From the IMG/VR virus record IMGVR_UViG_3300025584_000449, positions 1 through 64,000 of that record: 64,000 nucleotides of DNA; one strand, 5' to 3'. This document shows, piece after piece, positions 1 through 64,000 of the stretch. A program made the translations under genes and the position numbers. The DNA comes from a virus. How positions within the stretch are numbered: position 1 is the stretch's first letter; each line of letters begins with the position of its first letter. A model generated the notes under the pieces. It saw only the letters and a program-made list of their open reading frames with translations. It did no database searches and was not told where the DNA came from.

Positions 1-441
1 GCTGACTAGTAACTTCAACGACCTTGAAGGAAACGTCGCAACGATCAGCGGAAGCGTTGACGGGCTGACTAGCAACTTCAACGACCTAGAAGGAAACGTC
101 GCAACGATCAGCGGAAGCGTTGACGGACTGACCAGTAGCTTCAACGACCTTGAAGGAAACGTTGCCACGATCAGTGGAAGCGTTGACGGACTTACTAGTA
201 ACTTCAATGACCTAGAAGGAAACGTCGCCACGATCAGTGGAAGCGTTGACGGGCTGACTAGTAACTTCAACGACCTTGAAGGAAACGTCGCAACGATCAG
301 CGGAAGCGTTGACGGGCTGACTAGCAACTTCAACGACCTAGAAGGAAACGTCGCAACGATCAGCGGAAGCGTTGACGGATTAACTAGTAACTTCGAGTCC
401 TTAGAGGGAAATGTCACAATCATAAGTGGTAGTGTAAGCAC
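1..441 (+). repeat. 63-bp coding tandem repeat (GLTSNFNDLEGNVATISGSVD), 6 near-identical copies plus 1 degenerate copy
   Basis: Units start at 1, 64, 127, 190, 253 and 316, with a diverged unit at 379. Differences between copies are mostly synonymous. Confidence 0.95.
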
Positions 442-1765
442 CATCGGTGACACCTTAGAGGGTAAATTCTTATTTACTGAACAAACAGGGTTTGATACTT
501 TTGGTAGAAAAGGCCTTCAAAGAAGTAATTTAGTTATTAATGGTGACCTTAGAGAAGAAAATACAGATAATTGGGAATGTATTCCTGATAAGGTGGGAAC
601 TTTTACATACAAAGCGAAATCAGTAGAAGCTGTTCCAACTACTAGCTTGTGTCCAGGGTCTATTTATAATTCTAAAACAGACAGTGTTGGAACAACAACA
701 CTTTCTAGTTATTATATTCCTGTGGATATTACTCATACATACTCCTTAACAGGGTATATAAAATTTGAAGTGACTTCACTATTAACAGCCGTTGGGGTTA
801 GATGTTATGATGAAAATAAAATAGCAATATCTCCAACTCCAGAGAGATATATTGGCCTAAGATTATACAATAATACTGGCGCAGTTGCAGCAGCAGAGTG
901 GGTTAAATTCCCCTTAGAAGGCACTGTAGCAGACATAGGTAATACAATTGGTAATATCCAAACTGGGTATATAGCTGGATCAGGGACTGGGGATAACGAG
1001 TTTCCTGTAGGTACTAAATATATTCGTATTATTATTGTTGGTAATATGGGTGGAGGCGGGCTTTCCTATGATTATCTATTTACTGATATAAAATTTATAG
1101 ATAATACTTCTAATAATTTCTTAGAATCTGATGGTAGTGTTAATTTCTCGTTTAACGATTCAGCTAGTAATAGCACGTTACTTGGCGCAAACTGGACAGA
1201 CAGCAATGTATTAACCGTTGGAGTGTCTTATACTGACCCAGCACTTTCTGGATGGTCTGGCCCAGAAATAGCAGACATGCTTCCGCTTATGCAAAGTGAT
1301 CTAAAAGATGAATGGCCAAATTCCGGAGCAGGAGAAAATGAGTGCTGTTTATTAGCTGGCACTAGAATACAAATGGCTAGCGGTAAGAAAAAAATAGAAG
1401 ATATAGAGATAGGGGATGAGGTAGTATCCTACAATATTAAAGAAAATAAATTATCCATTAGTGTAGTAAAAGAGCTTGAATCGCCAACAAGAAATGGCTA
1501 TTTTATATTAAATAAAGGACTTCTAAAAATTACTAATGAGCACCCACTTTATATAACAAATAAAAAAGATTGGGTTAAAGTAGAAGATCTAGAAATCGGA
1601 GATAAAATATATATGGTTGGTGGAGATAAGATTGCCATAGATTCAATACAATACGTAGATAGGCGTACTCAAACATATAATATTAAATGGGCTGAAGGAG
1701 ATAATAACTTCTTCGCTAATGGATGTTTAGCTCATAATAAACACCCAGGAGTAAGTAATGGCTAA
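2..1765 (+). CDS. Tail fibre-like protein, 5'-truncated by the window, with 21-aa tandem repeats and a C-terminal Hint (intein-like) domain
   Basis: The frame is open from base 2 into the listed ORF at 593 (its 'M' is an internal GTG). C-terminal CLLAGT...ITNEHP...NFFANGCLAHN are Hint blocks A, B and F/G. Confidence 0.75.
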   Translation: MTSNFNDLEGNVATISGSVDGLTSNFNDLEGNVATISGSVDGLTSSFNDLEGNVATISGSVDGLTSNFNDLEGNVATISGSVDGLTSNFNDLEGNVATISGSVDGLTSNFNDLEGNVATISGSVDGLTSNFESLEGNVTIISGSVSTIGDTLEGKFLFTEQTGFDTFGRKGLQRSNLVINGDLREENTDNWECIPDKVGTFTYKAKSVEAVPTTSLCPGSIYNSKTDSVGTTTLSSYYIPVDITHTYSLTGYIKFEVTSLLTAVGVRCYDENKIAISPTPERYIGLRLYNNTGAVAAAEWVKFPLEGTVADIGNTIGNIQTGYIAGSGTGDNEFPVGTKYIRIIIVGNMGGGGLSYDYLFTDIKFIDNTSNNFLESDGSVNFSFNDSASNSTLLGANWTDSNVLTVGVSYTDPALSGWSGPEIADMLPLMQSDLKDEWPNSGAGENECCLLAGTRIQMASGKKKIEDIEIGDEVVSYNIKENKLSISVVKELESPTRNGYFILNKGLLKITNEHPLYITNKKDWVKVEDLEIGDKIYMVGGDKIAIDSIQYVDRRTQTYNIKWAEGDNNFFANGCLAHNKHPGVSNG

Positions 1766-3929
1766 CGGACTATTTAATCCTACAATTAGTGAAAGTAAAG
1801 CTTACCACTTTACTAATAGTAGCTTCTTTTGGAGTAGCGTAATTATTCCAAATATTGCTACTGGAGAGGATGGAGAACATTTAAACTTTACTTCCTCTGA
1901 TGATTTTTCTATAAGCGTCTGGTGTTATTGGGATAGTGCTGCGGCTGCAGCATCTAGTACTTATGGAAGAGTTTATAGTAAAGCAGGGGCCTCTAATACC
2001 TATATACAATATATGTTATCCAGAGATACTGATGCAAAAATTTCATTTAGAACTAAAGTAGGAACTGGATCTCAAATCACTACAAAAAGTACCACCGTTA
2101 TGGCAGATGATGTCTGGTATCATGTAATTATAACTTATGATTCAGCATCAACTACTATGAAGTTGTATGTTAATGGAGAATTTGAGGTTAGTGCTACAAA
2201 CCATGTAATCGTTGACCAGGGCTTTGATTCTCTAGTCGTTGGTGGTCAGTATGGCGCAACTGAAAGTCCAGATGATTTAACTGTAGCGAGTAGATGGTTT
2301 GGCGGTATTGACGAATTAGCTTTCTGGAGTACAGTATTAAGTGCTGATTCTGTTAAGCAGGTATATAATGATAGAAATATGTTAGATTTAACTACTTCGA
2401 TTTTCTATTATACTTCACCTGGGTCACTTGTGGGCTGGTATAGACTAGGCGATGAAAATGAGGATTTACAGTTAAATGCTGGATTACAGGGAGAAGGCGA
2501 TTTAGTCGGGTCAGCATATGATCAATCAGACTCAGATCATAGTGGTTTAATATATGATATGAATAATACCACACATCTATTAGATAGTAGGGCTATTACT
2601 TGGAACGGCAGTGCTTGGGTAGTAGATTATTTAGAAGCTGGAATAGGATTTAATTCAAATGCTGGAATGTTTAATGGTAATGAATTAACAGGATTAAACT
2701 CTAAAATTAGTTTAAAACTTTTGGATTATACTGATCCTGAAGGAGACGGCCCACAAGTAAAAGAATATAATGGAATATATTTTGGGTTGAATAGAATGAA
2801 TGGTTTTGTAAATAAAGCTCATATGGAGGCATACTCAGTCCCAGCAGAATCAGGCTATAACTGGACCAACTATGACCCTACTGGATACAACGCTACCTCA
2901 GGAAGATATCATAGAAGTTTAAATGGATATAGCCCTGAGCTATTAAATGCTCATTTAAACGAAGAGGATGTGTATCTTGGAGATGGTAATGATTTTTATA
3001 GAACTTGGGGACATTTTAGTTGGGGACCTTTTAATGATTTAAGCCCACTAGACTTTATAGAGATAGGGTTTGTACAAAAAGAAGGAGGTGGTTGGAGATT
3101 TGAAATAAAACCTAGATTCGAAGAAAATGGTGAGGCTAATCCTAGAATAGCGTCTTACCTAAATCCAGGAAAATATTTAGTAGCAATGAGATTTGAAGAG
3201 TTCCCCTCACCAATTATTATTATGGATACTCTACATTTAAATAAACATTGGAATATACAAGATCAATTAGTTACTGAAGGGTATGGTAAAACAGGCGTTA
3301 GAGCAATAAGACAAGCACCTAATCCATACTCCATAGGAGATGGTACTGCAATACGTGTTGATAGGGTGTGGGCATGGAAGTCTGATATTGGAAAAAGTTT
3401 TTGGTGGACTAATGCTACTGCTGACGATGACCCAACAAATTTAAATAATTATACTAGAAAATATATAATTACCTCTATTCCTTTATGGACAGCTTTAGGA
3501 TTTGATGCAGTATTAGATGAAAACGGAGATGTACAAAGAGATAGTTTATTAGATAAATGGTTCTCTACTAGAGTTTATATGAACTTTGACGAACCACACT
3601 GGAACGTAAATATCTATTCCAAGGTCTCAGCATCAGAGGCTTGCACTATAGGAGCTTTATACGGAATGGGTGGAGATGTAGATGTACAAGACAGAATAAC
3701 AGCACAGGCCGGGTTAATGGTTACTGCGAACGCCGTAACTGAAAATGATTCTTACTTTAGAGTTATGGAGGGTGTAGTCTCAGAGTTCAATGATAAAGTA
3801 AGGGTTGGTGGAACAATAGAAATAGGTAAAGGAATAAAAACTGGTAATCTAAACCAAAACTCAGAAGCCTTTAGAATAAATTACAATGAGGACGACGATA
3901 GTTTAGACTTCACCTTCTTCCAAGAATAA
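1758..3929 (+). CDS. LamG/concanavalin A-like domain virion (tail) protein
   Basis: FSISVWCY...WYHVIITYD...MKLYVNGE...FGGIDELAFWS...GWYRLGD is a LamG-like pattern. Confidence 0.7.
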   Translation: MANGLFNPTISESKAYHFTNSSFFWSSVIIPNIATGEDGEHLNFTSSDDFSISVWCYWDSAAAAASSTYGRVYSKAGASNTYIQYMLSRDTDAKISFRTKVGTGSQITTKSTTVMADDVWYHVIITYDSASTTMKLYVNGEFEVSATNHVIVDQGFDSLVVGGQYGATESPDDLTVASRWFGGIDELAFWSTVLSADSVKQVYNDRNMLDLTTSIFYYTSPGSLVGWYRLGDENEDLQLNAGLQGEGDLVGSAYDQSDSDHSGLIYDMNNTTHLLDSRAITWNGSAWVVDYLEAGIGFNSNAGMFNGNELTGLNSKISLKLLDYTDPEGDGPQVKEYNGIYFGLNRMNGFVNKAHMEAYSVPAESGYNWTNYDPTGYNATSGRYHRSLNGYSPELLNAHLNEEDVYLGDGNDFYRTWGHFSWGPFNDLSPLDFIEIGFVQKEGGGWRFEIKPRFEENGEANPRIASYLNPGKYLVAMRFEEFPSPIIIMDTLHLNKHWNIQDQLVTEGYGKTGVRAIRQAPNPYSIGDGTAIRVDRVWAWKSDIGKSFWWTNATADDDPTNLNNYTRKYIITSIPLWTALGFDAVLDENGDVQRDSLLDKWFSTRVYMNFDEPHWNVNIYSKVSASEACTIGALYGMGGDVDVQDRITAQAGLMVTANAVTENDSYFRVMEGVVSEFNDKVRVGGTIEIGKGIKTGNLNQNSEAFRINYNEDDDSLDFTFFQE

Positions 3930-3930
3930 T

Positions 3931-6900
3931 ATGTCAGAAATAAAACTAGCAACAATAGATTCAATAGGTAATCTAAAAATTAATGGCGGGTACATCGATG
4001 AACGTATGCCTGCCATTATTGGTAATCCTATTATTACAAATACTGATAATATAAACGATGAGCTCATTTGGTATTCTCCTCTAGACGCTACTGATAACCA
4101 AGGCGGTGGTAGAAAAGGCGGAGCACTATCTGATATTATAAGATATAATTTTAATACTTACCCAGCATTAGCTAACGAATTTAGTTCAGAGTATGATGGA
4201 TATATTTCTGCCAGCGGTGTTATAACTTCTGGGGTGATTCTTGATAGTAATTACTATGGTGAACCAGACTCATCATACAAGTTTGATGCTAGCGATGACT
4301 CTTATGTTACTTTTAATAATAATCTTTTTGATGCCTGTGATGATTTTACACTAGGTCTCACAATAAAACCACTTAGTGTAGACGCCACTAGAGATCCTTA
4401 TACTGTATTACATTGTAAAAACTCAGAAAATAAAGACTCTATCTTAATCGAGATAACATCTTCAACTGAATTAACTGTAACAATCGCAGACGGTAAGGCC
4501 TATAGCAAATTCTTATCTTTTACTGATACTTATACTGATGTAGTTATATGTAAAGACGGTGAAGATATAAGAATTTATTCTGGAGATACCGGCTCTACTT
4601 TAAACAAACTTAGAATGAACCTGGAACCGGTACTTGATCCAGTAGAGGTTATATCTACTAGGATGGGTCAGTCTCTAGACGGAGATAATCAGTTCTTAGG
4701 TAATATTGCAGACATGTTTATAAGTGCATATACTATACCGAGCTCTGAAGAAACATTAGTAAATTATTATGTAATAAAAAATCCTACAGACAGACAAGCA
4801 GCATTTAAAAGAACTCCTCCAGCGTTTGATTTTACTGTTACTCCTTGGGGAGCTGAAGTATATAATGAGGCTGGAGTAGTAGATCTGGCCACTAGTAATA
4901 AATTCTTTGAAAATGAAATACATACTTATGAGCAGGGCGATTATCGCTTTATTAGCCACCACGTCGATGGAGAAAATACTAGACCATTTACTTATCTTCA
5001 TAAAAATAACTATGATTACTCTTATAAGGGCGTAGACAGTTTTACCTCTAATAGTCTAGATTTTTTTGTTGGAGATAAAACAAAATTTATACCTGACGCA
5101 AATGCTGTTCCACCACTAACTATAGGAAGACTTTATGGTACCGATATACCATCTTCTACAAAATGTATAACTATATCATTTTGGGTTTATAAATATGGTT
5201 GTGGGTATAATGTCGTTGACAGTTTTTATGGAGAAAATGAATATAGAAATATAGGATCTCCTACAAGTTATTTACGTAATCCTATAACTCTGCATAATAA
5301 AGATATTGTTGTTGGTTGTCATTTTGGTCATCGTTTTATTTCTAACATGTTCCACAATGACGCTAATTTCAATTTATTATTAAATAATGGCTGGCAAAAA
5401 GTATCATGTACGATGCCAAATTTAAATCATACTGAGCAGGATATATTCTATGTTAAATATGATCCAGGTGCTCAAAATAACCATGCTCATGGTAGTAGGT
5501 TCCTTATTACAGGAATTCAGATAGTGTTAGATAAAATAACTACTTGGTATGATTGTGAAAATTATCCAGGAGAGAGTGTAGAGGTTAATCCAAATATAAA
5601 TTTAATTGATTCTGACGTACACACTATAAACGGATCATACGAATTAGACTTATTGCCAGTTAATAGCGACTTTACTATATTTGGTACATTTAATTCTTTT
5701 GAAAATGAATCAGGAAAATCAACGGATCATATAGCAGATGGCGTTTTAAGTTATAATGTCTACACAGAAGATAGAGATCATTATAGTTTATTTAATATAG
5801 TTAAATCTGGTGATTCTAATAAAAAACAAGTTATGTTTCTTGACCATTGTATAGACGGTGCTACAGAAGAAAGCTCATATGATTTCAAAATAATATCCGA
5901 TGATATGAATACTCAAACATCACAAACACTTCAAAGTAGAAAAAATTTAACTTTTGAAAAAACTGTGGGTCCTGACAGTGATAAGCATGGATTAAGTTGT
6001 GCTACTTGTTCTTCTTTAGGATCTAGTTTTAATAATACAGACTTTACAATAGCTCTAAGAATGAAACAAACTTATTGGTGGAATGGTGTTGACTGGGGAG
6101 GCACACAGGGATATTATTATATACAACAGTATTTATTCTCTACTATGACCGATCACGCTAGTTCTGGTGCTGGCATTAGTTTAAAAATTAATAATCCTGG
6201 AAATTTAGCTGATGGGTTTGTTTTATATTTACAAAACGACGCAGGAGCTACACAGCCATTTTATATTCCGCTATATATAAATCATAATAATGAAGATCCA
6301 ATTCTGGAATGGAATCATGTAGTAATTACATTTAATAACACTACTAAAGAATTAAATTTTTATTTAAACGGTGAAGAAAAATTAGGTGGAGCTACTTGGA
6401 ATAATACAATCACTGGCGGACTACAACGAGACTTTGTCCTTGGAGCTCTTAATAACTTCCCCTCTTCTACAATGTGGTATAATTATAATGGGTATATTAA
6501 CGATTTTGCTATTTGGACTGAAGAACTCTCTCCTAGTAAAGTGCTAGAATTAAACAACAACGTGAATACAGATCACAATACTTCTTCTAGCTCATCCAAT
6601 TTAGAAACATGGTGGAGAATGGGAGATGGGCCAGAGACTAAGCCTACACAAGATGCTGTTTTCTCTCTAGCACACGATAATTCTGGAAACGGCAATGATC
6701 TACTTTTACTAGCAAGAGAGAATGATACTGCAAGTTCTCCTGGATTGCCCTCTAATGGAATCACGGCTGGCCCTTACTGGTCAGTAGAATACCCCGGCGA
6801 TAGCTCTGACTTAGTAGACTTAAACATAGCTAAAGGGTCTGAACATACATTCTTCTTAGAGCAAGGTGCCTTTGGGGAAGAAGAGATTAATGGAGTTTTA

Positions 6901-9738
6901 ACTGACTGGCCTAATTATGTTGATACTGTCTATGAAGGAGATTCTCATTATTATAAAATAAATGATGGACATACATTATTTTACCCAAACACTAGCTCTG
7001 ATTATATACTAGAAGATATAGATACATCAGATATATACAAAATGTCTCTTGATATGAGAAAAGAACACTCTAGCTATGATTGTAGACAATATGTGGGACT
7101 TGCTTATTATGATTCCTTAGGTACTAGAATACAAAAACACGAAGTATATAAAAAACCTAATACTTATTTAGAGATAGATACTGGAGGATACCTTACACCA
7201 ATAAATCCTGGTGATGGGGTTAGGAATATGTGTACCTTTAAAGTTGACATTTCAAATTATGATCTTGGAGGGGATGATAGTACTAGATTTGGAACTTTTC
7301 AAGAAAAATGGGAATACACACGAGACTTAACTGGAGGTAAGTGGGGACTATATAGAACTTATTTATACGCCGCATTTAATACAAACCCTGACCCAGACCC
7401 AGGAAGTGCTTGGGATAACAGTGACCTACCTAATAGAGATGTAATTAATCTAGGTAATGACTTAGGCGATGGAGCAGCCACAGACTACGAACTTTGTGAT
7501 GGCGGCTGGGCTGAATGTAATGCTACTGATGATGTAGTGACAATTTATATTGGAATGAAAAGTGAATCAATTTTAACACATCCGAATCAAACTGATTTCC
7601 TAATTTGGAGTAACTCTTCTACTCATGTAAGAGAGAATAAATCAGGGGCTACTTATCATTATTTAGTCTGCGGGGCTAAAGATTTAACATCAGAAAATGA
7701 ATCATGGCAGACTTACGAAGGGTATGTAGACAAGGGAGAACAAACTACTAATCTTCCTAATTATGGGGAATTTTGGGCAGGTGCTTCTAAGGCTAAAATA
7801 TTAATATTAAATAATCACAGCTCTGGGTCTAATTATGATTACAATACTGCATGTCATGTAAAAAATATAAGTATAAAAAAGATTAACGAAAGTAGTTGTT
7901 ACTATGATCTTACAGTAATAGATAAAAATAACGCAACTAATACGCACTCATGGAAAATATTTTCACCAGAAATAGCGACTTATAATAATACGCTAGCTAC
8001 ATTAAATACGGAGAGTGCCCCAGTAAGTCTATCTTATAATAATATAAAACACTTTAATGGAGCATATAATAATACAGGAGTTTATAGAAAACATCTTTCA
8101 CCAACTGAAAAAAAGACAATAGCTTTACATTCATTTAAAATAAAACATCAAGAAGGAATTGGAGTAATTTATCCAACAAATCTTGTAGAAAACACAATGC
8201 CGAAATTACATAGCAGGCTAGACAGCTATGATTTAATAAGTAGATGGGATACAACTTTATTTAATAGCTTTACAGATGTTACTTTTGATGATGCTACTAT
8301 TAATACAATTCCTGTATGGGGTGGATACACCGACGAGTACTACTTAAATTATATTGATGATAACACTCACATTATTTCTAATGTTTATGATCCAGAAATA
8401 GGTGGATGCTTTATTGGTCACCCATATTATAACCAAATTAAATCTCTTGGATTACTTTATAATACATCAATAAATGATGATATTATAGTTGCTTCAGAGC
8501 ATATAAGTATTAATCCAATTGATGGTCCAGCTCCTATATTTTCTTGGGATGCAGTTTATAAATTAATGCCTACAAGTACTCAATCTAATTATTATTTTAA
8601 AGACGAGAATTTAAATCCATTAACTTTTTATAAAGACATAGATACTGATACTTACATGTCTTTTTGGTATTATTATGATGGCAGCGATTCATGTAATTTT
8701 ATATGTAAACTATTTTATGCTGAAAGTTATAACAGCGATGTCTGGATAGACGGTATAGCGGTATCTCCACATAGTTCATCAATTTTACCAAATACTTGGA
8801 CTAAAATTTCTATAAAAATTCCTTTTTTTGGTCCTATATATAAAATCAGAGTAGCTCTTAGACCTGAAGACATCAGTCAAAAAGGATATGTAACAGCACC
8901 AACTGTTTGGAGAAATGAAAAATCTACACACACTCTTGGCAGTGTTCCTCCCTCTATACCTCCATATCAAAAAAAGTATCACCCTAAAGTGTATACTAAT
9001 TTAAATTTAGAACTTATTAATTTTCTATCATTCTGTGAAACTTTAAATTCTTGCGTGTATTATCCATACAATCTTTACGTTAATTTAACAAATACTGAAA
9101 CTTCTGGATTTTATTATTATAGTAATCGTTGCCCACAAGGAACAGTTGGAATTAGTATTAATAAAACAGAATATCTTGATCAAGCTGGGTCTGGTATAGA
9201 TACCAAAGCTTTAGCATTTAATGTAGCGAATGAAACTGCTTATTTTGATTTAGGAACATCGAGAAACTATATACAGGTTGAATTAAAAACTACTACTGAT
9301 GCAGATAATATTAAACTTAAATGTTCTAGTAATGACGAAGCTGTAGAGATTGATTCTGGAAAAAATATCATAGATGACTACAATGTTGGAGATTGGATTA
9401 ACATTATAGCCGTCTGGAATAAAGATGGAATAGAATCATCAACAGATACAATTAGATTATATTTAGATGGAGTGTTAGTTGGGTCTAGTTCTAGTTTCAC
9501 TGGAATTGGCTATGGTGATGACTCTGTTGTAACTGATAATACATATGTTGACTATTTTGATGTAGGTAGAGAGTCTATTTATTCTGGATATACCAACGCG
9601 TATATAAAGAACTTATTTACAGTTAAAAGAGCATTGACTCAAGTAGAAATAAATAATATATATAATACAAGAATGTCTATTAATAGTGATAAGGACCTAG
9701 TTATTTACGATACTTTATTAGAGGGCGAAACTTTATAA
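3931..9738 (+). CDS. Large multi-LamG tail/receptor-binding protein (1935 aa)
   Basis: Several LamG-like blocks (WNHVVITFNNTTKELNFYLNG...GYINDFAIW; WINIIAVWN...IRLYLDG), located in the tail module. Confidence 0.7.
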   Translation: MSEIKLATIDSIGNLKINGGYIDERMPAIIGNPIITNTDNINDELIWYSPLDATDNQGGGRKGGALSDIIRYNFNTYPALANEFSSEYDGYISASGVITSGVILDSNYYGEPDSSYKFDASDDSYVTFNNNLFDACDDFTLGLTIKPLSVDATRDPYTVLHCKNSENKDSILIEITSSTELTVTIADGKAYSKFLSFTDTYTDVVICKDGEDIRIYSGDTGSTLNKLRMNLEPVLDPVEVISTRMGQSLDGDNQFLGNIADMFISAYTIPSSEETLVNYYVIKNPTDRQAAFKRTPPAFDFTVTPWGAEVYNEAGVVDLATSNKFFENEIHTYEQGDYRFISHHVDGENTRPFTYLHKNNYDYSYKGVDSFTSNSLDFFVGDKTKFIPDANAVPPLTIGRLYGTDIPSSTKCITISFWVYKYGCGYNVVDSFYGENEYRNIGSPTSYLRNPITLHNKDIVVGCHFGHRFISNMFHNDANFNLLLNNGWQKVSCTMPNLNHTEQDIFYVKYDPGAQNNHAHGSRFLITGIQIVLDKITTWYDCENYPGESVEVNPNINLIDSDVHTINGSYELDLLPVNSDFTIFGTFNSFENESGKSTDHIADGVLSYNVYTEDRDHYSLFNIVKSGDSNKKQVMFLDHCIDGATEESSYDFKIISDDMNTQTSQTLQSRKNLTFEKTVGPDSDKHGLSCATCSSLGSSFNNTDFTIALRMKQTYWWNGVDWGGTQGYYYIQQYLFSTMTDHASSGAGISLKINNPGNLADGFVLYLQNDAGATQPFYIPLYINHNNEDPILEWNHVVITFNNTTKELNFYLNGEEKLGGATWNNTITGGLQRDFVLGALNNFPSSTMWYNYNGYINDFAIWTEELSPSKVLELNNNVNTDHNTSSSSSNLETWWRMGDGPETKPTQDAVFSLAHDNSGNGNDLLLLARENDTASSPGLPSNGITAGPYWSVEYPGDSSDLVDLNIAKGSEHTFFLEQGAFGEEEINGVLTDWPNYVDTVYEGDSHYYKINDGHTLFYPNTSSDYILEDIDTSDIYKMSLDMRKEHSSYDCRQYVGLAYYDSLGTRIQKHEVYKKPNTYLEIDTGGYLTPINPGDGVRNMCTFKVDISNYDLGGDDSTRFGTFQEKWEYTRDLTGGKWGLYRTYLYAAFNTNPDPDPGSAWDNSDLPNRDVINLGNDLGDGAATDYELCDGGWAECNATDDVVTIYIGMKSESILTHPNQTDFLIWSNSSTHVRENKSGATYHYLVCGAKDLTSENESWQTYEGYVDKGEQTTNLPNYGEFWAGASKAKILILNNHSSGSNYDYNTACHVKNISIKKINESSCYYDLTVIDKNNATNTHSWKIFSPEIATYNNTLATLNTESAPVSLSYNNIKHFNGAYNNTGVYRKHLSPTEKKTIALHSFKIKHQEGIGVIYPTNLVENTMPKLHSRLDSYDLISRWDTTLFNSFTDVTFDDATINTIPVWGGYTDEYYLNYIDDNTHIISNVYDPEIGGCFIGHPYYNQIKSLGLLYNTSINDDIIVASEHISINPIDGPAPIFSWDAVYKLMPTSTQSNYYFKDENLNPLTFYKDIDTDTYMSFWYYYDGSDSCNFICKLFYAESYNSDVWIDGIAVSPHSSSILPNTWTKISIKIPFFGPIYKIRVALRPEDISQKGYVTAPTVWRNEKSTHTLGSVPPSIPPYQKKYHPKVYTNLNLELINFLSFCETLNSCVYYPYNLYVNLTNTETSGFYYYSNRCPQGTVGISINKTEYLDQAGSGIDTKALAFNVANETAYFDLGTSRNYIQVELKTTTDADNIKLKCSSNDEAVEIDSGKNIIDDYNVGDWINIIAVWNKDGIESSTDTIRLYLDGVLVGSSSSFTGIGYGDDSVVTDNTYVDYFDVGRESIYSGYTNAYIKNLFTVKRALTQVEINNIYNTRMSINSDKDLVIYDTLLEGETL

Positions 9739-11354
9739 TGGCCGAATTAAAGACAAACTCAACAGCAGGAAATGCAAAAATTATTAGTTATGATAATAGT
9801 TTGTATATTATCCCAATAACTAACTATTTAAATTCTGTTTTAAATTTTAGATATGACTCTCTTGAAGGTATATGGGGGATTGATGTACCTTATGGAGTAA
9901 AAGATAGGCCACTACAGGGAGTATATCGTACAGACGAGTACGTAATTGACGATAATGACACAACCCCTGGTACTGGCGATGACACCTACCATGATATGGC
10001 AGAGTGGTTCTCAGATAAGGTATTAAATATTTATAGTCCTGGCGTTGCTATAAAAGGTGACCAATATTTAAAGAAAATTCAAGTACGTCCTAAATTTGAA
10101 TGGGATACTACAAATACTCCTGGCCCATTAGATGTTACTGTTTCTACTGGTTTTTATTATACCTTTATTGCACAAGCTTCACAGTATTCAACATATCATT
10201 ATGATCTAGATGGCTGCGGATTTATAACGCCTACTCAATACCCAAAAGAATTATCTAAAACATTTTCTGTATCTAGCTCATCTGACTTTGGAGATTTACT
10301 AGAGATAGAGCTTGGAGATAAAGATTTATACTTAGTTGGCCCACTACAAGAGGAAGGATCTTTTAAGTTTCCCGGCAGTGTAGATAGTGCAGGAATTAAT
10401 TTCGGACCTAATTCCGTTTTCGATGATCCTACTACTCAGCCATACTCTGTTTCCATGTGGGTAAAACCAAATGAACTTGGTGTGGCGGGGGGATCTGGAC
10501 GATCAGGTAGACTGTTTTCTATAGGAACTTGGAGTTCAACTGTGGGCCATGGCTTCTTAATTGGTATATATAAGTCAGCAACTACAGATCTTTATAGCTT
10601 TCATATATATCAGGCTACTACAGACAATTCTTCTTATAATCTTCACACCTCAATAGCTATACCTGATAATGAATTAGATAAATGGTACCACATAGTAGCA
10701 ACGTTTGATTATGATGCTCCAGAAAGTACATTAACTTTATACCTAGATGGGGAATATGCTAATGATGTTTCATATAGTGCTTATCCTCCCAAACCACCGA
10801 ATACGAATGAGGATGCTTGGGTATTAAGATATTCGACCACTGATACCTCTCCTCCTGACGGTGAACATATATCTACAGTTAATCTAGTAGCGATTTGGGA
10901 TGAAGTCTTAGCGGCGGGCGCTATTAGAGATTTATATAATAATCCTATGCAAGATCTTAGAAACAATACTAATAAATATTTACAGTCTGATGCCTTACGA
11001 AATTATTGGAAATTTAATATTAATTCTGATGTTGTAACAGATCTTTGTGAGGATAATAATGGGGTAGTAAATAATTCTTACAATTATATGAAGTATGAAA
11101 CTCCTGCATTAACCGCAAATTACTTGGATGACTCAATTATTATATACCCAACAATGGACCTAGGAGGACTTTCAGGGTGGAGTAGTGGTAGTACAACAAG
11201 AATGTTTATAGATTGGAGAGAAGTTACTCTACACATGATTCATAAGTTATCATTTAATAAGTCCCAGTTTAACTTAACTGCCCCAGGTAGCTTATTACCT
11301 CAATTTCTAAATATAGAAAATTATATTACAACTACTTTTATAGAGAACGTATAA
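9738..11354 (+). CDS. LamG domain tail protein
   Basis: YSVSMWVKP...WYHIVATFD...LTLYLDG...VAIWDEVL...YWKFN. Confidence 0.7.
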   Translation: MAELKTNSTAGNAKIISYDNSLYIIPITNYLNSVLNFRYDSLEGIWGIDVPYGVKDRPLQGVYRTDEYVIDDNDTTPGTGDDTYHDMAEWFSDKVLNIYSPGVAIKGDQYLKKIQVRPKFEWDTTNTPGPLDVTVSTGFYYTFIAQASQYSTYHYDLDGCGFITPTQYPKELSKTFSVSSSSDFGDLLEIELGDKDLYLVGPLQEEGSFKFPGSVDSAGINFGPNSVFDDPTTQPYSVSMWVKPNELGVAGGSGRSGRLFSIGTWSSTVGHGFLIGIYKSATTDLYSFHIYQATTDNSSYNLHTSIAIPDNELDKWYHIVATFDYDAPESTLTLYLDGEYANDVSYSAYPPKPPNTNEDAWVLRYSTTDTSPPDGEHISTVNLVAIWDEVLAAGAIRDLYNNPMQDLRNNTNKYLQSDALRNYWKFNINSDVVTDLCEDNNGVVNNSYNYMKYETPALTANYLDDSIIIYPTMDLGGLSGWSSGSTTRMFIDWREVTLHMIHKLSFNKSQFNLTAPGSLLPQFLNIENYITTTFIENV

Positions 11355-12043
11355 TGGCTAAAATAATGACTGATAGTAAGGTAGGAAATGACCTTATTCT
11401 AACTAATAAAAAACTTATTGACCAGGGACCACTTGCATTTAGATATCATGAATTTCCTTTAAGCATAATATATAAAGGAGACAACGAAGTAGGTGAGGCC
11501 GACCCGTATGATAAATTTAATGGTCCAGAAAATTATACAATGTTTAGATTTAATACAGACTATGGGGTTGAGCTATTACACAGAAATATTGATGGGTCGT
11601 ATGTTCACGACCATAGAAACTCTTCTGCAATGTCTAAAATTGAGTTATCAGAAAATAGTGGAACTGACCCAGTATTATTTGGGTATATGGTGCTTCCTTT
11701 TAATTTTAGACTTCAAGGTTTTTATTTTTATGCTGATAAAATTAGATGGGATAGGCCAGATGATGTAGAAGGTTGGGGAGAAAATTTTAAGATCGATGAA
11801 TATCGACTATATAAAAACAATGATGCCCCCAATGTAACTGTGTATGATAATAATATAGAAGAGCCAGCAACTGCTCATGGCTCTTGGTATCAGAACCTTC
11901 TTATAGAAATTAATTGTGAATCAGAGCCAGTAGGTTACACTGATTTTCTTTCTGGTGATTTGCTCAAATTAACTTTTTTAGCATCTAAAGACTATGCTAG
12001 ATTTTCTGGAGTATCTATGGGAGTTTGGGGAGTAAAGATATAA
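11354..12043 (+). CDS. Putative tail fibre-associated protein
   Basis: Stop/start coupled to both neighbours; N-terminus resembles those of adjacent tail genes. Confidence 0.5.
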   Translation: MAKIMTDSKVGNDLILTNKKLIDQGPLAFRYHEFPLSIIYKGDNEVGEADPYDKFNGPENYTMFRFNTDYGVELLHRNIDGSYVHDHRNSSAMSKIELSENSGTDPVLFGYMVLPFNFRLQGFYFYADKIRWDRPDDVEGWGENFKIDEYRLYKNNDAPNVTVYDNNIEEPATAHGSWYQNLLIEINCESEPVGYTDFLSGDLLKLTFLASKDYARFSGVSMGVWGVKI

Positions 12044-13011
12044 TGGCAAATATAAAAAAGAGCTCTACTTTAGGAAAATCAAAAATATTATCTATTAATG
12101 ATAGTTCTGAGTTAACACTATACCCACAAGAACTTAGAAGTAGATTTATAAATCTAAAATATGCTAATGTTGGCGTGAAATATAACCATTGTAGTGTTAT
12201 ACATAAATCGTTTAATGTTGGAGTTCTTATAAACCAATCTCAAATGGGTGATTTAGAGGATTATGGGCCTGTTGGCTGGTTTGGGCCTGATTCAAAGCCA
12301 GATGATTGTGTAGGCCATTGTGCGCAATCTCCTGGGTATGATATGATGCCGGATCTTACTACTGGAATACGAGGAATTGATGGAGAAAGTGGAGACGCAG
12401 ACTACTACTTAAATTATTATAATACAGGACAAGGGATGGAGATTAAAGGGTGGACTTATTTAAAAACACAGGCTCATTACTTTAGAAAAAGTGTTAAAAT
12501 TATATCTTGTACTTTTTCAGCTAGAATAAATGGGTTTGATGAGGATTCTGGACACTTAAGGCAAGATTTTATTAGCTATGCAGGATCTAGCACAAAAGAC
12601 GGTCTTGGTGTAAAGCTATTAATAAAAGATTCTTCTGATACAAGATCTTTTAATTATGGTGTTGATGGGCACGACGATTTACATGCTGCATCTTTTCAGC
12701 CTGATTTATTACATGACTTTGATGCGTCACTTATAGGTGATTCTCATCAGATTCGACCGTATGCTAAAAATACCTTTCATAAAGCAAAGCTAGTCCCTAA
12801 AATATCTGAATTTTCTCATAGTCCAAATTCTTTTGTGTTCACTCATATAATGACTCCTGATAGCCCAGTAGTTGTTGATGCCTCAAGCTTAGTATGTGGT
12901 GCTGTTTGTATAGGCACTCTTGAAGGATTTGGCGACCATGGCTATGGATCTTACTCAAATTTTGTAGGAAAAGACTTTAATGTTTGTATAGAATATGCTT
13001 TATTAGAGTAA
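12043..13011 (+). CDS. Putative tail fibre-associated protein (start MANIKKSS)
   Basis: ATG at 12043 overlaps the upstream TAA; shared N-terminal motif. Confidence 0.5.
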   Translation: MANIKKSSTLGKSKILSINDSSELTLYPQELRSRFINLKYANVGVKYNHCSVIHKSFNVGVLINQSQMGDLEDYGPVGWFGPDSKPDDCVGHCAQSPGYDMMPDLTTGIRGIDGESGDADYYLNYYNTGQGMEIKGWTYLKTQAHYFRKSVKIISCTFSARINGFDEDSGHLRQDFISYAGSSTKDGLGVKLLIKDSSDTRSFNYGVDGHDDLHAASFQPDLLHDFDASLIGDSHQIRPYAKNTFHKAKLVPKISEFSHSPNSFVFTHIMTPDSPVVVDASSLVCGAVCIGTLEGFGDHGYGSYSNFVGKDFNVCIEYALLE

Positions 13012-13080
13012 TTCATTTGCTTTTTTACTTTTAAAGTAGTATATTTAAGCATCAATAACCCTAACCGTTTAAAGAAGATA

Positions 13081-13317
13081 ATGGAAAATACACAACCAAC
13101 AATGACTATTAAAGAGCAAATAGATGCTCTAACCTCTTCACAAGGGCAAAGAGCTACAGAAGTGAAGAGATTAAATGATGTAGAGCAAGAACTCATCGCA
13201 AAAAGAACACATCTTAAAGAGCAAATGACTTTTACAGCTGGGCAAATTGACGCACTAAAATCAGTCATGCCTCCTGAAGTAGAGCCCGAGCCATTGCCTG
13301 AAATAGAAGAAGACTAA
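13081..13317 (+). CDS. Small coiled-coil protein
   Basis: Heptad-like Q/E/K-rich 78-aa ORF. Confidence 0.55.
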   Translation: MENTQPTMTIKEQIDALTSSQGQRATEVKRLNDVEQELIAKRTHLKEQMTFTAGQIDALKSVMPPEVEPEPLPEIEED

Positions 13318-13911
13318 ATGTTTGATTTTAAAGGACTTACCAAATTTTTTGATAAACCAAAAAGAGTTTGGGCGTTCTTTTTAATGCTCGGAATGATCGC
13401 AGCATTTACACAGGGTAAAAAAGTAAACACTGTGTATGTTGTTGGAGACGAAGTAGTTACAGTAACAGACACACTTTATCAGACAAAGTGGAGAGTTAAG
13501 AAAGAGGTAGAAGTAAGAACTGACACCTTGGTAGTGTCTTATACTGATACTCTAACTCAAACAGTTCATGATTCTATTTTTGTAACAAACGTCGCAGAAA
13601 TCGACACAATATTAGGTGATGATGGAGAGCTTAATGTTAAGTATTATTATACTCCGTCTATGTTTGATATAACCTGGAACCCGTATCCTATAGAAGTTAG
13701 GTGTAAACAAATACTTGGTGGACAAGTAAGCTTAGTAGACCCAAGAGATAATTTCATTAAGTTTGGAATTGGTCTTGGTGCTGGACAAACCTGGGATAAT
13801 AAATTTAATTATTCTGGGCTAATTACAGGACGTATTGGATCTTATGGATCTTACCTGCAAGCAAGCAGGTACGACGGATACACATTGGGAGTGTTTTATG
13901 AATTTAAGTAA
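13318..13911 (+). CDS. Membrane-anchored protein, possible spanin-like lysis component
   Basis: N-terminal TM helix (VWAFFLMLGMIAAF), repeated DT[L/V] strands, near the endolysin. Confidence 0.4.
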   Translation: MFDFKGLTKFFDKPKRVWAFFLMLGMIAAFTQGKKVNTVYVVGDEVVTVTDTLYQTKWRVKKEVEVRTDTLVVSYTDTLTQTVHDSIFVTNVAEIDTILGDDGELNVKYYYTPSMFDITWNPYPIEVRCKQILGGQVSLVDPRDNFIKFGIGLGAGQTWDNKFNYSGLITGRIGSYGSYLQASRYDGYTLGVFYEFK

Positions 13912-14320
13912 ATTAGGATTTAAAAAAGAAGCTGATATATACCTTGGGCCAAAAGACCAAAAGGTACCTACTAAAGTTACCGCTGAAGGAATATTTGTAG
14001 GAGCTACTAAAGATTGGGAAGCAAAAGCTAAGGATCTGGATAGTATGTTAAAAAAGCATAAGTCTATTCAAAAAACAAGAGCAGCGTATGTAAAAAAATA
14101 TCCTAAGGATTATACTACAGTTTCTATGAAGTCAGAGAAAATTCCTAAAAAACCAATATTTTTTGGAAAGAAAAAATATAAAGCAAAAATGCAAGAATTA
14201 AATCAACATCCTAAAGTTTATTTACAAGTATTTAAAGCTGGTGGAAAAGAACAAATTCAATTTTATAATGATATAGCTAGAGGGCACAAAGAGAAAACCC
14301 TCGTAAAGAAAAAGAAATAG
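13898..14320 (+). CDS. Basic hypothetical protein (start MNLSKLGF)
   Basis: Lys-rich ORF; the more plausible ATG is at 13898. Confidence 0.55.
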   Translation: MNLSKLGFKKEADIYLGPKDQKVPTKVTAEGIFVGATKDWEAKAKDLDSMLKKHKSIQKTRAAYVKKYPKDYTTVSMKSEKIPKKPIFFGKKKYKAKMQELNQHPKVYLQVFKAGGKEQIQFYNDIARGHKEKTLVKKKK

Positions 14321-14342
14321 TTGCTGGAAAGAATAAAAAATA

Positions 14343-14906
14343 ATGTTTAAATTCAGTTGGAAAAGATTTGTTAATTTCTTTAAGAAAGCTACTCATGTAG
14401 AGCTTAAAGATGTGCGAAAAGAACTACCTTGGCACGAGACTAGAAAATGGGCTAAAAGGTCATTGTCTCGTATAGACAAGATCATAGTTCATCAAGCTCT
14501 ATGTACTACATCTGCAAAGAGTATAAATAAGTATCATATTACACCAGCTGAAAATAATCACTTATCTAAAGATGGCGCTCCTCATATAGCATATCATTAT
14601 GCTATTGACTTTAATGGAGATGCTTTGTTTTGTAATTCGCATACCGATGTGACATGGCACTGTAAAGGTAAAAATACTTCTAGTCTCGGTATAGTAGTTT
14701 GTGGTGACTTTGACTATCCTGGGCAAACAAAGGTTAGTGAAGCTCCTAGTAAAAAACAAATGAAAAATTTAAAAAAATTATTAAACTATTTAAAGAAAGA
14801 ATTTAATCTGAAAGATCAGGATGTTTATGGCCATTGCGATTTTGGTAAACCAAGCTGTCCTGGTATTGCAATATACAAGCTTATTAATGAAAGGAAAGCT
14901 GTATGA
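14343..14906 (+). CDS. N-acetylmuramoyl-L-alanine amidase endolysin (Amidase_2, T7 lysozyme-like)
   Basis: IIVHQ, IAYHY, WHCKGKN..SLGI, YGHCDF..PSCPG Zn-amidase motifs. Confidence 0.9.
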   Translation: MFKFSWKRFVNFFKKATHVELKDVRKELPWHETRKWAKRSLSRIDKIIVHQALCTTSAKSINKYHITPAENNHLSKDGAPHIAYHYAIDFNGDALFCNSHTDVTWHCKGKNTSSLGIVVCGDFDYPGQTKVSEAPSKKQMKNLKKLLNYLKKEFNLKDQDVYGHCDFGKPSCPGIAIYKLINERKAV

Positions 14907-15994
14907 AATCTATTCTGTCTATGTCGCTTGATATAGTGGATGGAGTTGTAGAGGGAAATTTTGAAAAGATTTCTCAAATTACTGAGCCATTAAGTGATGA
15001 CGCTAAAACTGCTTACATTCCTAGCCTAGAAGAGCAAGGTCTTATGGCAGACTCATCCTGTGCTTTACGGTTGTTTCATCCACACTCTGGCGTATTAAAC
15101 AAATACGCTCATAATACTAAAGAAATAACAGAAATTAATGTAGCCTATTTATTAGACAGCATGGACTCTTTGCCAGAAGAAGTAGTAAAGACCGCAGCGG
15201 CTAACTTAATTTGTGCTTGTAATCATTATAAGCTAACTGTTCCTAAATCTTTAGAAAAATACGCATCATCAAAATATATTGATAACTTAATAGATATCAG
15301 AGATATTGATGAAGTAAGCTATCTAGATAAAATTGCTAGCAACGCCGATCAATTTTATGCACTAGAGCAAGAAAAAACATATCCACTAAATACTCAAGCT
15401 GATGTAGAAAAAGCTGCTGAGTATTTTGATGTTTATGAGGATAAGTTTCCTTTAGCTAAGAAGTATGAGTTTGCCTTAAATACTAAGAAAGCTGTTGATC
15501 GATTATCTATGGAATTAGATGACAGTTCAGCCATCAAATGTGCAAGTTTAGTATCAGATGTATTTAATGAGGACTTCTACAATCATGTCCAGGTACGTAA
15601 GGGCTATTTAAAAGATCACGAAGATGACCAAGAGCTAGTTGATGCTTACGATAGCCTGATTAAATCTGCTGATGAGCATGGTCCTACAAAGACTGCTTCT
15701 TTATTATATGATATTGATAAGAAAGCAAACTTACTTAGCAATTATGGGCACGGAATTGAAGATGCCGTTATTAGTACTTTAGCAGAAAAAAGTCCTGATC
15801 TATCTACTATAGACGGACAGACCATCTCGAAAACAGCATTATTTAAATTGGCTAGCACTAAAGATATTAATAAGAATTTAACTGACTTAGTTGGCACTGA
15901 AACCATCGCTGAATTAAAAGGTGACGAGGGACTAGCTGTTTTACAAAGTCTTCCCAAGCCTATTAGACAAGAAATACTAGAGCGTTTAGAGTAA
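14903..15994 (+). CDS. Hypothetical, probable virion/morphogenesis protein
   Basis: 363-aa ORF coupled within the structural operon. Confidence 0.5.
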   Translation: MKSILSMSLDIVDGVVEGNFEKISQITEPLSDDAKTAYIPSLEEQGLMADSSCALRLFHPHSGVLNKYAHNTKEITEINVAYLLDSMDSLPEEVVKTAAANLICACNHYKLTVPKSLEKYASSKYIDNLIDIRDIDEVSYLDKIASNADQFYALEQEKTYPLNTQADVEKAAEYFDVYEDKFPLAKKYEFALNTKKAVDRLSMELDDSSAIKCASLVSDVFNEDFYNHVQVRKGYLKDHEDDQELVDAYDSLIKSADEHGPTKTASLLYDIDKKANLLSNYGHGIEDAVISTLAEKSPDLSTIDGQTISKTALFKLASTKDINKNLTDLVGTETIAELKGDEGLAVLQSLPKPIRQEILERLE

Positions 15995-16272
15995 TGATTT
16001 TTGAATTAATTATTATTGCCGAACTGGGTGGACTATTATTTATAGGATCTAAGCTTTTAAAATCTATTAAAGGTATTAAGAGATCTGTAGTTATGTCTCC
16101 TCATGTAAATGGAAAGAGTTTTGACTCTTCTAGAATAGATGTGATGGACGTAGAAATGCCTACAGTTAATGTTGCTACACCTAGTGACTCTAATATAACT
16201 TCAGAGAGCTCTACCGTAGACACTTCTAGTACTACGGATAAACTAAGAAAGCTAAGAGGAAAACGTGGCTAA
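15994..16272 (+). CDS. Small membrane-anchored protein
   Basis: Hydrophobic N-terminus, S/T-rich tail. Confidence 0.5.
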   Translation: MIFELIIIAELGGLLFIGSKLLKSIKGIKRSVVMSPHVNGKSFDSSRIDVMDVEMPTVNVATPSDSNITSESSTVDTSSTTDKLRKLRGKRG

Positions 16273-17287
16273 AGGTCTTGATTGTGGAACTGGTAATTAT
16301 GTAGCATGCCTCTCTGATAAGGTGAAAACCCAGAGAAATGCTTTTATTACAATTGACCAGTCAATGAATACTAAGAAATCGTTAAAGCGATTAAATATTC
16401 CTTATGTAGAAATAAATAATAAATTACATGTTATAGGAAAAGCAGCTTTTGAGTACGCTCAAGTTTTTGGTAACGTAGCATTACGTAGACCAATGGCTGA
16501 TGGGCTTTTGAATCCTAAAGAGCGAGATGCACTTCCTGTACTTAGATCTATTATATATGAATTATTAGGTGAGCCAGAGACTCCAGGTGAGCGTGTTATA
16601 TACTGTGTTCCTGGTACCCCTATAGATAAAGACACTATGGTAGATTACCATGAATCAGTCCTCCAGAGCCTTATAGACGGCTTAGGTTACAGCTCACGAG
16701 CTATTAACGAGGCTGAGGCTCTAGCATATACAGGGTTGGTAGATAATAACTTAACTGGAATAGCAATCTCATTTGGCGCAGGTATGTGTAATGTAGGAAT
16801 CTTTTATGGTGGGATGACGGCTAAGGCTTTTAGTGTCAGTAGGGGTGGGGATTTTATTGATCACCACGTTGCTCTCGATACAGGTATTTCGCAAGCTAGA
16901 GCACAGTTTATTAAAGAAGAGTCCTCCACTGATATTGGTAATTCTAAGTTAGTGGTTGAAGAAGGAATCGCTAGCCTATCAGAGAAAGATCTTACAGTAG
17001 AGCAAAGGGCTATACAAACATACTATGGAGTATTAGTTAGATATCTATTAAGTAATATAGGTAAACAATTTGAGGCTGCAGAAGATATCCCAGCATTTAA
17101 AGATCCTGTTCCTATAGTTGTTGGTGGAGGAACTGCCATGACTAAAGGATTCTTAGACGTATTTAATAAAGAATTAGAAAGTTCAGATTTTCCAATTAAT
17201 ATTTCAGAAGTTAGGCTGGTAGAAGATCCATTTAATGCAGTAGCAAGAGGGTGTTTTGCTGATGCGCTACTAGAAGAGGAAGAATAA
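16265..17287 (+). CDS. Actin-like ATPase (MreB/ParM/FtsA superfamily)
   Basis: GLDCGTGN (phosphate 1), SFGAGMCN (phosphate 2), RGGDFID, VVGGGTA (adenosine), DPFNAVARG (connect 2). Confidence 0.85.
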   Translation: MAKGLDCGTGNYVACLSDKVKTQRNAFITIDQSMNTKKSLKRLNIPYVEINNKLHVIGKAAFEYAQVFGNVALRRPMADGLLNPKERDALPVLRSIIYELLGEPETPGERVIYCVPGTPIDKDTMVDYHESVLQSLIDGLGYSSRAINEAEALAYTGLVDNNLTGIAISFGAGMCNVGIFYGGMTAKAFSVSRGGDFIDHHVALDTGISQARAQFIKEESSTDIGNSKLVVEEGIASLSEKDLTVEQRAIQTYYGVLVRYLLSNIGKQFEAAEDIPAFKDPVPIVVGGGTAMTKGFLDVFNKELESSDFPINISEVRLVEDPFNAVARGCFADALLEEEE

Positions 17288-17598
17288 TGCTATTAAAATT
17301 AGGATTTAAAAGTAAACAACAATTATCCAATAATGAAGATTCTTTCAAGAATGTTAAAGGTGTGATTGCAGGCGGATTATCCGGATTAACCACTGCTATA
17401 ATTACCCACCCATTAGAAACGATACAGGTAAATCAGCAAGTAGAAAAAAGTACAAAAAAAACTAAAAGTTTAAAAGCTTTATATAAAGGATTTCCTGTAA
17501 GAGCTGTAAGATCTGTTATAAGCATGGGTGTTGGGTTTGGTGCGTATAACGCATACATGAGAGCACTAGATAAGAAATGGACTAAAACTACACTATGA
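17287..17598 (+). CDS. Protein resembling one mitochondrial carrier repeat
   Basis: IAGGLSG..TAIITHPLETIQV...LYKGFP.RAVR.....GVGFGAY matches the PX[DE]XX[KR] and [YWLF][KR]GxxP signature, with Q at the K/R position. Confidence 0.55.
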   Translation: MLLKLGFKSKQQLSNNEDSFKNVKGVIAGGLSGLTTAIITHPLETIQVNQQVEKSTKKTKSLKALYKGFPVRAVRSVISMGVGFGAYNAYMRALDKKWTKTTL

Positions 17599-18101
17599 AC
17601 CCAACATTAGTAGCTATTACAGCAGCTTTAGAAACATACGATAATGACTCTATTACTAGACTCTATCCTATGTTATCTGATAATGAAGTTAAAAAAATAC
17701 AAGTATTAAATGTATTGCAAACGTCAAGAGCTGCCTATGAGGATATGCATGTTTTTGAAAATGCTGTATTAGTTTTGAATGGCATAGATGCAGATGTTAC
17801 AAAGATTGAAGGCTGTGAGCCAAAGCATATTTGGAAAGCTTTAATTATTATAAAAAATATGCATCCTGATGTAGAACTATCACATGAAATTAAAATGTAT
17901 ATTAAATATATATTTAGTGATTATGGTTATAATTTTTATCCTCCTAATTTTAGTCTTGGGAAAGAGGACATGTTAAAAGATTTAGAATCAGCTGCGTTAG
18001 GTGCTCAGACAGGACCGGAACTAGATGATAATTCAGCATTCGACATTCAACTAACTAGATACTTATTAATAAAAGAGTACTTAACAAGGAGTAACATTTA
18101 A
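17595..18101 (+). CDS. Hypothetical protein
   Basis: 168-aa ORF coupled to the portal-like gene. Confidence 0.55.
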   Translation: MNPTLVAITAALETYDNDSITRLYPMLSDNEVKKIQVLNVLQTSRAAYEDMHVFENAVLVLNGIDADVTKIEGCEPKHIWKALIIIKNMHPDVELSHEIKMYIKYIFSDYGYNFYPPNFSLGKEDMLKDLESAALGAQTGPELDDNSAFDIQLTRYLLIKEYLTRSNI

Positions 18102-19969
18102 TGGCTGTTACTAGACTAACAGAGGCTGGGCTTGGAAATGGGTTAAATGCTCGTAAGTATCCTAATCCCTTCTTTGATATTTCATCTACAATAATACCTA
18201 AAAATATTAAAACTCTTTTTAGTTACTGTCGTAATTTCTTCTATACTAATGGATTTCTACGAAACGTTATAACTAAACTTACAGAGTATCCAATTACAGA
18301 TGTATTATATGTGGGCGAGTTAGATGAGATTACGAAAAAGAAGTATGATTCTTATTTACATGAGTCTTTAAAGATTAAAAGTTTTTTAATCGAGGTTGGG
18401 TTAGACTATTTCACCTATGGTAACTCCTTTATTGCAACACAGTTTAACCCTAAAAGATTCTTAGCATGCCCAAACTGTAAAGAAAAACATCCAATTAATA
18501 AGGTAGAATATAAATTTAGAAGATATAACTTTGAGGGCCCTTGTCCTAAGTGTACAGATTATGTTACATTTAAAGTTGAAGACCAAACTATAATTGATAA
18601 ATCTAATCTAAAATTTGTTAGACTGTCTCCTGAAAATATAGATATAGAGTATAATCCTATTACAGGTGATACTCAATATTACTATTCTATGCCTAATAAA
18701 ATTAAGCAAAGAATAATGAAAGGTGATAAAAGTATATTAAAAAATATACCTATAACCTTTATTGAGTCTTTAAGCGAAAAAAAGAAAATCACATTTAATA
18801 GCGAGAATCTATACCACTTTAAACGACCTACACTAGCAGAAGAAGATATGGGTTGGGGAAAACCTTTGTTACTGCCTGCTCTAAAAGAAGTATATTATTT
18901 ACAGCTTTTAAAGAAGGGTAATGAGGCTATTGCCAATGAGCATATAGTTCCAAAGAAAAGCATCTTCCCTGCAAATACTACAGGCATCGACCCATTTACT
19001 CAAATGAGTCTTGGTAAGTGGCGTTCTAAAATTGAAGAGCAAGTTAATAAGTGGAAAACAGATCCTAATCATATAGGTATCTTTCCTATTCCTATAGGGT
19101 ATCAAGAGCTTGGCGGTAACGCTAAGATGTTAATGCTTACTCCTGAGATGAAGTTTATTGAAGAATCAATAATAAACTCTCTTGGAGTTCCTCTTGAATT
19201 TATTAAGGGCGGAACTACTTGGACAGGGTCTAGTATTTCATTAAGAATAGTTGAGAATCATTTCTTAACTTATAGAGAACTACTCTTAGACTTTGTTAAT
19301 CACTTTGTATTAAGTAAAGTAAGAACACATTTACAATACCCTGATGTAAAAATAAAATTTAAAAAGTTTAAAATGACTGACGACTCAGAAGCTAAACAGC
19401 TTGCTATAAATCTAAATCAAACTGGTAAGATTTCTGATAAGATGCTGCTTGATGAGTTTGGAATAGATGTTATAGAAAATGAGAAACAATTAAAGGCTAG
19501 TAAGAAAGAATACTATGCAGATTTAATTGAGACTAGAAAAGCAGAAGCTGAAGCAGAAGGTATTGCTACAGAAATTATGGCAAGGTATCAAGTACGTGCA
19601 CAGCATATGGCACAGCGTGAGGTACTTAGAGTTAAAACTGAACTATTCCAAGAAGAGTTAGCTCAAGAGCACTCACCTATCCCAGATGATCCTGTAAAGT
19701 TAATAGAAAAATTTGTACAACAGTTAGTACTTTATAATCTTGACGAGCAGGAAATGATGCTTGCACAAATGAAAAAGGATATGCCTATTACAGCGTCTAT
19801 GGTAGTTGAGCAGCTATTATTTATGAATAGACAATATGCAGAAGAGCCAGAAGAAGAGGAAGCAGAAACTCCTAAAAAAGAGGGCGCCCCTAAAAAGAAG
19901 GTAACTAAAAAGGATGAAGTTAAAGTAGGGCCAGATAAAAAGAAAGGACCTACAAAAGGATCAGCATGA
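18101..19969 (+). CDS. Probable portal protein with Zn-ribbon insertion
   Basis: Size, VRLSPENIDI / LYHFKRP / GWGKPLLLP portal-like blocks, CPNC...CPKC insert, charged C-terminal tail. Confidence 0.55.
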   Translation: MAVTRLTEAGLGNGLNARKYPNPFFDISSTIIPKNIKTLFSYCRNFFYTNGFLRNVITKLTEYPITDVLYVGELDEITKKKYDSYLHESLKIKSFLIEVGLDYFTYGNSFIATQFNPKRFLACPNCKEKHPINKVEYKFRRYNFEGPCPKCTDYVTFKVEDQTIIDKSNLKFVRLSPENIDIEYNPITGDTQYYYSMPNKIKQRIMKGDKSILKNIPITFIESLSEKKKITFNSENLYHFKRPTLAEEDMGWGKPLLLPALKEVYYLQLLKKGNEAIANEHIVPKKSIFPANTTGIDPFTQMSLGKWRSKIEEQVNKWKTDPNHIGIFPIPIGYQELGGNAKMLMLTPEMKFIEESIINSLGVPLEFIKGGTTWTGSSISLRIVENHFLTYRELLLDFVNHFVLSKVRTHLQYPDVKIKFKKFKMTDDSEAKQLAINLNQTGKISDKMLLDEFGIDVIENEKQLKASKKEYYADLIETRKAEAEAEGIATEIMARYQVRAQHMAQREVLRVKTELFQEELAQEHSPIPDDPVKLIEKFVQQLVLYNLDEQEMMLAQMKKDMPITASMVVEQLLFMNRQYAEEPEEEEAETPKKEGAPKKKVTKKDEVKVGPDKKKGPTKGSA

Positions 19970-20115
19970 TTAAGTACGGAACATATAAATTATTTAAAAA
20001 TAAAGATACTGAAGAAATAATTCAAATACCACTTACAGAGGAAAGTAAAATAGAAGAGTTTTCCAAAAAGGCTGAATGGGTAGAGGAGTCTAAAGATGAG
20101 CGACAAGGAAGTTAA
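19966..20115 (+). CDS. Small protein (49 aa, below the ORF-track cutoff)
   Basis: ATG overlaps the upstream TGA; MIKYGTYKLFKNK... Confidence 0.5.
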   Translation: MIKYGTYKLFKNKDTEEIIQIPLTEESKIEEFSKKAEWVEESKDERQGS

Positions 20116-20272
20116 AGTAGGAGTATTTCATTTAGCAGACCCTATGGAGTTAGACGAATATGAAAAACTACTTAATAATGAAGAAGTATCTATTGTAAGT
20201 CAAAAAGAAAACTGGGATAAATTTGGCAATCTTGCCATCTACTGTAAATGGGAAATAGAAGATATTTTATAA
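20096..20272 (+). CDS. Small acidic protein (58 aa)
   Basis: MSDKEVKVGVFHL...; ends just before a terminator. Confidence 0.55.
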   Translation: MSDKEVKVGVFHLADPMELDEYEKLLNNEEVSIVSQKENWDKFGNLAIYCKWEIEDIL

Positions 20273-20276
20273 GCTA

Positions 20277-20313
20277 AAAAAAGAAACACCGGGAAATTAC
20301 TCCCGGTGTTTTC
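20277..20313. terminator. Bidirectional intrinsic terminator
   Basis: A-tract, ACACCGGGA/TCCCGGTGT stem, T-tract, between convergent genes. Confidence 0.8.
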
Positions 20314-20315
20314 TT

Positions 20316-21620
20316 CTACTCACCTAAGGTTTCTTCAAACCATTTCTTTAGCCGCTCTACTTTATCTCCCCATTGGAAAGCTTCATTAGCATGATCCAAG
20401 CATGCTTTATTTACTGTTTTCTGCTCGTCAGTATTTTTCCACTTTTTATATTCGATCTCTAAAGCCTTAACTACTTCTTTCATATCAACAATAGGTCTTA
20501 AATGTGCGTTATCTAGCGGCATATTAAAGACAGTTGTATTGCTAAGTAAGTGTCCAGTATCTAGTAACATCTCTGGTATAGCAGAGTTCCTTGGAGCAAT
20601 GCTAGGAGTACCAGTTGCTGCTGACTCAATTAATGATAAACCAACACCTTCTCCAAGAGTGGTGGAGAAGTTTATATTAGAGGCATTATAAATATCATTA
20701 ATAACCGAAGCTGGTACTTCGTCTTTATAAATGTTCTTTGCATTAATTCCAAGTATCTTATTAACATCCGTGTCTACAAAACCATTATTCAATAAATGAG
20801 CTTGTAATAGATTTGCTCTTCCAGGACCCATAGATGGCTCCTGTGGCATCATGTGTAAATATAAAAATACATCCTCTTTTACTTCATCGTGTACTTCTAT
20901 AATATCTTCTTCAGGGCACATATTTAAATCACACTTGACTCTATCAATCGGCATCCAATTTCCACATTTACATACTTTATACCCTTTAGCAAACATTGAG
21001 AATGCTCTCATGCCCAAAGGAACTGCTTTTCTAGGTTGGAATCTATTAACATTACACACTACAAACTTATCATTCCACTTCCAGCTATCTCTAATTTTCT
21101 CTATGTGCTGTTTAGCGTGTGGATAGAAGACTTTGAAGTCTACTCCGTGATATAAGTATTCAATTTTCTTTTTATTATCTGGGAATCTCAACTGTATTTG
21201 TTCTTTTGCCCAAGCAGTATATGTAATAATCTTATCTGAGTTTGTAAGAACATTATCCCACGCAGTAGATACTGGTGATCCATCTATAGGGAAGTAAGAT
21301 ACAACAGGGATATCAGGGAATTCTTTTTTAATATGAGGTAGTACCTCACTTATATGAAATATGTCTTGGAACAAGAAAATTAGATCTGGTTGATCTTGTT
21401 TTATTACTTGTATAATACGTTTAAATCCAAGCATATCCGGTGGCACAATAGGATACACAAAATATTTAGATGTATCATATTTCTTTAGTCCATGATTATT
21501 TATTCCGAGGACTGTTACGTCGTAATCTTCGTGCATTGTGTCTAATAGATTTTTAGCAACGATTCCAAAACCAGTATCAACTAAAAAATCGCACCAGACA
21601 AATAGTTTCTTTTTATGCAT
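20316..21620 (-). CDS. Glycosyltransferase, GT4/GT-B type
   Basis: TGFG.V, YLYHGVD, VNRFQPRK, STTLGEGVGLSLIESAATGTP. Confidence 0.85.
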   Translation of the reverse strand: MHKKKLFVWCDFLVDTGFGIVAKNLLDTMHEDYDVTVLGINNHGLKKYDTSKYFVYPIVPPDMLGFKRIIQVIKQDQPDLIFLFQDIFHISEVLPHIKKEFPDIPVVSYFPIDGSPVSTAWDNVLTNSDKIITYTAWAKEQIQLRFPDNKKKIEYLYHGVDFKVFYPHAKQHIEKIRDSWKWNDKFVVCNVNRFQPRKAVPLGMRAFSMFAKGYKVCKCGNWMPIDRVKCDLNMCPEEDIIEVHDEVKEDVFLYLHMMPQEPSMGPGRANLLQAHLLNNGFVDTDVNKILGINAKNIYKDEVPASVINDIYNASNINFSTTLGEGVGLSLIESAATGTPSIAPRNSAIPEMLLDTGHLLSNTTVFNMPLDNAHLRPIVDMKEVVKALEIEYKKWKNTDEQKTVNKACLDHANEAFQWGDKVERLKKWFEETLGE

Positions 21621-21636
21621 TTTTTTCTTTCGCGTT

Positions 21637-29361: not shown

Positions 29362-32300
29362 ATGGAAAGCTCTTTAAGGCATTACGAACAGAATAAACTG
29401 ATCCAACAAACAGTTGAATCAATAATAAAAAAACAATTTCCAGTTGAGACGGGCAATCGTAGACTAGAAATAGAAGAACTCACTATAAAAGATGAGTTAT
29501 CTGGCGACGATTTTCCTACTCAAAAAGAAACTAAGCTATCTAGAAAGACTTGGCAAGTCCCTATCAATGCGTCATTTAAGCTAATTGATACAGACACCGG
29601 CAGAGTTATAGATAAATCTAAAGCTATACAAATCGGGTATATACCTAAAATAACTAATAGATTTACAGCTATTATTGAGGGTAATGAGTATCAAACTACC
29701 AACCAGATTAGACGTAAATCTGGGGTGTACGCTCGTGTAAAGGCTAATGGAGAACTAGAGAACGAGTTCAACTTAGCCCAAGGGTTTAATTTCAAGATGC
29801 AGCTAGACCCTATAAGTCAGTTATTCTATATCATCCTAGATAACCGTAAGTATAGACTATGGACCCTCTTACACGTTTTAGGCGTCTCCGATGAGGCTAT
29901 TGAAAAAGAGTGGGGAGCTGAACTATTACTAAAGAATAAAAAAGGCGCTCTAAACACTGAAGTTAGTGAAATGACTAACATCTTTAAAAAGCTATTAAAG
30001 AAAGACCCTAAAGATTACAATGAAGTAATGAAAGGACTTAATCAGTATTTCAAAGAGTATACTAAGGTAGATCCAGAAACAACTAAAATTACTCTAGGTA
30101 AGAGCTTTGAACATGTAACTCCTGAACTATTACTTACTAGCGCTACTAAACTTCTTAATATCGAAAAAGGTAATACTCCTCCAGATGATAGAGATAGTTT
30201 ATTATTTAAACAATTATTTGGTGTAGATGATCTTTTAATAGCTCATTTTGATAAGCAAAAAGACCCCATACTACGTAAAATTAAGAGAAGTCTTGGGCAT
30301 AAAGAAAAAGTAAGAGAGATAGTATCTTCAGGTACATTTGGTAAAAGCATTAAAAAATTCTTTACTGATGGCGATCTTAGTGCCACCCCTCCTCAAACTA
30401 ACCCTGTTACAATTATAGCAGATTGGCGTAAAACAACACCCATGGGTACTGGTGGAATCGGTAGTATGCATGCTATTACTTTAGAGACTAGGGACATACA
30501 CCCTTCCCAGTTAGGATTCTTAGATCCTACAGCTACTCCAGAATCTGGTAAGGTTGGAGTAACTGTTGGCATGGCTATGTCAGTTAAAAAAGAGGGCAAG
30601 AATATAAAGACTCCGGTCATTAATGCTAAGACTGGAAGAACTATTAACTTAACTCCTACTCAAATGTGGGACAGTTACGTAGGGTTCCCTGATCAATATA
30701 CTATTAAAGACAAAGTAGTTAAAGCTAAATCTGCTCAAGTAAAGGTAATGTATAAAGGTGAAGCGGACACCGTGTCTTCCTCTAAAGTTGATTATTATAT
30801 AATGCATGCTAATACCATGTTTTCGTATCCCACGAATCTTGTGCCATTTATAAATAGTGTACAGGGTAATAGAGCAGCGACTGGTGGACGTATGATCCAG
30901 CAGGCCCTTGGATTAGATGATAAAGAAGCCCCGTTAGTACAGGTTAATGCAGATGTTCTATCTGGGGAAAGAACCTTCGAAGACTTCTTAGGTAATTACC
31001 TGAATCCTAGAATAGACCTCACTGTAGATGAGGACGGTAAGGAAAAAAGACTTGGTGGAGAGGTTACCAAGATAACTAAAGACTATATTAATATTACTTT
31101 AGAGAATGGTAAGAAGATTAAAAAAGGATTGTATAATAATTTCCCTCTTAACCAAGACGGATTCTTACATTCTAAAGCAACTGTAAAGGTTGGAGATAAA
31201 GTAAAGTGGGATACCCCTCTAGCAGAGAATAACTATAGCTCTGGTCGTACTCTTTCTTTAGGTAAGAATCTTACTGTAGCGTATATGCCGTGGAAAGGTT
31301 ATAATTTTGAGGATGGTGCTGTTATTACTGAAAGTGCCTCTAAAAAATTAACACACTCTTCTATGCACAAAAAGAATATATTCTTTACTCCATCTAAAAC
31401 TACATTTGATATTGATAAGTTTATAGCATGGTATCCTGGGCTACTTACTGGAGAAAATAAGGCTAAGCTAGATAAAGAAGGTTTGCCTAAAATAGGTGAG
31501 ACGTTCCAGCCAAAAGATGTGTTAGCTGCCTATCTGGAAGAAAGAGAATTATCAGAAGAAGAAAAGATCATTAGAAAAATCAGTAAAGCTGCAAGATTCC
31601 CATTAGCTAAAAAATTAGTAGAGTGGGATGAAGAAGAAGCGGGAACTGTTATTGATATACGAAAGAATGGGAGACATATTGATATTTACTTAAAAGCAAG
31701 TCACCCATTTAAAGAAGGAGACAAGCTTTCAGGTAGATATGGTAACAAATCTATTGTGACTAAAATTATCCCTGACAGTGAAGCACCACATCGTCCAGAT
31801 GGTACGGCTGTAGATATAATGATTAACCCCCACGGGGTCCCTGGACGAATGAATATTGGCCAAATTCTTGAGACTGCTGCAGGAAAGATTGCCAAGAAAA
31901 CTGGAAAGCGTTATGTTGTAAATTCATTTAGTGGAGAAGACAACGCAGATAAAGTTCTAAAAGAAATGAAAGAGCTGAAGATAGAGCCTAACGAAACTCT
32001 TACTGATGGAGCTAAAGGAGATAAGTTTGAAAAACCTATATTTGTAGGCCATCAATACTTTATGAAACTTCGTCACATTGTTAAGAAGAAAGCTGGAGAA
32101 CATTCATTTGGTAATTATGATATTAATGAAACTCCTGTAGGAAAAGGTGCTCAAAAATTAGACCCTATGCTTTCTCATAGTTTACTAGCTCATGGAGCAA
32201 AAGCTAATCTATATGAAATGAGTGCGTATAAGGGAAGAGCAAATGAAGAGTACTGGACTAACTTATCTCTAGGATTGCCCGCACCACCTCCATCAGATAA

Positions 32301-35300
32301 TTTTGTATTTAATAAAATGATTAACTATATGAAGTCTGCTGGAGTTAATGTAAAAAAAGAGGGAAACAAGTTTAGAATATTTCCATTAACTGATACGCAA
32401 GTTAAGGAATGGTCAACAGGTGAATTAAAAGATCCTGGCGCATTACTTGTTGGTAAAAATCTTGCAGAGCGTAAAGGTGGATTATTTGACAGAGAGATGA
32501 CGGGTGGTTTACGGGGCGAGAAATGGTCTCACATAAAACTCATTAAAAAAATACCTAATCCTATGTATGAGTTAGCAATAACCAAGTTACTTGGGCTGAC
32601 TGAGAATAAGTTTAATAAGATTCTAGATGGCTCTTTAGAGTTAGACGGAAAAACAGGCGTAGAAGCAATTCATGCGGCATTAAAAGGTATTGATGTTAAA
32701 AAAGAGCTAAAGAAAACTAAAGCTGAATTAAAAGATGCCTCCGATAGTGCAGTTAATGGTTTAAATAAAAAAGCTAGATATTTAAAAGCTTTAAAAGATT
32801 TAGACTATACTGCAGATGAGGCATACATGACTCAGTATTTGCCTGTACTACCTCCCATCTTTAGACCAGTGTATCCATTACCTAGCGGAGATCTGATGAA
32901 GTCAGACCTCAATGAACACTATAGAGACATAGGAGTTATTAATAATAATTATAAAGCTATTAAAGATAAGCTAGGCAAAGAAGAACAGCTAGAGTACGAT
33001 CAATCTATTTATAAAGCTGTAAAAGCTTATCAAGGATTTATTGATCCTATATCTTTCTCTGGAAAGAAATATAAGGGAGTTATTAAAGAACTATCCGGCA
33101 CACAGGTTAAGCATGGATTAATCCATAGCTCTACGTGGTCGAAGAGGCAGGACTTGTCTGCGAGATCAACTATTACTGTTGAGCCTGATTTAGGTATTGA
33201 TGAAGTAGGTCTCCCGGAAACAATGGCTAAAGAAATATTTAAACCATTTATGATTCAAAAATTAGTTAGTCAAGGTATACCATCATTTAAAGCTAACGCA
33301 GAAGTGCAAGACTTTACTCCTACAGCTAGGCAAGCGCTAGTAGCAGTTATGGAAGAACGCCCGGTTCTTCTTAACAGAGCCCCTAGTCTTCATAAGCACG
33401 GTATACAGGCCTTTCGTCCCTTATTAATTAAGGGTAAGGCTATGCAATTAAACCCAATTATATTTTCTGGGTTTAACGCTGACCTTGATGGTGACACTAT
33501 GGCTGTTCATACACCTATAAGCCAAGAAGCTGTTACAGAGGCGTACGGATTACTGCCAAGCAAGATTATATTTAAACATGGTGATAATGGAGTAGTACCA
33601 GAAATTTCTCAAGAATATATTGTTGGTATGTATTTCTTAAGTAAATTAGGAAAAAATACCAAGAAGGAGTTTAGTTCAATAACAGAGGCTAAAGCAGCTA
33701 AACTACATCCTACTGACGTCTTCTTATTAAATGGTCAGAAAATGACTATAGGTCAGTTCGAGATTAATAAAGTATTACCTAAAGAATTAAAAGATTATTC
33801 TCGAGAGATGGATAAAAAAGCAATTAATAAAATATTTACAATTATAGGTAAGAAGTATAAAGCAGACTTCGCAAAGGTAGCAACAAGATTTAAAGAGTTA
33901 GGAAATCAGTATAGTCATAAACGTAGCTTCACTATTTCTATAACAGATTTTGCACAAGATAAATCTTATAGAGATAAAATTGTTAAAGAAGAAATGCCTA
34001 AAATTAAAAAACTAAAAGGTGATAAGCGTTCAGCAGCTATTCTAGCAATGACTGATAAAATTGAAAAAGCACAAGACAAAGTGTCAATAGGTAAAAATAA
34101 TATCTATGATATGTTAGATGCTGGTAGTATTTCTGGTGGTAAACGTGGCAGTGTTAGACAAATTTTATCTATGCCTGGGCTGTTAGCTAATGTAAAAGGT
34201 GTTCCTTTAAAAAATCCTGTATTAAAATCATATGGAGAGGGCATAGATACTAGTGCTTATTGGAACCATCTGTATGCTGTACGAAAAGGAACTGTTGACA
34301 GATCAGTTAATACGGCAGATTCTGGAGCATTAGACAAGGCTTTAATAGGAGTAACTAGAAGATTACTTATTACTACTGAGGATTGTAAAACAAATAAAGG
34401 TATCTATGTTGATGTAAATTCTAATGATATTTTAGATAGACACTTAGCTAGCTCTATAAAAGGCGTTGCTAAAAAGAATGATCTAGTTGATTCTGCGTTG
34501 CTACTTAAATTAAAATCTGCTGGATTAAAGAAAATAGAGGTAAGAAGCGCCCTTACTTGTGATGCTGCCAGTGGCGTATGTCAGCTATGCTATGGGTTAT
34601 TGCCTAATGGCCAACTTCCTAAAATTGGTGAGAATGTAGGCGTGTTGGAGTCCCAAGCCATTACTGAGAGAAGTACTCAGCTAACTATGAGAACTTTCCA
34701 CACTGGAGGAGCTGTAACCGCTGGAGGTGGTGGTGTCACAGAAGGATTCCCAAGGCTAGTTCAGTTATTAGAGGTGCCAAAGAAATTAAAGGGTAAGGCT
34801 ACGCTAAGTTCTGTAAAAGGAACTGTTAAAGCTATAACAAAAAACTTAGTTGGTGGGTATGACATTAGAATAGAAGGATACGGTACTGAAAATGATAAAA
34901 CGTTTACTATACCTTCTACAAGAAAGATAGTAGTTAAACTTGGAGATAGAGTTACTCCAGGAGATAGATTAACTGATGGAGCTATAAAACCTCAAGAGCT
35001 TGGAGACTACAAAGGGCACCTTGCTGCACAGCAGTATATAGTCGATGAGATAGATAAGATCTATGGCGGTGATTTCCATAAGAAAGGCATAGAGGTAGTA
35101 TTAAGAGGAGTGTCGGATAATGCTGAAATTATTAAAGCACCAGATAATAGTGGGTATTTAAGGGGAGATAAAGCTAGTATTTCATCTTTAGACGCATTAA
35201 ATAAAGATAGACGTAAAGAAGGCCTTGACACAATTAAGTATAAACCTTATTTTAAATCAATTGAGACTCTTAATGTAGATAGTGAAGACTGGTTAACACG

Positions 35301-35433
35301 ATTCTATACTAATAGAATTAAGTCAGCTATCCAAGAAGGAGCATCAAAAGCAGTGTATGGGGATATCGCAGGAAAAGATCCGATACCAGCATACGCTTAT
35401 GGTGACGAGTTTGGTAAGGGAGACTTTTACTAG
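29362..35433 (+). CDS. rpoBC: Multisubunit RNA polymerase, fused beta-beta' polypeptide (2023 aa)
   Basis: Beta motifs GDKLSGRYGNKS and NPHGVPGRMNIGQILE; beta' motifs NRAPSLH, NADLDGD and QLTMRTFH in one ORF. Confidence 0.93.
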   Translation: MESSLRHYEQNKLIQQTVESIIKKQFPVETGNRRLEIEELTIKDELSGDDFPTQKETKLSRKTWQVPINASFKLIDTDTGRVIDKSKAIQIGYIPKITNRFTAIIEGNEYQTTNQIRRKSGVYARVKANGELENEFNLAQGFNFKMQLDPISQLFYIILDNRKYRLWTLLHVLGVSDEAIEKEWGAELLLKNKKGALNTEVSEMTNIFKKLLKKDPKDYNEVMKGLNQYFKEYTKVDPETTKITLGKSFEHVTPELLLTSATKLLNIEKGNTPPDDRDSLLFKQLFGVDDLLIAHFDKQKDPILRKIKRSLGHKEKVREIVSSGTFGKSIKKFFTDGDLSATPPQTNPVTIIADWRKTTPMGTGGIGSMHAITLETRDIHPSQLGFLDPTATPESGKVGVTVGMAMSVKKEGKNIKTPVINAKTGRTINLTPTQMWDSYVGFPDQYTIKDKVVKAKSAQVKVMYKGEADTVSSSKVDYYIMHANTMFSYPTNLVPFINSVQGNRAATGGRMIQQALGLDDKEAPLVQVNADVLSGERTFEDFLGNYLNPRIDLTVDEDGKEKRLGGEVTKITKDYINITLENGKKIKKGLYNNFPLNQDGFLHSKATVKVGDKVKWDTPLAENNYSSGRTLSLGKNLTVAYMPWKGYNFEDGAVITESASKKLTHSSMHKKNIFFTPSKTTFDIDKFIAWYPGLLTGENKAKLDKEGLPKIGETFQPKDVLAAYLEERELSEEEKIIRKISKAARFPLAKKLVEWDEEEAGTVIDIRKNGRHIDIYLKASHPFKEGDKLSGRYGNKSIVTKIIPDSEAPHRPDGTAVDIMINPHGVPGRMNIGQILETAAGKIAKKTGKRYVVNSFSGEDNADKVLKEMKELKIEPNETLTDGAKGDKFEKPIFVGHQYFMKLRHIVKKKAGEHSFGNYDINETPVGKGAQKLDPMLSHSLLAHGAKANLYEMSAYKGRANEEYWTNLSLGLPAPPPSDNFVFNKMINYMKSAGVNVKKEGNKFRIFPLTDTQVKEWSTGELKDPGALLVGKNLAERKGGLFDREMTGGLRGEKWSHIKLIKKIPNPMYELAITKLLGLTENKFNKILDGSLELDGKTGVEAIHAALKGIDVKKELKKTKAELKDASDSAVNGLNKKARYLKALKDLDYTADEAYMTQYLPVLPPIFRPVYPLPSGDLMKSDLNEHYRDIGVINNNYKAIKDKLGKEEQLEYDQSIYKAVKAYQGFIDPISFSGKKYKGVIKELSGTQVKHGLIHSSTWSKRQDLSARSTITVEPDLGIDEVGLPETMAKEIFKPFMIQKLVSQGIPSFKANAEVQDFTPTARQALVAVMEERPVLLNRAPSLHKHGIQAFRPLLIKGKAMQLNPIIFSGFNADLDGDTMAVHTPISQEAVTEAYGLLPSKIIFKHGDNGVVPEISQEYIVGMYFLSKLGKNTKKEFSSITEAKAAKLHPTDVFLLNGQKMTIGQFEINKVLPKELKDYSREMDKKAINKIFTIIGKKYKADFAKVATRFKELGNQYSHKRSFTISITDFAQDKSYRDKIVKEEMPKIKKLKGDKRSAAILAMTDKIEKAQDKVSIGKNNIYDMLDAGSISGGKRGSVRQILSMPGLLANVKGVPLKNPVLKSYGEGIDTSAYWNHLYAVRKGTVDRSVNTADSGALDKALIGVTRRLLITTEDCKTNKGIYVDVNSNDILDRHLASSIKGVAKKNDLVDSALLLKLKSAGLKKIEVRSALTCDAASGVCQLCYGLLPNGQLPKIGENVGVLESQAITERSTQLTMRTFHTGGAVTAGGGGVTEGFPRLVQLLEVPKKLKGKATLSSVKGTVKAITKNLVGGYDIRIEGYGTENDKTFTIPSTRKIVVKLGDRVTPGDRLTDGAIKPQELGDYKGHLAAQQYIVDEIDKIYGGDFHKKGIEVVLRGVSDNAEIIKAPDNSGYLRGDKASISSLDALNKDRRKEGLDTIKYKPYFKSIETLNVDSEDWLTRFYTNRIKSAIQEGASKAVYGDIAGKDPIPAYAYGDEFGKGDFY

Positions 35434-35435
35434 AA

Positions 35436-35792
35436 ATGCCTTATTTTAAAGATACATCTACTAATAGAATATTATATAATAAGAATCAATATAATATAGA
35501 ATATATGGATGGATTGATTGATTTAGTTGATGACTTTTGTGAGTGTTATTTAATAGTGAGTGGGGCTGTTACTGAAGAAGGAGTTTTACAGGAGCTATAT
35601 GAAGACAACCAAGATATACTAAATAATAATACTTATATTATGGAGATAGAATTTTATAATGAGGACGGAGTAGTTATAGAAGAATTTAAACCTGTAGCTA
35701 CCGATGTTCCAGCTGGGTTTCAACTAGTTAGTGAAACGGAATCACCAGTATACACATACAAATCTCCAAAGAAAAAATATACAGAATTTTAA
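35436..35792 (+). CDS. Acidic hypothetical protein
   Basis: 118-aa ORF following the RNAP gene. Confidence 0.55.
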   Translation: MPYFKDTSTNRILYNKNQYNIEYMDGLIDLVDDFCECYLIVSGAVTEEGVLQELYEDNQDILNNNTYIMEIEFYNEDGVVIEEFKPVATDVPAGFQLVSETESPVYTYKSPKKKYTEF

Positions 35793-35793
35793 G

Positions 35794-35828
35794 ATAAAAA
35801 AAAGAGGAGATATTTTCTCCTCTTTTTA
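35794..35828. terminator. Bidirectional terminator
   Basis: AAAAGAGGAGA/TCTCCTCTTTT stem between convergent units. Confidence 0.75.
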
Positions 35829-35970
35829 TTGGACATGCAGCAGTTGACAAAACCCTAAGTATCTCTATTACGGTCGGCGTACAGTTTTAACTTAACCTAG
35901 CTTCCTACTAAAGATGCAAAGGTAAATTCACCCGAAATATCCCAACCATGACGAAACGAACAGGAGCCAA

Positions 35971-36046
35971 GGTACGCCTAGTAGGATTCGAACCTACACC
36001 TGACAGCTTAGAAGGCTGTTGACCTATCCAGTTGGACCATAGGCGC
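35971..36046 (-). tRNA. tRNA-Arg(TCT)
   Basis: Cloverleaf; loop CTTCTAA. Confidence 0.9.
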
Positions 36047-36052
36047 AATAAG

Positions 36053-36082
36053 AAGAAGGGGAGGATAACCTCCCCTTCTTTT
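36053..36082 (-). terminator. Intrinsic terminator after the SPFH gene
   Basis: AAGAAGGGGAGG/CCTCCCCTTCTT stem; core nearly identical to the hairpin at 25038. Confidence 0.7.
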
Positions 36083-36103
36083 GTAGGCATTGGCTAGGAG
36101 CTT

Positions 36104-37369
36104 TTAAGGAGAGCCTACATTAGTATCTAGGTCAAGACTAAGATCCTTAGCTGTCTTCACCAACAGCATATTAATCAAGTCCATCCCACCGTTGGCATAC
36201 TCACCATCACCGGAACCACCGATGACAGTCTGAGGTACCCAATCTCCGTTGTAGTTCTGCAAAGCAAGAGCGTAGTTCTGGTGGATATACTTTGCGGCTT
36301 CAATCTTAGCCTCAAGAGCACCATCCGCTTCCATCACAACTCTCTTACGGTAAGCTTCACCATCACCACGGAGTTTATTCGCAGTCTTTTCCTGACCAGC
36401 AGCCTGAGCATCAAGTTCGGCTACACGAAGAAGCTTCTTAGCCTGAAGTTCAGCAACAGCCTTCTCCTGCTCAGCCTTGGTTACAGCCTTAGCCTTAATG
36501 ACTTCCTGCTCCCACTTAGCCTTAGCAGCATCAGCTTCACCCTCTTTGACCGCAGTCAAAGCACGCTGTTCTGCAGCCTTAGCATCAGCCTTTGCAGTCT
36601 GAACATTGATAATCGCTCTACGCTGATCCTCAATCTGACCAGCCACCTCAGGATCATACTCAATGCCATTGATCGCTACGTTCTCAACTCTAATACCATA
36701 CTTGGTAAGAGCCGAAACTTCCTGACGCTTATAGTTTCCAGGAGCGGTAGAATCCTCAACGATCTTAACCTCTGAAACTGTTACTTCATTTCCAGAAATA
36801 GGATCGATAGTCTTTTTATCAACCGTAACGGTCTGATACACGCCATTGATCATCATGTCTTCAATATACCTAAGAAGGTCGGGGCGCTTCTCAGAAGTAG
36901 ATTCCATCGAAGACATTAGAGGACCAGCGTTATATACGCACTTCTCTGCCACTGTGCGAATCAAATCAAAAGAAAGACCCTCTTCAGTCTGATAGTCGTT
37001 ATAGCACATAGTGAGATGCTTCTCATCTAACGGCATATACCAACGGAAAGACAGGGAAAGAGACGCTCCACCCTTATCATTAAACCTAATACGAAGGGCC
37101 TGATTATGCGTTCCTCCCTGATCTTCCTTTGAGGAGAACCATGCCTGAGAGGACTTGTGCCAATCATAGGTCTGCCCAAGTCTCTGAGCTTTCATTCCAG
37201 CAGTGGTATGCCAATGGTAATCACCATCGATGGGATCCACTGTCAGGAGAATCTTATCACCATCAAGCCGCTCAATGAGCTTACTTGACGAAGCCACAAC
37301 GAAAATTAATGCGATGACGATGACAATAAGTCCGCCAATCTTAAATCCGTTAAAACTGTTATTAGCCAT
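36104..37369 (-). CDS. SPFH/band 7 (prohibitin/flotillin-like) membrane protein
   Basis: N-terminal TM helix, IRVENVAINGIEY, Ala/Glu/Lys coiled coil. Confidence 0.85.
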   Translation of the reverse strand: MANNSFNGFKIGGLIVIVIALIFVVASSSKLIERLDGDKILLTVDPIDGDYHWHTTAGMKAQRLGQTYDWHKSSQAWFSSKEDQGGTHNQALRIRFNDKGGASLSLSFRWYMPLDEKHLTMCYNDYQTEEGLSFDLIRTVAEKCVYNAGPLMSSMESTSEKRPDLLRYIEDMMINGVYQTVTVDKKTIDPISGNEVTVSEVKIVEDSTAPGNYKRQEVSALTKYGIRVENVAINGIEYDPEVAGQIEDQRRAIINVQTAKADAKAAEQRALTAVKEGEADAAKAKWEQEVIKAKAVTKAEQEKAVAELQAKKLLRVAELDAQAAGQEKTANKLRGDGEAYRKRVVMEADGALEAKIEAAKYIHQNYALALQNYNGDWVPQTVIGGSGDGEYANGGMDLINMLLVKTAKDLSLDLDTNVGSP

Positions 37370-37413
37370 TTTTTTTCTTACCTCGAAAAAATTGAATTGT
37401 TTAAACTGTTAAA

Positions 37414-37740
37414 TTACTTATTAAACCTATTTACTCTTTTCTGAGCTTCCTTCTCAGATTTAGTCGCTTGATCTAACATCTCTTTTGCATGCTCTCCTTG
37501 CTCCTTAGAGGATTTTACTCCCTCATCTGCATACGCCATTGATTCATCAAGCAACCTATCTGATTCTTTAATGCAATCCGCTGGTTCTATGTTATCGCCA
37601 TAAATCTTTTTACTAGACTTACGACGAAACCATGGCCACCAAGGAGTGCCCTGAACCTGTGGAACTAGTGTATTAAATACTAATACCACAAATATAGCCA
37701 ATATAAATAATGGCTGTGCAATCACCCATAAATGGATCAT
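37414..37740 (-). CDS. Small membrane protein
   Basis: TM helix followed by P.W.WFR; upstream of the SPFH gene. Confidence 0.6.
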   Translation of the reverse strand: MIHLWVIAQPLFILAIFVVLVFNTLVPQVQGTPWWPWFRRKSSKKIYGDNIEPADCIKESDRLLDESMAYADEGVKSSKEQGEHAKEMLDQATKSEKEAQKRVNRFNK

Positions 37741-37821
37741 TTTTGTTTACCTTTCTTTTTATCTTGCTTTTCTGTCTTAGACTTAGTAGATTATGTTATT
37801 AAACATAAGACAAAGGAAATT

Positions 37822-38187
37822 ATGAAATATTGTATAATATGTGAAACTCAGTTAATAGGAAGACAAAGGAAATTTTGTTCAACCAAATGTAAGAATAGAT
37901 CTACAAACTACAAACATCAAAATTATAAAACTCAACAAACTAGAGGAAGATCTAGAAAGTTAGAACTTATAAAAATGAAAGGAAATAAATGTGAAGTTTG
38001 TGGATACTCTAAAAACTATGCAGCTTTATGTTTTCATCATAAGAATCCAAAAAAGAAAGAATTTCAATTAGATTTAAGACATTGTAGTAATACTTCTTGG
38101 AAAGAGTTAATTAATGAAGCCTCTAAGTGCAGACTTCTTTGCAGCAATTGCCATTCAGAAACTCATAATCCTGAATGTAGTTTATAG
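37822..38187 (+). CDS. HNH homing endonuclease
   Basis: CxxC...FCSxxC; KCEVCGY...LCFHH...CRLLCSNCH; SD-preceded ATG at 37822. Confidence 0.85.
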   Translation: MKYCIICETQLIGRQRKFCSTKCKNRSTNYKHQNYKTQQTRGRSRKLELIKMKGNKCEVCGYSKNYAALCFHHKNPKKKEFQLDLRHCSNTSWKELINEASKCRLLCSNCHSETHNPECSL

Positions 38188-38263
38188 GTGGGCCCTACTG
38201 GGCTCGAACCAGTGACCTATCCGTTATGAGCGGATTGCTACTAACCAACTGAGCTAAAGGCCC
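38187..38263 (-). tRNA. tRNA with CAT anticodon (Met or Ile2)
   Basis: Cloverleaf; loop CTCATAA. Confidence 0.88.
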
Positions 38264-38270
38264 GAAAAAA

Positions 38271-38344
38271 TCTCCACACTGGTCAGCCGCTCGCTACCCA
38301 CCACGGATTTTCACCGTGCCTAAGCCTCGTCCGCTGTGTGGAGA
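38271..38344 (-). ncRNA. Small structured RNA candidate
   Basis: 9-bp closing stem TCTCCACAC/GTGTGGAGA and an inner CACGG/CCGTG hairpin, between tRNAs. Confidence 0.4.
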
Positions 38345-38345
38345 A

Positions 38346-38421
38346 GGTACAGGAGATGGGACTTGAACCCATAACCTTCGCCTTATAAGGACGATGCTCT
38401 GACCGGTTGAGCTACCCCTGT
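38346..38421 (-). tRNA. tRNA-Ile(TAT)
   Basis: Cloverleaf; loop CTTATAA. Confidence 0.88.
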
Positions 38422-38424
38422 ATA

Positions 38425-38498
38425 GGTTGGTGGATTAGGGATTGAACCTAAGATACAAGAGCCAAAGTCTTGTGTGTTACCAATTACACCATCCACCA
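38425..38498 (-). tRNA. tRNA-Gln(TTG)
   Basis: Cloverleaf; loop CTTTGGC. Confidence 0.88.
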
Positions 38499-38532
38499 AA
38501 AAATGTGGGCAGGATAGCCTACCCACAAAGAT

Positions 38533-38589
38533 CTAATCTTTTAACCACCAGAAAAGATCGAGAATCTGAAGGATACAACAAATTTTCAT
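38533..38589 (-). CDS. Putative 18-aa hydrophobic peptide MKICCILQILDLFWWLKD
   Basis: GAGGAGG SD 9 nt upstream; terminator-like hairpin downstream (38499-38527). Confidence 0.4.
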   Translation of the reverse strand: MKICCILQILDLFWWLKD

Positions 38590-38635
38590 AAGTTGATTCC
38601 TCCTCTCAAATTACACAGTGTGCTACACCAGTGCA

Positions 38636-38716
38636 GGTGGAGGTGCAGGGTATCGAACCCTGGTCCTACTACAGTGCGCTTCGGCTTTGCAGTAGTCGAA
38701 CAGCCTTTTCACCCCC
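38636..38716 (-). ncRNA. Mini-tmRNA: tRNA-like domain only, no mRNA-like domain
   Basis: GGGGGTG/CACCTCC acceptor with G3.U70 and A73; stemless D loop ending GG..TTCGAC; helix TACTGCA/TGTAGTA; GGAC elbow; T arm. Confidence 0.75.
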
Positions 38717-38719
38717 AAA

Positions 38720-38811
38720 GTGGTTGTGAGTATAAACCTCTCTCGCTTATACTGTTCACAGTTTCGCCAGGCACTGAGAGTACGTTTGAACGCTCTCGTG
38801 AATACAACCAC
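38720..38811 (-). ncRNA. Multi-stem small RNA candidate directly upstream of the mini-tmRNA
   Basis: GTGGTTGT/ACAACCAC closing stem; GAGAG/CTCTC and AGTATAA/TTATACT hairpins. Confidence 0.4.
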
Positions 38812-38813
38812 TA

Positions 38814-38888
38814 GGTGCGGAATGACGGACTTGAACCGCCGACACTCTGGATGTAACCCAGATGCTCTTCCAGCTGAGCTAATCCCGC
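38814..38888 (-). tRNA. tRNA-Val(TAC)
   Basis: Cloverleaf; loop GTTACAT. Confidence 0.85.
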
Positions 38889-38890
38889 AA

Positions 38891-39487
38891 TTAATTAAAC
38901 ATTATTTCTATATGCTCTTTTGGCAATTCTTTTTTAATTGCTTGTGCTAATTCTCTAATTTCCCAAAGAGCAGCTTTGGACATTCTTAAACTTAAAAAGT
39001 TTCTTAAACTTCTAGCATTAATAGTCCATACAGCCTCAAACTTTAAAGACTCTGGTATTTTGTGTTTAAATCTGTCTGGAACTAACCCTTTACGTTTTAC
39101 GATCTCTATGAGATTTTTAACATATTCAAATTCTAATTGATCCAAATCAGGATCGGTGCTTACAAACTGCTCACTTAATTCTTCATCTGTAAGTTTACTT
39201 AATTTCTTTAAAGTATACCGAGTACTTCTTACAGAAGGAGAAGCGATTCTATGTCTCGCTAGCTCCTGCAATACTGCTCTACTAAATCCCTCAATCTTAA
39301 AAGTATATACTATATGCTCTATTACACTCTCATGATTTTTAGCTAAAATACTTTTTAATAGAGCCATATCGCGTGGTCCATTATTGTCACTTTTATCCAT
39401 TGAATCCCAGCAAGTTCTTGCTGCTAATACTGCTAAATCAATCGGACTATTATATAATAGTTCCACACGTTGTGTATTTTTACTCAT
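38891..39487 (-). CDS. thyX: FAD-dependent thymidylate synthase
   Basis: HESVIEH, SRAVLQELARHRIASPSVRSTRY. Confidence 0.95.
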   Translation of the reverse strand: MSKNTQRVELLYNSPIDLAVLAARTCWDSMDKSDNNGPRDMALLKSILAKNHESVIEHIVYTFKIEGFSRAVLQELARHRIASPSVRSTRYTLKKLSKLTDEELSEQFVSTDPDLDQLEFEYVKNLIEIVKRKGLVPDRFKHKIPESLKFEAVWTINARSLRNFLSLRMSKAALWEIRELAQAIKKELPKEHIEIMFN

Positions 39488-39576
39488 TGTTTTCTTTCTG
39501 TTTAAGTACGCTCGGAAGGGATCGAACCTTCGACCACCTGATTAACCTACCACACTGGCTTTCACCAGCCAAAGCT

Positions 39577-40071
39577 TTATTGCTTTGTTGTAGTCTGGAC
39601 CATCTCTTCACCATCAGCATTACCTGTTACGGTGGGTAACGTATGGCCTCTGAGGGCTTCCTCAAAGGATCTGTAGTTATCCATGTAGTGCACGTTTTTT
39701 TCCTGATTATTCTTTGTAGGAATAGTCCTAAAAGACATGGTCTTTCTTTTTCCTTTTGACAAAAGATACTTACTATTTATATAAGCTATTTTATCTTCCT
39801 CAAAAGCATATAGAGCAAAAATATCTATATCCCCATCATCGTAAATATACGAATAATTTGGACCAGATTTTTTCGTATCTATAGTTACCAGATCTTTATG
39901 TGCTTTTCGTGCCTTTACTTGGATTTTTACAGGTCTTTGACCAACTAGTGCAATTAAATCCACTCTTGAGTTGTCTCCATATTCTATAAATACGGGATAT
40001 CCTCTAGAAAGTAGATCTTTCATTATAACTAGCTCGCCCAAAGCGCCTTTTTCTTTTGAGTGTAGTTCCAT
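39577..40071 (-). CDS. Intron-encoded PD-(D/E)XK homing endonuclease (I-Ssp6803I-like)
   Basis: KGALGE...GDNSRVDLI...KIQVK; the ORF runs into the intron core. Confidence 0.85.
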   Translation of the reverse strand: MELHSKEKGALGELVIMKDLLSRGYPVFIEYGDNSRVDLIALVGQRPVKIQVKARKAHKDLVTIDTKKSGPNYSYIYDDGDIDIFALYAFEEDKIAYINSKYLLSKGKRKTMSFRTIPTKNNQEKNVHYMDNYRSFEEALRGHTLPTVTGNADGEEMVQTTTKQ

Positions 40072-40094
40072 ATTAGTTTATCTCCTTTTCAACT

Positions 40095-40123
40095 AATATA
40101 GTACTACTCTAACGCTTTGTCAA
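40095..40123 (-). promoter_or_regulatory. sigma70-like promoter inside the intron, driving the endonuclease
   Basis: TTGACA-N17-TATATT followed by an AAGGAGA SD. Confidence 0.75.
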
Positions 40124-40333
40124 GGGTTGCCTGCTGATTACCCATTACTATCTTGTAGATTTTCACTAAAGGATTAGTACCACAAGCTTTAGGGCGTTCC
40201 AGCATATAGTTACCTCCACTTTATAGATTTCTCTATAAAGGCTCCATTTCTTAAAGTCAGATGCTCTTCCAACTGAGCTACGAGCGCATAAGTGGATGGG
40301 GAGAACTCTCCCCACCCTTCTCTAAATCAACTA

Positions 40334-40612
40334 TTAAAGCGTATTAGCTCTAATATACTGCATACCCTGCTTAGTCACACGAGGAATGCCGTTGTCCATA
40401 ACGATTCTACCGTGCTTCACAGAGCGCTGCCAAAAACTATTATAGTAATTGCCACGGCTGTTAGGACTTGTTCCAATTACCTTCGCGGTCAAAGCAATCT
40501 TATTTACTTCAGTCTTTCTCTTCGGCATCTTCTCTGTGCCATTGAAATTGCGAACTTCCTGTAAGTACTTAGCAGCCTTTGTCGCGTAATTAATTCTCTT
40601 TCTACGTGCCAT
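40334..40612 (-). CDS. Basic hypothetical protein
   Basis: R/K-rich 92-aa ORF. Confidence 0.55.
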   Translation of the reverse strand: MARRKRINYATKAAKYLQEVRNFNGTEKMPKRKTEVNKIALTAKVIGTSPNSRGNYYNSFWQRSVKHGRIVMDNGIPRVTKQGMQYIRANTL

Positions 40613-40614
40613 TG

Positions 40615-40824
40615 TTATATCATATCCTTCATATTATTTACATTATAAATTTCGGTGTATTGAGTCATAAACTCTTCAAAAATTTTTAGTCTTAGTGCTT
40701 CATCTTCGATATTCTCTTGTAAAACTTCACCTAAGATTGTTTTAACTTTAGTTTTATGAGCTTTTTTAGCCTCTAAAACTTGTGGAGAATTAAGAAAAGC
40801 TTCTAGCATTTTATTTTTGAACAC
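40615..40824 (-). CDS. Hypothetical protein
   Basis: 69-aa ORF in operon. Confidence 0.5.
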   Translation of the reverse strand: MFKNKMLEAFLNSPQVLEAKKAHKTKVKTILGEVLQENIEDEALRLKIFEEFMTQYTEIYNVNNMKDMI

Positions 40825-41167
40825 TATTATCCTTCTGAAAAAACAGTTCTAAATTACCGTCTTTATTTTCTTGAGCAAAAGCAAAGCGCCAACTTTCTTC
40901 ATATAGCTTATCTAACGCCCCAATAGTTATTTTTTTGGATGAGGTTAGTTCTATAGTTTTCCAATTATCGCTTTTCTTTTTTCTCTTTGCTTTCTTTTTA
41001 GCTGTCGGTATAACTGTTTTAGTTTCTTTTTTTACTTCTTTTTTTGCTGGTGTTTTAGCTTTTGCTTTAGTCACTTTTTTGACTGAGGTTCTGCTTTTTG
41101 CTTTGTCCTCAAGCGTAACACCTGCTGCAATTTCTGCCTTGGTTCGTCTTACTCTTTTTTGAGCCAT
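40811..41167 (-). CDS. Lys/Ala-rich, histone-H1-like putative DNA-binding protein
   Basis: KKVTKAKAKTPAKKEVKKE. Confidence 0.5.
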   Translation of the reverse strand: MAQKRVRRTKAEIAAGVTLEDKAKSRTSVKKVTKAKAKTPAKKEVKKETKTVIPTAKKKAKRKKKSDNWKTIELTSSKKITIGALDKLYEESWRFAFAQENKDGNLELFFQKDNSVQK

Positions 41168-41784
41168 TATATTATCTCATCTATAAGTTCAAACTCTAAA
41201 CACTGCTCAGCAGTGAGATAAAAATCATGCTCCATTTTTCTTTTCCAATAAGCTATATCCTTATTAGAAAATTCTGCGAAAAGTTCATACAATCTATTTT
41301 GTAATTTTGTTAAATGTTTAACTTCATTGGTGATTGTAGAAACTTTCCCGCTATACCAAGAGCTTATTTGATGAATCATAGCATAGCTATCTTGACCCAT
41401 CGACCTTACCCCTGTGCCTGAAACTAATAGTACTGCTGCTGCAGACATTGCTGTTCCAAAACATCTTGTATTAATCAGGACTGGGGCTGTTCGAACAATA
41501 TCAACTAACCCGTAACACCCATATATATCTCCCCCATAAGAGGATATTTCTAGGGTGATGGGTTTCTTTTTATCAGCTTCATCAGATAATTGATTTATTA
41601 ATCTAATTATTTGTGAAAGCCAAATAGGTGATATAAGTTCAACATCATCAGTAAAGTATATTATTCTTTCTTTTGAATTAAAGGACCATTCGGTCTCGTA
41701 GAATAATAATTCTTTACGTTTTAGATCTAAATCAGATCCTTCTAAAATTTTTGGTTTTTTACTATTTTCTATAGAAGGATTCAT
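41167..41784 (-). CDS. clpP: ClpP-like protease subunit
   Basis: SYGGD, AMSAA (Ser), MIHQ (His), DFYLTAEQCLEFELIDEI (Asp). Confidence 0.9.
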   Translation of the reverse strand: MNPSIENSKKPKILEGSDLDLKRKELLFYETEWSFNSKERIIYFTDDVELISPIWLSQIIRLINQLSDEADKKKPITLEISSYGGDIYGCYGLVDIVRTAPVLINTRCFGTAMSAAAVLLVSGTGVRSMGQDSYAMIHQISSWYSGKVSTITNEVKHLTKLQNRLYELFAEFSNKDIAYWKRKMEHDFYLTAEQCLEFELIDEII

Positions 41785-41791
41785 GGACTAC

Positions 41792-42016
41792 CTATTCCTC
41801 TACAGATGCCAGTATAGTCACATCAAAAGCCTGAAGACCCTTGCCTGTATCTTGAATCTCAAACTCTACAGCTTGATTTCTTCTAAGCTTTTTATATCCA
41901 TCCATGTCGATTTGAGAAAAATGAACAAAGATTTCACTAGGATTACCATCTTCTTCTAGAAAACCATATCCTTTCTTTGCCGAAAACCATTTAACTCTTC
42001 CTTCAACTTTTTCCAT
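41792..42016 (-). CDS. cspA: Cold-shock domain protein
   Basis: GRVKWFSAKKGYGFL, IFVHFSQI. Confidence 0.93.
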   Translation of the reverse strand: MEKVEGRVKWFSAKKGYGFLEEDGNPSEIFVHFSQIDMDGYKKLRRNQAVEFEIQDTGKGLQAFDVTILASVEE

Positions 42017-42254
42017 TCTTCACTTCCTTAACAAAATTCTCTATGTATCTTAGTTGTCTTATTAGACTATTTAAATTATTTCCATATAGCTGAATTTCCT
42101 GACTATTAACATCAGTGGCCTTTTTAAATTTGCAATGTAATAATGTTACATTAGATGATTGCTTACATACTTTTTCGCATGTCATACATATTTTATTAAT
42201 TCCAAATTTTTCAGCTGCTGGCCAATTCTCTATTTTATTTTTCATTCTTTTCAC
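42003..42254 (-). CDS. Hypothetical protein with a Cys cluster
   Basis: CMTCEKVCKQ...C. Confidence 0.5.
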   Translation of the reverse strand: MKRMKNKIENWPAAEKFGINKICMTCEKVCKQSSNVTLLHCKFKKATDVNSQEIQLYGNNLNSLIRQLRYIENFVKEVKNGKS

Positions 42255-42289
42255 ACGGTTTAGCTATACTTGCTAGACTGCTTTGAGTC

Positions 42290-43100
42290 ACGCTCTTTTG
42301 AGCGCAACAGACCTCAATGGCAGTCTTTGGCGATAGAGCTTCTTTTTAGAAAGCTCCGTTTCTTTTAAACCACCAATTCTTTTGATGAACGGAACGTTTA
42401 TCTTTGTGTCACCAGTGACACACATCTATAGCTAGTTTGATTACACACGTCGTCGAGACCCAGTTATTAACATTACTAATAATACGAATAATTGAATATT
42501 GTATATAATTCAACTGTATTTTGTAATGTTACAACTATAGATCACATGTAAGTAATAACTATTTATTTATAATAACGTTAGATATTATAACATAAACTAA
42601 TTATTATCTTCTTGTGAACTATCAGTTTTAATATTGACTGAAGTCACAACAATAAGATTGGTATTTTGTGCAAGTATTCGATTATTCGTATTATTAGTAA
42701 TATTAATAACCACTTAATGGTGTGGCACAAATTAATTCTTCTCGTTAGCGAAACGTTAACGTTCTTTACATTTGTAAAGATTAGACTGTAATCAGTACTT
42801 CAACTCAGGACCTACTTGTCGTTATAAACTATAGCGTCCTATAGTTCTTTCGCGCAAAGCATATATCCCGCGAATTCGTACTTGTCGAAGACAACTAGAA
42901 AAAGTTCTTACCTGGGGTACTTTTTTAAGTTTTATATGACGAAGTCTTCATAAAATTAAAAGGTGCCCTTGGTTGGAACTTTCTTCGTTACGTGTTTCTT
43001 CGAAGAAGTTAAAATACAACACTAACGGATCGTTAGTGTCTTCTATAAATTAATATAAAATTATGACTACGAATTCTAAATCATAGCTCGGCTACGATTT
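42290..43100. other. Non-coding hairpin-rich region (candidate origin or large structured RNA)
   Basis: 36-bp inverted repeat (42463-98 / 42675-710, 2 mismatches) plus many 6-9-bp hairpins; no credible ORF. Confidence 0.55.
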
Positions 43101-43129
43101 TATTTGCTATATTCTTATACCGTAATAAT

Positions 43130-43462
43130 CTACGTATTATCAAGCAGTTTGTCAACCTTTTTATTTAATTCATTGACTTCAGCTAGTAACCCGGCTACGG
43201 CTTTAAGTATTAAAGTTGTAACTTCATCTTCTGGATCTACATCAATATCATTAAATGTTACATTACTCCAGCCAGACGGCATATTAATTAATGGAGTAGT
43301 AGTACTATGTGTTTTACCTGTGGTAGAGCCACCAGAAGTATCGACATAGAGCGTGTTTTGGTTTTCACTCCAAGTTGTATTATCTATATAGGATTTGAGC
43401 TCTCCATAGAACACACCTATACCTTTTTTGTTAGCCTTTTCATCCTTCATATGATTCCTCAA
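43130..43462 (-). CDS. Hypothetical protein
   Basis: 110-aa ORF. Confidence 0.5.
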   Translation of the reverse strand: MRNHMKDEKANKKGIGVFYGELKSYIDNTTWSENQNTLYVDTSGGSTTGKTHSTTTPLINMPSGWSNVTFNDIDVDPEDEVTTLILKAVAGLLAEVNELNKKVDKLLDNT

Positions 43463-43784
43463 TTAGTTTTATAATATTATTCTTTTCTTCTTCTGTATTA
43501 TACTCATACGTCATTATAGCAGTAAACGTAGTAGGTATAAAACGCAAGAATCCCTCCTTTAAAGGAGCTGGAGATATTACGTAACTAGAGTGAATCCATA
43601 TTGTTGGCATCTCTTGATAAGCTTTTTCATCTGGCTTCTTATTTAATAAGCTTATCGAAGTTCCTTTAGCCTCTGAGCATTTTCCTGATAGCGCATCCTC
43701 TAGAGTTGCGTCCAGCCAGAAAATCTCTCCTCCCATTACGTGTATTTCTGAAATTGTGTGTTTCTTTAGAATATCAAATGTCAT
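43440..43784 (-). CDS. Hypothetical protein
   Basis: 114-aa ORF. Confidence 0.5.
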   Translation of the reverse strand: MTFDILKKHTISEIHVMGGEIFWLDATLEDALSGKCSEAKGTSISLLNKKPDEKAYQEMPTIWIHSSYVISPAPLKEGFLRFIPTTFTAIMTYEYNTEEEKNNIIKLIEESYEG

Positions 43785-43786
43785 AT

Positions 43787-44815
43787 TTATATATCGGTTG
43801 GGTTTCCTGAAAAAATTATTTTGTTCTCTTTAATATTGTTATGTTCTAATAAAAAGTCAAGCACAAAACCTTTAAACACCTCAAAAGTTTCAAATACTTG
43901 TAATCTATTGTAAGCATGTAACTTAAATGTTCCTACTAGAATTAAAATATCAATCTTGTTGAAGATCACATTGTTAGTTCCAGTAGCTGTTATTGCATAG
44001 GATAGTTTATCTAGATCTAGCCATCCTATATGTCTCTGTCTACCAGTAGTTACTCCGATCTCATTTCCTTCTATACGAATTTTATCGAAGATTTCATCGT
44101 CAAGACCTTGTTCTCTGAATTGTTTAAATCCTGAATAAGTCTCGTACACTTTAGCACATCCATAGATATCTCTAAGACTTTGAGGAGCTACTCCAGCCGT
44201 GAAGGCAGAGCAGGGCAATACACTGCTTGAGGTTACATATGGGTAATCTCCATGGTCTATGTCTAGCCAGAACCCTTGAGCGCCTTCGAATAATATATTG
44301 ATGTCTCGAAAGCCATCCAATTTATTTAATACTTTTACCGGATCCACAGTAAAGTCTTTTAGTAACGGGTGTGTCTCTGCTCTGATGTTTGTTCTATGCA
44401 TTTTTCCAGCATAGCACGGGCCGTTGCCTTGAAGCGTGACTCCAATAGAGCTATCTTTTTTATCTTGTTTTAGATGTTTATCTTCTATTACGTGAGCATT
44501 CTTTGCAATAAATAATCTATTGCGAATGTCCATATCAGAGGCATTTTCAACTTCTTCAAGCTCTTCTAAGAATTTCTCTGGATTGACTACGCAACCCGGC
44601 CCTATTAAAGATTTGGTTGATGCTTTTACTGGAAAGGGAATAGAATGTGTTTGTATCTTTTTTCCATCTATATATGATGTATGTCCTGCATTATGTCCGC
44701 CGTTGAAGCGAACTACCCAATCATAATTAAATGTTTTTTGGAGAGATGTGCTCACCTTCCCTTTCCCTTCGTCGCCCAGCTGTAACCCCACCACAATGTC
44801 TGAATTCAAATTCAT
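43787..44815 (-). CDS. purA: Adenylosuccinate synthetase (short form)
   Basis: GDEGKGK, GGHNAGHT, EGAQG, YPYVTSS, TTGRQR. Confidence 0.92.
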   Translation of the reverse strand: MNLNSDIVVGLQLGDEGKGKVSTSLQKTFNYDWVVRFNGGHNAGHTSYIDGKKIQTHSIPFPVKASTKSLIGPGCVVNPEKFLEELEEVENASDMDIRNRLFIAKNAHVIEDKHLKQDKKDSSIGVTLQGNGPCYAGKMHRTNIRAETHPLLKDFTVDPVKVLNKLDGFRDINILFEGAQGFWLDIDHGDYPYVTSSSVLPCSAFTAGVAPQSLRDIYGCAKVYETYSGFKQFREQGLDDEIFDKIRIEGNEIGVTTGRQRHIGWLDLDKLSYAITATGTNNVIFNKIDILILVGTFKLHAYNRLQVFETFEVFKGFVLDFLLEHNNIKENKIIFSGNPTDI

Positions 44816-45660
44816 ATTTTCTTATATTCCTTATAATATTGTGCAAATTTTGCAAATGTTGCATGATTTCTACCATATTTTTTATGATAGTTTTTATGAC
44901 AAATTTCACATAAAGTTATTCCATTATATAAATTATATCTGTCTTCCGGAAAGTTAGCCCAACTATTTAAATGGTGAGCATTTAAATTTTTTCCCTTGTT
45001 ATTTTTACATATACAGCAAGTATACTTATCGCGGGCAAAGATAGAAGTGCGCCACTGTTTATTTTCACTAGTGCTTCTTTCTGCTAGACGCTCTTTATCA
45101 GATTTATTATGATTGTAATTAAAATGGTAAATACCTTTTTGTCTAGATATGCACCCACAAGATTTAGTTACTCCAGTTTTTAAACTATGGGCAATAACAG
45201 TCGGTTCATTGCCGCAGTCACATTTACATACCCATTTAGTAAATCCATTTAAATCATTTTTAGCTCTTTTAATTACAATTAATTTACCAAATCTTTGATT
45301 AACAAGATTGTCAAGTCGTGTTATACAGCCACAAGATTTAGTACGTTTACTTTTTAAACTTTTAGATTTTACAATTTTTTCATTTCCACAACTACATTTG
45401 CATAACCATTTTTGATTTCCAACATATTTAACTACAGTTAGTTTGCCAAAAATTTTCCCTACTAAGTCTTTAACTTTTAAAACTAAACAACCACAAGATT
45501 TAGTATGACCTGAAAGCAATTTACTTCCTACAATAACTTTTTCATTTCCACAATCACACTTACAAGCCCATAATATTTTTCTGTGTTTATTTTTACCAGC
45601 TATTTTAATTACTGTTAATCTACCAAACTTTTGTCCAGTTAAATCTATAAGTTTACCCAT
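44812..45660 (-). CDS. HNH endonuclease with three 'FGxLTV...WxCxCxCG' repeats
   Basis: Repeated KFGRLTV/CKCDCGN units and a C-terminal AHH...N..TLCEICH. Confidence 0.85.
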   Translation of the reverse strand: MGKLIDLTGQKFGRLTVIKIAGKNKHRKILWACKCDCGNEKVIVGSKLLSGHTKSCGCLVLKVKDLVGKIFGKLTVVKYVGNQKWLCKCSCGNEKIVKSKSLKSKRTKSCGCITRLDNLVNQRFGKLIVIKRAKNDLNGFTKWVCKCDCGNEPTVIAHSLKTGVTKSCGCISRQKGIYHFNYNHNKSDKERLAERSTSENKQWRTSIFARDKYTCCICKNNKGKNLNAHHLNSWANFPEDRYNLYNGITLCEICHKNYHKKYGRNHATFAKFAQYYKEYKKI

Positions 45661-45728
45661 TCATTTTCCTTAAACAAAAATAGGATGTGAGAATGTTCTC
45701 ACACCCTATCTCAATAATTTTAAATCTA

Positions 45729-46859
45729 CTATATGTCCGGTATACTTGTGACAGAGGTTGCACGTTCTGAGACATAATTTATAGTATCATAATGTAAGTC
45801 TAATTCGCTAAACGACCCAGGCCTTAGTAGAGCAAACTCTCTTTCACCTAAATCATATTCGCTACTCGCTATATCCAAGAACTCGTTCGCCCACGAATAA
45901 GTACCACGCTCTTCCCTTTCAAAATTAATAAAATCTCCCAGTACTTGGTCCATAATGAAAAAGTTAGTTGTAAGAAAAATACTACTTACTTTTCCATTTG
46001 GAAATAGCTCTGTCTTTTGAAAAGGCTCAAATGGGTCATACTCAGCATAGTAATTCTGCAATGCTGCTTCACACACAACTAGCCTTTGCTTACTTAAGAA
46101 AGGTAAACTGTTTAAATGTGCTATTTGTCTGTGTCTATCTATGTGTAGCTCTGACGGTGAATGAATAGTTCCAAAATGATTCTTCATAGCACCTGTTACA
46201 TAACCTTTATGTCCTTTAAATAGACTTAAATTGATAATATGATTAGCTTGTTCAACCACTGTGGGAATTTGCTCTGCCGCCCCATTAGGGAAAGTAAAGC
46301 TTTCTCCTAATACTCTATTATCATAATCTACTATCTCTACCCCATTAAACGTTGACCCATACCATTTATTAGTCCAGAAAGAGGGCCAACGTCTAACTAT
46401 ATCATATAGTTTTATATCCTGGTGTGGTATACCATACTCTATTAAAGAGTTAGTTACTGCTCTAGCAAACGTAGGTGATGAGTTAGGTAAATCCTCATCG
46501 TAGCAATTCATATTCATTTTTATTGCTACTTTATCTCCTGATTGATAATTACTTAATACTAGACCCCACGCTTCGGTCATAGAGCTAGTATCAGAAAGAC
46601 GCATTAATCCCCACTCAAAAGCGTTCTTCAAATTATCGTAATTATTATAATCTTCCCAATAGTTAGAGCTATAATCCCAATCGTTAAGATTAGGATCATA
46701 GGCTCTTACTATTCTATTCGTGGCTACTACTGAAGCTGATGTCGGCGGCGAATGTTGATTACCATTAGGAAAATAGAGTGTAGAGATATCCCTACACCCC
46801 ATTATTCCCATGCTTCCTATAAGAGTGCCAAGAAAAGTACGTCTAGTATACTTACTCAT
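45729..46859 (-). CDS. DUF362-like protein with a Tat-type signal
   Basis: RRTFLG twin-arginine; KVAIKMN; IINL..KGH..VTGAMKN.FG. Confidence 0.75.
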   Translation of the reverse strand: MSKYTRRTFLGTLIGSMGIMGCRDISTLYFPNGNQHSPPTSASVVATNRIVRAYDPNLNDWDYSSNYWEDYNNYDNLKNAFEWGLMRLSDTSSMTEAWGLVLSNYQSGDKVAIKMNMNCYDEDLPNSSPTFARAVTNSLIEYGIPHQDIKLYDIVRRWPSFWTNKWYGSTFNGVEIVDYDNRVLGESFTFPNGAAEQIPTVVEQANHIINLSLFKGHKGYVTGAMKNHFGTIHSPSELHIDRHRQIAHLNSLPFLSKQRLVVCEAALQNYYAEYDPFEPFQKTELFPNGKVSSIFLTTNFFIMDQVLGDFINFEREERGTYSWANEFLDIASSEYDLGEREFALLRPGSFSELDLHYDTINYVSERATSVTSIPDI

Positions 46860-49420
46860 TAGTTATTTTCTCTATTCTTAATAGCTCCCGCTATTCCAAA
46901 TCCTACTAATACTAATAACGCTATTAACGCTTTAGACTTAATAGGTGAAGCTTCTTCTATCTCTGCTGTTGTTAGCAGAAGACTTTTTCCACTTATACTA
47001 TAATGTATAGATCCAGCTTCAGTTGAGACCACTGTCTCAATATCTTTTCCATCCACTGCTACGTTGTATGCAGTGTTAGGAAGTAAGTCGAAAATATAGC
47101 AGTCATAATCCCCAGGCACAGTATAATAGAGGGATACCAGTGCTGAGTCCTGATTGTAAGTGTCAAGGAAAGACACTAACACATTTCCAATCTTAAACGA
47201 AGCTCTACTGTCAGACTCGTGACTGAGCTTAATTACTGTATCTGCTATAGAGTCTTTCGGATTAGCTTGTACCACGGTTAAGTAATTATAGTAGTCAAAG
47301 GTGTCTTTCGTACTATACTCAACTCTCCACTGTCCACCATAAATATTTTCGGAATTTGGGAAAGGATCAAAATTGTGAGTATCTACCCAATATTCATACC
47401 CTTCTCCACCGATTTTCTTAATTTCTATTTCATGGTTAGACCATATATCTACTGTAGCCTTACCTGTGTTACCTATAATATTGAATGTACTATTAGGGAA
47501 TGTACTTATATGTCCAGGAACTTCTACGCTATCTGGACTTAAGGTAAACTCAGGCTCATAAATACTATTTAAATTCAATGTTACTGGGAAATCAAATCCA
47601 TCATAAACATCTATCCTATCAAAAGTGATTACTATATCGTGATCACGTAAGTATACGTACTCTCTATCTACGTGATCTACTTTAGGCCTACAGTCGAGTT
47701 TATTTAATCTTGACTCTCCGTAAGTTTCAAGCCAACCCTCGTTAGCGTACGCATTAGTTAAATCACCTAATCCATACACATAGGATTCATCTTGATATCT
47801 ACGGGTCATGTCTGCAGTATCATGCAATATTAGCTGTCTATTATATGGCACATCAAAGCTATTTACTCCATCAAGTTCAGCAGTTTCTAGAGTTTCTCTC
47901 CATGGGAACATTTGACCACCAACATTTAATAGAACAGGATCTCCTTCGAAGGAGAAGTCAGTTCGTTGGTAATCTAGATTATTCCACCCTTTATTTTCTT
48001 CTGGATCAAAAACTCTTATAGTATTTCCAGCTACTGCTTGGTGATGATGCTTCAGAACAGTGATTCCACCGCCACCGTCGTATAATCCTGCATGTGTTAA
48101 CAAGATGTCACCAAATGCATATAAGTAGTGAGTACCTTGATCTGCGCAATTCTGATTAAACCAAATACTATTACCAGCTTGGAAGGAAGTCCACATTCTG
48201 GGCTCTACGCCAGCAGGAGTCCACTCAGAGCGCGAGAGCATTAAACCTACCCAATCACCATAATAAGATAACGGTAGGTTACTTTCTGTAATAGGCTCTA
48301 CTGAAGACTCTTTATCTTTAAATATTACACCCCAATGACTAGAGTATCTATAATCTCTAGAGGGCTGTAATTCTGCAGTAGGTTGATTGTTTAAGAACCA
48401 TCTTACATATTTACCATTAATATCTTCTGGATACCAATCACTTAAAATATAAGCAGTTACAGCCTCGCTCGGGAAATATCCATCACCCTTTTGAGCGTTA
48501 AACCCGTGAGGATTTCTCCAGAAATGGTACTTACTATGCTCATCTACCCACACATAATCATATATAAATGCTTTTAAGTAATTTTTAAAATGTGGGATCT
48601 CTGATGCTGCATCATAATTTACTGCTGTTCTCATAGCATCTGCATATAAAGCCACATTTTTCATTGTACCAGCGCCATAGTCTCTTCCACTTGGTGGGAG
48701 ACCACTTTTCCAGGTAGCTAGATTATCGTGTTCAGGGCCTGCGTATCCTAATGACATTCTAACCCATTTCCAACGATCTTCCATACCAGTTTCTACATAA
48801 TCTTCCCATCTGGGATCTTCACCACCAATAGCTAATCCCCATACAGGAGCACCCCATAAAGCTTTTACAGCTCCATTAAAATAAGGTGAGCCGTGTCGTC
48901 TAGGAACCCCATATTCATCTTCCCAATTATATATATCATACCAATTCCAGAAACCAATTGTTGGGTTATCGGGATCTTTAAATTTAGGTACTGCACATAC
49001 CCAATCTCTATATTCAGCTTTTAGGCTATCCGTGAATCCTGGGTAGTTATATATCCAGTCGTATATGCACGCAAAACTATTAAATAAATGACCATTAGAG
49101 TTAAAATTAACTTTAAGCTCATTTTCAATCATGTAGTCAAATGTTTTTTGTAGCGCAAGTTCTGCGTGTGTAGTATCTCCGGTAACTGCATATATTAATG
49201 CGTTTCCTTTGGCACCTTCCCAATTACTTCTATTTGCAAGATCATTTAGCTTACCCCATTCATATGAGTCTGGTAAATAATGTTGATTGTAAGCTCTTTC
49301 AATACGCTCAGGAGTTAAATAGAGTCTTGGATGATCATTAAAATCATACTCTTGAGCAGTTGCAAAACTAGCTGTACATACTAGAAGTAAAGAGAAAATA
49401 CCAACAAGTAGTTTATTCAT
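46859..49420 (-). CDS. Secreted, C-terminally anchored heparinase II/III-like protein
   Basis: Signal peptide from M at 49420; HPRLYLT; RSEW...HAGLY..H..NTI; C-terminal TM helix plus basic tail. Confidence 0.6.
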   Translation of the reverse strand: MNKLLVGIFSLLLVCTASFATAQEYDFNDHPRLYLTPERIERAYNQHYLPDSYEWGKLNDLANRSNWEGAKGNALIYAVTGDTTHAELALQKTFDYMIENELKVNFNSNGHLFNSFACIYDWIYNYPGFTDSLKAEYRDWVCAVPKFKDPDNPTIGFWNWYDIYNWEDEYGVPRRHGSPYFNGAVKALWGAPVWGLAIGGEDPRWEDYVETGMEDRWKWVRMSLGYAGPEHDNLATWKSGLPPSGRDYGAGTMKNVALYADAMRTAVNYDAASEIPHFKNYLKAFIYDYVWVDEHSKYHFWRNPHGFNAQKGDGYFPSEAVTAYILSDWYPEDINGKYVRWFLNNQPTAELQPSRDYRYSSHWGVIFKDKESSVEPITESNLPLSYYGDWVGLMLSRSEWTPAGVEPRMWTSFQAGNSIWFNQNCADQGTHYLYAFGDILLTHAGLYDGGGGITVLKHHHQAVAGNTIRVFDPEENKGWNNLDYQRTDFSFEGDPVLLNVGGQMFPWRETLETAELDGVNSFDVPYNRQLILHDTADMTRRYQDESYVYGLGDLTNAYANEGWLETYGESRLNKLDCRPKVDHVDREYVYLRDHDIVITFDRIDVYDGFDFPVTLNLNSIYEPEFTLSPDSVEVPGHISTFPNSTFNIIGNTGKATVDIWSNHEIEIKKIGGEGYEYWVDTHNFDPFPNSENIYGGQWRVEYSTKDTFDYYNYLTVVQANPKDSIADTVIKLSHESDSRASFKIGNVLVSFLDTYNQDSALVSLYYTVPGDYDCYIFDLLPNTAYNVAVDGKDIETVVSTEAGSIHYSISGKSLLLTTAEIEEASPIKSKALIALLVLVGFGIAGAIKNRENN

Positions 49421-49433
49421 ATCTCTCCAATAT

Positions 49434-49793
49434 TTAAGTAAGTTTTTTATTCGATAAATTAGCAATTTTTGATAAACTAGCCAATGAATCTATAGGTTCA
49501 AGAGTTTCCAATAATTCCATACCTTCTAAAAATTCGTCAAACTCTTCTTCTGTTTCTGTCTTAACTACTATAATAGCTAAATTATATACTAATTGATCTA
49601 AATTGGTTAAAATACAGTTTGGTGTATTTAACCACTGATCTAGCCTAGTTAAAACTTCATGAGTACGTTGAACACCTTTAACTAAAACATAAAATTGAAC
49701 TTCTTCTAAGTCGTTTATTGTTTGCGCGTTATCATTTATGTTTTTCTTTAATGAGCACTCTTCATCAATTTCTATCGCAACTAAGTAGTTCAT
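49434..49793 (-). CDS. Hypothetical protein
   Basis: 119-aa ORF. Confidence 0.5.
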   Translation of the reverse strand: MNYLVAIEIDEECSLKKNINDNAQTINDLEEVQFYVLVKGVQRTHEVLTRLDQWLNTPNCILTNLDQLVYNLAIIVVKTETEEEFDEFLEGMELLETLEPIDSLASLSKIANLSNKKLT

Positions 49794-49857
49794 GAAAACC
49801 TACCTTTAGGGTATAAAAGTTATTATATAATACCCCAAATATGGCTGGCTGTCAATG

Positions 49858-50130
49858 TCAATCCCAGCCTTCTTCTGTCTTTTTATCAAGCCATTTCTTG
49901 AAACATCCTGAATTTCCATCATAATGTTTTCTTGTTTTTGTGGATTTTACTTTATCTTTTCCATATTTAGTTGTGGTATATCCGCTATATCCTTGATACC
50001 CACTATCATATAATACAGGTTTACCGCAAAATTCACATATTTTCAAACGTTCGTCATCTAAAGAAATAATTTCTTCGTCTGGCTTACCTTCCCGTTTTCT
50101 TTTCTGTCTTCTATTTGCTGCTTTAGACAA
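49858..50130 (-). CDS. Hypothetical protein
   Basis: 90-aa ORF downstream of a GGTATAAGAA motif. Confidence 0.5.
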   Translation of the reverse strand: MSKAANRRQKRKREGKPDEEIISLDDERLKICEFCGKPVLYDSGYQGYSGYTTTKYGKDKVKSTKTRKHYDGNSGCFKKWLDKKTEEGWD

Positions 50131-50184
50131 ATATTCCTCCTTTACTATTTTTCTTATACCTTTATAAGATAAAAAAATGGGGTA

Positions 50185-50982
50185 TTAAACCCCACTTTTT
50201 ACTCTTCTGTTCTTTAGCATTTTGTCCCTGATCTTCATACCCTTAATAATGTTAGCTACGTTTTTTGTAATCACTTGACCATTGCCTTTATTAATCATAA
50301 AGTCAATTTTAGCATTCCCAATATCCTCATCTAACAGTTCGCTTACTAGCTTTCTGTTAGACAATGAATACCTGAGCCAACTTCTTATTCTTACTATCTG
50401 ACCTCTAACCGTATCCTCTGTGGTCTCGGCTATTTTTGCTACTTCAGCGCTGGTGTGTTTTTCATGTCCGTCAAGGCCATAAAGAAGACAAACTAAATCT
50501 TTTTCCCACGGCTCAAGCCAAAGAGTTAACATTTTATTTATTAGCTCTTGTTCTTCTTTAGTCTCGTATTGTATGTCTGAAGTATTACCTACAATAACAC
50601 TCGAATACTCTAAGAAATCATGTTTGTTCACAAAATTTTTCTGCAAAGCTTCAATAGAGAAAGTTCCAATAGGAAGTTGCTTTTTAATTCTAAATGTGTT
50701 AATGATAAAATGTTTAATTTTAACAGCACACCTAACATCAAAAGTAACTTCTTCTTCAGAAGAACCTTTCCACGTGTCAATTGCTTTTAATACTCCCAGT
50801 CTTCCTATTTGCTTAAGATCGTCTATATCGTGTGTTGGTATACAACGGTTAGGTTTGAGATACCTATCATATCTCTTAGCAAAATAGATAATGGCAGGTG
50901 TGGCTATTTTTAATATTTCTTCAATAGCTTTCTTATCTTTATTTTGAGCTTTAAAAATTATAGAGTCTTGAACATTTTCCAC
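50185..50982 (-). CDS. sigma70-family sigma factor-like protein
   Basis: Region 2 DDLKQIGRLGVLKAIDTW; region 4 LLYGLDG.E.HTSAEVAKI..TTEDTVR. Confidence 0.75.
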   Translation of the reverse strand: MENVQDSIIFKAQNKDKKAIEEILKIATPAIIYFAKRYDRYLKPNRCIPTHDIDDLKQIGRLGVLKAIDTWKGSSEEEVTFDVRCAVKIKHFIINTFRIKKQLPIGTFSIEALQKNFVNKHDFLEYSSVIVGNTSDIQYETKEEQELINKMLTLWLEPWEKDLVCLLYGLDGHEKHTSAEVAKIAETTEDTVRGQIVRIRSWLRYSLSNRKLVSELLDEDIGNAKIDFMINKGNGQVITKNVANIIKGMKIRDKMLKNRRVKSGV

Positions 50983-51010
50983 TAACTTCTCCTTAATAGT
51001 GAATGGGTAT

Positions 51011-51083
51011 GTGGAGCTGAAGAGGATCGAACTCTTGACCGCCGGATTGCAAACCCGGTGCTCTACCGCTGAGCTACAGCCCC
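51011..51083 (-). tRNA. tRNA-Ala(TGC)
   Basis: Cloverleaf; G3.U70. Confidence 0.9.
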
Positions 51084-51089
51084 AGTAAC

Positions 51090-51389
51090 CTAGTTACTTA
51101 ATTCTTTATGTAATTCTTCTTTTGTTAGCAATGCAGTATGAATGGTTCCATCTGCCATAAGAATTCTACCATAGTTCCTGCCTGTGGGAAGAGGAAGTCC
51201 TCTTTCCTTAGCAATCTTTAATTCTTTTGACCATTTTCCGCCAGAAGGGTCTGCTACCTCAGGAACTTGCCCAACTCCAGGAAGCCTAGACTGCCTAAGC
51301 TCCATAATATGCTCTGGATTGATAATGGCCATGCGAGTCTTACCAGCATCAGGATGGCCAACGAATACTTCAATCTCTCTAAATCTCAT
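51090..51389 (-). CDS. Hypothetical protein
   Basis: 99-aa ORF. Confidence 0.5.
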   Translation of the reverse strand: MRFREIEVFVGHPDAGKTRMAIINPEHIMELRQSRLPGVGQVPEVADPSGGKWSKELKIAKERGLPLPTGRNYGRILMADGTIHTALLTKEELHKELSN

Positions 51390-51474
51390 TAGAAAACCTC
51401 TGTTTAAATTTAATTATCATACAACTTTTTCAACCGTTCCAACTCTTTACGCTCTCTCACTTCTTTATTAGCTG

Positions 51475-51768
51475 CTAAAGTAATTTTCTTTTTCTAGCAG
51501 ATACTTTAGCTTTCTTATTTCTCTCTATTCGAGCATCGTACTCTGTGTCAGTCTCATCGCGGGTATATTTTATCTCTGCTTCTAGTTGTGGATCTACATC
51601 ATTATAATAGCCCCAGCATACTCCTGCTTCTAGGCGTAATGTTGCTTTTTCCCCATAGTTTACTATTAACTCTTGAATTACTTCTTCCCATTTTATTAAT
51701 GGAATTTCACCTAGATATTTGAATTTATCTTCAACATCTACTTTCTCATTTATTTGTTTTTTCTTCAT
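51475..51768 (-). CDS. Hypothetical protein
   Basis: 97-aa ORF. Confidence 0.5.
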   Translation of the reverse strand: MKKKQINEKVDVEDKFKYLGEIPLIKWEEVIQELIVNYGEKATLRLEAGVCWGYYNDVDPQLEAEIKYTRDETDTEYDARIERNKKAKVSARKRKLL

Positions 51769-51779
51769 TTATCACCTCA

Positions 51780-51865
51780 GGTACAGGAGGAGAGACTCGA
51801 ACTCTCAAGCCCTTTCGAGCACTAGAACCTAAATCTAGCGTGTATGCCAATTCCACCACTCCTGC
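51780..51865 (-). tRNA. tRNA-Leu(TAG)
   Basis: Cloverleaf with long variable arm. Confidence 0.9.
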
Positions 51866-51872
51866 ACTTATT

Positions 51873-52103
51873 CTATTCTAATTCAGCTTTTTTCTTTTCA
51901 AGTTCGCGCACTTCTCTTTCGAGTTTTGCTATTTCTTTACGAAGAGCTTTTTCTTCATTTTTCTTTCTATGCCAGTCGTCCTCGAACTGTTCGAGATCTT
52001 TTATTTGTTCAATCTTAGCTTCCATACGATTACCCATGCTTTGGGCTTCTTCAATTAATCCAAGAAATCCTGCGAAATTACGGCTTTTATACATTTTTCG
52101 CAT
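51873..52103 (-). CDS. Small coiled-coil protein
   Basis: E/K-rich 76-aa ORF. Confidence 0.5.
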   Translation of the reverse strand: MRKMYKSRNFAGFLGLIEEAQSMGNRMEAKIEQIKDLEQFEDDWHRKKNEEKALRKEIAKLEREVRELEKKKAELE

Positions 52104-52186
52104 AGGGCTCGAACCTATATTTACTCATTTGTCTCGGTGCCAGGAAAAAAATCAATGAGTCTTCTACCAATTGAATTACAGGGACA
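52098..52186 (-). pseudogene. Degenerate tRNA-like remnant
   Basis: D arm (AATTGGTAGAAG), CTCAT/ATGAG stem with an oversized loop, T arm ATAGG-TTCGAGC-CCTAT, no matching 3' acceptor strand. Confidence 0.45.
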
Positions 52187-52201
52187 CATTAATTTCTCAC
52201 A

Positions 52202-52287
52202 GGCGGATAGTATAGGATTTGAACCTATAAGAGCTTTCACACTCGATGCATTAGCAGTGCACTTCCTTACCGTTCGGACAACTATCC
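52202..52287 (-). tRNA. tRNA-Ser(GCT)
   Basis: Cloverleaf with long variable arm. Confidence 0.88.
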
Positions 52288-52324
52288 TTAAAAGTAAAGC
52301 CCTCCATAATTAGAGGGCTTTAAT

Positions 52325-52415
52325 TGGCGGCACGTCTAGGATTTGAACCCAGAGAAGCTGTTACACTCGTGGCCGATTTCAAGTCGGCTGCAATACCAGA
52401 TTATGCGAACGTGCC
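52325..52415 (-). tRNA. tRNA-Ser(TGA)
   Basis: Loop CTTGAAA; CCA encoded. Confidence 0.88.
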
Positions 52416-52418
52416 AAA

Positions 52419-53324
52419 TTACATAAATTGCGCCCAAGTCTTAGGATTTGTAAATGCGTGAGAGCTGCATTGGCTACCGCCAAATTCTGGTCTTTCCTCA
52501 TAACATAACCCTACCTTAAGATCTGTTTGTCTAGCTATTTCTAATACCTCTCTAAAAATTACTTCTAGAGATGTTCCAATTGGATGTCCACCTTCTGGTC
52601 TTACTGTTTTCACCCAGTCTGTTCCATTAGACGCCAGACCTTTTACTAGTACTGAATCATTTGGTTGTGCTCCTTCAGCTAGCTCTTCAGGAGAGATCCA
52701 TTTACCTACGGATTCCCAAAGTCTAGCACCATATCTACGACCTCTTCCATTGACCATCATCTCTTTATTACGGAGAGCACCAAATGCTCTGCACATGTGC
52801 TCGCATTCTTCTAGCATCGGTTGTGCCCAGTCTCCTGGTCCATATAGAGGCCATGCAGTTGTTCTTATATAATACGGTAGCTGCCAATAGTTTTTATTGG
52901 GAGACCAGTCATCTAAGAATAAACCACATCCTTCTAATTTATTAGCCATGTCCCACACCATTTGAAGGAATCTTTGGTTATGGAATTTATCTATAACGAA
53001 TAGATAAGGGCTTTTAATGCTTTTTAGTTCCGGCATTCCCAAGTCACCGGGAGCTGCATGGAATCTGGGGGAACTAGAGTCGATTACCTTGTAGATAGAA
53101 TCGCCCCACCAATCAATATACTTATATGATTTTTTGTGGAACTCTTTACCTAGTTTGGGATCAATATCTCTGTCAACAGAGTGTGATCCTCCTGCTGTAA
53201 ACACGAACTGATCATAAGGGATCAGGTCTTCTACTTGCCCATTTTGTACTGCCCAGTATGGGGAGTTGCCATACAAGAAGCAGATATTTCTGACAGCTCC
53301 TTTTTTTGTTTTTGATTTTGCCAT
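52419..53324 (-). CDS. Hypothetical protein, possible glycoside hydrolase-like TIM barrel
   Basis: Trp-rich; GLFLDDW motif. Confidence 0.4.
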   Translation of the reverse strand: MAKSKTKKGAVRNICFLYGNSPYWAVQNGQVEDLIPYDQFVFTAGGSHSVDRDIDPKLGKEFHKKSYKYIDWWGDSIYKVIDSSSPRFHAAPGDLGMPELKSIKSPYLFVIDKFHNQRFLQMVWDMANKLEGCGLFLDDWSPNKNYWQLPYYIRTTAWPLYGPGDWAQPMLEECEHMCRAFGALRNKEMMVNGRGRRYGARLWESVGKWISPEELAEGAQPNDSVLVKGLASNGTDWVKTVRPEGGHPIGTSLEVIFREVLEIARQTDLKVGLCYEERPEFGGSQCSSHAFTNPKTWAQFM

Positions 53325-53372
53325 TATTTCCTACTTTGTTTATATGATTATGTCTAACATTGAATGTTTCCT

Positions 53373-53402
53373 ATAATATACTAAAACAAAGTAAAAAGTC
53401 AA
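53373..53402 (-). promoter_or_regulatory. sigma70-like promoter
   Basis: TTGACT, 16-18 nt, TATATT/TATTAT. Confidence 0.55.
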
Positions 53403-53405
53403 TAA

Positions 53406-53480
53406 GAAAGGCTGGTCGGACTCGAACCGACGAATAATGGATTTGCAATCCATCGCCTTAGCCAACTTGGCAACAGCCTT
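53406..53480 (-). tRNA. tRNA-Cys(GCA)
   Basis: Cloverleaf; U73. Confidence 0.88.
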
Positions 53481-53487
53481 TTAGGAT

Positions 53488-53560
53488 GAGCGGGTAGTCG
53501 GGATCGAACCGACGACAAGCAACTTGGAAGGATGCCACTCTACCACTGAGTTATACCCGC
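53488..53560 (-). tRNA. tRNA-Gly(TCC)
   Basis: Cloverleaf. Confidence 0.9.
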
Positions 53561-53563
53561 TTA

Positions 53564-53639
53564 GGTATGGAAGGTGAGACTCGAACTCACGACCCCCTGC
53601 TCCCAAAGCAGGTACGCTACCGGACTGCGCCACTTCCAT
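53564..53639 (-). tRNA. tRNA-Pro(TGG)
   Basis: Cloverleaf. Confidence 0.88.
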
Positions 53640-53646
53640 ATGCAGA

Positions 53647-53707
53647 GTGCCAGGTGCCCATTAAAAACGCGACCTCTTAATGTTGGGTTGCACCCAACCC
53701 CTGGCAC
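53647..53707 (-). ncRNA. Three-way-junction small RNA candidate
   Basis: GTGCCAGG/CCTGGCAC closing stem; GTTGGG/CCCAAC and CATTAA/TTAATG hairpins. Confidence 0.45.
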
Positions 53708-53709
53708 AA

Positions 53710-53907
53710 TTAAACTAGACCTTTCCTTACTCCTGGAAGGTCCATAAATCTATTCATATTGTCTTCCCTATTCTCCATGATTACTTTTATCTCATCAAGA
53801 GAGTAAGGAAAGAAATCGTGGGTATCAACTCCGACATCTATTTGTTTCCCGATGCCTGGAAGTGTACCATGTGAATGACCATATAGTTGCCATGAATTAA
53901 AATGACT
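53710..53907 (-). pseudogene. C-terminal remnant of a calcineurin-like metallophosphoesterase
   Basis: SHFNSWQLYGHSHG...DVGVD with no start codon, in frame after the stop of ORF 53908-54186. Confidence 0.6.
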
Positions 53908-54186
53908 TTAGTCGCCATTGTGTGATCCTTCCATGACAGACTCCCAATCAATCTCTGTTTTGTCGCAGACTAAATGGTTGCTGTTGTTCCAGTAGAAATC
54001 TAGTCTGTGTGTGATATCGCGGAAGGGGACGTTTACCTCATCCTCACTTGTAGGAACAACGTATCTTCCTTCAAGAGCCATCCTTCGCACTAGCGCAGTA
54101 GCTATAGTTTTTCTTGGTTCTGTAATTTCACATATGCCAAGGTCTTTAACTTCTACAACCATACCTTCTGAAAGAGGAATAATCAT
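53908..54186 (-). CDS. Hypothetical protein
   Basis: 92-aa ORF with SD. Confidence 0.5.
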   Translation of the reverse strand: MIIPLSEGMVVEVKDLGICEITEPRKTIATALVRRMALEGRYVVPTSEDEVNVPFRDITHRLDFYWNNSNHLVCDKTEIDWESVMEGSHNGD

Positions 54187-54204
54187 TCTGTTTCCTTTCT
54201 TTTA

Positions 54205-54280
54205 GGGGTGACCGACGGAATTCGAATCCGTATATGACCAGTACCACAAACTGGCGCTTTACCAATTAAGCTACGGCCAC
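54205..54280 (-). tRNA. tRNA-His(GTG)
   Basis: Cloverleaf; C73. Confidence 0.88.
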
Positions 54281-54281
54281 G

Positions 54282-54411
54282 GGTGGAAAGATCTGGATTC
54301 GAACCAGAGTCTGATGGGTTTAGCCCATTGTTTTAGCCACGTTACTTACTAAACGTTTAAATAGACACTGTACACATGTCCCGTTAGCTTTCATTCCAAA
54401 ACTATCTTCCC
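54282..54411 (-). ncRNA. 130-nt tRNA-like RNA with an Ala-type acceptor and no anticodon arm
   Basis: GGGAAGA/TCTTTCC-A-CC with G3.U70; T arm TCTGG-TTCGAAT-CCAGA; branched interior. Confidence 0.6.
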
Positions 54412-54412
54412 A

Positions 54413-54486
54413 GGTGGCGGAGGTGGGTAACGATCTCACTTGCCCTGGCTTATGAAACCAAGTACCGTACCTACGGTGTCTCCGCT
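54413..54486 (-). tRNA. Atypical tRNA-Met(CAT), possibly initiator-like
   Basis: A1:C72 mismatch; loop TTCATAA; deviant T loop ATCGTTA. Confidence 0.6.
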
Positions 54487-54917
54487 CTATAATTATTATC
54501 TCTTATATCTTGTATAGTTTTTCTATGTACTCCATATTTTTTAGCAATCTGATTTATACCTTTTTTATTTGTTATATCTTTTCTAATATTTTTAATATCT
54601 TTATCAGAAAGTTTACAATTTGGATGTTTTTCTCCTTTTAATCTTGTACTTACTCTACAATTACAAGACAAGTGAGAAAATGCTATATTATCTAAATCCC
54701 AAAATAAGTCCGGGCTATTATCAAGCCATGGTTTTTTATGATCTATTGAAAATTGTTCTATTGTTTCAATTTTCTCGTTACATTGAAAACATATATCTTT
54801 TTTTAGCTCTTGTGCTAATTTGAACATAACTTTTTTTCTTAGTCTGTTACATGCAGTACTATAAGACACTCCAAGTTGTTCGGTTTTTCTACTATTGTGA
54901 TTTTTCTTTTTTTTCAA
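54471..54917 (-). CDS. HNH endonuclease with C-terminal HTH
   Basis: CFQC...SIDHKKPW...NIAFSHLSCN; INQIAKKYGV; last codons overlap the tRNA-Met. Confidence 0.8.
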   Translation of the reverse strand: MKKKKNHNSRKTEQLGVSYSTACNRLRKKVMFKLAQELKKDICFQCNEKIETIEQFSIDHKKPWLDNSPDLFWDLDNIAFSHLSCNCRVSTRLKGEKHPNCKLSDKDIKNIRKDITNKKGINQIAKKYGVHRKTIQDIRDNNYRAETP

Positions 54918-54947
54918 ATTAAAGTTTCAGGTTAAGGTTAGTTAATG

Positions 54948-55021
54948 GGTAGCCCTAGGGAGAATCGAACTCCCATTTCCAGGTCGAAAACCTAGCGTCC
55001 TAGCCGTTAGACGATAGGGCC
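54948..55021 (-). tRNA. tRNA-Glu(TTC)
   Basis: Cloverleaf. Confidence 0.88.
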
Positions 55022-55192
55022 AGCGCTGGTAGTTTCCTACCAGCTATTTATCAAAGTAATCAAGAATAAAATACCCACCAACCATGAGAATTATACCGCT
55101 AATTCCTAAAAACCCTAAGATCATTAAGAGTTTAATAAATAGAAATATAGCTCCTAATCCTAAAACTCCTAATCCTAACAATTCAGTAAACT

Positions 55193-55987
55193 TCATTCGT
55201 AATTCCTCTCTGAATGATAAGCCGGATGTCTAGGTATTCCAGCTTTAGTTTTTTCAAAATAAGTAAATGTTACTTTACTCCCTATTGCGGGTGGGTTCTC
55301 TCTTTCTTCATCAGAAAACCCCGTACCAACCTTAAATTGCTTTCCTTCAAACTCACATATTAGAGCACCTAGGCGTCCTTCATGTTTTCCTTTGCCTGGT
55401 TGATACTCCATCACTAGCGCTTCATCAGAGATAAACTCTTTTACTTTTAGAAGATGGGAGCTACGTTTCCCTACATATGGGGAGTCAGGCGCTCTTAGCA
55501 TTGTGCCTTCTCCACCACCATCTAATATCTTTTGTTTGAACTCATTAAAGTGCTCTAAGTCTCTACATAGTGTTTGTTCTACTATTTTACAATGCTTTGG
55601 TAGAGCTAGGCTATCAAGTTCTGTTTGTCTTTCTTCAAATGTACCTTCATCTATAATATCAAATATCATAAAAATAACATCTGTCCAAGGATCTTCGTGA
55701 CGTCTTACAACTCCTACTGTATTCTGGAACTCTCCTCTACCAATCCATAATTCCCCATCGAGAATAGTATCTTTTGGAAGATCTTTGATAAATCGTTCAG
55801 GTGCATAAAATACTTTATCTGCACGAGATCTTAACTCTGTTCCATTCCATACAGCGCGTACGCCATCTAATTTTTCACTCATCCAATGGCCGGATGGGTC
55901 TTCATCTTTATATGTCTTCGCTAACATTACTTTTATCACGTATTCATTTTTTTTAATTCTTTCCTTTTCTTTTATATATTTAGTCAC
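55193..55987 (-). CDS. Compact ATP-dependent DNA ligase
   Basis: SEKLDGVRA, LDGELW, EGTMLR, LLKVK, VGTGFSD. Confidence 0.93.
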   Translation of the reverse strand: MTKYIKEKERIKKNEYVIKVMLAKTYKDEDPSGHWMSEKLDGVRAVWNGTELRSRADKVFYAPERFIKDLPKDTILDGELWIGRGEFQNTVGVVRRHEDPWTDVIFMIFDIIDEGTFEERQTELDSLALPKHCKIVEQTLCRDLEHFNEFKQKILDGGGEGTMLRAPDSPYVGKRSSHLLKVKEFISDEALVMEYQPGKGKHEGRLGALICEFEGKQFKVGTGFSDEERENPPAIGSKVTFTYFEKTKAGIPRHPAYHSERNYE

Positions 55988-56133
55988 CTTGGATATCCAT
56001 CAAGCGTTTCGAATTAACTCATTACTAATTCTTAAAGAACTAGTAACCTCAGCCTATTGAGTTAGGACGATGACCAGGAAGACTTAACTTACAATACTTA
56101 CAAAAGCATTATAATCGTGTGTCCCTCCCTTTA

Positions 56134-56208
56134 GGCGACTCATCTTGGATTCGAACCAAGGACAATCCGGTTAACAGCCGAACGCTCTACGCACTGAGCT
56201 AATGAGTC
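56134..56208 (-). tRNA. tRNA-Asn(GTT)
   Basis: Cloverleaf. Confidence 0.9.
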
Positions 56209-56210
56209 AA

Positions 56211-56285
56211 GGAGCCACCAGCAGGGATTGAACCCGCGACATCCTCATTACAAGTGAGGTGCTCTGCCAGCTGAGCTATGGTGGC
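56211..56285 (-). tRNA. tRNA-Thr(TGT)
   Basis: Cloverleaf. Confidence 0.9.
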
Positions 56286-56544
56286 ATTTCTCTCTAACGT
56301 TACATGCTAAGATTATTAGCATCATGCATATCTTTTTAACATGTTGTAGTTTGCTAGAGACAGGAGTGGCGAAATATCTTACGCCTTAGTCTTTGAATTT
56401 GTATATTATATAAAAATATATAATACGCTACTCCCTTAAAATTAAAACTTAGTTACCTAACAGCTTCACTCATCAGTACAAGTACTGACTTCGGGTCTTT
56501 CGAGGGTTCTGGTTTGTAACTCTTACTACAACCCTTTTTTCAGA

Positions 56545-56620
56545 GGTGCACGAAAATGGACTTGAACCATTGACCTTTCGGTTATCAGCCGAATGCTCTA
56601 ACCAACTGAGCTACCCGTGC
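56545..56620 (-). tRNA. tRNA-Ile(GAT)
   Basis: Cloverleaf. Confidence 0.9.
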
Positions 56621-56630
56621 AACCAGCAAT

Positions 56631-56873
56631 TTAACAATCGCAGACTGGTTCATCAAGCTCACTAGTGCTAGGATCTGTGTCCAGCATCTTAGCAATGACT
56701 CTGTCAGTCATGTTGTTGGCCTGACGAGTTCTCTCTTTGTCAAGCTCTAGGATAACTCGCTTATTAACTGCTTTGTTATTTCTAGTGACCCATCTGTGGA
56801 TCATCTCAAAAATCTTCGAACGTAGTCCCTTAATATCTCCGACTTGCTCTTCAACAATACTTCTGATATCCAA
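56631..56873 (-). CDS. Hypothetical protein
   Basis: 80-aa ORF with SD, between tRNAs. Confidence 0.5.
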   Translation of the reverse strand: MDIRSIVEEQVGDIKGLRSKIFEMIHRWVTRNNKAVNKRVILELDKERTRQANNMTDRVIAKMLDTDPSTSELDEPVCDC

Positions 56874-56895
56874 AGCATTTCTCCTGTTTATTGTT

Positions 56896-56988
56896 TGGTG
56901 TAGAGGGCAGGATTTGAACCTGCAGTGTTAGCTCTCGCATCATTCAGGGTTACAGCCTGACGCCTTCAACCAATTCGACCACCTCTAC
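56896..56988 (-). tRNA. tRNA-Tyr(GTA)
   Basis: Long variable arm; CCA encoded. Confidence 0.9.
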
Positions 56989-57209
56989 ATTAGTTTATTT
57001 CTTATACCTTAATTATCCGGAACGTGTGGCACCACATACAGTGCATTTATAATCCTTCGCACCCTCGTTGTGGACTCTCTTTCCTTTTCCATACTTCTCA
57101 TCCTGATACTTATGCTTACAAGAGCATCTCATGATCTTACCCAATTTATTCCTCCGGTCGTGAATTTTTAACAATAGCACCTATAAATACTAATAAAATA
57201 AACACTAAA

Positions 57210-57395
57210 CTATAAATTATAATCATTTTTCTCTTCTTTTGTTACTAACGATTTACGCCTTTCTACTTTAAACTTTGGTACTGCGTTACACCAAGGGCAA
57301 CTCCCGTGGTTTCTACAGGTTCTGTCAAAAGCTTTACATCCTCTATATGGTTTTCTCCAGTCTTTTCTATTCGGATAGACTTTATCAAATGACAC
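57210..57395 (-). CDS. Small basic Cys/His protein
   Basis: RKPYRGCKAFDRTCRNHGSCPWC. Confidence 0.55.
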   Translation of the reverse strand: MSFDKVYPNRKDWRKPYRGCKAFDRTCRNHGSCPWCNAVPKFKVERRKSLVTKEEKNDYNL

Positions 57396-57416
57396 TAAAC
57401 AACCTCCTAATTATAA

Positions 57417-57494
57417 GGCGGGAGCGACGAGACTCGAACTCGCAGTCGCCGGATCGACAGTCCGGTGCTTTACCAAAAGTTAAGCTACGCCCCC
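57417..57494 (-). tRNA. tRNA-Asp(GTC)
   Basis: Cloverleaf. Confidence 0.9.
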
Positions 57495-57496
57495 AA

Positions 57497-57571
57497 GGTG
57501 GCTTCGGGAGGGATTGAACCTCCGACGCCGGGATCTTCAATCCCGCGCTCTACCAACTGAGCTACAAAGCC
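57497..57571 (-). tRNA. tRNA-Phe(GAA)
   Basis: Cloverleaf. Confidence 0.9.
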
Positions 57572-57625
57572 AAAAATCTCCAGTCCTTAGACCAGAGATT
57601 ATACTAAAAAATAATATATATAAAT

Positions 57626-58045
57626 CTACGGCTTAGGATCAATATAATCTCTTCTGTGCTCTTCGTAATGTAAAATATGGTGACAATTCGAACATAATAA
57701 TATGCATTTGTCTAATTCCTTCTTTAGTGAAGTCCATTTACGAGTTAAGCCGATAGAGGATATCGGAAAAGATTTTTGTTTGGGGTCCACGTGGTGGAAT
57801 GTGAGTGCTGCACGATGTTGGTCATATCCGCACTTTTCACATTTACCCCCTTTGTAAGCAATAGCTTTTAATTTAGATTGGTGTCTTCTTTTAGACACAC
57901 CGAATTTATTTTTACATGACTTAGAGCAAAAACGTTGTTGTTTACCCTCTAAAAGAGTTTCACACCAAATGCATTTTTTAAGCTGGCCATTCTTCTTGCC
58001 ATTCTTACCATTCTTGCCGTTGCGATGTCCGTTAGTTCGACTCAT
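57626..58045 (-). CDS. HNH homing endonuclease, paralog of 37822-38187
   Basis: CIWC...FCSKSC; KCEKCGY...LTFHH...CILLCSNCH. Confidence 0.85.
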   Translation of the reverse strand: MSRTNGHRNGKNGKNGKKNGQLKKCIWCETLLEGKQQRFCSKSCKNKFGVSKRRHQSKLKAIAYKGGKCEKCGYDQHRAALTFHHVDPKQKSFPISSIGLTRKWTSLKKELDKCILLCSNCHHILHYEEHRRDYIDPKP

Positions 58046-58051
58046 ATAATT

Positions 58052-58080
58052 AATATATGAAGCGAGTTAGCTCTTGTCAA
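58052..58080 (-). promoter_or_regulatory. sigma70-like promoter, probably giving a leaderless HNH mRNA
   Basis: TTGACA-N17-TATATT with 6 nt between the -10 element and the ATG at 58045. Confidence 0.7.
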
Positions 58081-58135
58081 GAAAAAAAGATAAAAAAGGG
58101 GTGTTAACCCCTTTTTTAAAACAACTGTCCTATGC

Positions 58136-58471
58136 CTATCGGTGCTTCCTTTGAAGTAGCATGTAAGACTTACGGACATGCTTGAAGTCGTCGTCGGTCT
58201 CGGCTTCTTTGATACCTGAGATGAGTTCATCGACTTCCTCGATGTCGTCCTCGTCCTCGAGGGACCCCTTGAACGCATTGAGCTTGTCAACCATCTTGTT
58301 GGTGAGAACCTCAACGCGTTTCTCACTCGCCATGTTCCCGACAGCTTCGGCGGCTTTATAGCCAAGCATTACACCAAACACTGCAAACAGCGTTGTGGTG
58401 AAGGCGGCAACAACGCTGCCACCAAGTTCTGACATAGTATAGCTTCCGCTACTATGATCTATCTGTTGCAT
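58136..58471 (-). CDS. Membrane-anchored hypothetical protein
   Basis: TM segment, acidic C-terminus, GC-richer codons. Confidence 0.55.
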   Translation of the reverse strand: MQQIDHSSGSYTMSELGGSVVAAFTTTLFAVFGVMLGYKAAEAVGNMASEKRVEVLTNKMVDKLNAFKGSLEDEDDIEEVDELISGIKEAETDDDFKHVRKSYMLLQRKHR

Positions 58472-58577
58472 TGGTAACTCCTTGTTAATGTGTTAGATCT
58501 ACCACATTATTCTTATACCTATTTTAAGCTAAAAAATTTTGAATTATAGCTAAAAAAGACCTCAATTGAGGTCTTGC

Positions 58578-58663
58578 GGTACCGGTACCCGGACTTGAAC
58601 CGGGACGCCCATGACGGGCAACGGATTTTAAGTCCGTAGTGTCTGCCATTCCACCATACCGGC
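58578..58663 (-). tRNA. tRNA-Leu(TAA)
   Basis: Cloverleaf with long variable arm. Confidence 0.9.
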
Positions 58664-58664
58664 A

Positions 58665-59515
58665 TATCCAAATAGTGAGTAACCTGAGATTATGGTTCCT
58701 CGTCTGATGACCTTTCGCACTCCGTACAGAACAAGGGCAACCCATTCCTTAAAGGCTTATCCACTAGAATTTCTCCTAGTATTCATCACTGGCTGATATT
58801 TAAGGCTATCACTACCTATCACCCTGATTAGCTTACGCCACTCCAACACACTTGACCCTGGCCAGGGCTTCGAATGTTATCATGACGACCTCTCTTTTGC
58901 CTTGCGAGCTAGGAGAGACTGTACGACTCTGAGAGCTACAGTGTTAGCCAGCTTCTTGAATCGGGGCGTGTCAGAACTTTTGCTTTATATTAGTTTGAAA
59001 TAACCATTTCAAGTGGTGATCCTTTTTGATCATGACCGGCGCTGACTTCCCTTTATACAACTTTCGAAGTACAAAATAGGAACCAGCCACTGACTCTGGG
59101 GTTAGCAGATTCGATGGTATACTATCACAGCCTTCTCAGGCTACGATTTATATAACAATGCCATTAAGCTCTAACTACAACCTGCAGCTCGAACAAAATA
59201 ACTTATATCCTTAGTACGAGTTTCTTCCGTTGGTCAAGGCTCGTAGGTGACCAAACCCACGACGCACTGCAATAGTGCTTACCTCTTTGGAATTCCCTCC
59301 CGCTAGATCCACATTACATGAATCAACCTCGCCCTGAAGGCGGCCCAGCATCAGATTGAAGTCCTAAAGACGCAGTGCATAAATGTTCCGACACAGTCAG
59401 ACTGTGCTGGCGAGAATAGCATCACCTATTCCCCTTTTCCAATGTCACCATTGGTATTCTAACGACATCATGCTGCCGTCGAGCCAATTAGTTTAAAAAC
59501 TAATGACTCGAATGT
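58665..59515 (-). ncRNA. Large (~850 nt) structured ncRNA candidate, GOLLD/ROOL-like by size and context
   Basis: No credible ORF, GC-richer, many hairpins; starts just after GGTATAAGAA (59520-29) and ends at tRNA-Leu. Confidence 0.55.
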
Positions 59516-59537
59516 AAGATTCTTATACCAGAATTTA

Positions 59538-59996
59538 TTAAAAAATTAATAAACCCTTTTTGACTCCCCAATTATTTGCTTCTTCTCTAGTAGGATGCCA
59601 GATATCAACGTAGTCTTTATATCTTTTATTCATAGCATCCTCTACTATAAATGGACCTAGAGAATCTCCATCTATAATAATATAAATCTCATGTCCCCAA
59701 TCAAATGGGGCTTCAGCATCAAACTTCTTTAGTAGATTTCTACTGAGAGCTATCACTCCCCGCTCTACACGTTTATTTGATGCAGTGATAAATGGATCAT
59801 CATCACATTGGTCAACTGTAGAAGAATAAGCAGTAATAGTTACTGGAATAGTTACTATCTCTACTGTGTCCACTACCGCTGGAACAACAGTAATTAATGT
59901 GTCTGCCATAGCCTCTTGGGTTGGCAATACTTTACTGGAAGTCACAGGTATAGATAATATAAATAATAATACTATAAAAATCAAATAAATTTTCAT
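59538..59996 (-). CDS. 3D-domain (RlpA/MltA-like) secreted protein
   Basis: Signal/TM segment; ITAYSS...DPFITAS...IALSR...VED....VDIW. Confidence 0.8.
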   Translation of the reverse strand: MKIYLIFIVLLFILSIPVTSSKVLPTQEAMADTLITVVPAVVDTVEIVTIPVTITAYSSTVDQCDDDPFITASNKRVERGVIALSRNLLKKFDAEAPFDWGHEIYIIIDGDSLGPFIVEDAMNKRYKDYVDIWHPTREEANNWGVKKGLLIF

Positions 59997-60424
59997 TATT
60001 CCTCAATTATATCCACTTTTATGTTACAATCCATTAAGTATTGCACTCCATCAGGACATGCATCTTGGTTTCTAGCCTGTTTGTTATAGCATACTACGCG
60101 CACTATACCTACATTAGCAATAGATTTAGCACAATACATGCAAGGTCTAACGGTTACATATATTGTTGCTCCTTCTAAGGCTTTACCACCTTCCTTAGCT
60201 AAATACTCTATTGCGTTTGTTTCTGAATGTATTTCATCTAGCTCATAGGATCCTTCTCTTTTATCTTTACCTAGCTTAGGATCCCAACCATTATATCCTG
60301 TAGAAATAGTTCTATTATTCTTGATAATAGCTGCTCCTACTTGAAATGGTACTTTAGATCGTCGAGCATACACCTTTGCTACATCCATATGTGTTTCATC
60401 CCAAGATGGTCTACTATCTATCAT
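59996..60424 (-). CDS. dCMP deaminase
   Basis: HSETNAI and PCMYC zinc motifs. Confidence 0.9.
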   Translation of the reverse strand: MIDSRPSWDETHMDVAKVYARRSKVPFQVGAAIIKNNRTISTGYNGWDPKLGKDKREGSYELDEIHSETNAIEYLAKEGGKALEGATIYVTVRPCMYCAKSIANVGIVRVVCYNKQARNQDACPDGVQYLMDCNIKVDIIEE

Positions 60425-61209
60425 GGTGTTTTAATCCTTAATAGGCTACCCCATGGGTTGCATATTTTTTGATAGTCACACCATTTACATAAGAACTGTG
60501 CATTCTTTTCAAACTCGTTAGACTCTATGGACCGAAGAATGGAAGACCACACATCATCCATTTTACGAATAGGGATATCCTTCGTAACTGTTTCATCATC
60601 CTCAATCATATACTGTTTGATGTTAACTCTAAAGGGAGGTTCTGATTGTTGCATGACTAGTATCTTAGATGTTGGCAGTTTATCCCATCCAGGCTTTTTT
60701 ACCAACGGTTTCTTTTGCAATACACTTTCATGCCACACAGACTCATACAGTTCGAGCTGATCTAAGTATTTCTTTGGATAGGGTTTCTTTCCAGTCTTTA
60801 TCTCTATGAGGTGTATGTTGCCATCAGCATCCATACCAACTATATCAATAAACCCTTTAATAATTAAACCAACAGGGGTAACAAAATTAAACTCTACTTC
60901 ATTCATTTGGAACTGAGCAATTGCGTTGTCATACACACTAGTGTCAGCTTCAGTCCACGCATGTTGTAGTTCTTGAAGTAAAGTTAGTGTTTCTATTCCA
61001 GCAGCTTTTTCAAATTCCTCTTCAGACATATATGGGTCATCTTGTAGCCACCCATGAAATGCATTACCAAGATGTAGGAAATAGCTTAGAGGAGCTTTCT
61101 CCACTGGTGTCTTCCATACTTTACGGTGAGCGAATTTGTGCGCACATGATTTATACTCCTTCATCGCACTAAAAGACATGTGCGGAGGAATGTTATTTAG
61201 ATTTGACAT
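60421..61209 (-). CDS. PD-(D/E)XK exonuclease (Cas4/RecB-like)
   Basis: SFS...YKSC; GFIDIV; IEIKTGK; QLELY; CKWCDYQKIC. Confidence 0.88.
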   Translation of the reverse strand: MSNLNNIPPHMSFSAMKEYKSCAHKFAHRKVWKTPVEKAPLSYFLHLGNAFHGWLQDDPYMSEEEFEKAAGIETLTLLQELQHAWTEADTSVYDNAIAQFQMNEVEFNFVTPVGLIIKGFIDIVGMDADGNIHLIEIKTGKKPYPKKYLDQLELYESVWHESVLQKKPLVKKPGWDKLPTSKILVMQQSEPPFRVNIKQYMIEDDETVTKDIPIRKMDDVWSSILRSIESNEFEKNAQFLCKWCDYQKICNPWGSLLRIKTP

Positions 61210-61393
61210 TTACTTTGCGTTTCTTTCTTTTCGTTCTCTTTGGCTGTGCTATGCCTGCATAAAATTTCTTTATGCTCTCTGATTCAGCGACATCACCAGC
61301 AATGCCCCCGCAAGCAGGGCACTTTGGCATTTTTGCTGGTTTTGTTTTTAGTGACCAGTCATTACCACACGCACAAATGTATATGTATATCAT
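61193..61393 (-). CDS. Small zinc-ribbon protein
   Basis: CACG...CPACGG. Confidence 0.6.
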   Translation of the reverse strand: MIYIYICACGNDWSLKTKPAKMPKCPACGGIAGDVAESESIKKFYAGIAQPKRTKRKKRKVNVKSK

Positions 61394-61780
61394 CTACATA
61401 AACTCTTGTGCTTGCGCTGATAAATTAACCGTTGCTTTGAACTCAAAACTTTTCATCGTGTATTCATGTCCACATTGAGGGCAAAGAATTTTTATAGCCC
61501 ACCAACTGTAGAGCCTATGATAAAACTTTATGATCTCTGGAAGTCCGCCCTTACCACATTCATCACAAGAGGTCATGATAGTGGCATGCTTGTGTGGAAC
61601 AAGGGTAGCTTCTTCTTGAATCATATGTTTTAATCGTAGAAGTTCTCTCTCAGTATTATCCAACTCATCAAAAAGTTTTTTTGCTGCTTCAACTATTTGC
61701 TTTTGTTTAGCCTTTTCCCTCTTAGCAAGATTAAGGGCTTTATTAACTTCTTTTTCAGTGAATTCACTCAGATCGGACAT
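61394..61780 (-). CDS. Coiled-coil plus zinc-ribbon protein
   Basis: CDECG...CPQCG. Confidence 0.55.
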   Translation of the reverse strand: MSDLSEFTEKEVNKALNLAKREKAKQKQIVEAAKKLFDELDNTERELLRLKHMIQEEATLVPHKHATIMTSCDECGKGGLPEIIKFYHRLYSWWAIKILCPQCGHEYTMKSFEFKATVNLSAQAQEFM

Positions 61781-61783
61781 TGT

Positions 61784-62137
61784 TTAAACCTCGATTGTTG
61801 CAGCTTCGATACTTCTCGGCCTAACGCCCATTTCTGTTAAGAATTCTGTGATGTCTTTTCTAAGGGTAATGTCAACATCGTTAGGAAGATCTACGGTGAC
61901 GCCGTATTCTTTGCTGTTAGTGCGGCCCTCAGCTTTGATTCTACCTTTGGACTTAATGAAGTGATCATTGGTAGAACAAATAGATACAGCATAAAAAACT
62001 TTCCGCTCTACATCGTCTACTCTAAAGCATTCCGTGTAAGCCCTAGCTTCGTTTGCAGTGCCGCAATAACAAACTGTAGCGTCTACTGCATGAGGTGTCT
62101 CAAACCTGATATGGTTAAAAAATGTTAATGATTTCAT
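61784..62137 (-). CDS. Hypothetical protein
   Basis: VSICSTNDHFIKSKGRIKAEGR. Confidence 0.55.
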   Translation of the reverse strand: MKSLTFFNHIRFETPHAVDATVCYCGTANEARAYTECFRVDDVERKVFYAVSICSTNDHFIKSKGRIKAEGRTNSKEYGVTVDLPNDVDITLRKDITEFLTEMGVRPRSIEAATIEV

Positions 62138-62139
62138 AA

Positions 62140-62679
62140 TTATCTCCGAACAATTTTATAAGGTGTTCCCATTTTGGGATGTAATTCAATGTCATACCAA
62201 AAATAATTGCTTGACATCTTTTTTATTGTTTCTTCTGGTACTTTGTGTACGTTGCGTTTGGTCAATTCATCTAACAAAGATTTAGTAAATTTTACACCCT
62301 TTTTCTTAAAAAGGTCTTCGTGCATATCTACTATCTCTACTGTATATCCCATTTTGTGTAAATCAAAATATACATTCATCTCACTTATAGAGATGTTCGT
62401 GTTATCTATAATAACTATGTCAGTCTTTTCATATACAGCAGAATGTGCTTTATAAAAACAAGACTGGTGAGCTTGACCGGCACGACTTTTAACGTACCTA
62501 TACTCACCAGTCTCTTTATCAATATGATGATCGTCAGCAGAACATACCACAACAGATTTTTTATCTTTCTTTGCGGCCTCTATTAGTTCTTTTACTTTAG
62601 TGGATTTACCAGAACCAGGAAGCCCCCTCATGATAACAATCTTTGGTAATATTCTCTTTTCTTTCTTATCTTTTGTCAC
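62140..62679 (-). CDS. P-loop kinase (polynucleotide kinase/AAA_33-like)
   Basis: IMRGLPGSGKST, CSADD, VIIDNTN. Confidence 0.85.
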   Translation of the reverse strand: MTKDKKEKRILPKIVIMRGLPGSGKSTKVKELIEAAKKDKKSVVVCSADDHHIDKETGEYRYVKSRAGQAHQSCFYKAHSAVYEKTDIVIIDNTNISISEMNVYFDLHKMGYTVEIVDMHEDLFKKKGVKFTKSLLDELTKRNVHKVPEETIKKMSSNYFWYDIELHPKMGTPYKIVRR

Positions 62680-63031
62680 TACGGTATAATCCTTATGTTA
62701 ATATAAAGAAAATGTTGAGTATGTCATCACTCAATCCTATATTTCTTATACCGCTAAAAAGAAGGTTTTTGACCTGTCATAGTCAGCCAACAACGCTTCC
62801 AGAAAGGCTTAGACTTGTATCGTCTTTTCTCTAATCTTATACTCCAACAATTGTTTGGATTAGAATGAACAATGCCTTTTCGCTCCTCTTTCCTTCTGCG
62901 CTTTTGTATAAACTCATCAGTATTCATACTACCTCGCTTGTTAGGGCAGAGCTAACTCATTATGAGTAGCTCTCTTAGAGAAGATGTCCTAAATAATAGA
63001 CAGTGTTCTCCGTGCTGCTAGATAACCTTTT

Positions 63032-63060
63032 AATATAAGAAAATACATATAAAAAGTCAA
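63032..63060 (-). promoter_or_regulatory. sigma70-like promoter
   Basis: TTGACT-N17-TATATT. Confidence 0.7.
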
Positions 63061-63426
63061 GAGAGACCTGTAAATACAGGTCCCTCTTTTTAAGTTACAG
63101 TTTGTTCATATGACTACAAATCGGATTATACGGGCTATCCAGTAGTTCTGGATGATCTCGCAAATCCGCCTCTTGCTCAGTTGTAATGTACCTTGGAGGT
63201 TCATAGAAGTCGTCAATAATGACTAGTTCTTCATGATCAACCAAGGCCCCACCAATCACAACTGTATCTGTCATACTCTGACCTACCCTTGTGCTTCTAA
63301 ACTTTTAAAACGACACTACCACTTAAAGTTCTTATACCCTAAAAGAAGGAGAGAGATTTCTCTCTCTCCTCCCGAGGAGAGGCCGGTAGGTAGATATTAG
63401 GAGCACCAACATCTTAACCTCTCACT

Positions 63427-63651
63427 CTATGAAATGTTATTTGATTTCTTCTTTGCTGTGCTCAGCAAAGGAATCAAAGACACAATGCTCGTATCTTCTT
63501 TCGGAGGGATAGGAGCCATATTTTGTAGTTGCCTAATATGCTCATCCCTGCGCTGTATTCTAAGTTCAAGAGTTCTATGTTTATTTACATAGTAAGCTCT
63601 CATACTTAGCAGAGTAATCAGAAACACTGCTCCCAATAGCAAATAAATCAT
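63427..63651 (-). CDS. Small membrane protein
   Basis: N-terminal TM helix; SD GGAGG. Confidence 0.55.
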   Translation of the reverse strand: MIYLLLGAVFLITLLSMRAYYVNKHRTLELRIQRRDEHIRQLQNMAPIPPKEDTSIVSLIPLLSTAKKKSNNIS

Positions 63652-64000
63652 ATGACCTCCTCTCTATTCTTATGCCAATATTTAAGATAAAAAGAAGGAA
63701 GGTCGCTTAGCGTCCCTCCCTCTATCATCTAATCATAGTATCTTTATAATTATTGTAAATGCTAAAGAGTCCTAAGGCTCTCCACACCCAGCAGACCATT
63801 ATTCACTAGAAGTATTCGTTCCCGTTAGCGTACTAGATAAGGAACAACCACATTAGCTGCCTCAAGTGCTCAACGCGTTAAATGTTATCTAATGGGGTCT
63901 TAACTGTTTACCCCGTAACCGAGGTATGGTTCACATATTTTAATAGTTTTAAATCTACCTAGTTCAACCATATTCCTGTTTAAACATTATTGTGCCTCTT

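Follow-up and report, generated by a model that had tools for sequence, protein, structure and literature searches.

The Locus and Its tRNA-Rich Setting

The window—the whole 64-kb stretch of DNA analyzed here—covers positions 1–64,000 of an IMG/VR virus record that is 179,902 bp long, has a GC content of 36%, is rated 89% complete by CheckV, and carries 21 tRNA genes, ThyX, ClpP, and a fused RNA polymerase. The 21 tRNA genes called by ARAGORN lie between 35971 and 58663, all on the minus strand. Within this interval, also on the minus strand, an 81-nt element at 38636–38716 encodes the entire tRNA-like domain (TLD) of a tmRNA, its two acceptor strands arranged in the normal order; the 5′ end of the RNA is 38716 and its 3′ CC lies at 38636. 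We refer to this TLD-only gene as a mini-tmRNA. Its identification draws on the Rfam tmRNA model RF00023, on a covariance model (R2) built from 96 sequences with phage DS6A included and the window element left out, and on the MFE fold. A first-pass annotation, made from the letters alone, had proposed an 81-nt element here, and both models bear it out (51.3 and 66.0 bits, respectively).

The acceptor stem opens with the 5′ strand GGGGGUG (38710–38716), which holds G3 of the G3·U70 pair and forms seven of seven pairs with 38639–38645. It is followed by the D-loop analog AAAAGGCUGUUCGA (38696–38709), which is stemless and carries GG and UUCGA(C) in the RF00023 alignment. Helix 2a consists of a 5′ strand CUACUGCA (C-UACUGCA, 38688–38695) that forms 8 bp in the fold with the 3′ strand UGUAGUAG (UGUAGUA-G, 38666–38673; fold and covariation); between them, the apical 14 nt AAGCCGAAGCGCAC (38674–38687) occupy the place of the pseudoknot/mRNA-like domain. 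The GAC of the GGAC junction (38663–38665, with the preceding G at 38666; RF00023 alignment) leads into the T arm CAGGG-UUCGAUA-CCCUG (38646–38662; fold and RF00023 alignment), after which the RNA runs ...CCUCCACC, with the acceptor 3′ strand CACCUCC (including U70), discriminator A73, and CC at 38636–38645 (sequence and RF00023 alignment). All of these features are on the minus strand. RNAfold returned the same three helices in the MFE structure (−32 kcal/mol, z −2.56). Every TLD hallmark that the annotation had listed—G3·U70, A73, a stemless D loop ending in UUCGAC, helix 2a, GGAC, and the T arm—is thus in place, and among them G3·U70, A73, UUCGAC, and GGAC are sequence determinants for AlaRS and SmpB.

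One detail of the original description required correction. The gene does not encode a CCA end: it reads ACC and then U (38635), so the terminal A is missing and must be added to the transcript. The phage shows the same habit in its tRNAs: of the 21 genes, 14 finish with NCC and a following T, which implies that the transcript is trimmed just after CC and then receives its final A. A nucleotidyltransferase of the CCA-adding type is encoded outside the window at genome positions 143,933–144,289 (minus strand; PF01743, 73 bits).

The RF00023 alignment spans model positions 1–374, with 14 nt of the element replacing 308 internal positions. Pseudoknots PK1–PK4 and helix 5 are absent with these positions, and the 14 nt between the helix 2a strands hold no mRNA-like domain, that is, no resume codon, tag frame, or stop codon, as the annotation had concluded. 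Its description of the 14-nt segment as a loop calls for a second correction: the segment is the counterpart of a conserved AAA-hairpin-AC module in relatives, although only marginally stable here (−0.6 kcal/mol). A hairpin of at least 3 bp occurs in the apical module of 49 of 67 relatives, compared with 34 in shuffles.

The alignment likewise upholds the annotation's statement that this is not a permuted two-piece gene, given the normal order of the acceptor strands. A permuted candidate from model RF04321 was rejected: it scores 19.5 bits against a cut-off of 47, has two mismatched acceptor pairs, and reuses the mini-tmRNA T arm before running into the downstream terminator and tRNA-Gln. A search of the 179.9-kb record for a tag-coding partner piece, a finding that would have told against the proposal, returned none.

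The upstream neighbor on the same strand is tRNA-Val(UAC) (38814–38888, minus). Between the two genes lies a 97-nt structured 5′ leader (38717–38813, minus; MFE −30.9 kcal/mol, z −3.28), whose fold is a closed multibranch structure with a 9-bp terminal stem, three arms, and competing GAGAG/CUCUC/GAGAG segments. This leader was considered as a partner piece or as a tRNA and set aside: it matches no Rfam family, is not called by ARAGORN run in bacterial mode, and is not repeated in the genome. Directly downstream of the mini-tmRNA is an 18-codon micro-ORF (38533–38589, minus) with a strong GAGGAGG ribosome-binding site; after it, ~110 nt downstream of the mini-tmRNA, come a terminator-like hairpin with a U run (38504–38527, minus) and then tRNA-Gln.

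Several protein genes complete the neighborhood. ThyX occupies 38891–39487, a PD-(D/E)XK endonuclease ORF 39577–40071 (minus; PF11645, E 2e-18), and adenylosuccinate synthetase 43787–44815. A ClpP-family protease gene of 205 aa (41167–41784, minus; PF00574, E 1e-28) sits among such early/metabolic genes as ThyX and adenylosuccinate synthetase, 2.5 kb from the mini-tmRNA. The phage has a normal tRNA-Ala(UGC) at 51011–51083 (ARAGORN), and neither ARAGORN nor the Rfam tRNA model finds a tRNA-Lys in the window. No SmpB gene was found in the phage record, so the mini-tmRNA must work with host SmpB; the record also yielded no peptidyl-tRNA hydrolase (Pth) and no RF-1/ArfB-type domain.

Detection and Phage Relatives

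Covariance models and gene finders treat the element differently. The RF00023 score exceeds the gathering threshold of 47 (E 2.8e-17 in the 64-kb window); this match is seen on the window and on a 3-kb locus, whereas a 121-nt slice gives nothing at the gathering threshold because the filters need more flank. R2 assigns an E value of 1.5e-11, with the phage tRNA-Ala as runner-up in the window at 31.8 bits, and a search of the whole 179.9-kb record gave no further tmRNA-type match save this weak tRNA-Ala cross-match. ARAGORN at default thresholds calls neither a tRNA nor a tmRNA at the locus; at 70% thresholds it mislabels the element as tRNA-Ala(tgc), with UGC at positions 26–28, and down to 50% it reports no tmRNA or tag there. 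The expectation that finders would miss or mislabel the gene therefore stands for ARAGORN and fails for Rfam/Infernal, which detects it above threshold.

In BLAST searches against isolate phages, the locus itself had no match. A consensus-like family member used as the query returned mostly T-arm similarity to tRNAs, but pointed to Streptomyces phage BRock. An unannotated copy lies there at KX925554.1 97140–97220 (minus; L276 1501–1581; 64.1 bits), 77 nt after BRock's own tRNA-Val(UAC), in the gene order of the window and of its closest relative, described below.

To survey relatives of this phage, we used 19 IMG/VR loci that encode a homolog of a neighboring 421-aa protein and searched the full records of 18. 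A mini-tmRNA was present in one of the 18—G001, the closest relative (51% identity), at 54306–54388 (L147 1501–1583, +), scoring 60.5 bits—and was absent from the records of the 17 more distant relatives, so the gene is dispensable in the wider phage lineage. The G001 copy follows its tRNA-Val(UAC) by 4 nt, leaving no counterpart of the 97-nt leader, and the gene order is otherwise like that of the window. Ten base pairs differ between the two copies (one acceptor, seven helix 2a, two T-stem), and all ten still pair; all helices are intact in G001, and G3·U70 is retained. The G001 copy has a noncanonical T loop, GGCGGCA rather than UUCGAUN, and a single G in its D loop. These changes at the elbow may reflect a concerted change of contacts, or divergence or early decay.

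Conservation Across the Mini-tmRNA Family

We scanned IMG/VR with a pattern that combined the TLD hallmarks with a short middle and required CGAC and the GAC of the GGAC junction. The strict version matched 14 contigs and a relaxed version at least 120. Four matches that resemble the 3′ ends of full-length tmRNAs (L069, L072, L117, and L040) were removed from the viral set, leaving 89 distinct sequences among the matches listed.

The 89 sequences fall into two discrete size classes, 63–73 nt and 75–89 nt. In the long class, to which the window element belongs, helix 2a is followed by a conserved AAA, a 3–5-bp hairpin, and AC. In the short class (L036, L045, L055, L100, L108, L145, and others), a 4–8-nt loop closes helix 2a. 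Short-class genes tend to adjoin DnaB-type helicase, nuclease, or terminase genes on GC-rich contigs, and none of 24 has a tRNA gene within 300 nt.

Pairing in the family is strongly maintained. Across 93 distinct sequences, 98.9% of helix cells form standard pairs, compared with 71% in shuffles and 49–60% when partners are slid. In the model-based alignment of these 93 sequences, 431 cells have both sides changed, and double changes occur at 11 of 18 pairs: acceptor pairs 4–6, five of the six modeled for helix 2a, and three of the five in the T stem. This covariation is real, because the pattern left the paired N positions free of any complementarity constraint. Several unpaired positions that the pattern did not fix are also conserved, namely the U before CGAC (96/96), a D-loop G (86/96), and the T-loop U that precedes the T-stem 3′ strand (alignment column 105; 92/96); CGAC and the near-invariant GAC, by contrast, were required by the search pattern.

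Genomic context links part of the family to tRNA genes. A tRNA gene lies no more than 300 nt away from 19 of the 89 distinct members; all 19 are in the long class, and 18 share the strand of that tRNA gene. The association with tRNA-Val(UAC) is not general across the metagenomic family. Family genes have no constant protein-family neighbor; their neighbors are lineage-specific replication and packaging genes. Among the matches listed, 71 of the 89 distinct genes encode the full CCA.

The same pattern was applied to bacteria, using one genome per prokaryote species, and 80 loci were listed. Most of the 86–90-nt matches turned out to be ordinary actinobacterial tmRNA genes of full length, matched at their 3′ ends, and were rejected as false positives. 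In nine of the 80 loci, all seven acceptor positions are complementary. Five of the nine, located on MAG contigs and 63–83 nt in length, we accepted as genuine minis; the remaining four (86–90 nt) we took for ends of full tmRNAs. The MAGs that carry minis are labeled Pseudanabaenaceae cyanobacterium, Butyrivibrio, Pirellulales, Saccharibacteria, and an Iainarchaeum archaeon bin. The mini-tmRNA family is essentially phage-borne. In the literature searched, we found no paper that describes a TLD-only family at such scale.

The closest described precedent is an entry, "Mycobacterium phage DS6A (TLD only)," listed by Hudson, Lau, and Williams in 2014 (PMC4131195). We located this gene at JN698994.1 28478–28560 (+; L275 1501–1583); it is unannotated in the record and appears on the tmRNA Website as tmID 11587. 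R1, a model built from IMG/VR sequences with DS6A not included, scores the DS6A element at 70.3 bits, and the two architectures agree down to the AAA-hairpin-AC module. Both genes are phage-borne, ~81–83 nt long, nonpermuted, and devoid of a tag frame; both have G3·U70, A73, a stemless D loop with UCGAC, helix 2a, and a T arm, and neither encodes the full CCA. By family covariance models, the window element scores 77.4/66.0 bits. The two differ in setting: in DS6A, a 60-kb temperate actinophage, the gene is isolated among protein genes and sits ~10 kb away from the integrase, whereas the window element belongs to the tRNA cluster of a phage with 36% GC and a genome of ~180 kb or more. Their sequences cannot be aligned outside the constrained motifs, and the apical hairpin is weaker in the window element. 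On this evidence the locus almost certainly encodes a phage tmRNA of the DS6A type, reduced to the TLD and lacking a tag; its 81 nt fit the ~60–90 nt expected of that type.

Other tmRNA forms share parts of this design. Standard one-piece tmRNA (SsrA, RF00023) has the whole TLD, the alanine-identity elements, and the SmpB-contacting UUCGAC/GGAC in common with the window element, which lacks the resume codon, tag frame, stop codon, PK1–PK4, and helix 5 of SsrA. Full-length phage tmRNAs, known from the mycobacteriophage Bxz1 group, Bacillus phage G, phiCbK-like phages, and Pelagibacter/OM43 myophages (PMC4131195, PMC9004378), are phage ssrA homologs that often lie beside phage tRNA genes, as here; unlike the window element, they keep a tag frame, in one or two pieces, and can complete trans-translation. 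CDS-less tmRNAs are also known from organelles—jakobid and oomycete mitochondria, and ~65-bp plastid genes of Mallomonadaceae (PMC11915505; Jacob et al. 2004)—and these likewise combine a TLD without a tag frame with SmpB from another genome. The mitochondrial forms differ in being permuted and two-piece, in descending from the endosymbiont, and in serving the organelle's own ribosomes instead of being directed at a host under attack.

Such genes are sparsely represented in current catalogs. The 2025 tmRNA database holds nine "Standard, no CDS" entries among 97,179 sequences, and only 79 phage tmRNAs (PMC11915505). In their survey of huge phages, Al-Shayeb et al. relied on ARAGORN for tmRNA calls (PMC7162821), a tool that misses the TLD-only form.

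Proposed Function of a Tag-Less tmRNA

In trans-translation, AlaRS charges the TLD, which associates with EF-Tu as a tRNA would, while SmpB stands in for the anticodon arm; a fragment consisting of the TLD alone, accompanied by SmpB and EF-Tu, enters the A site of a nonstop ribosome (PDB 4V8Q; review PMC8012679). Judged by its sequence, the mini-tmRNA keeps all the features for these TLD steps and none for the mRNA steps; with the mRNA-like domain missing, it cannot perform the mRNA half of the process. Two ideas offered in the first-pass annotation, sequestration of SmpB and addition of alanine without a tag, are already published for phage DS6A (PMC4131195, PMC11915505). As cited in those two papers, Mao et al. 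2009 reported that a DS6A-like TLD-only RNA inhibits E. coli tmRNA, and according to PMC4131195 the inhibition is said to hold "whether or not chargeable."

We favor a reading in which the mini-tmRNA is a charged competitor of host tmRNA that takes up SmpB and stalled ribosomes and so prevents SsrA tagging, and we assign it a probability of roughly 0.55. The analysis shows directly the structure, the homology, the conservation of alanine identity, a tRNA-like gene context, and the absence of a tag or partner piece; that the RNA is expressed, charged, bound by SmpB, and active on the host we infer. The RNA would be transcribed from the minus strand together with the neighboring tRNA genes and excised like a tRNA, its "NCC then U" end being that of most phage tRNA genes; the terminal A would be supplied by a CCA-adding enzyme, of which the phage encodes one. 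Host AlaRS would then charge it with alanine through G3·U70 and A73, and host SmpB would bind through the D-loop/UUCGAC/GGAC elbow. In its charged state, the RNA would be a rival of host tmRNA for SmpB, EF-Tu, and stalled ribosomes; as it offers no resume codon, tag frame, or stop codon, proteins on the stalled ribosomes would receive no SsrA degradation tag. The net effect would be suppression of host trans-translation tagging during infection, with nascent chains, including those of phage proteins, left untagged.

Conservation of the alanine-identity elements bears on the choice among functional readings. Relaxed IMG/VR scans for a non-T at position 70 and for a non-A at position 73 each returned zero contigs, compared with at least 120 for U70/A73, with both variant scans conditional on the remainder of the search pattern. 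A G3-C70 pair is absent although it would be more stable and is one mutation away, which argues, from sequence, that selection acts on alanylation, or on recognition by AlaRS at the least. An RNA that acted purely as an SmpB sponge, for which alanylation and ribosome entry would be irrelevant, would have no need of G3·U70, of A73, or of an encoded CC(A), and the full CCA in most of the distinct genes listed likewise speaks against it. The E. coli result quoted by Hudson et al. (PMC4131195) does agree with a sponge, and inhibition irrespective of chargeability, as that source words it, fits a simple sponge better than a charged competitor. Weighing these points, we regard a pure sponge as improbable.

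The same invariance, together with the retained tRNA-type elbow, argues that charging and ribosome entry matter, and it would suit a productive, tag-free rescue device rather than an inhibitor. Here the Ala-TLD with SmpB would take over the nascent chain, and the resulting peptidyl-Ala-TLD would be freed by ArfA/RF2, by ArfB, by drop-off and Pth, or after repeated rounds of alanine addition, so that ribosomes would be recycled without the normal SsrA tag. Nature offers partial parallels: jakobid and oomycete mitochondria retain CDS-less tmRNAs alongside SmpB, and these RNAs are thought to aid nonstop mRNAs, and natural two-residue Ala-Ala tags exist (PMC11915505). The RNA has no stop codon or release function of its own, however, the phage contributes neither Pth nor an RF-1/ArfB-type domain, no conserved protein partner accompanies the family genes, and the sole experiment reported in the sources as cited, on the DS6A-like RNA in E. 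coli, gave inhibition. Tag-free rescue is accordingly the less expected outcome, though a credible minority view. A more specific proposal reads the invariant G3·U70/A73 as a requirement for alanylation and action on the ribosome, rather than SmpB sequestration, and makes the mini-tmRNA a template-free "alanine-capping" device; we offer it as speculation that is unlikely to hold.

Two nonfunctional or conventional explanations fare worse. The element could be a relic, either a decayed full-length phage tmRNA or a captured fragment of host ssrA such as an attachment-site copy: the gene is missing from most of the relatives' records, the T loop of G001 is aberrant, temperate phages often carry pieces of ssrA, which serves as a site of integration, and two isolate-phage matches (Alcaligenes and Bordetella phages) cover the 3′ half only. 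Attachment-site copies, however, have only the 3′ part of ssrA, whereas this element retains an intact D loop and T arm and both strands of the acceptor stem, and the DS6A gene lies ~10 kb from its integrase. Compensatory changes between the window and G001 preserve every helix, and the size of the family and its two discrete size classes likewise stand against decay, with purifying selection on structure evident; a relic is very improbable. Still less can be said for an aberrant tRNA-Ala(UGC) that decodes GCN codons, as the ARAGORN call at 70% thresholds would have it. The element has no D stem; the alternative "anticodon stem" is mismatched, with C in place of U33; the 8-bp helix 2a is the stable and covarying fold; the UGC triplet is not conserved in relatives; and the phage already has a normal tRNA-Ala(UGC). 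Comparative structure effectively refutes this candidate, to which we give almost no weight.

Taken alone, the locus adds a further case to an RNA type already described and would not surprise a tmRNA specialist. Its value is comparative: the "TLD only" form of DS6A turns out to represent a large, structurally conserved, mostly phage-borne family, with invariant alanine-identity elements, that is invisible to ARAGORN, the tool of huge-phage surveys (PMC7162821). Culturable carriers with an unannotated gene—DS6A on Mycobacterium and BRock on Streptomyces—make the mechanism directly testable. The question they address is whether a message-less tmRNA on the ribosome is a sponge, a dead-end competitor, or a tag-free rescuer, and the same question applies to the CDS-less tmRNAs of mitochondria and plastids. 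If alanine-capping were true, a stalled chain would receive one Ala per round, possibly over several successive rounds, and host trans-translation would be turned into tag-free rescue or Ala-tailing under phage control; this would be a widespread phage strategy, overlooked since ARAGORN-based surveys miss such genes.
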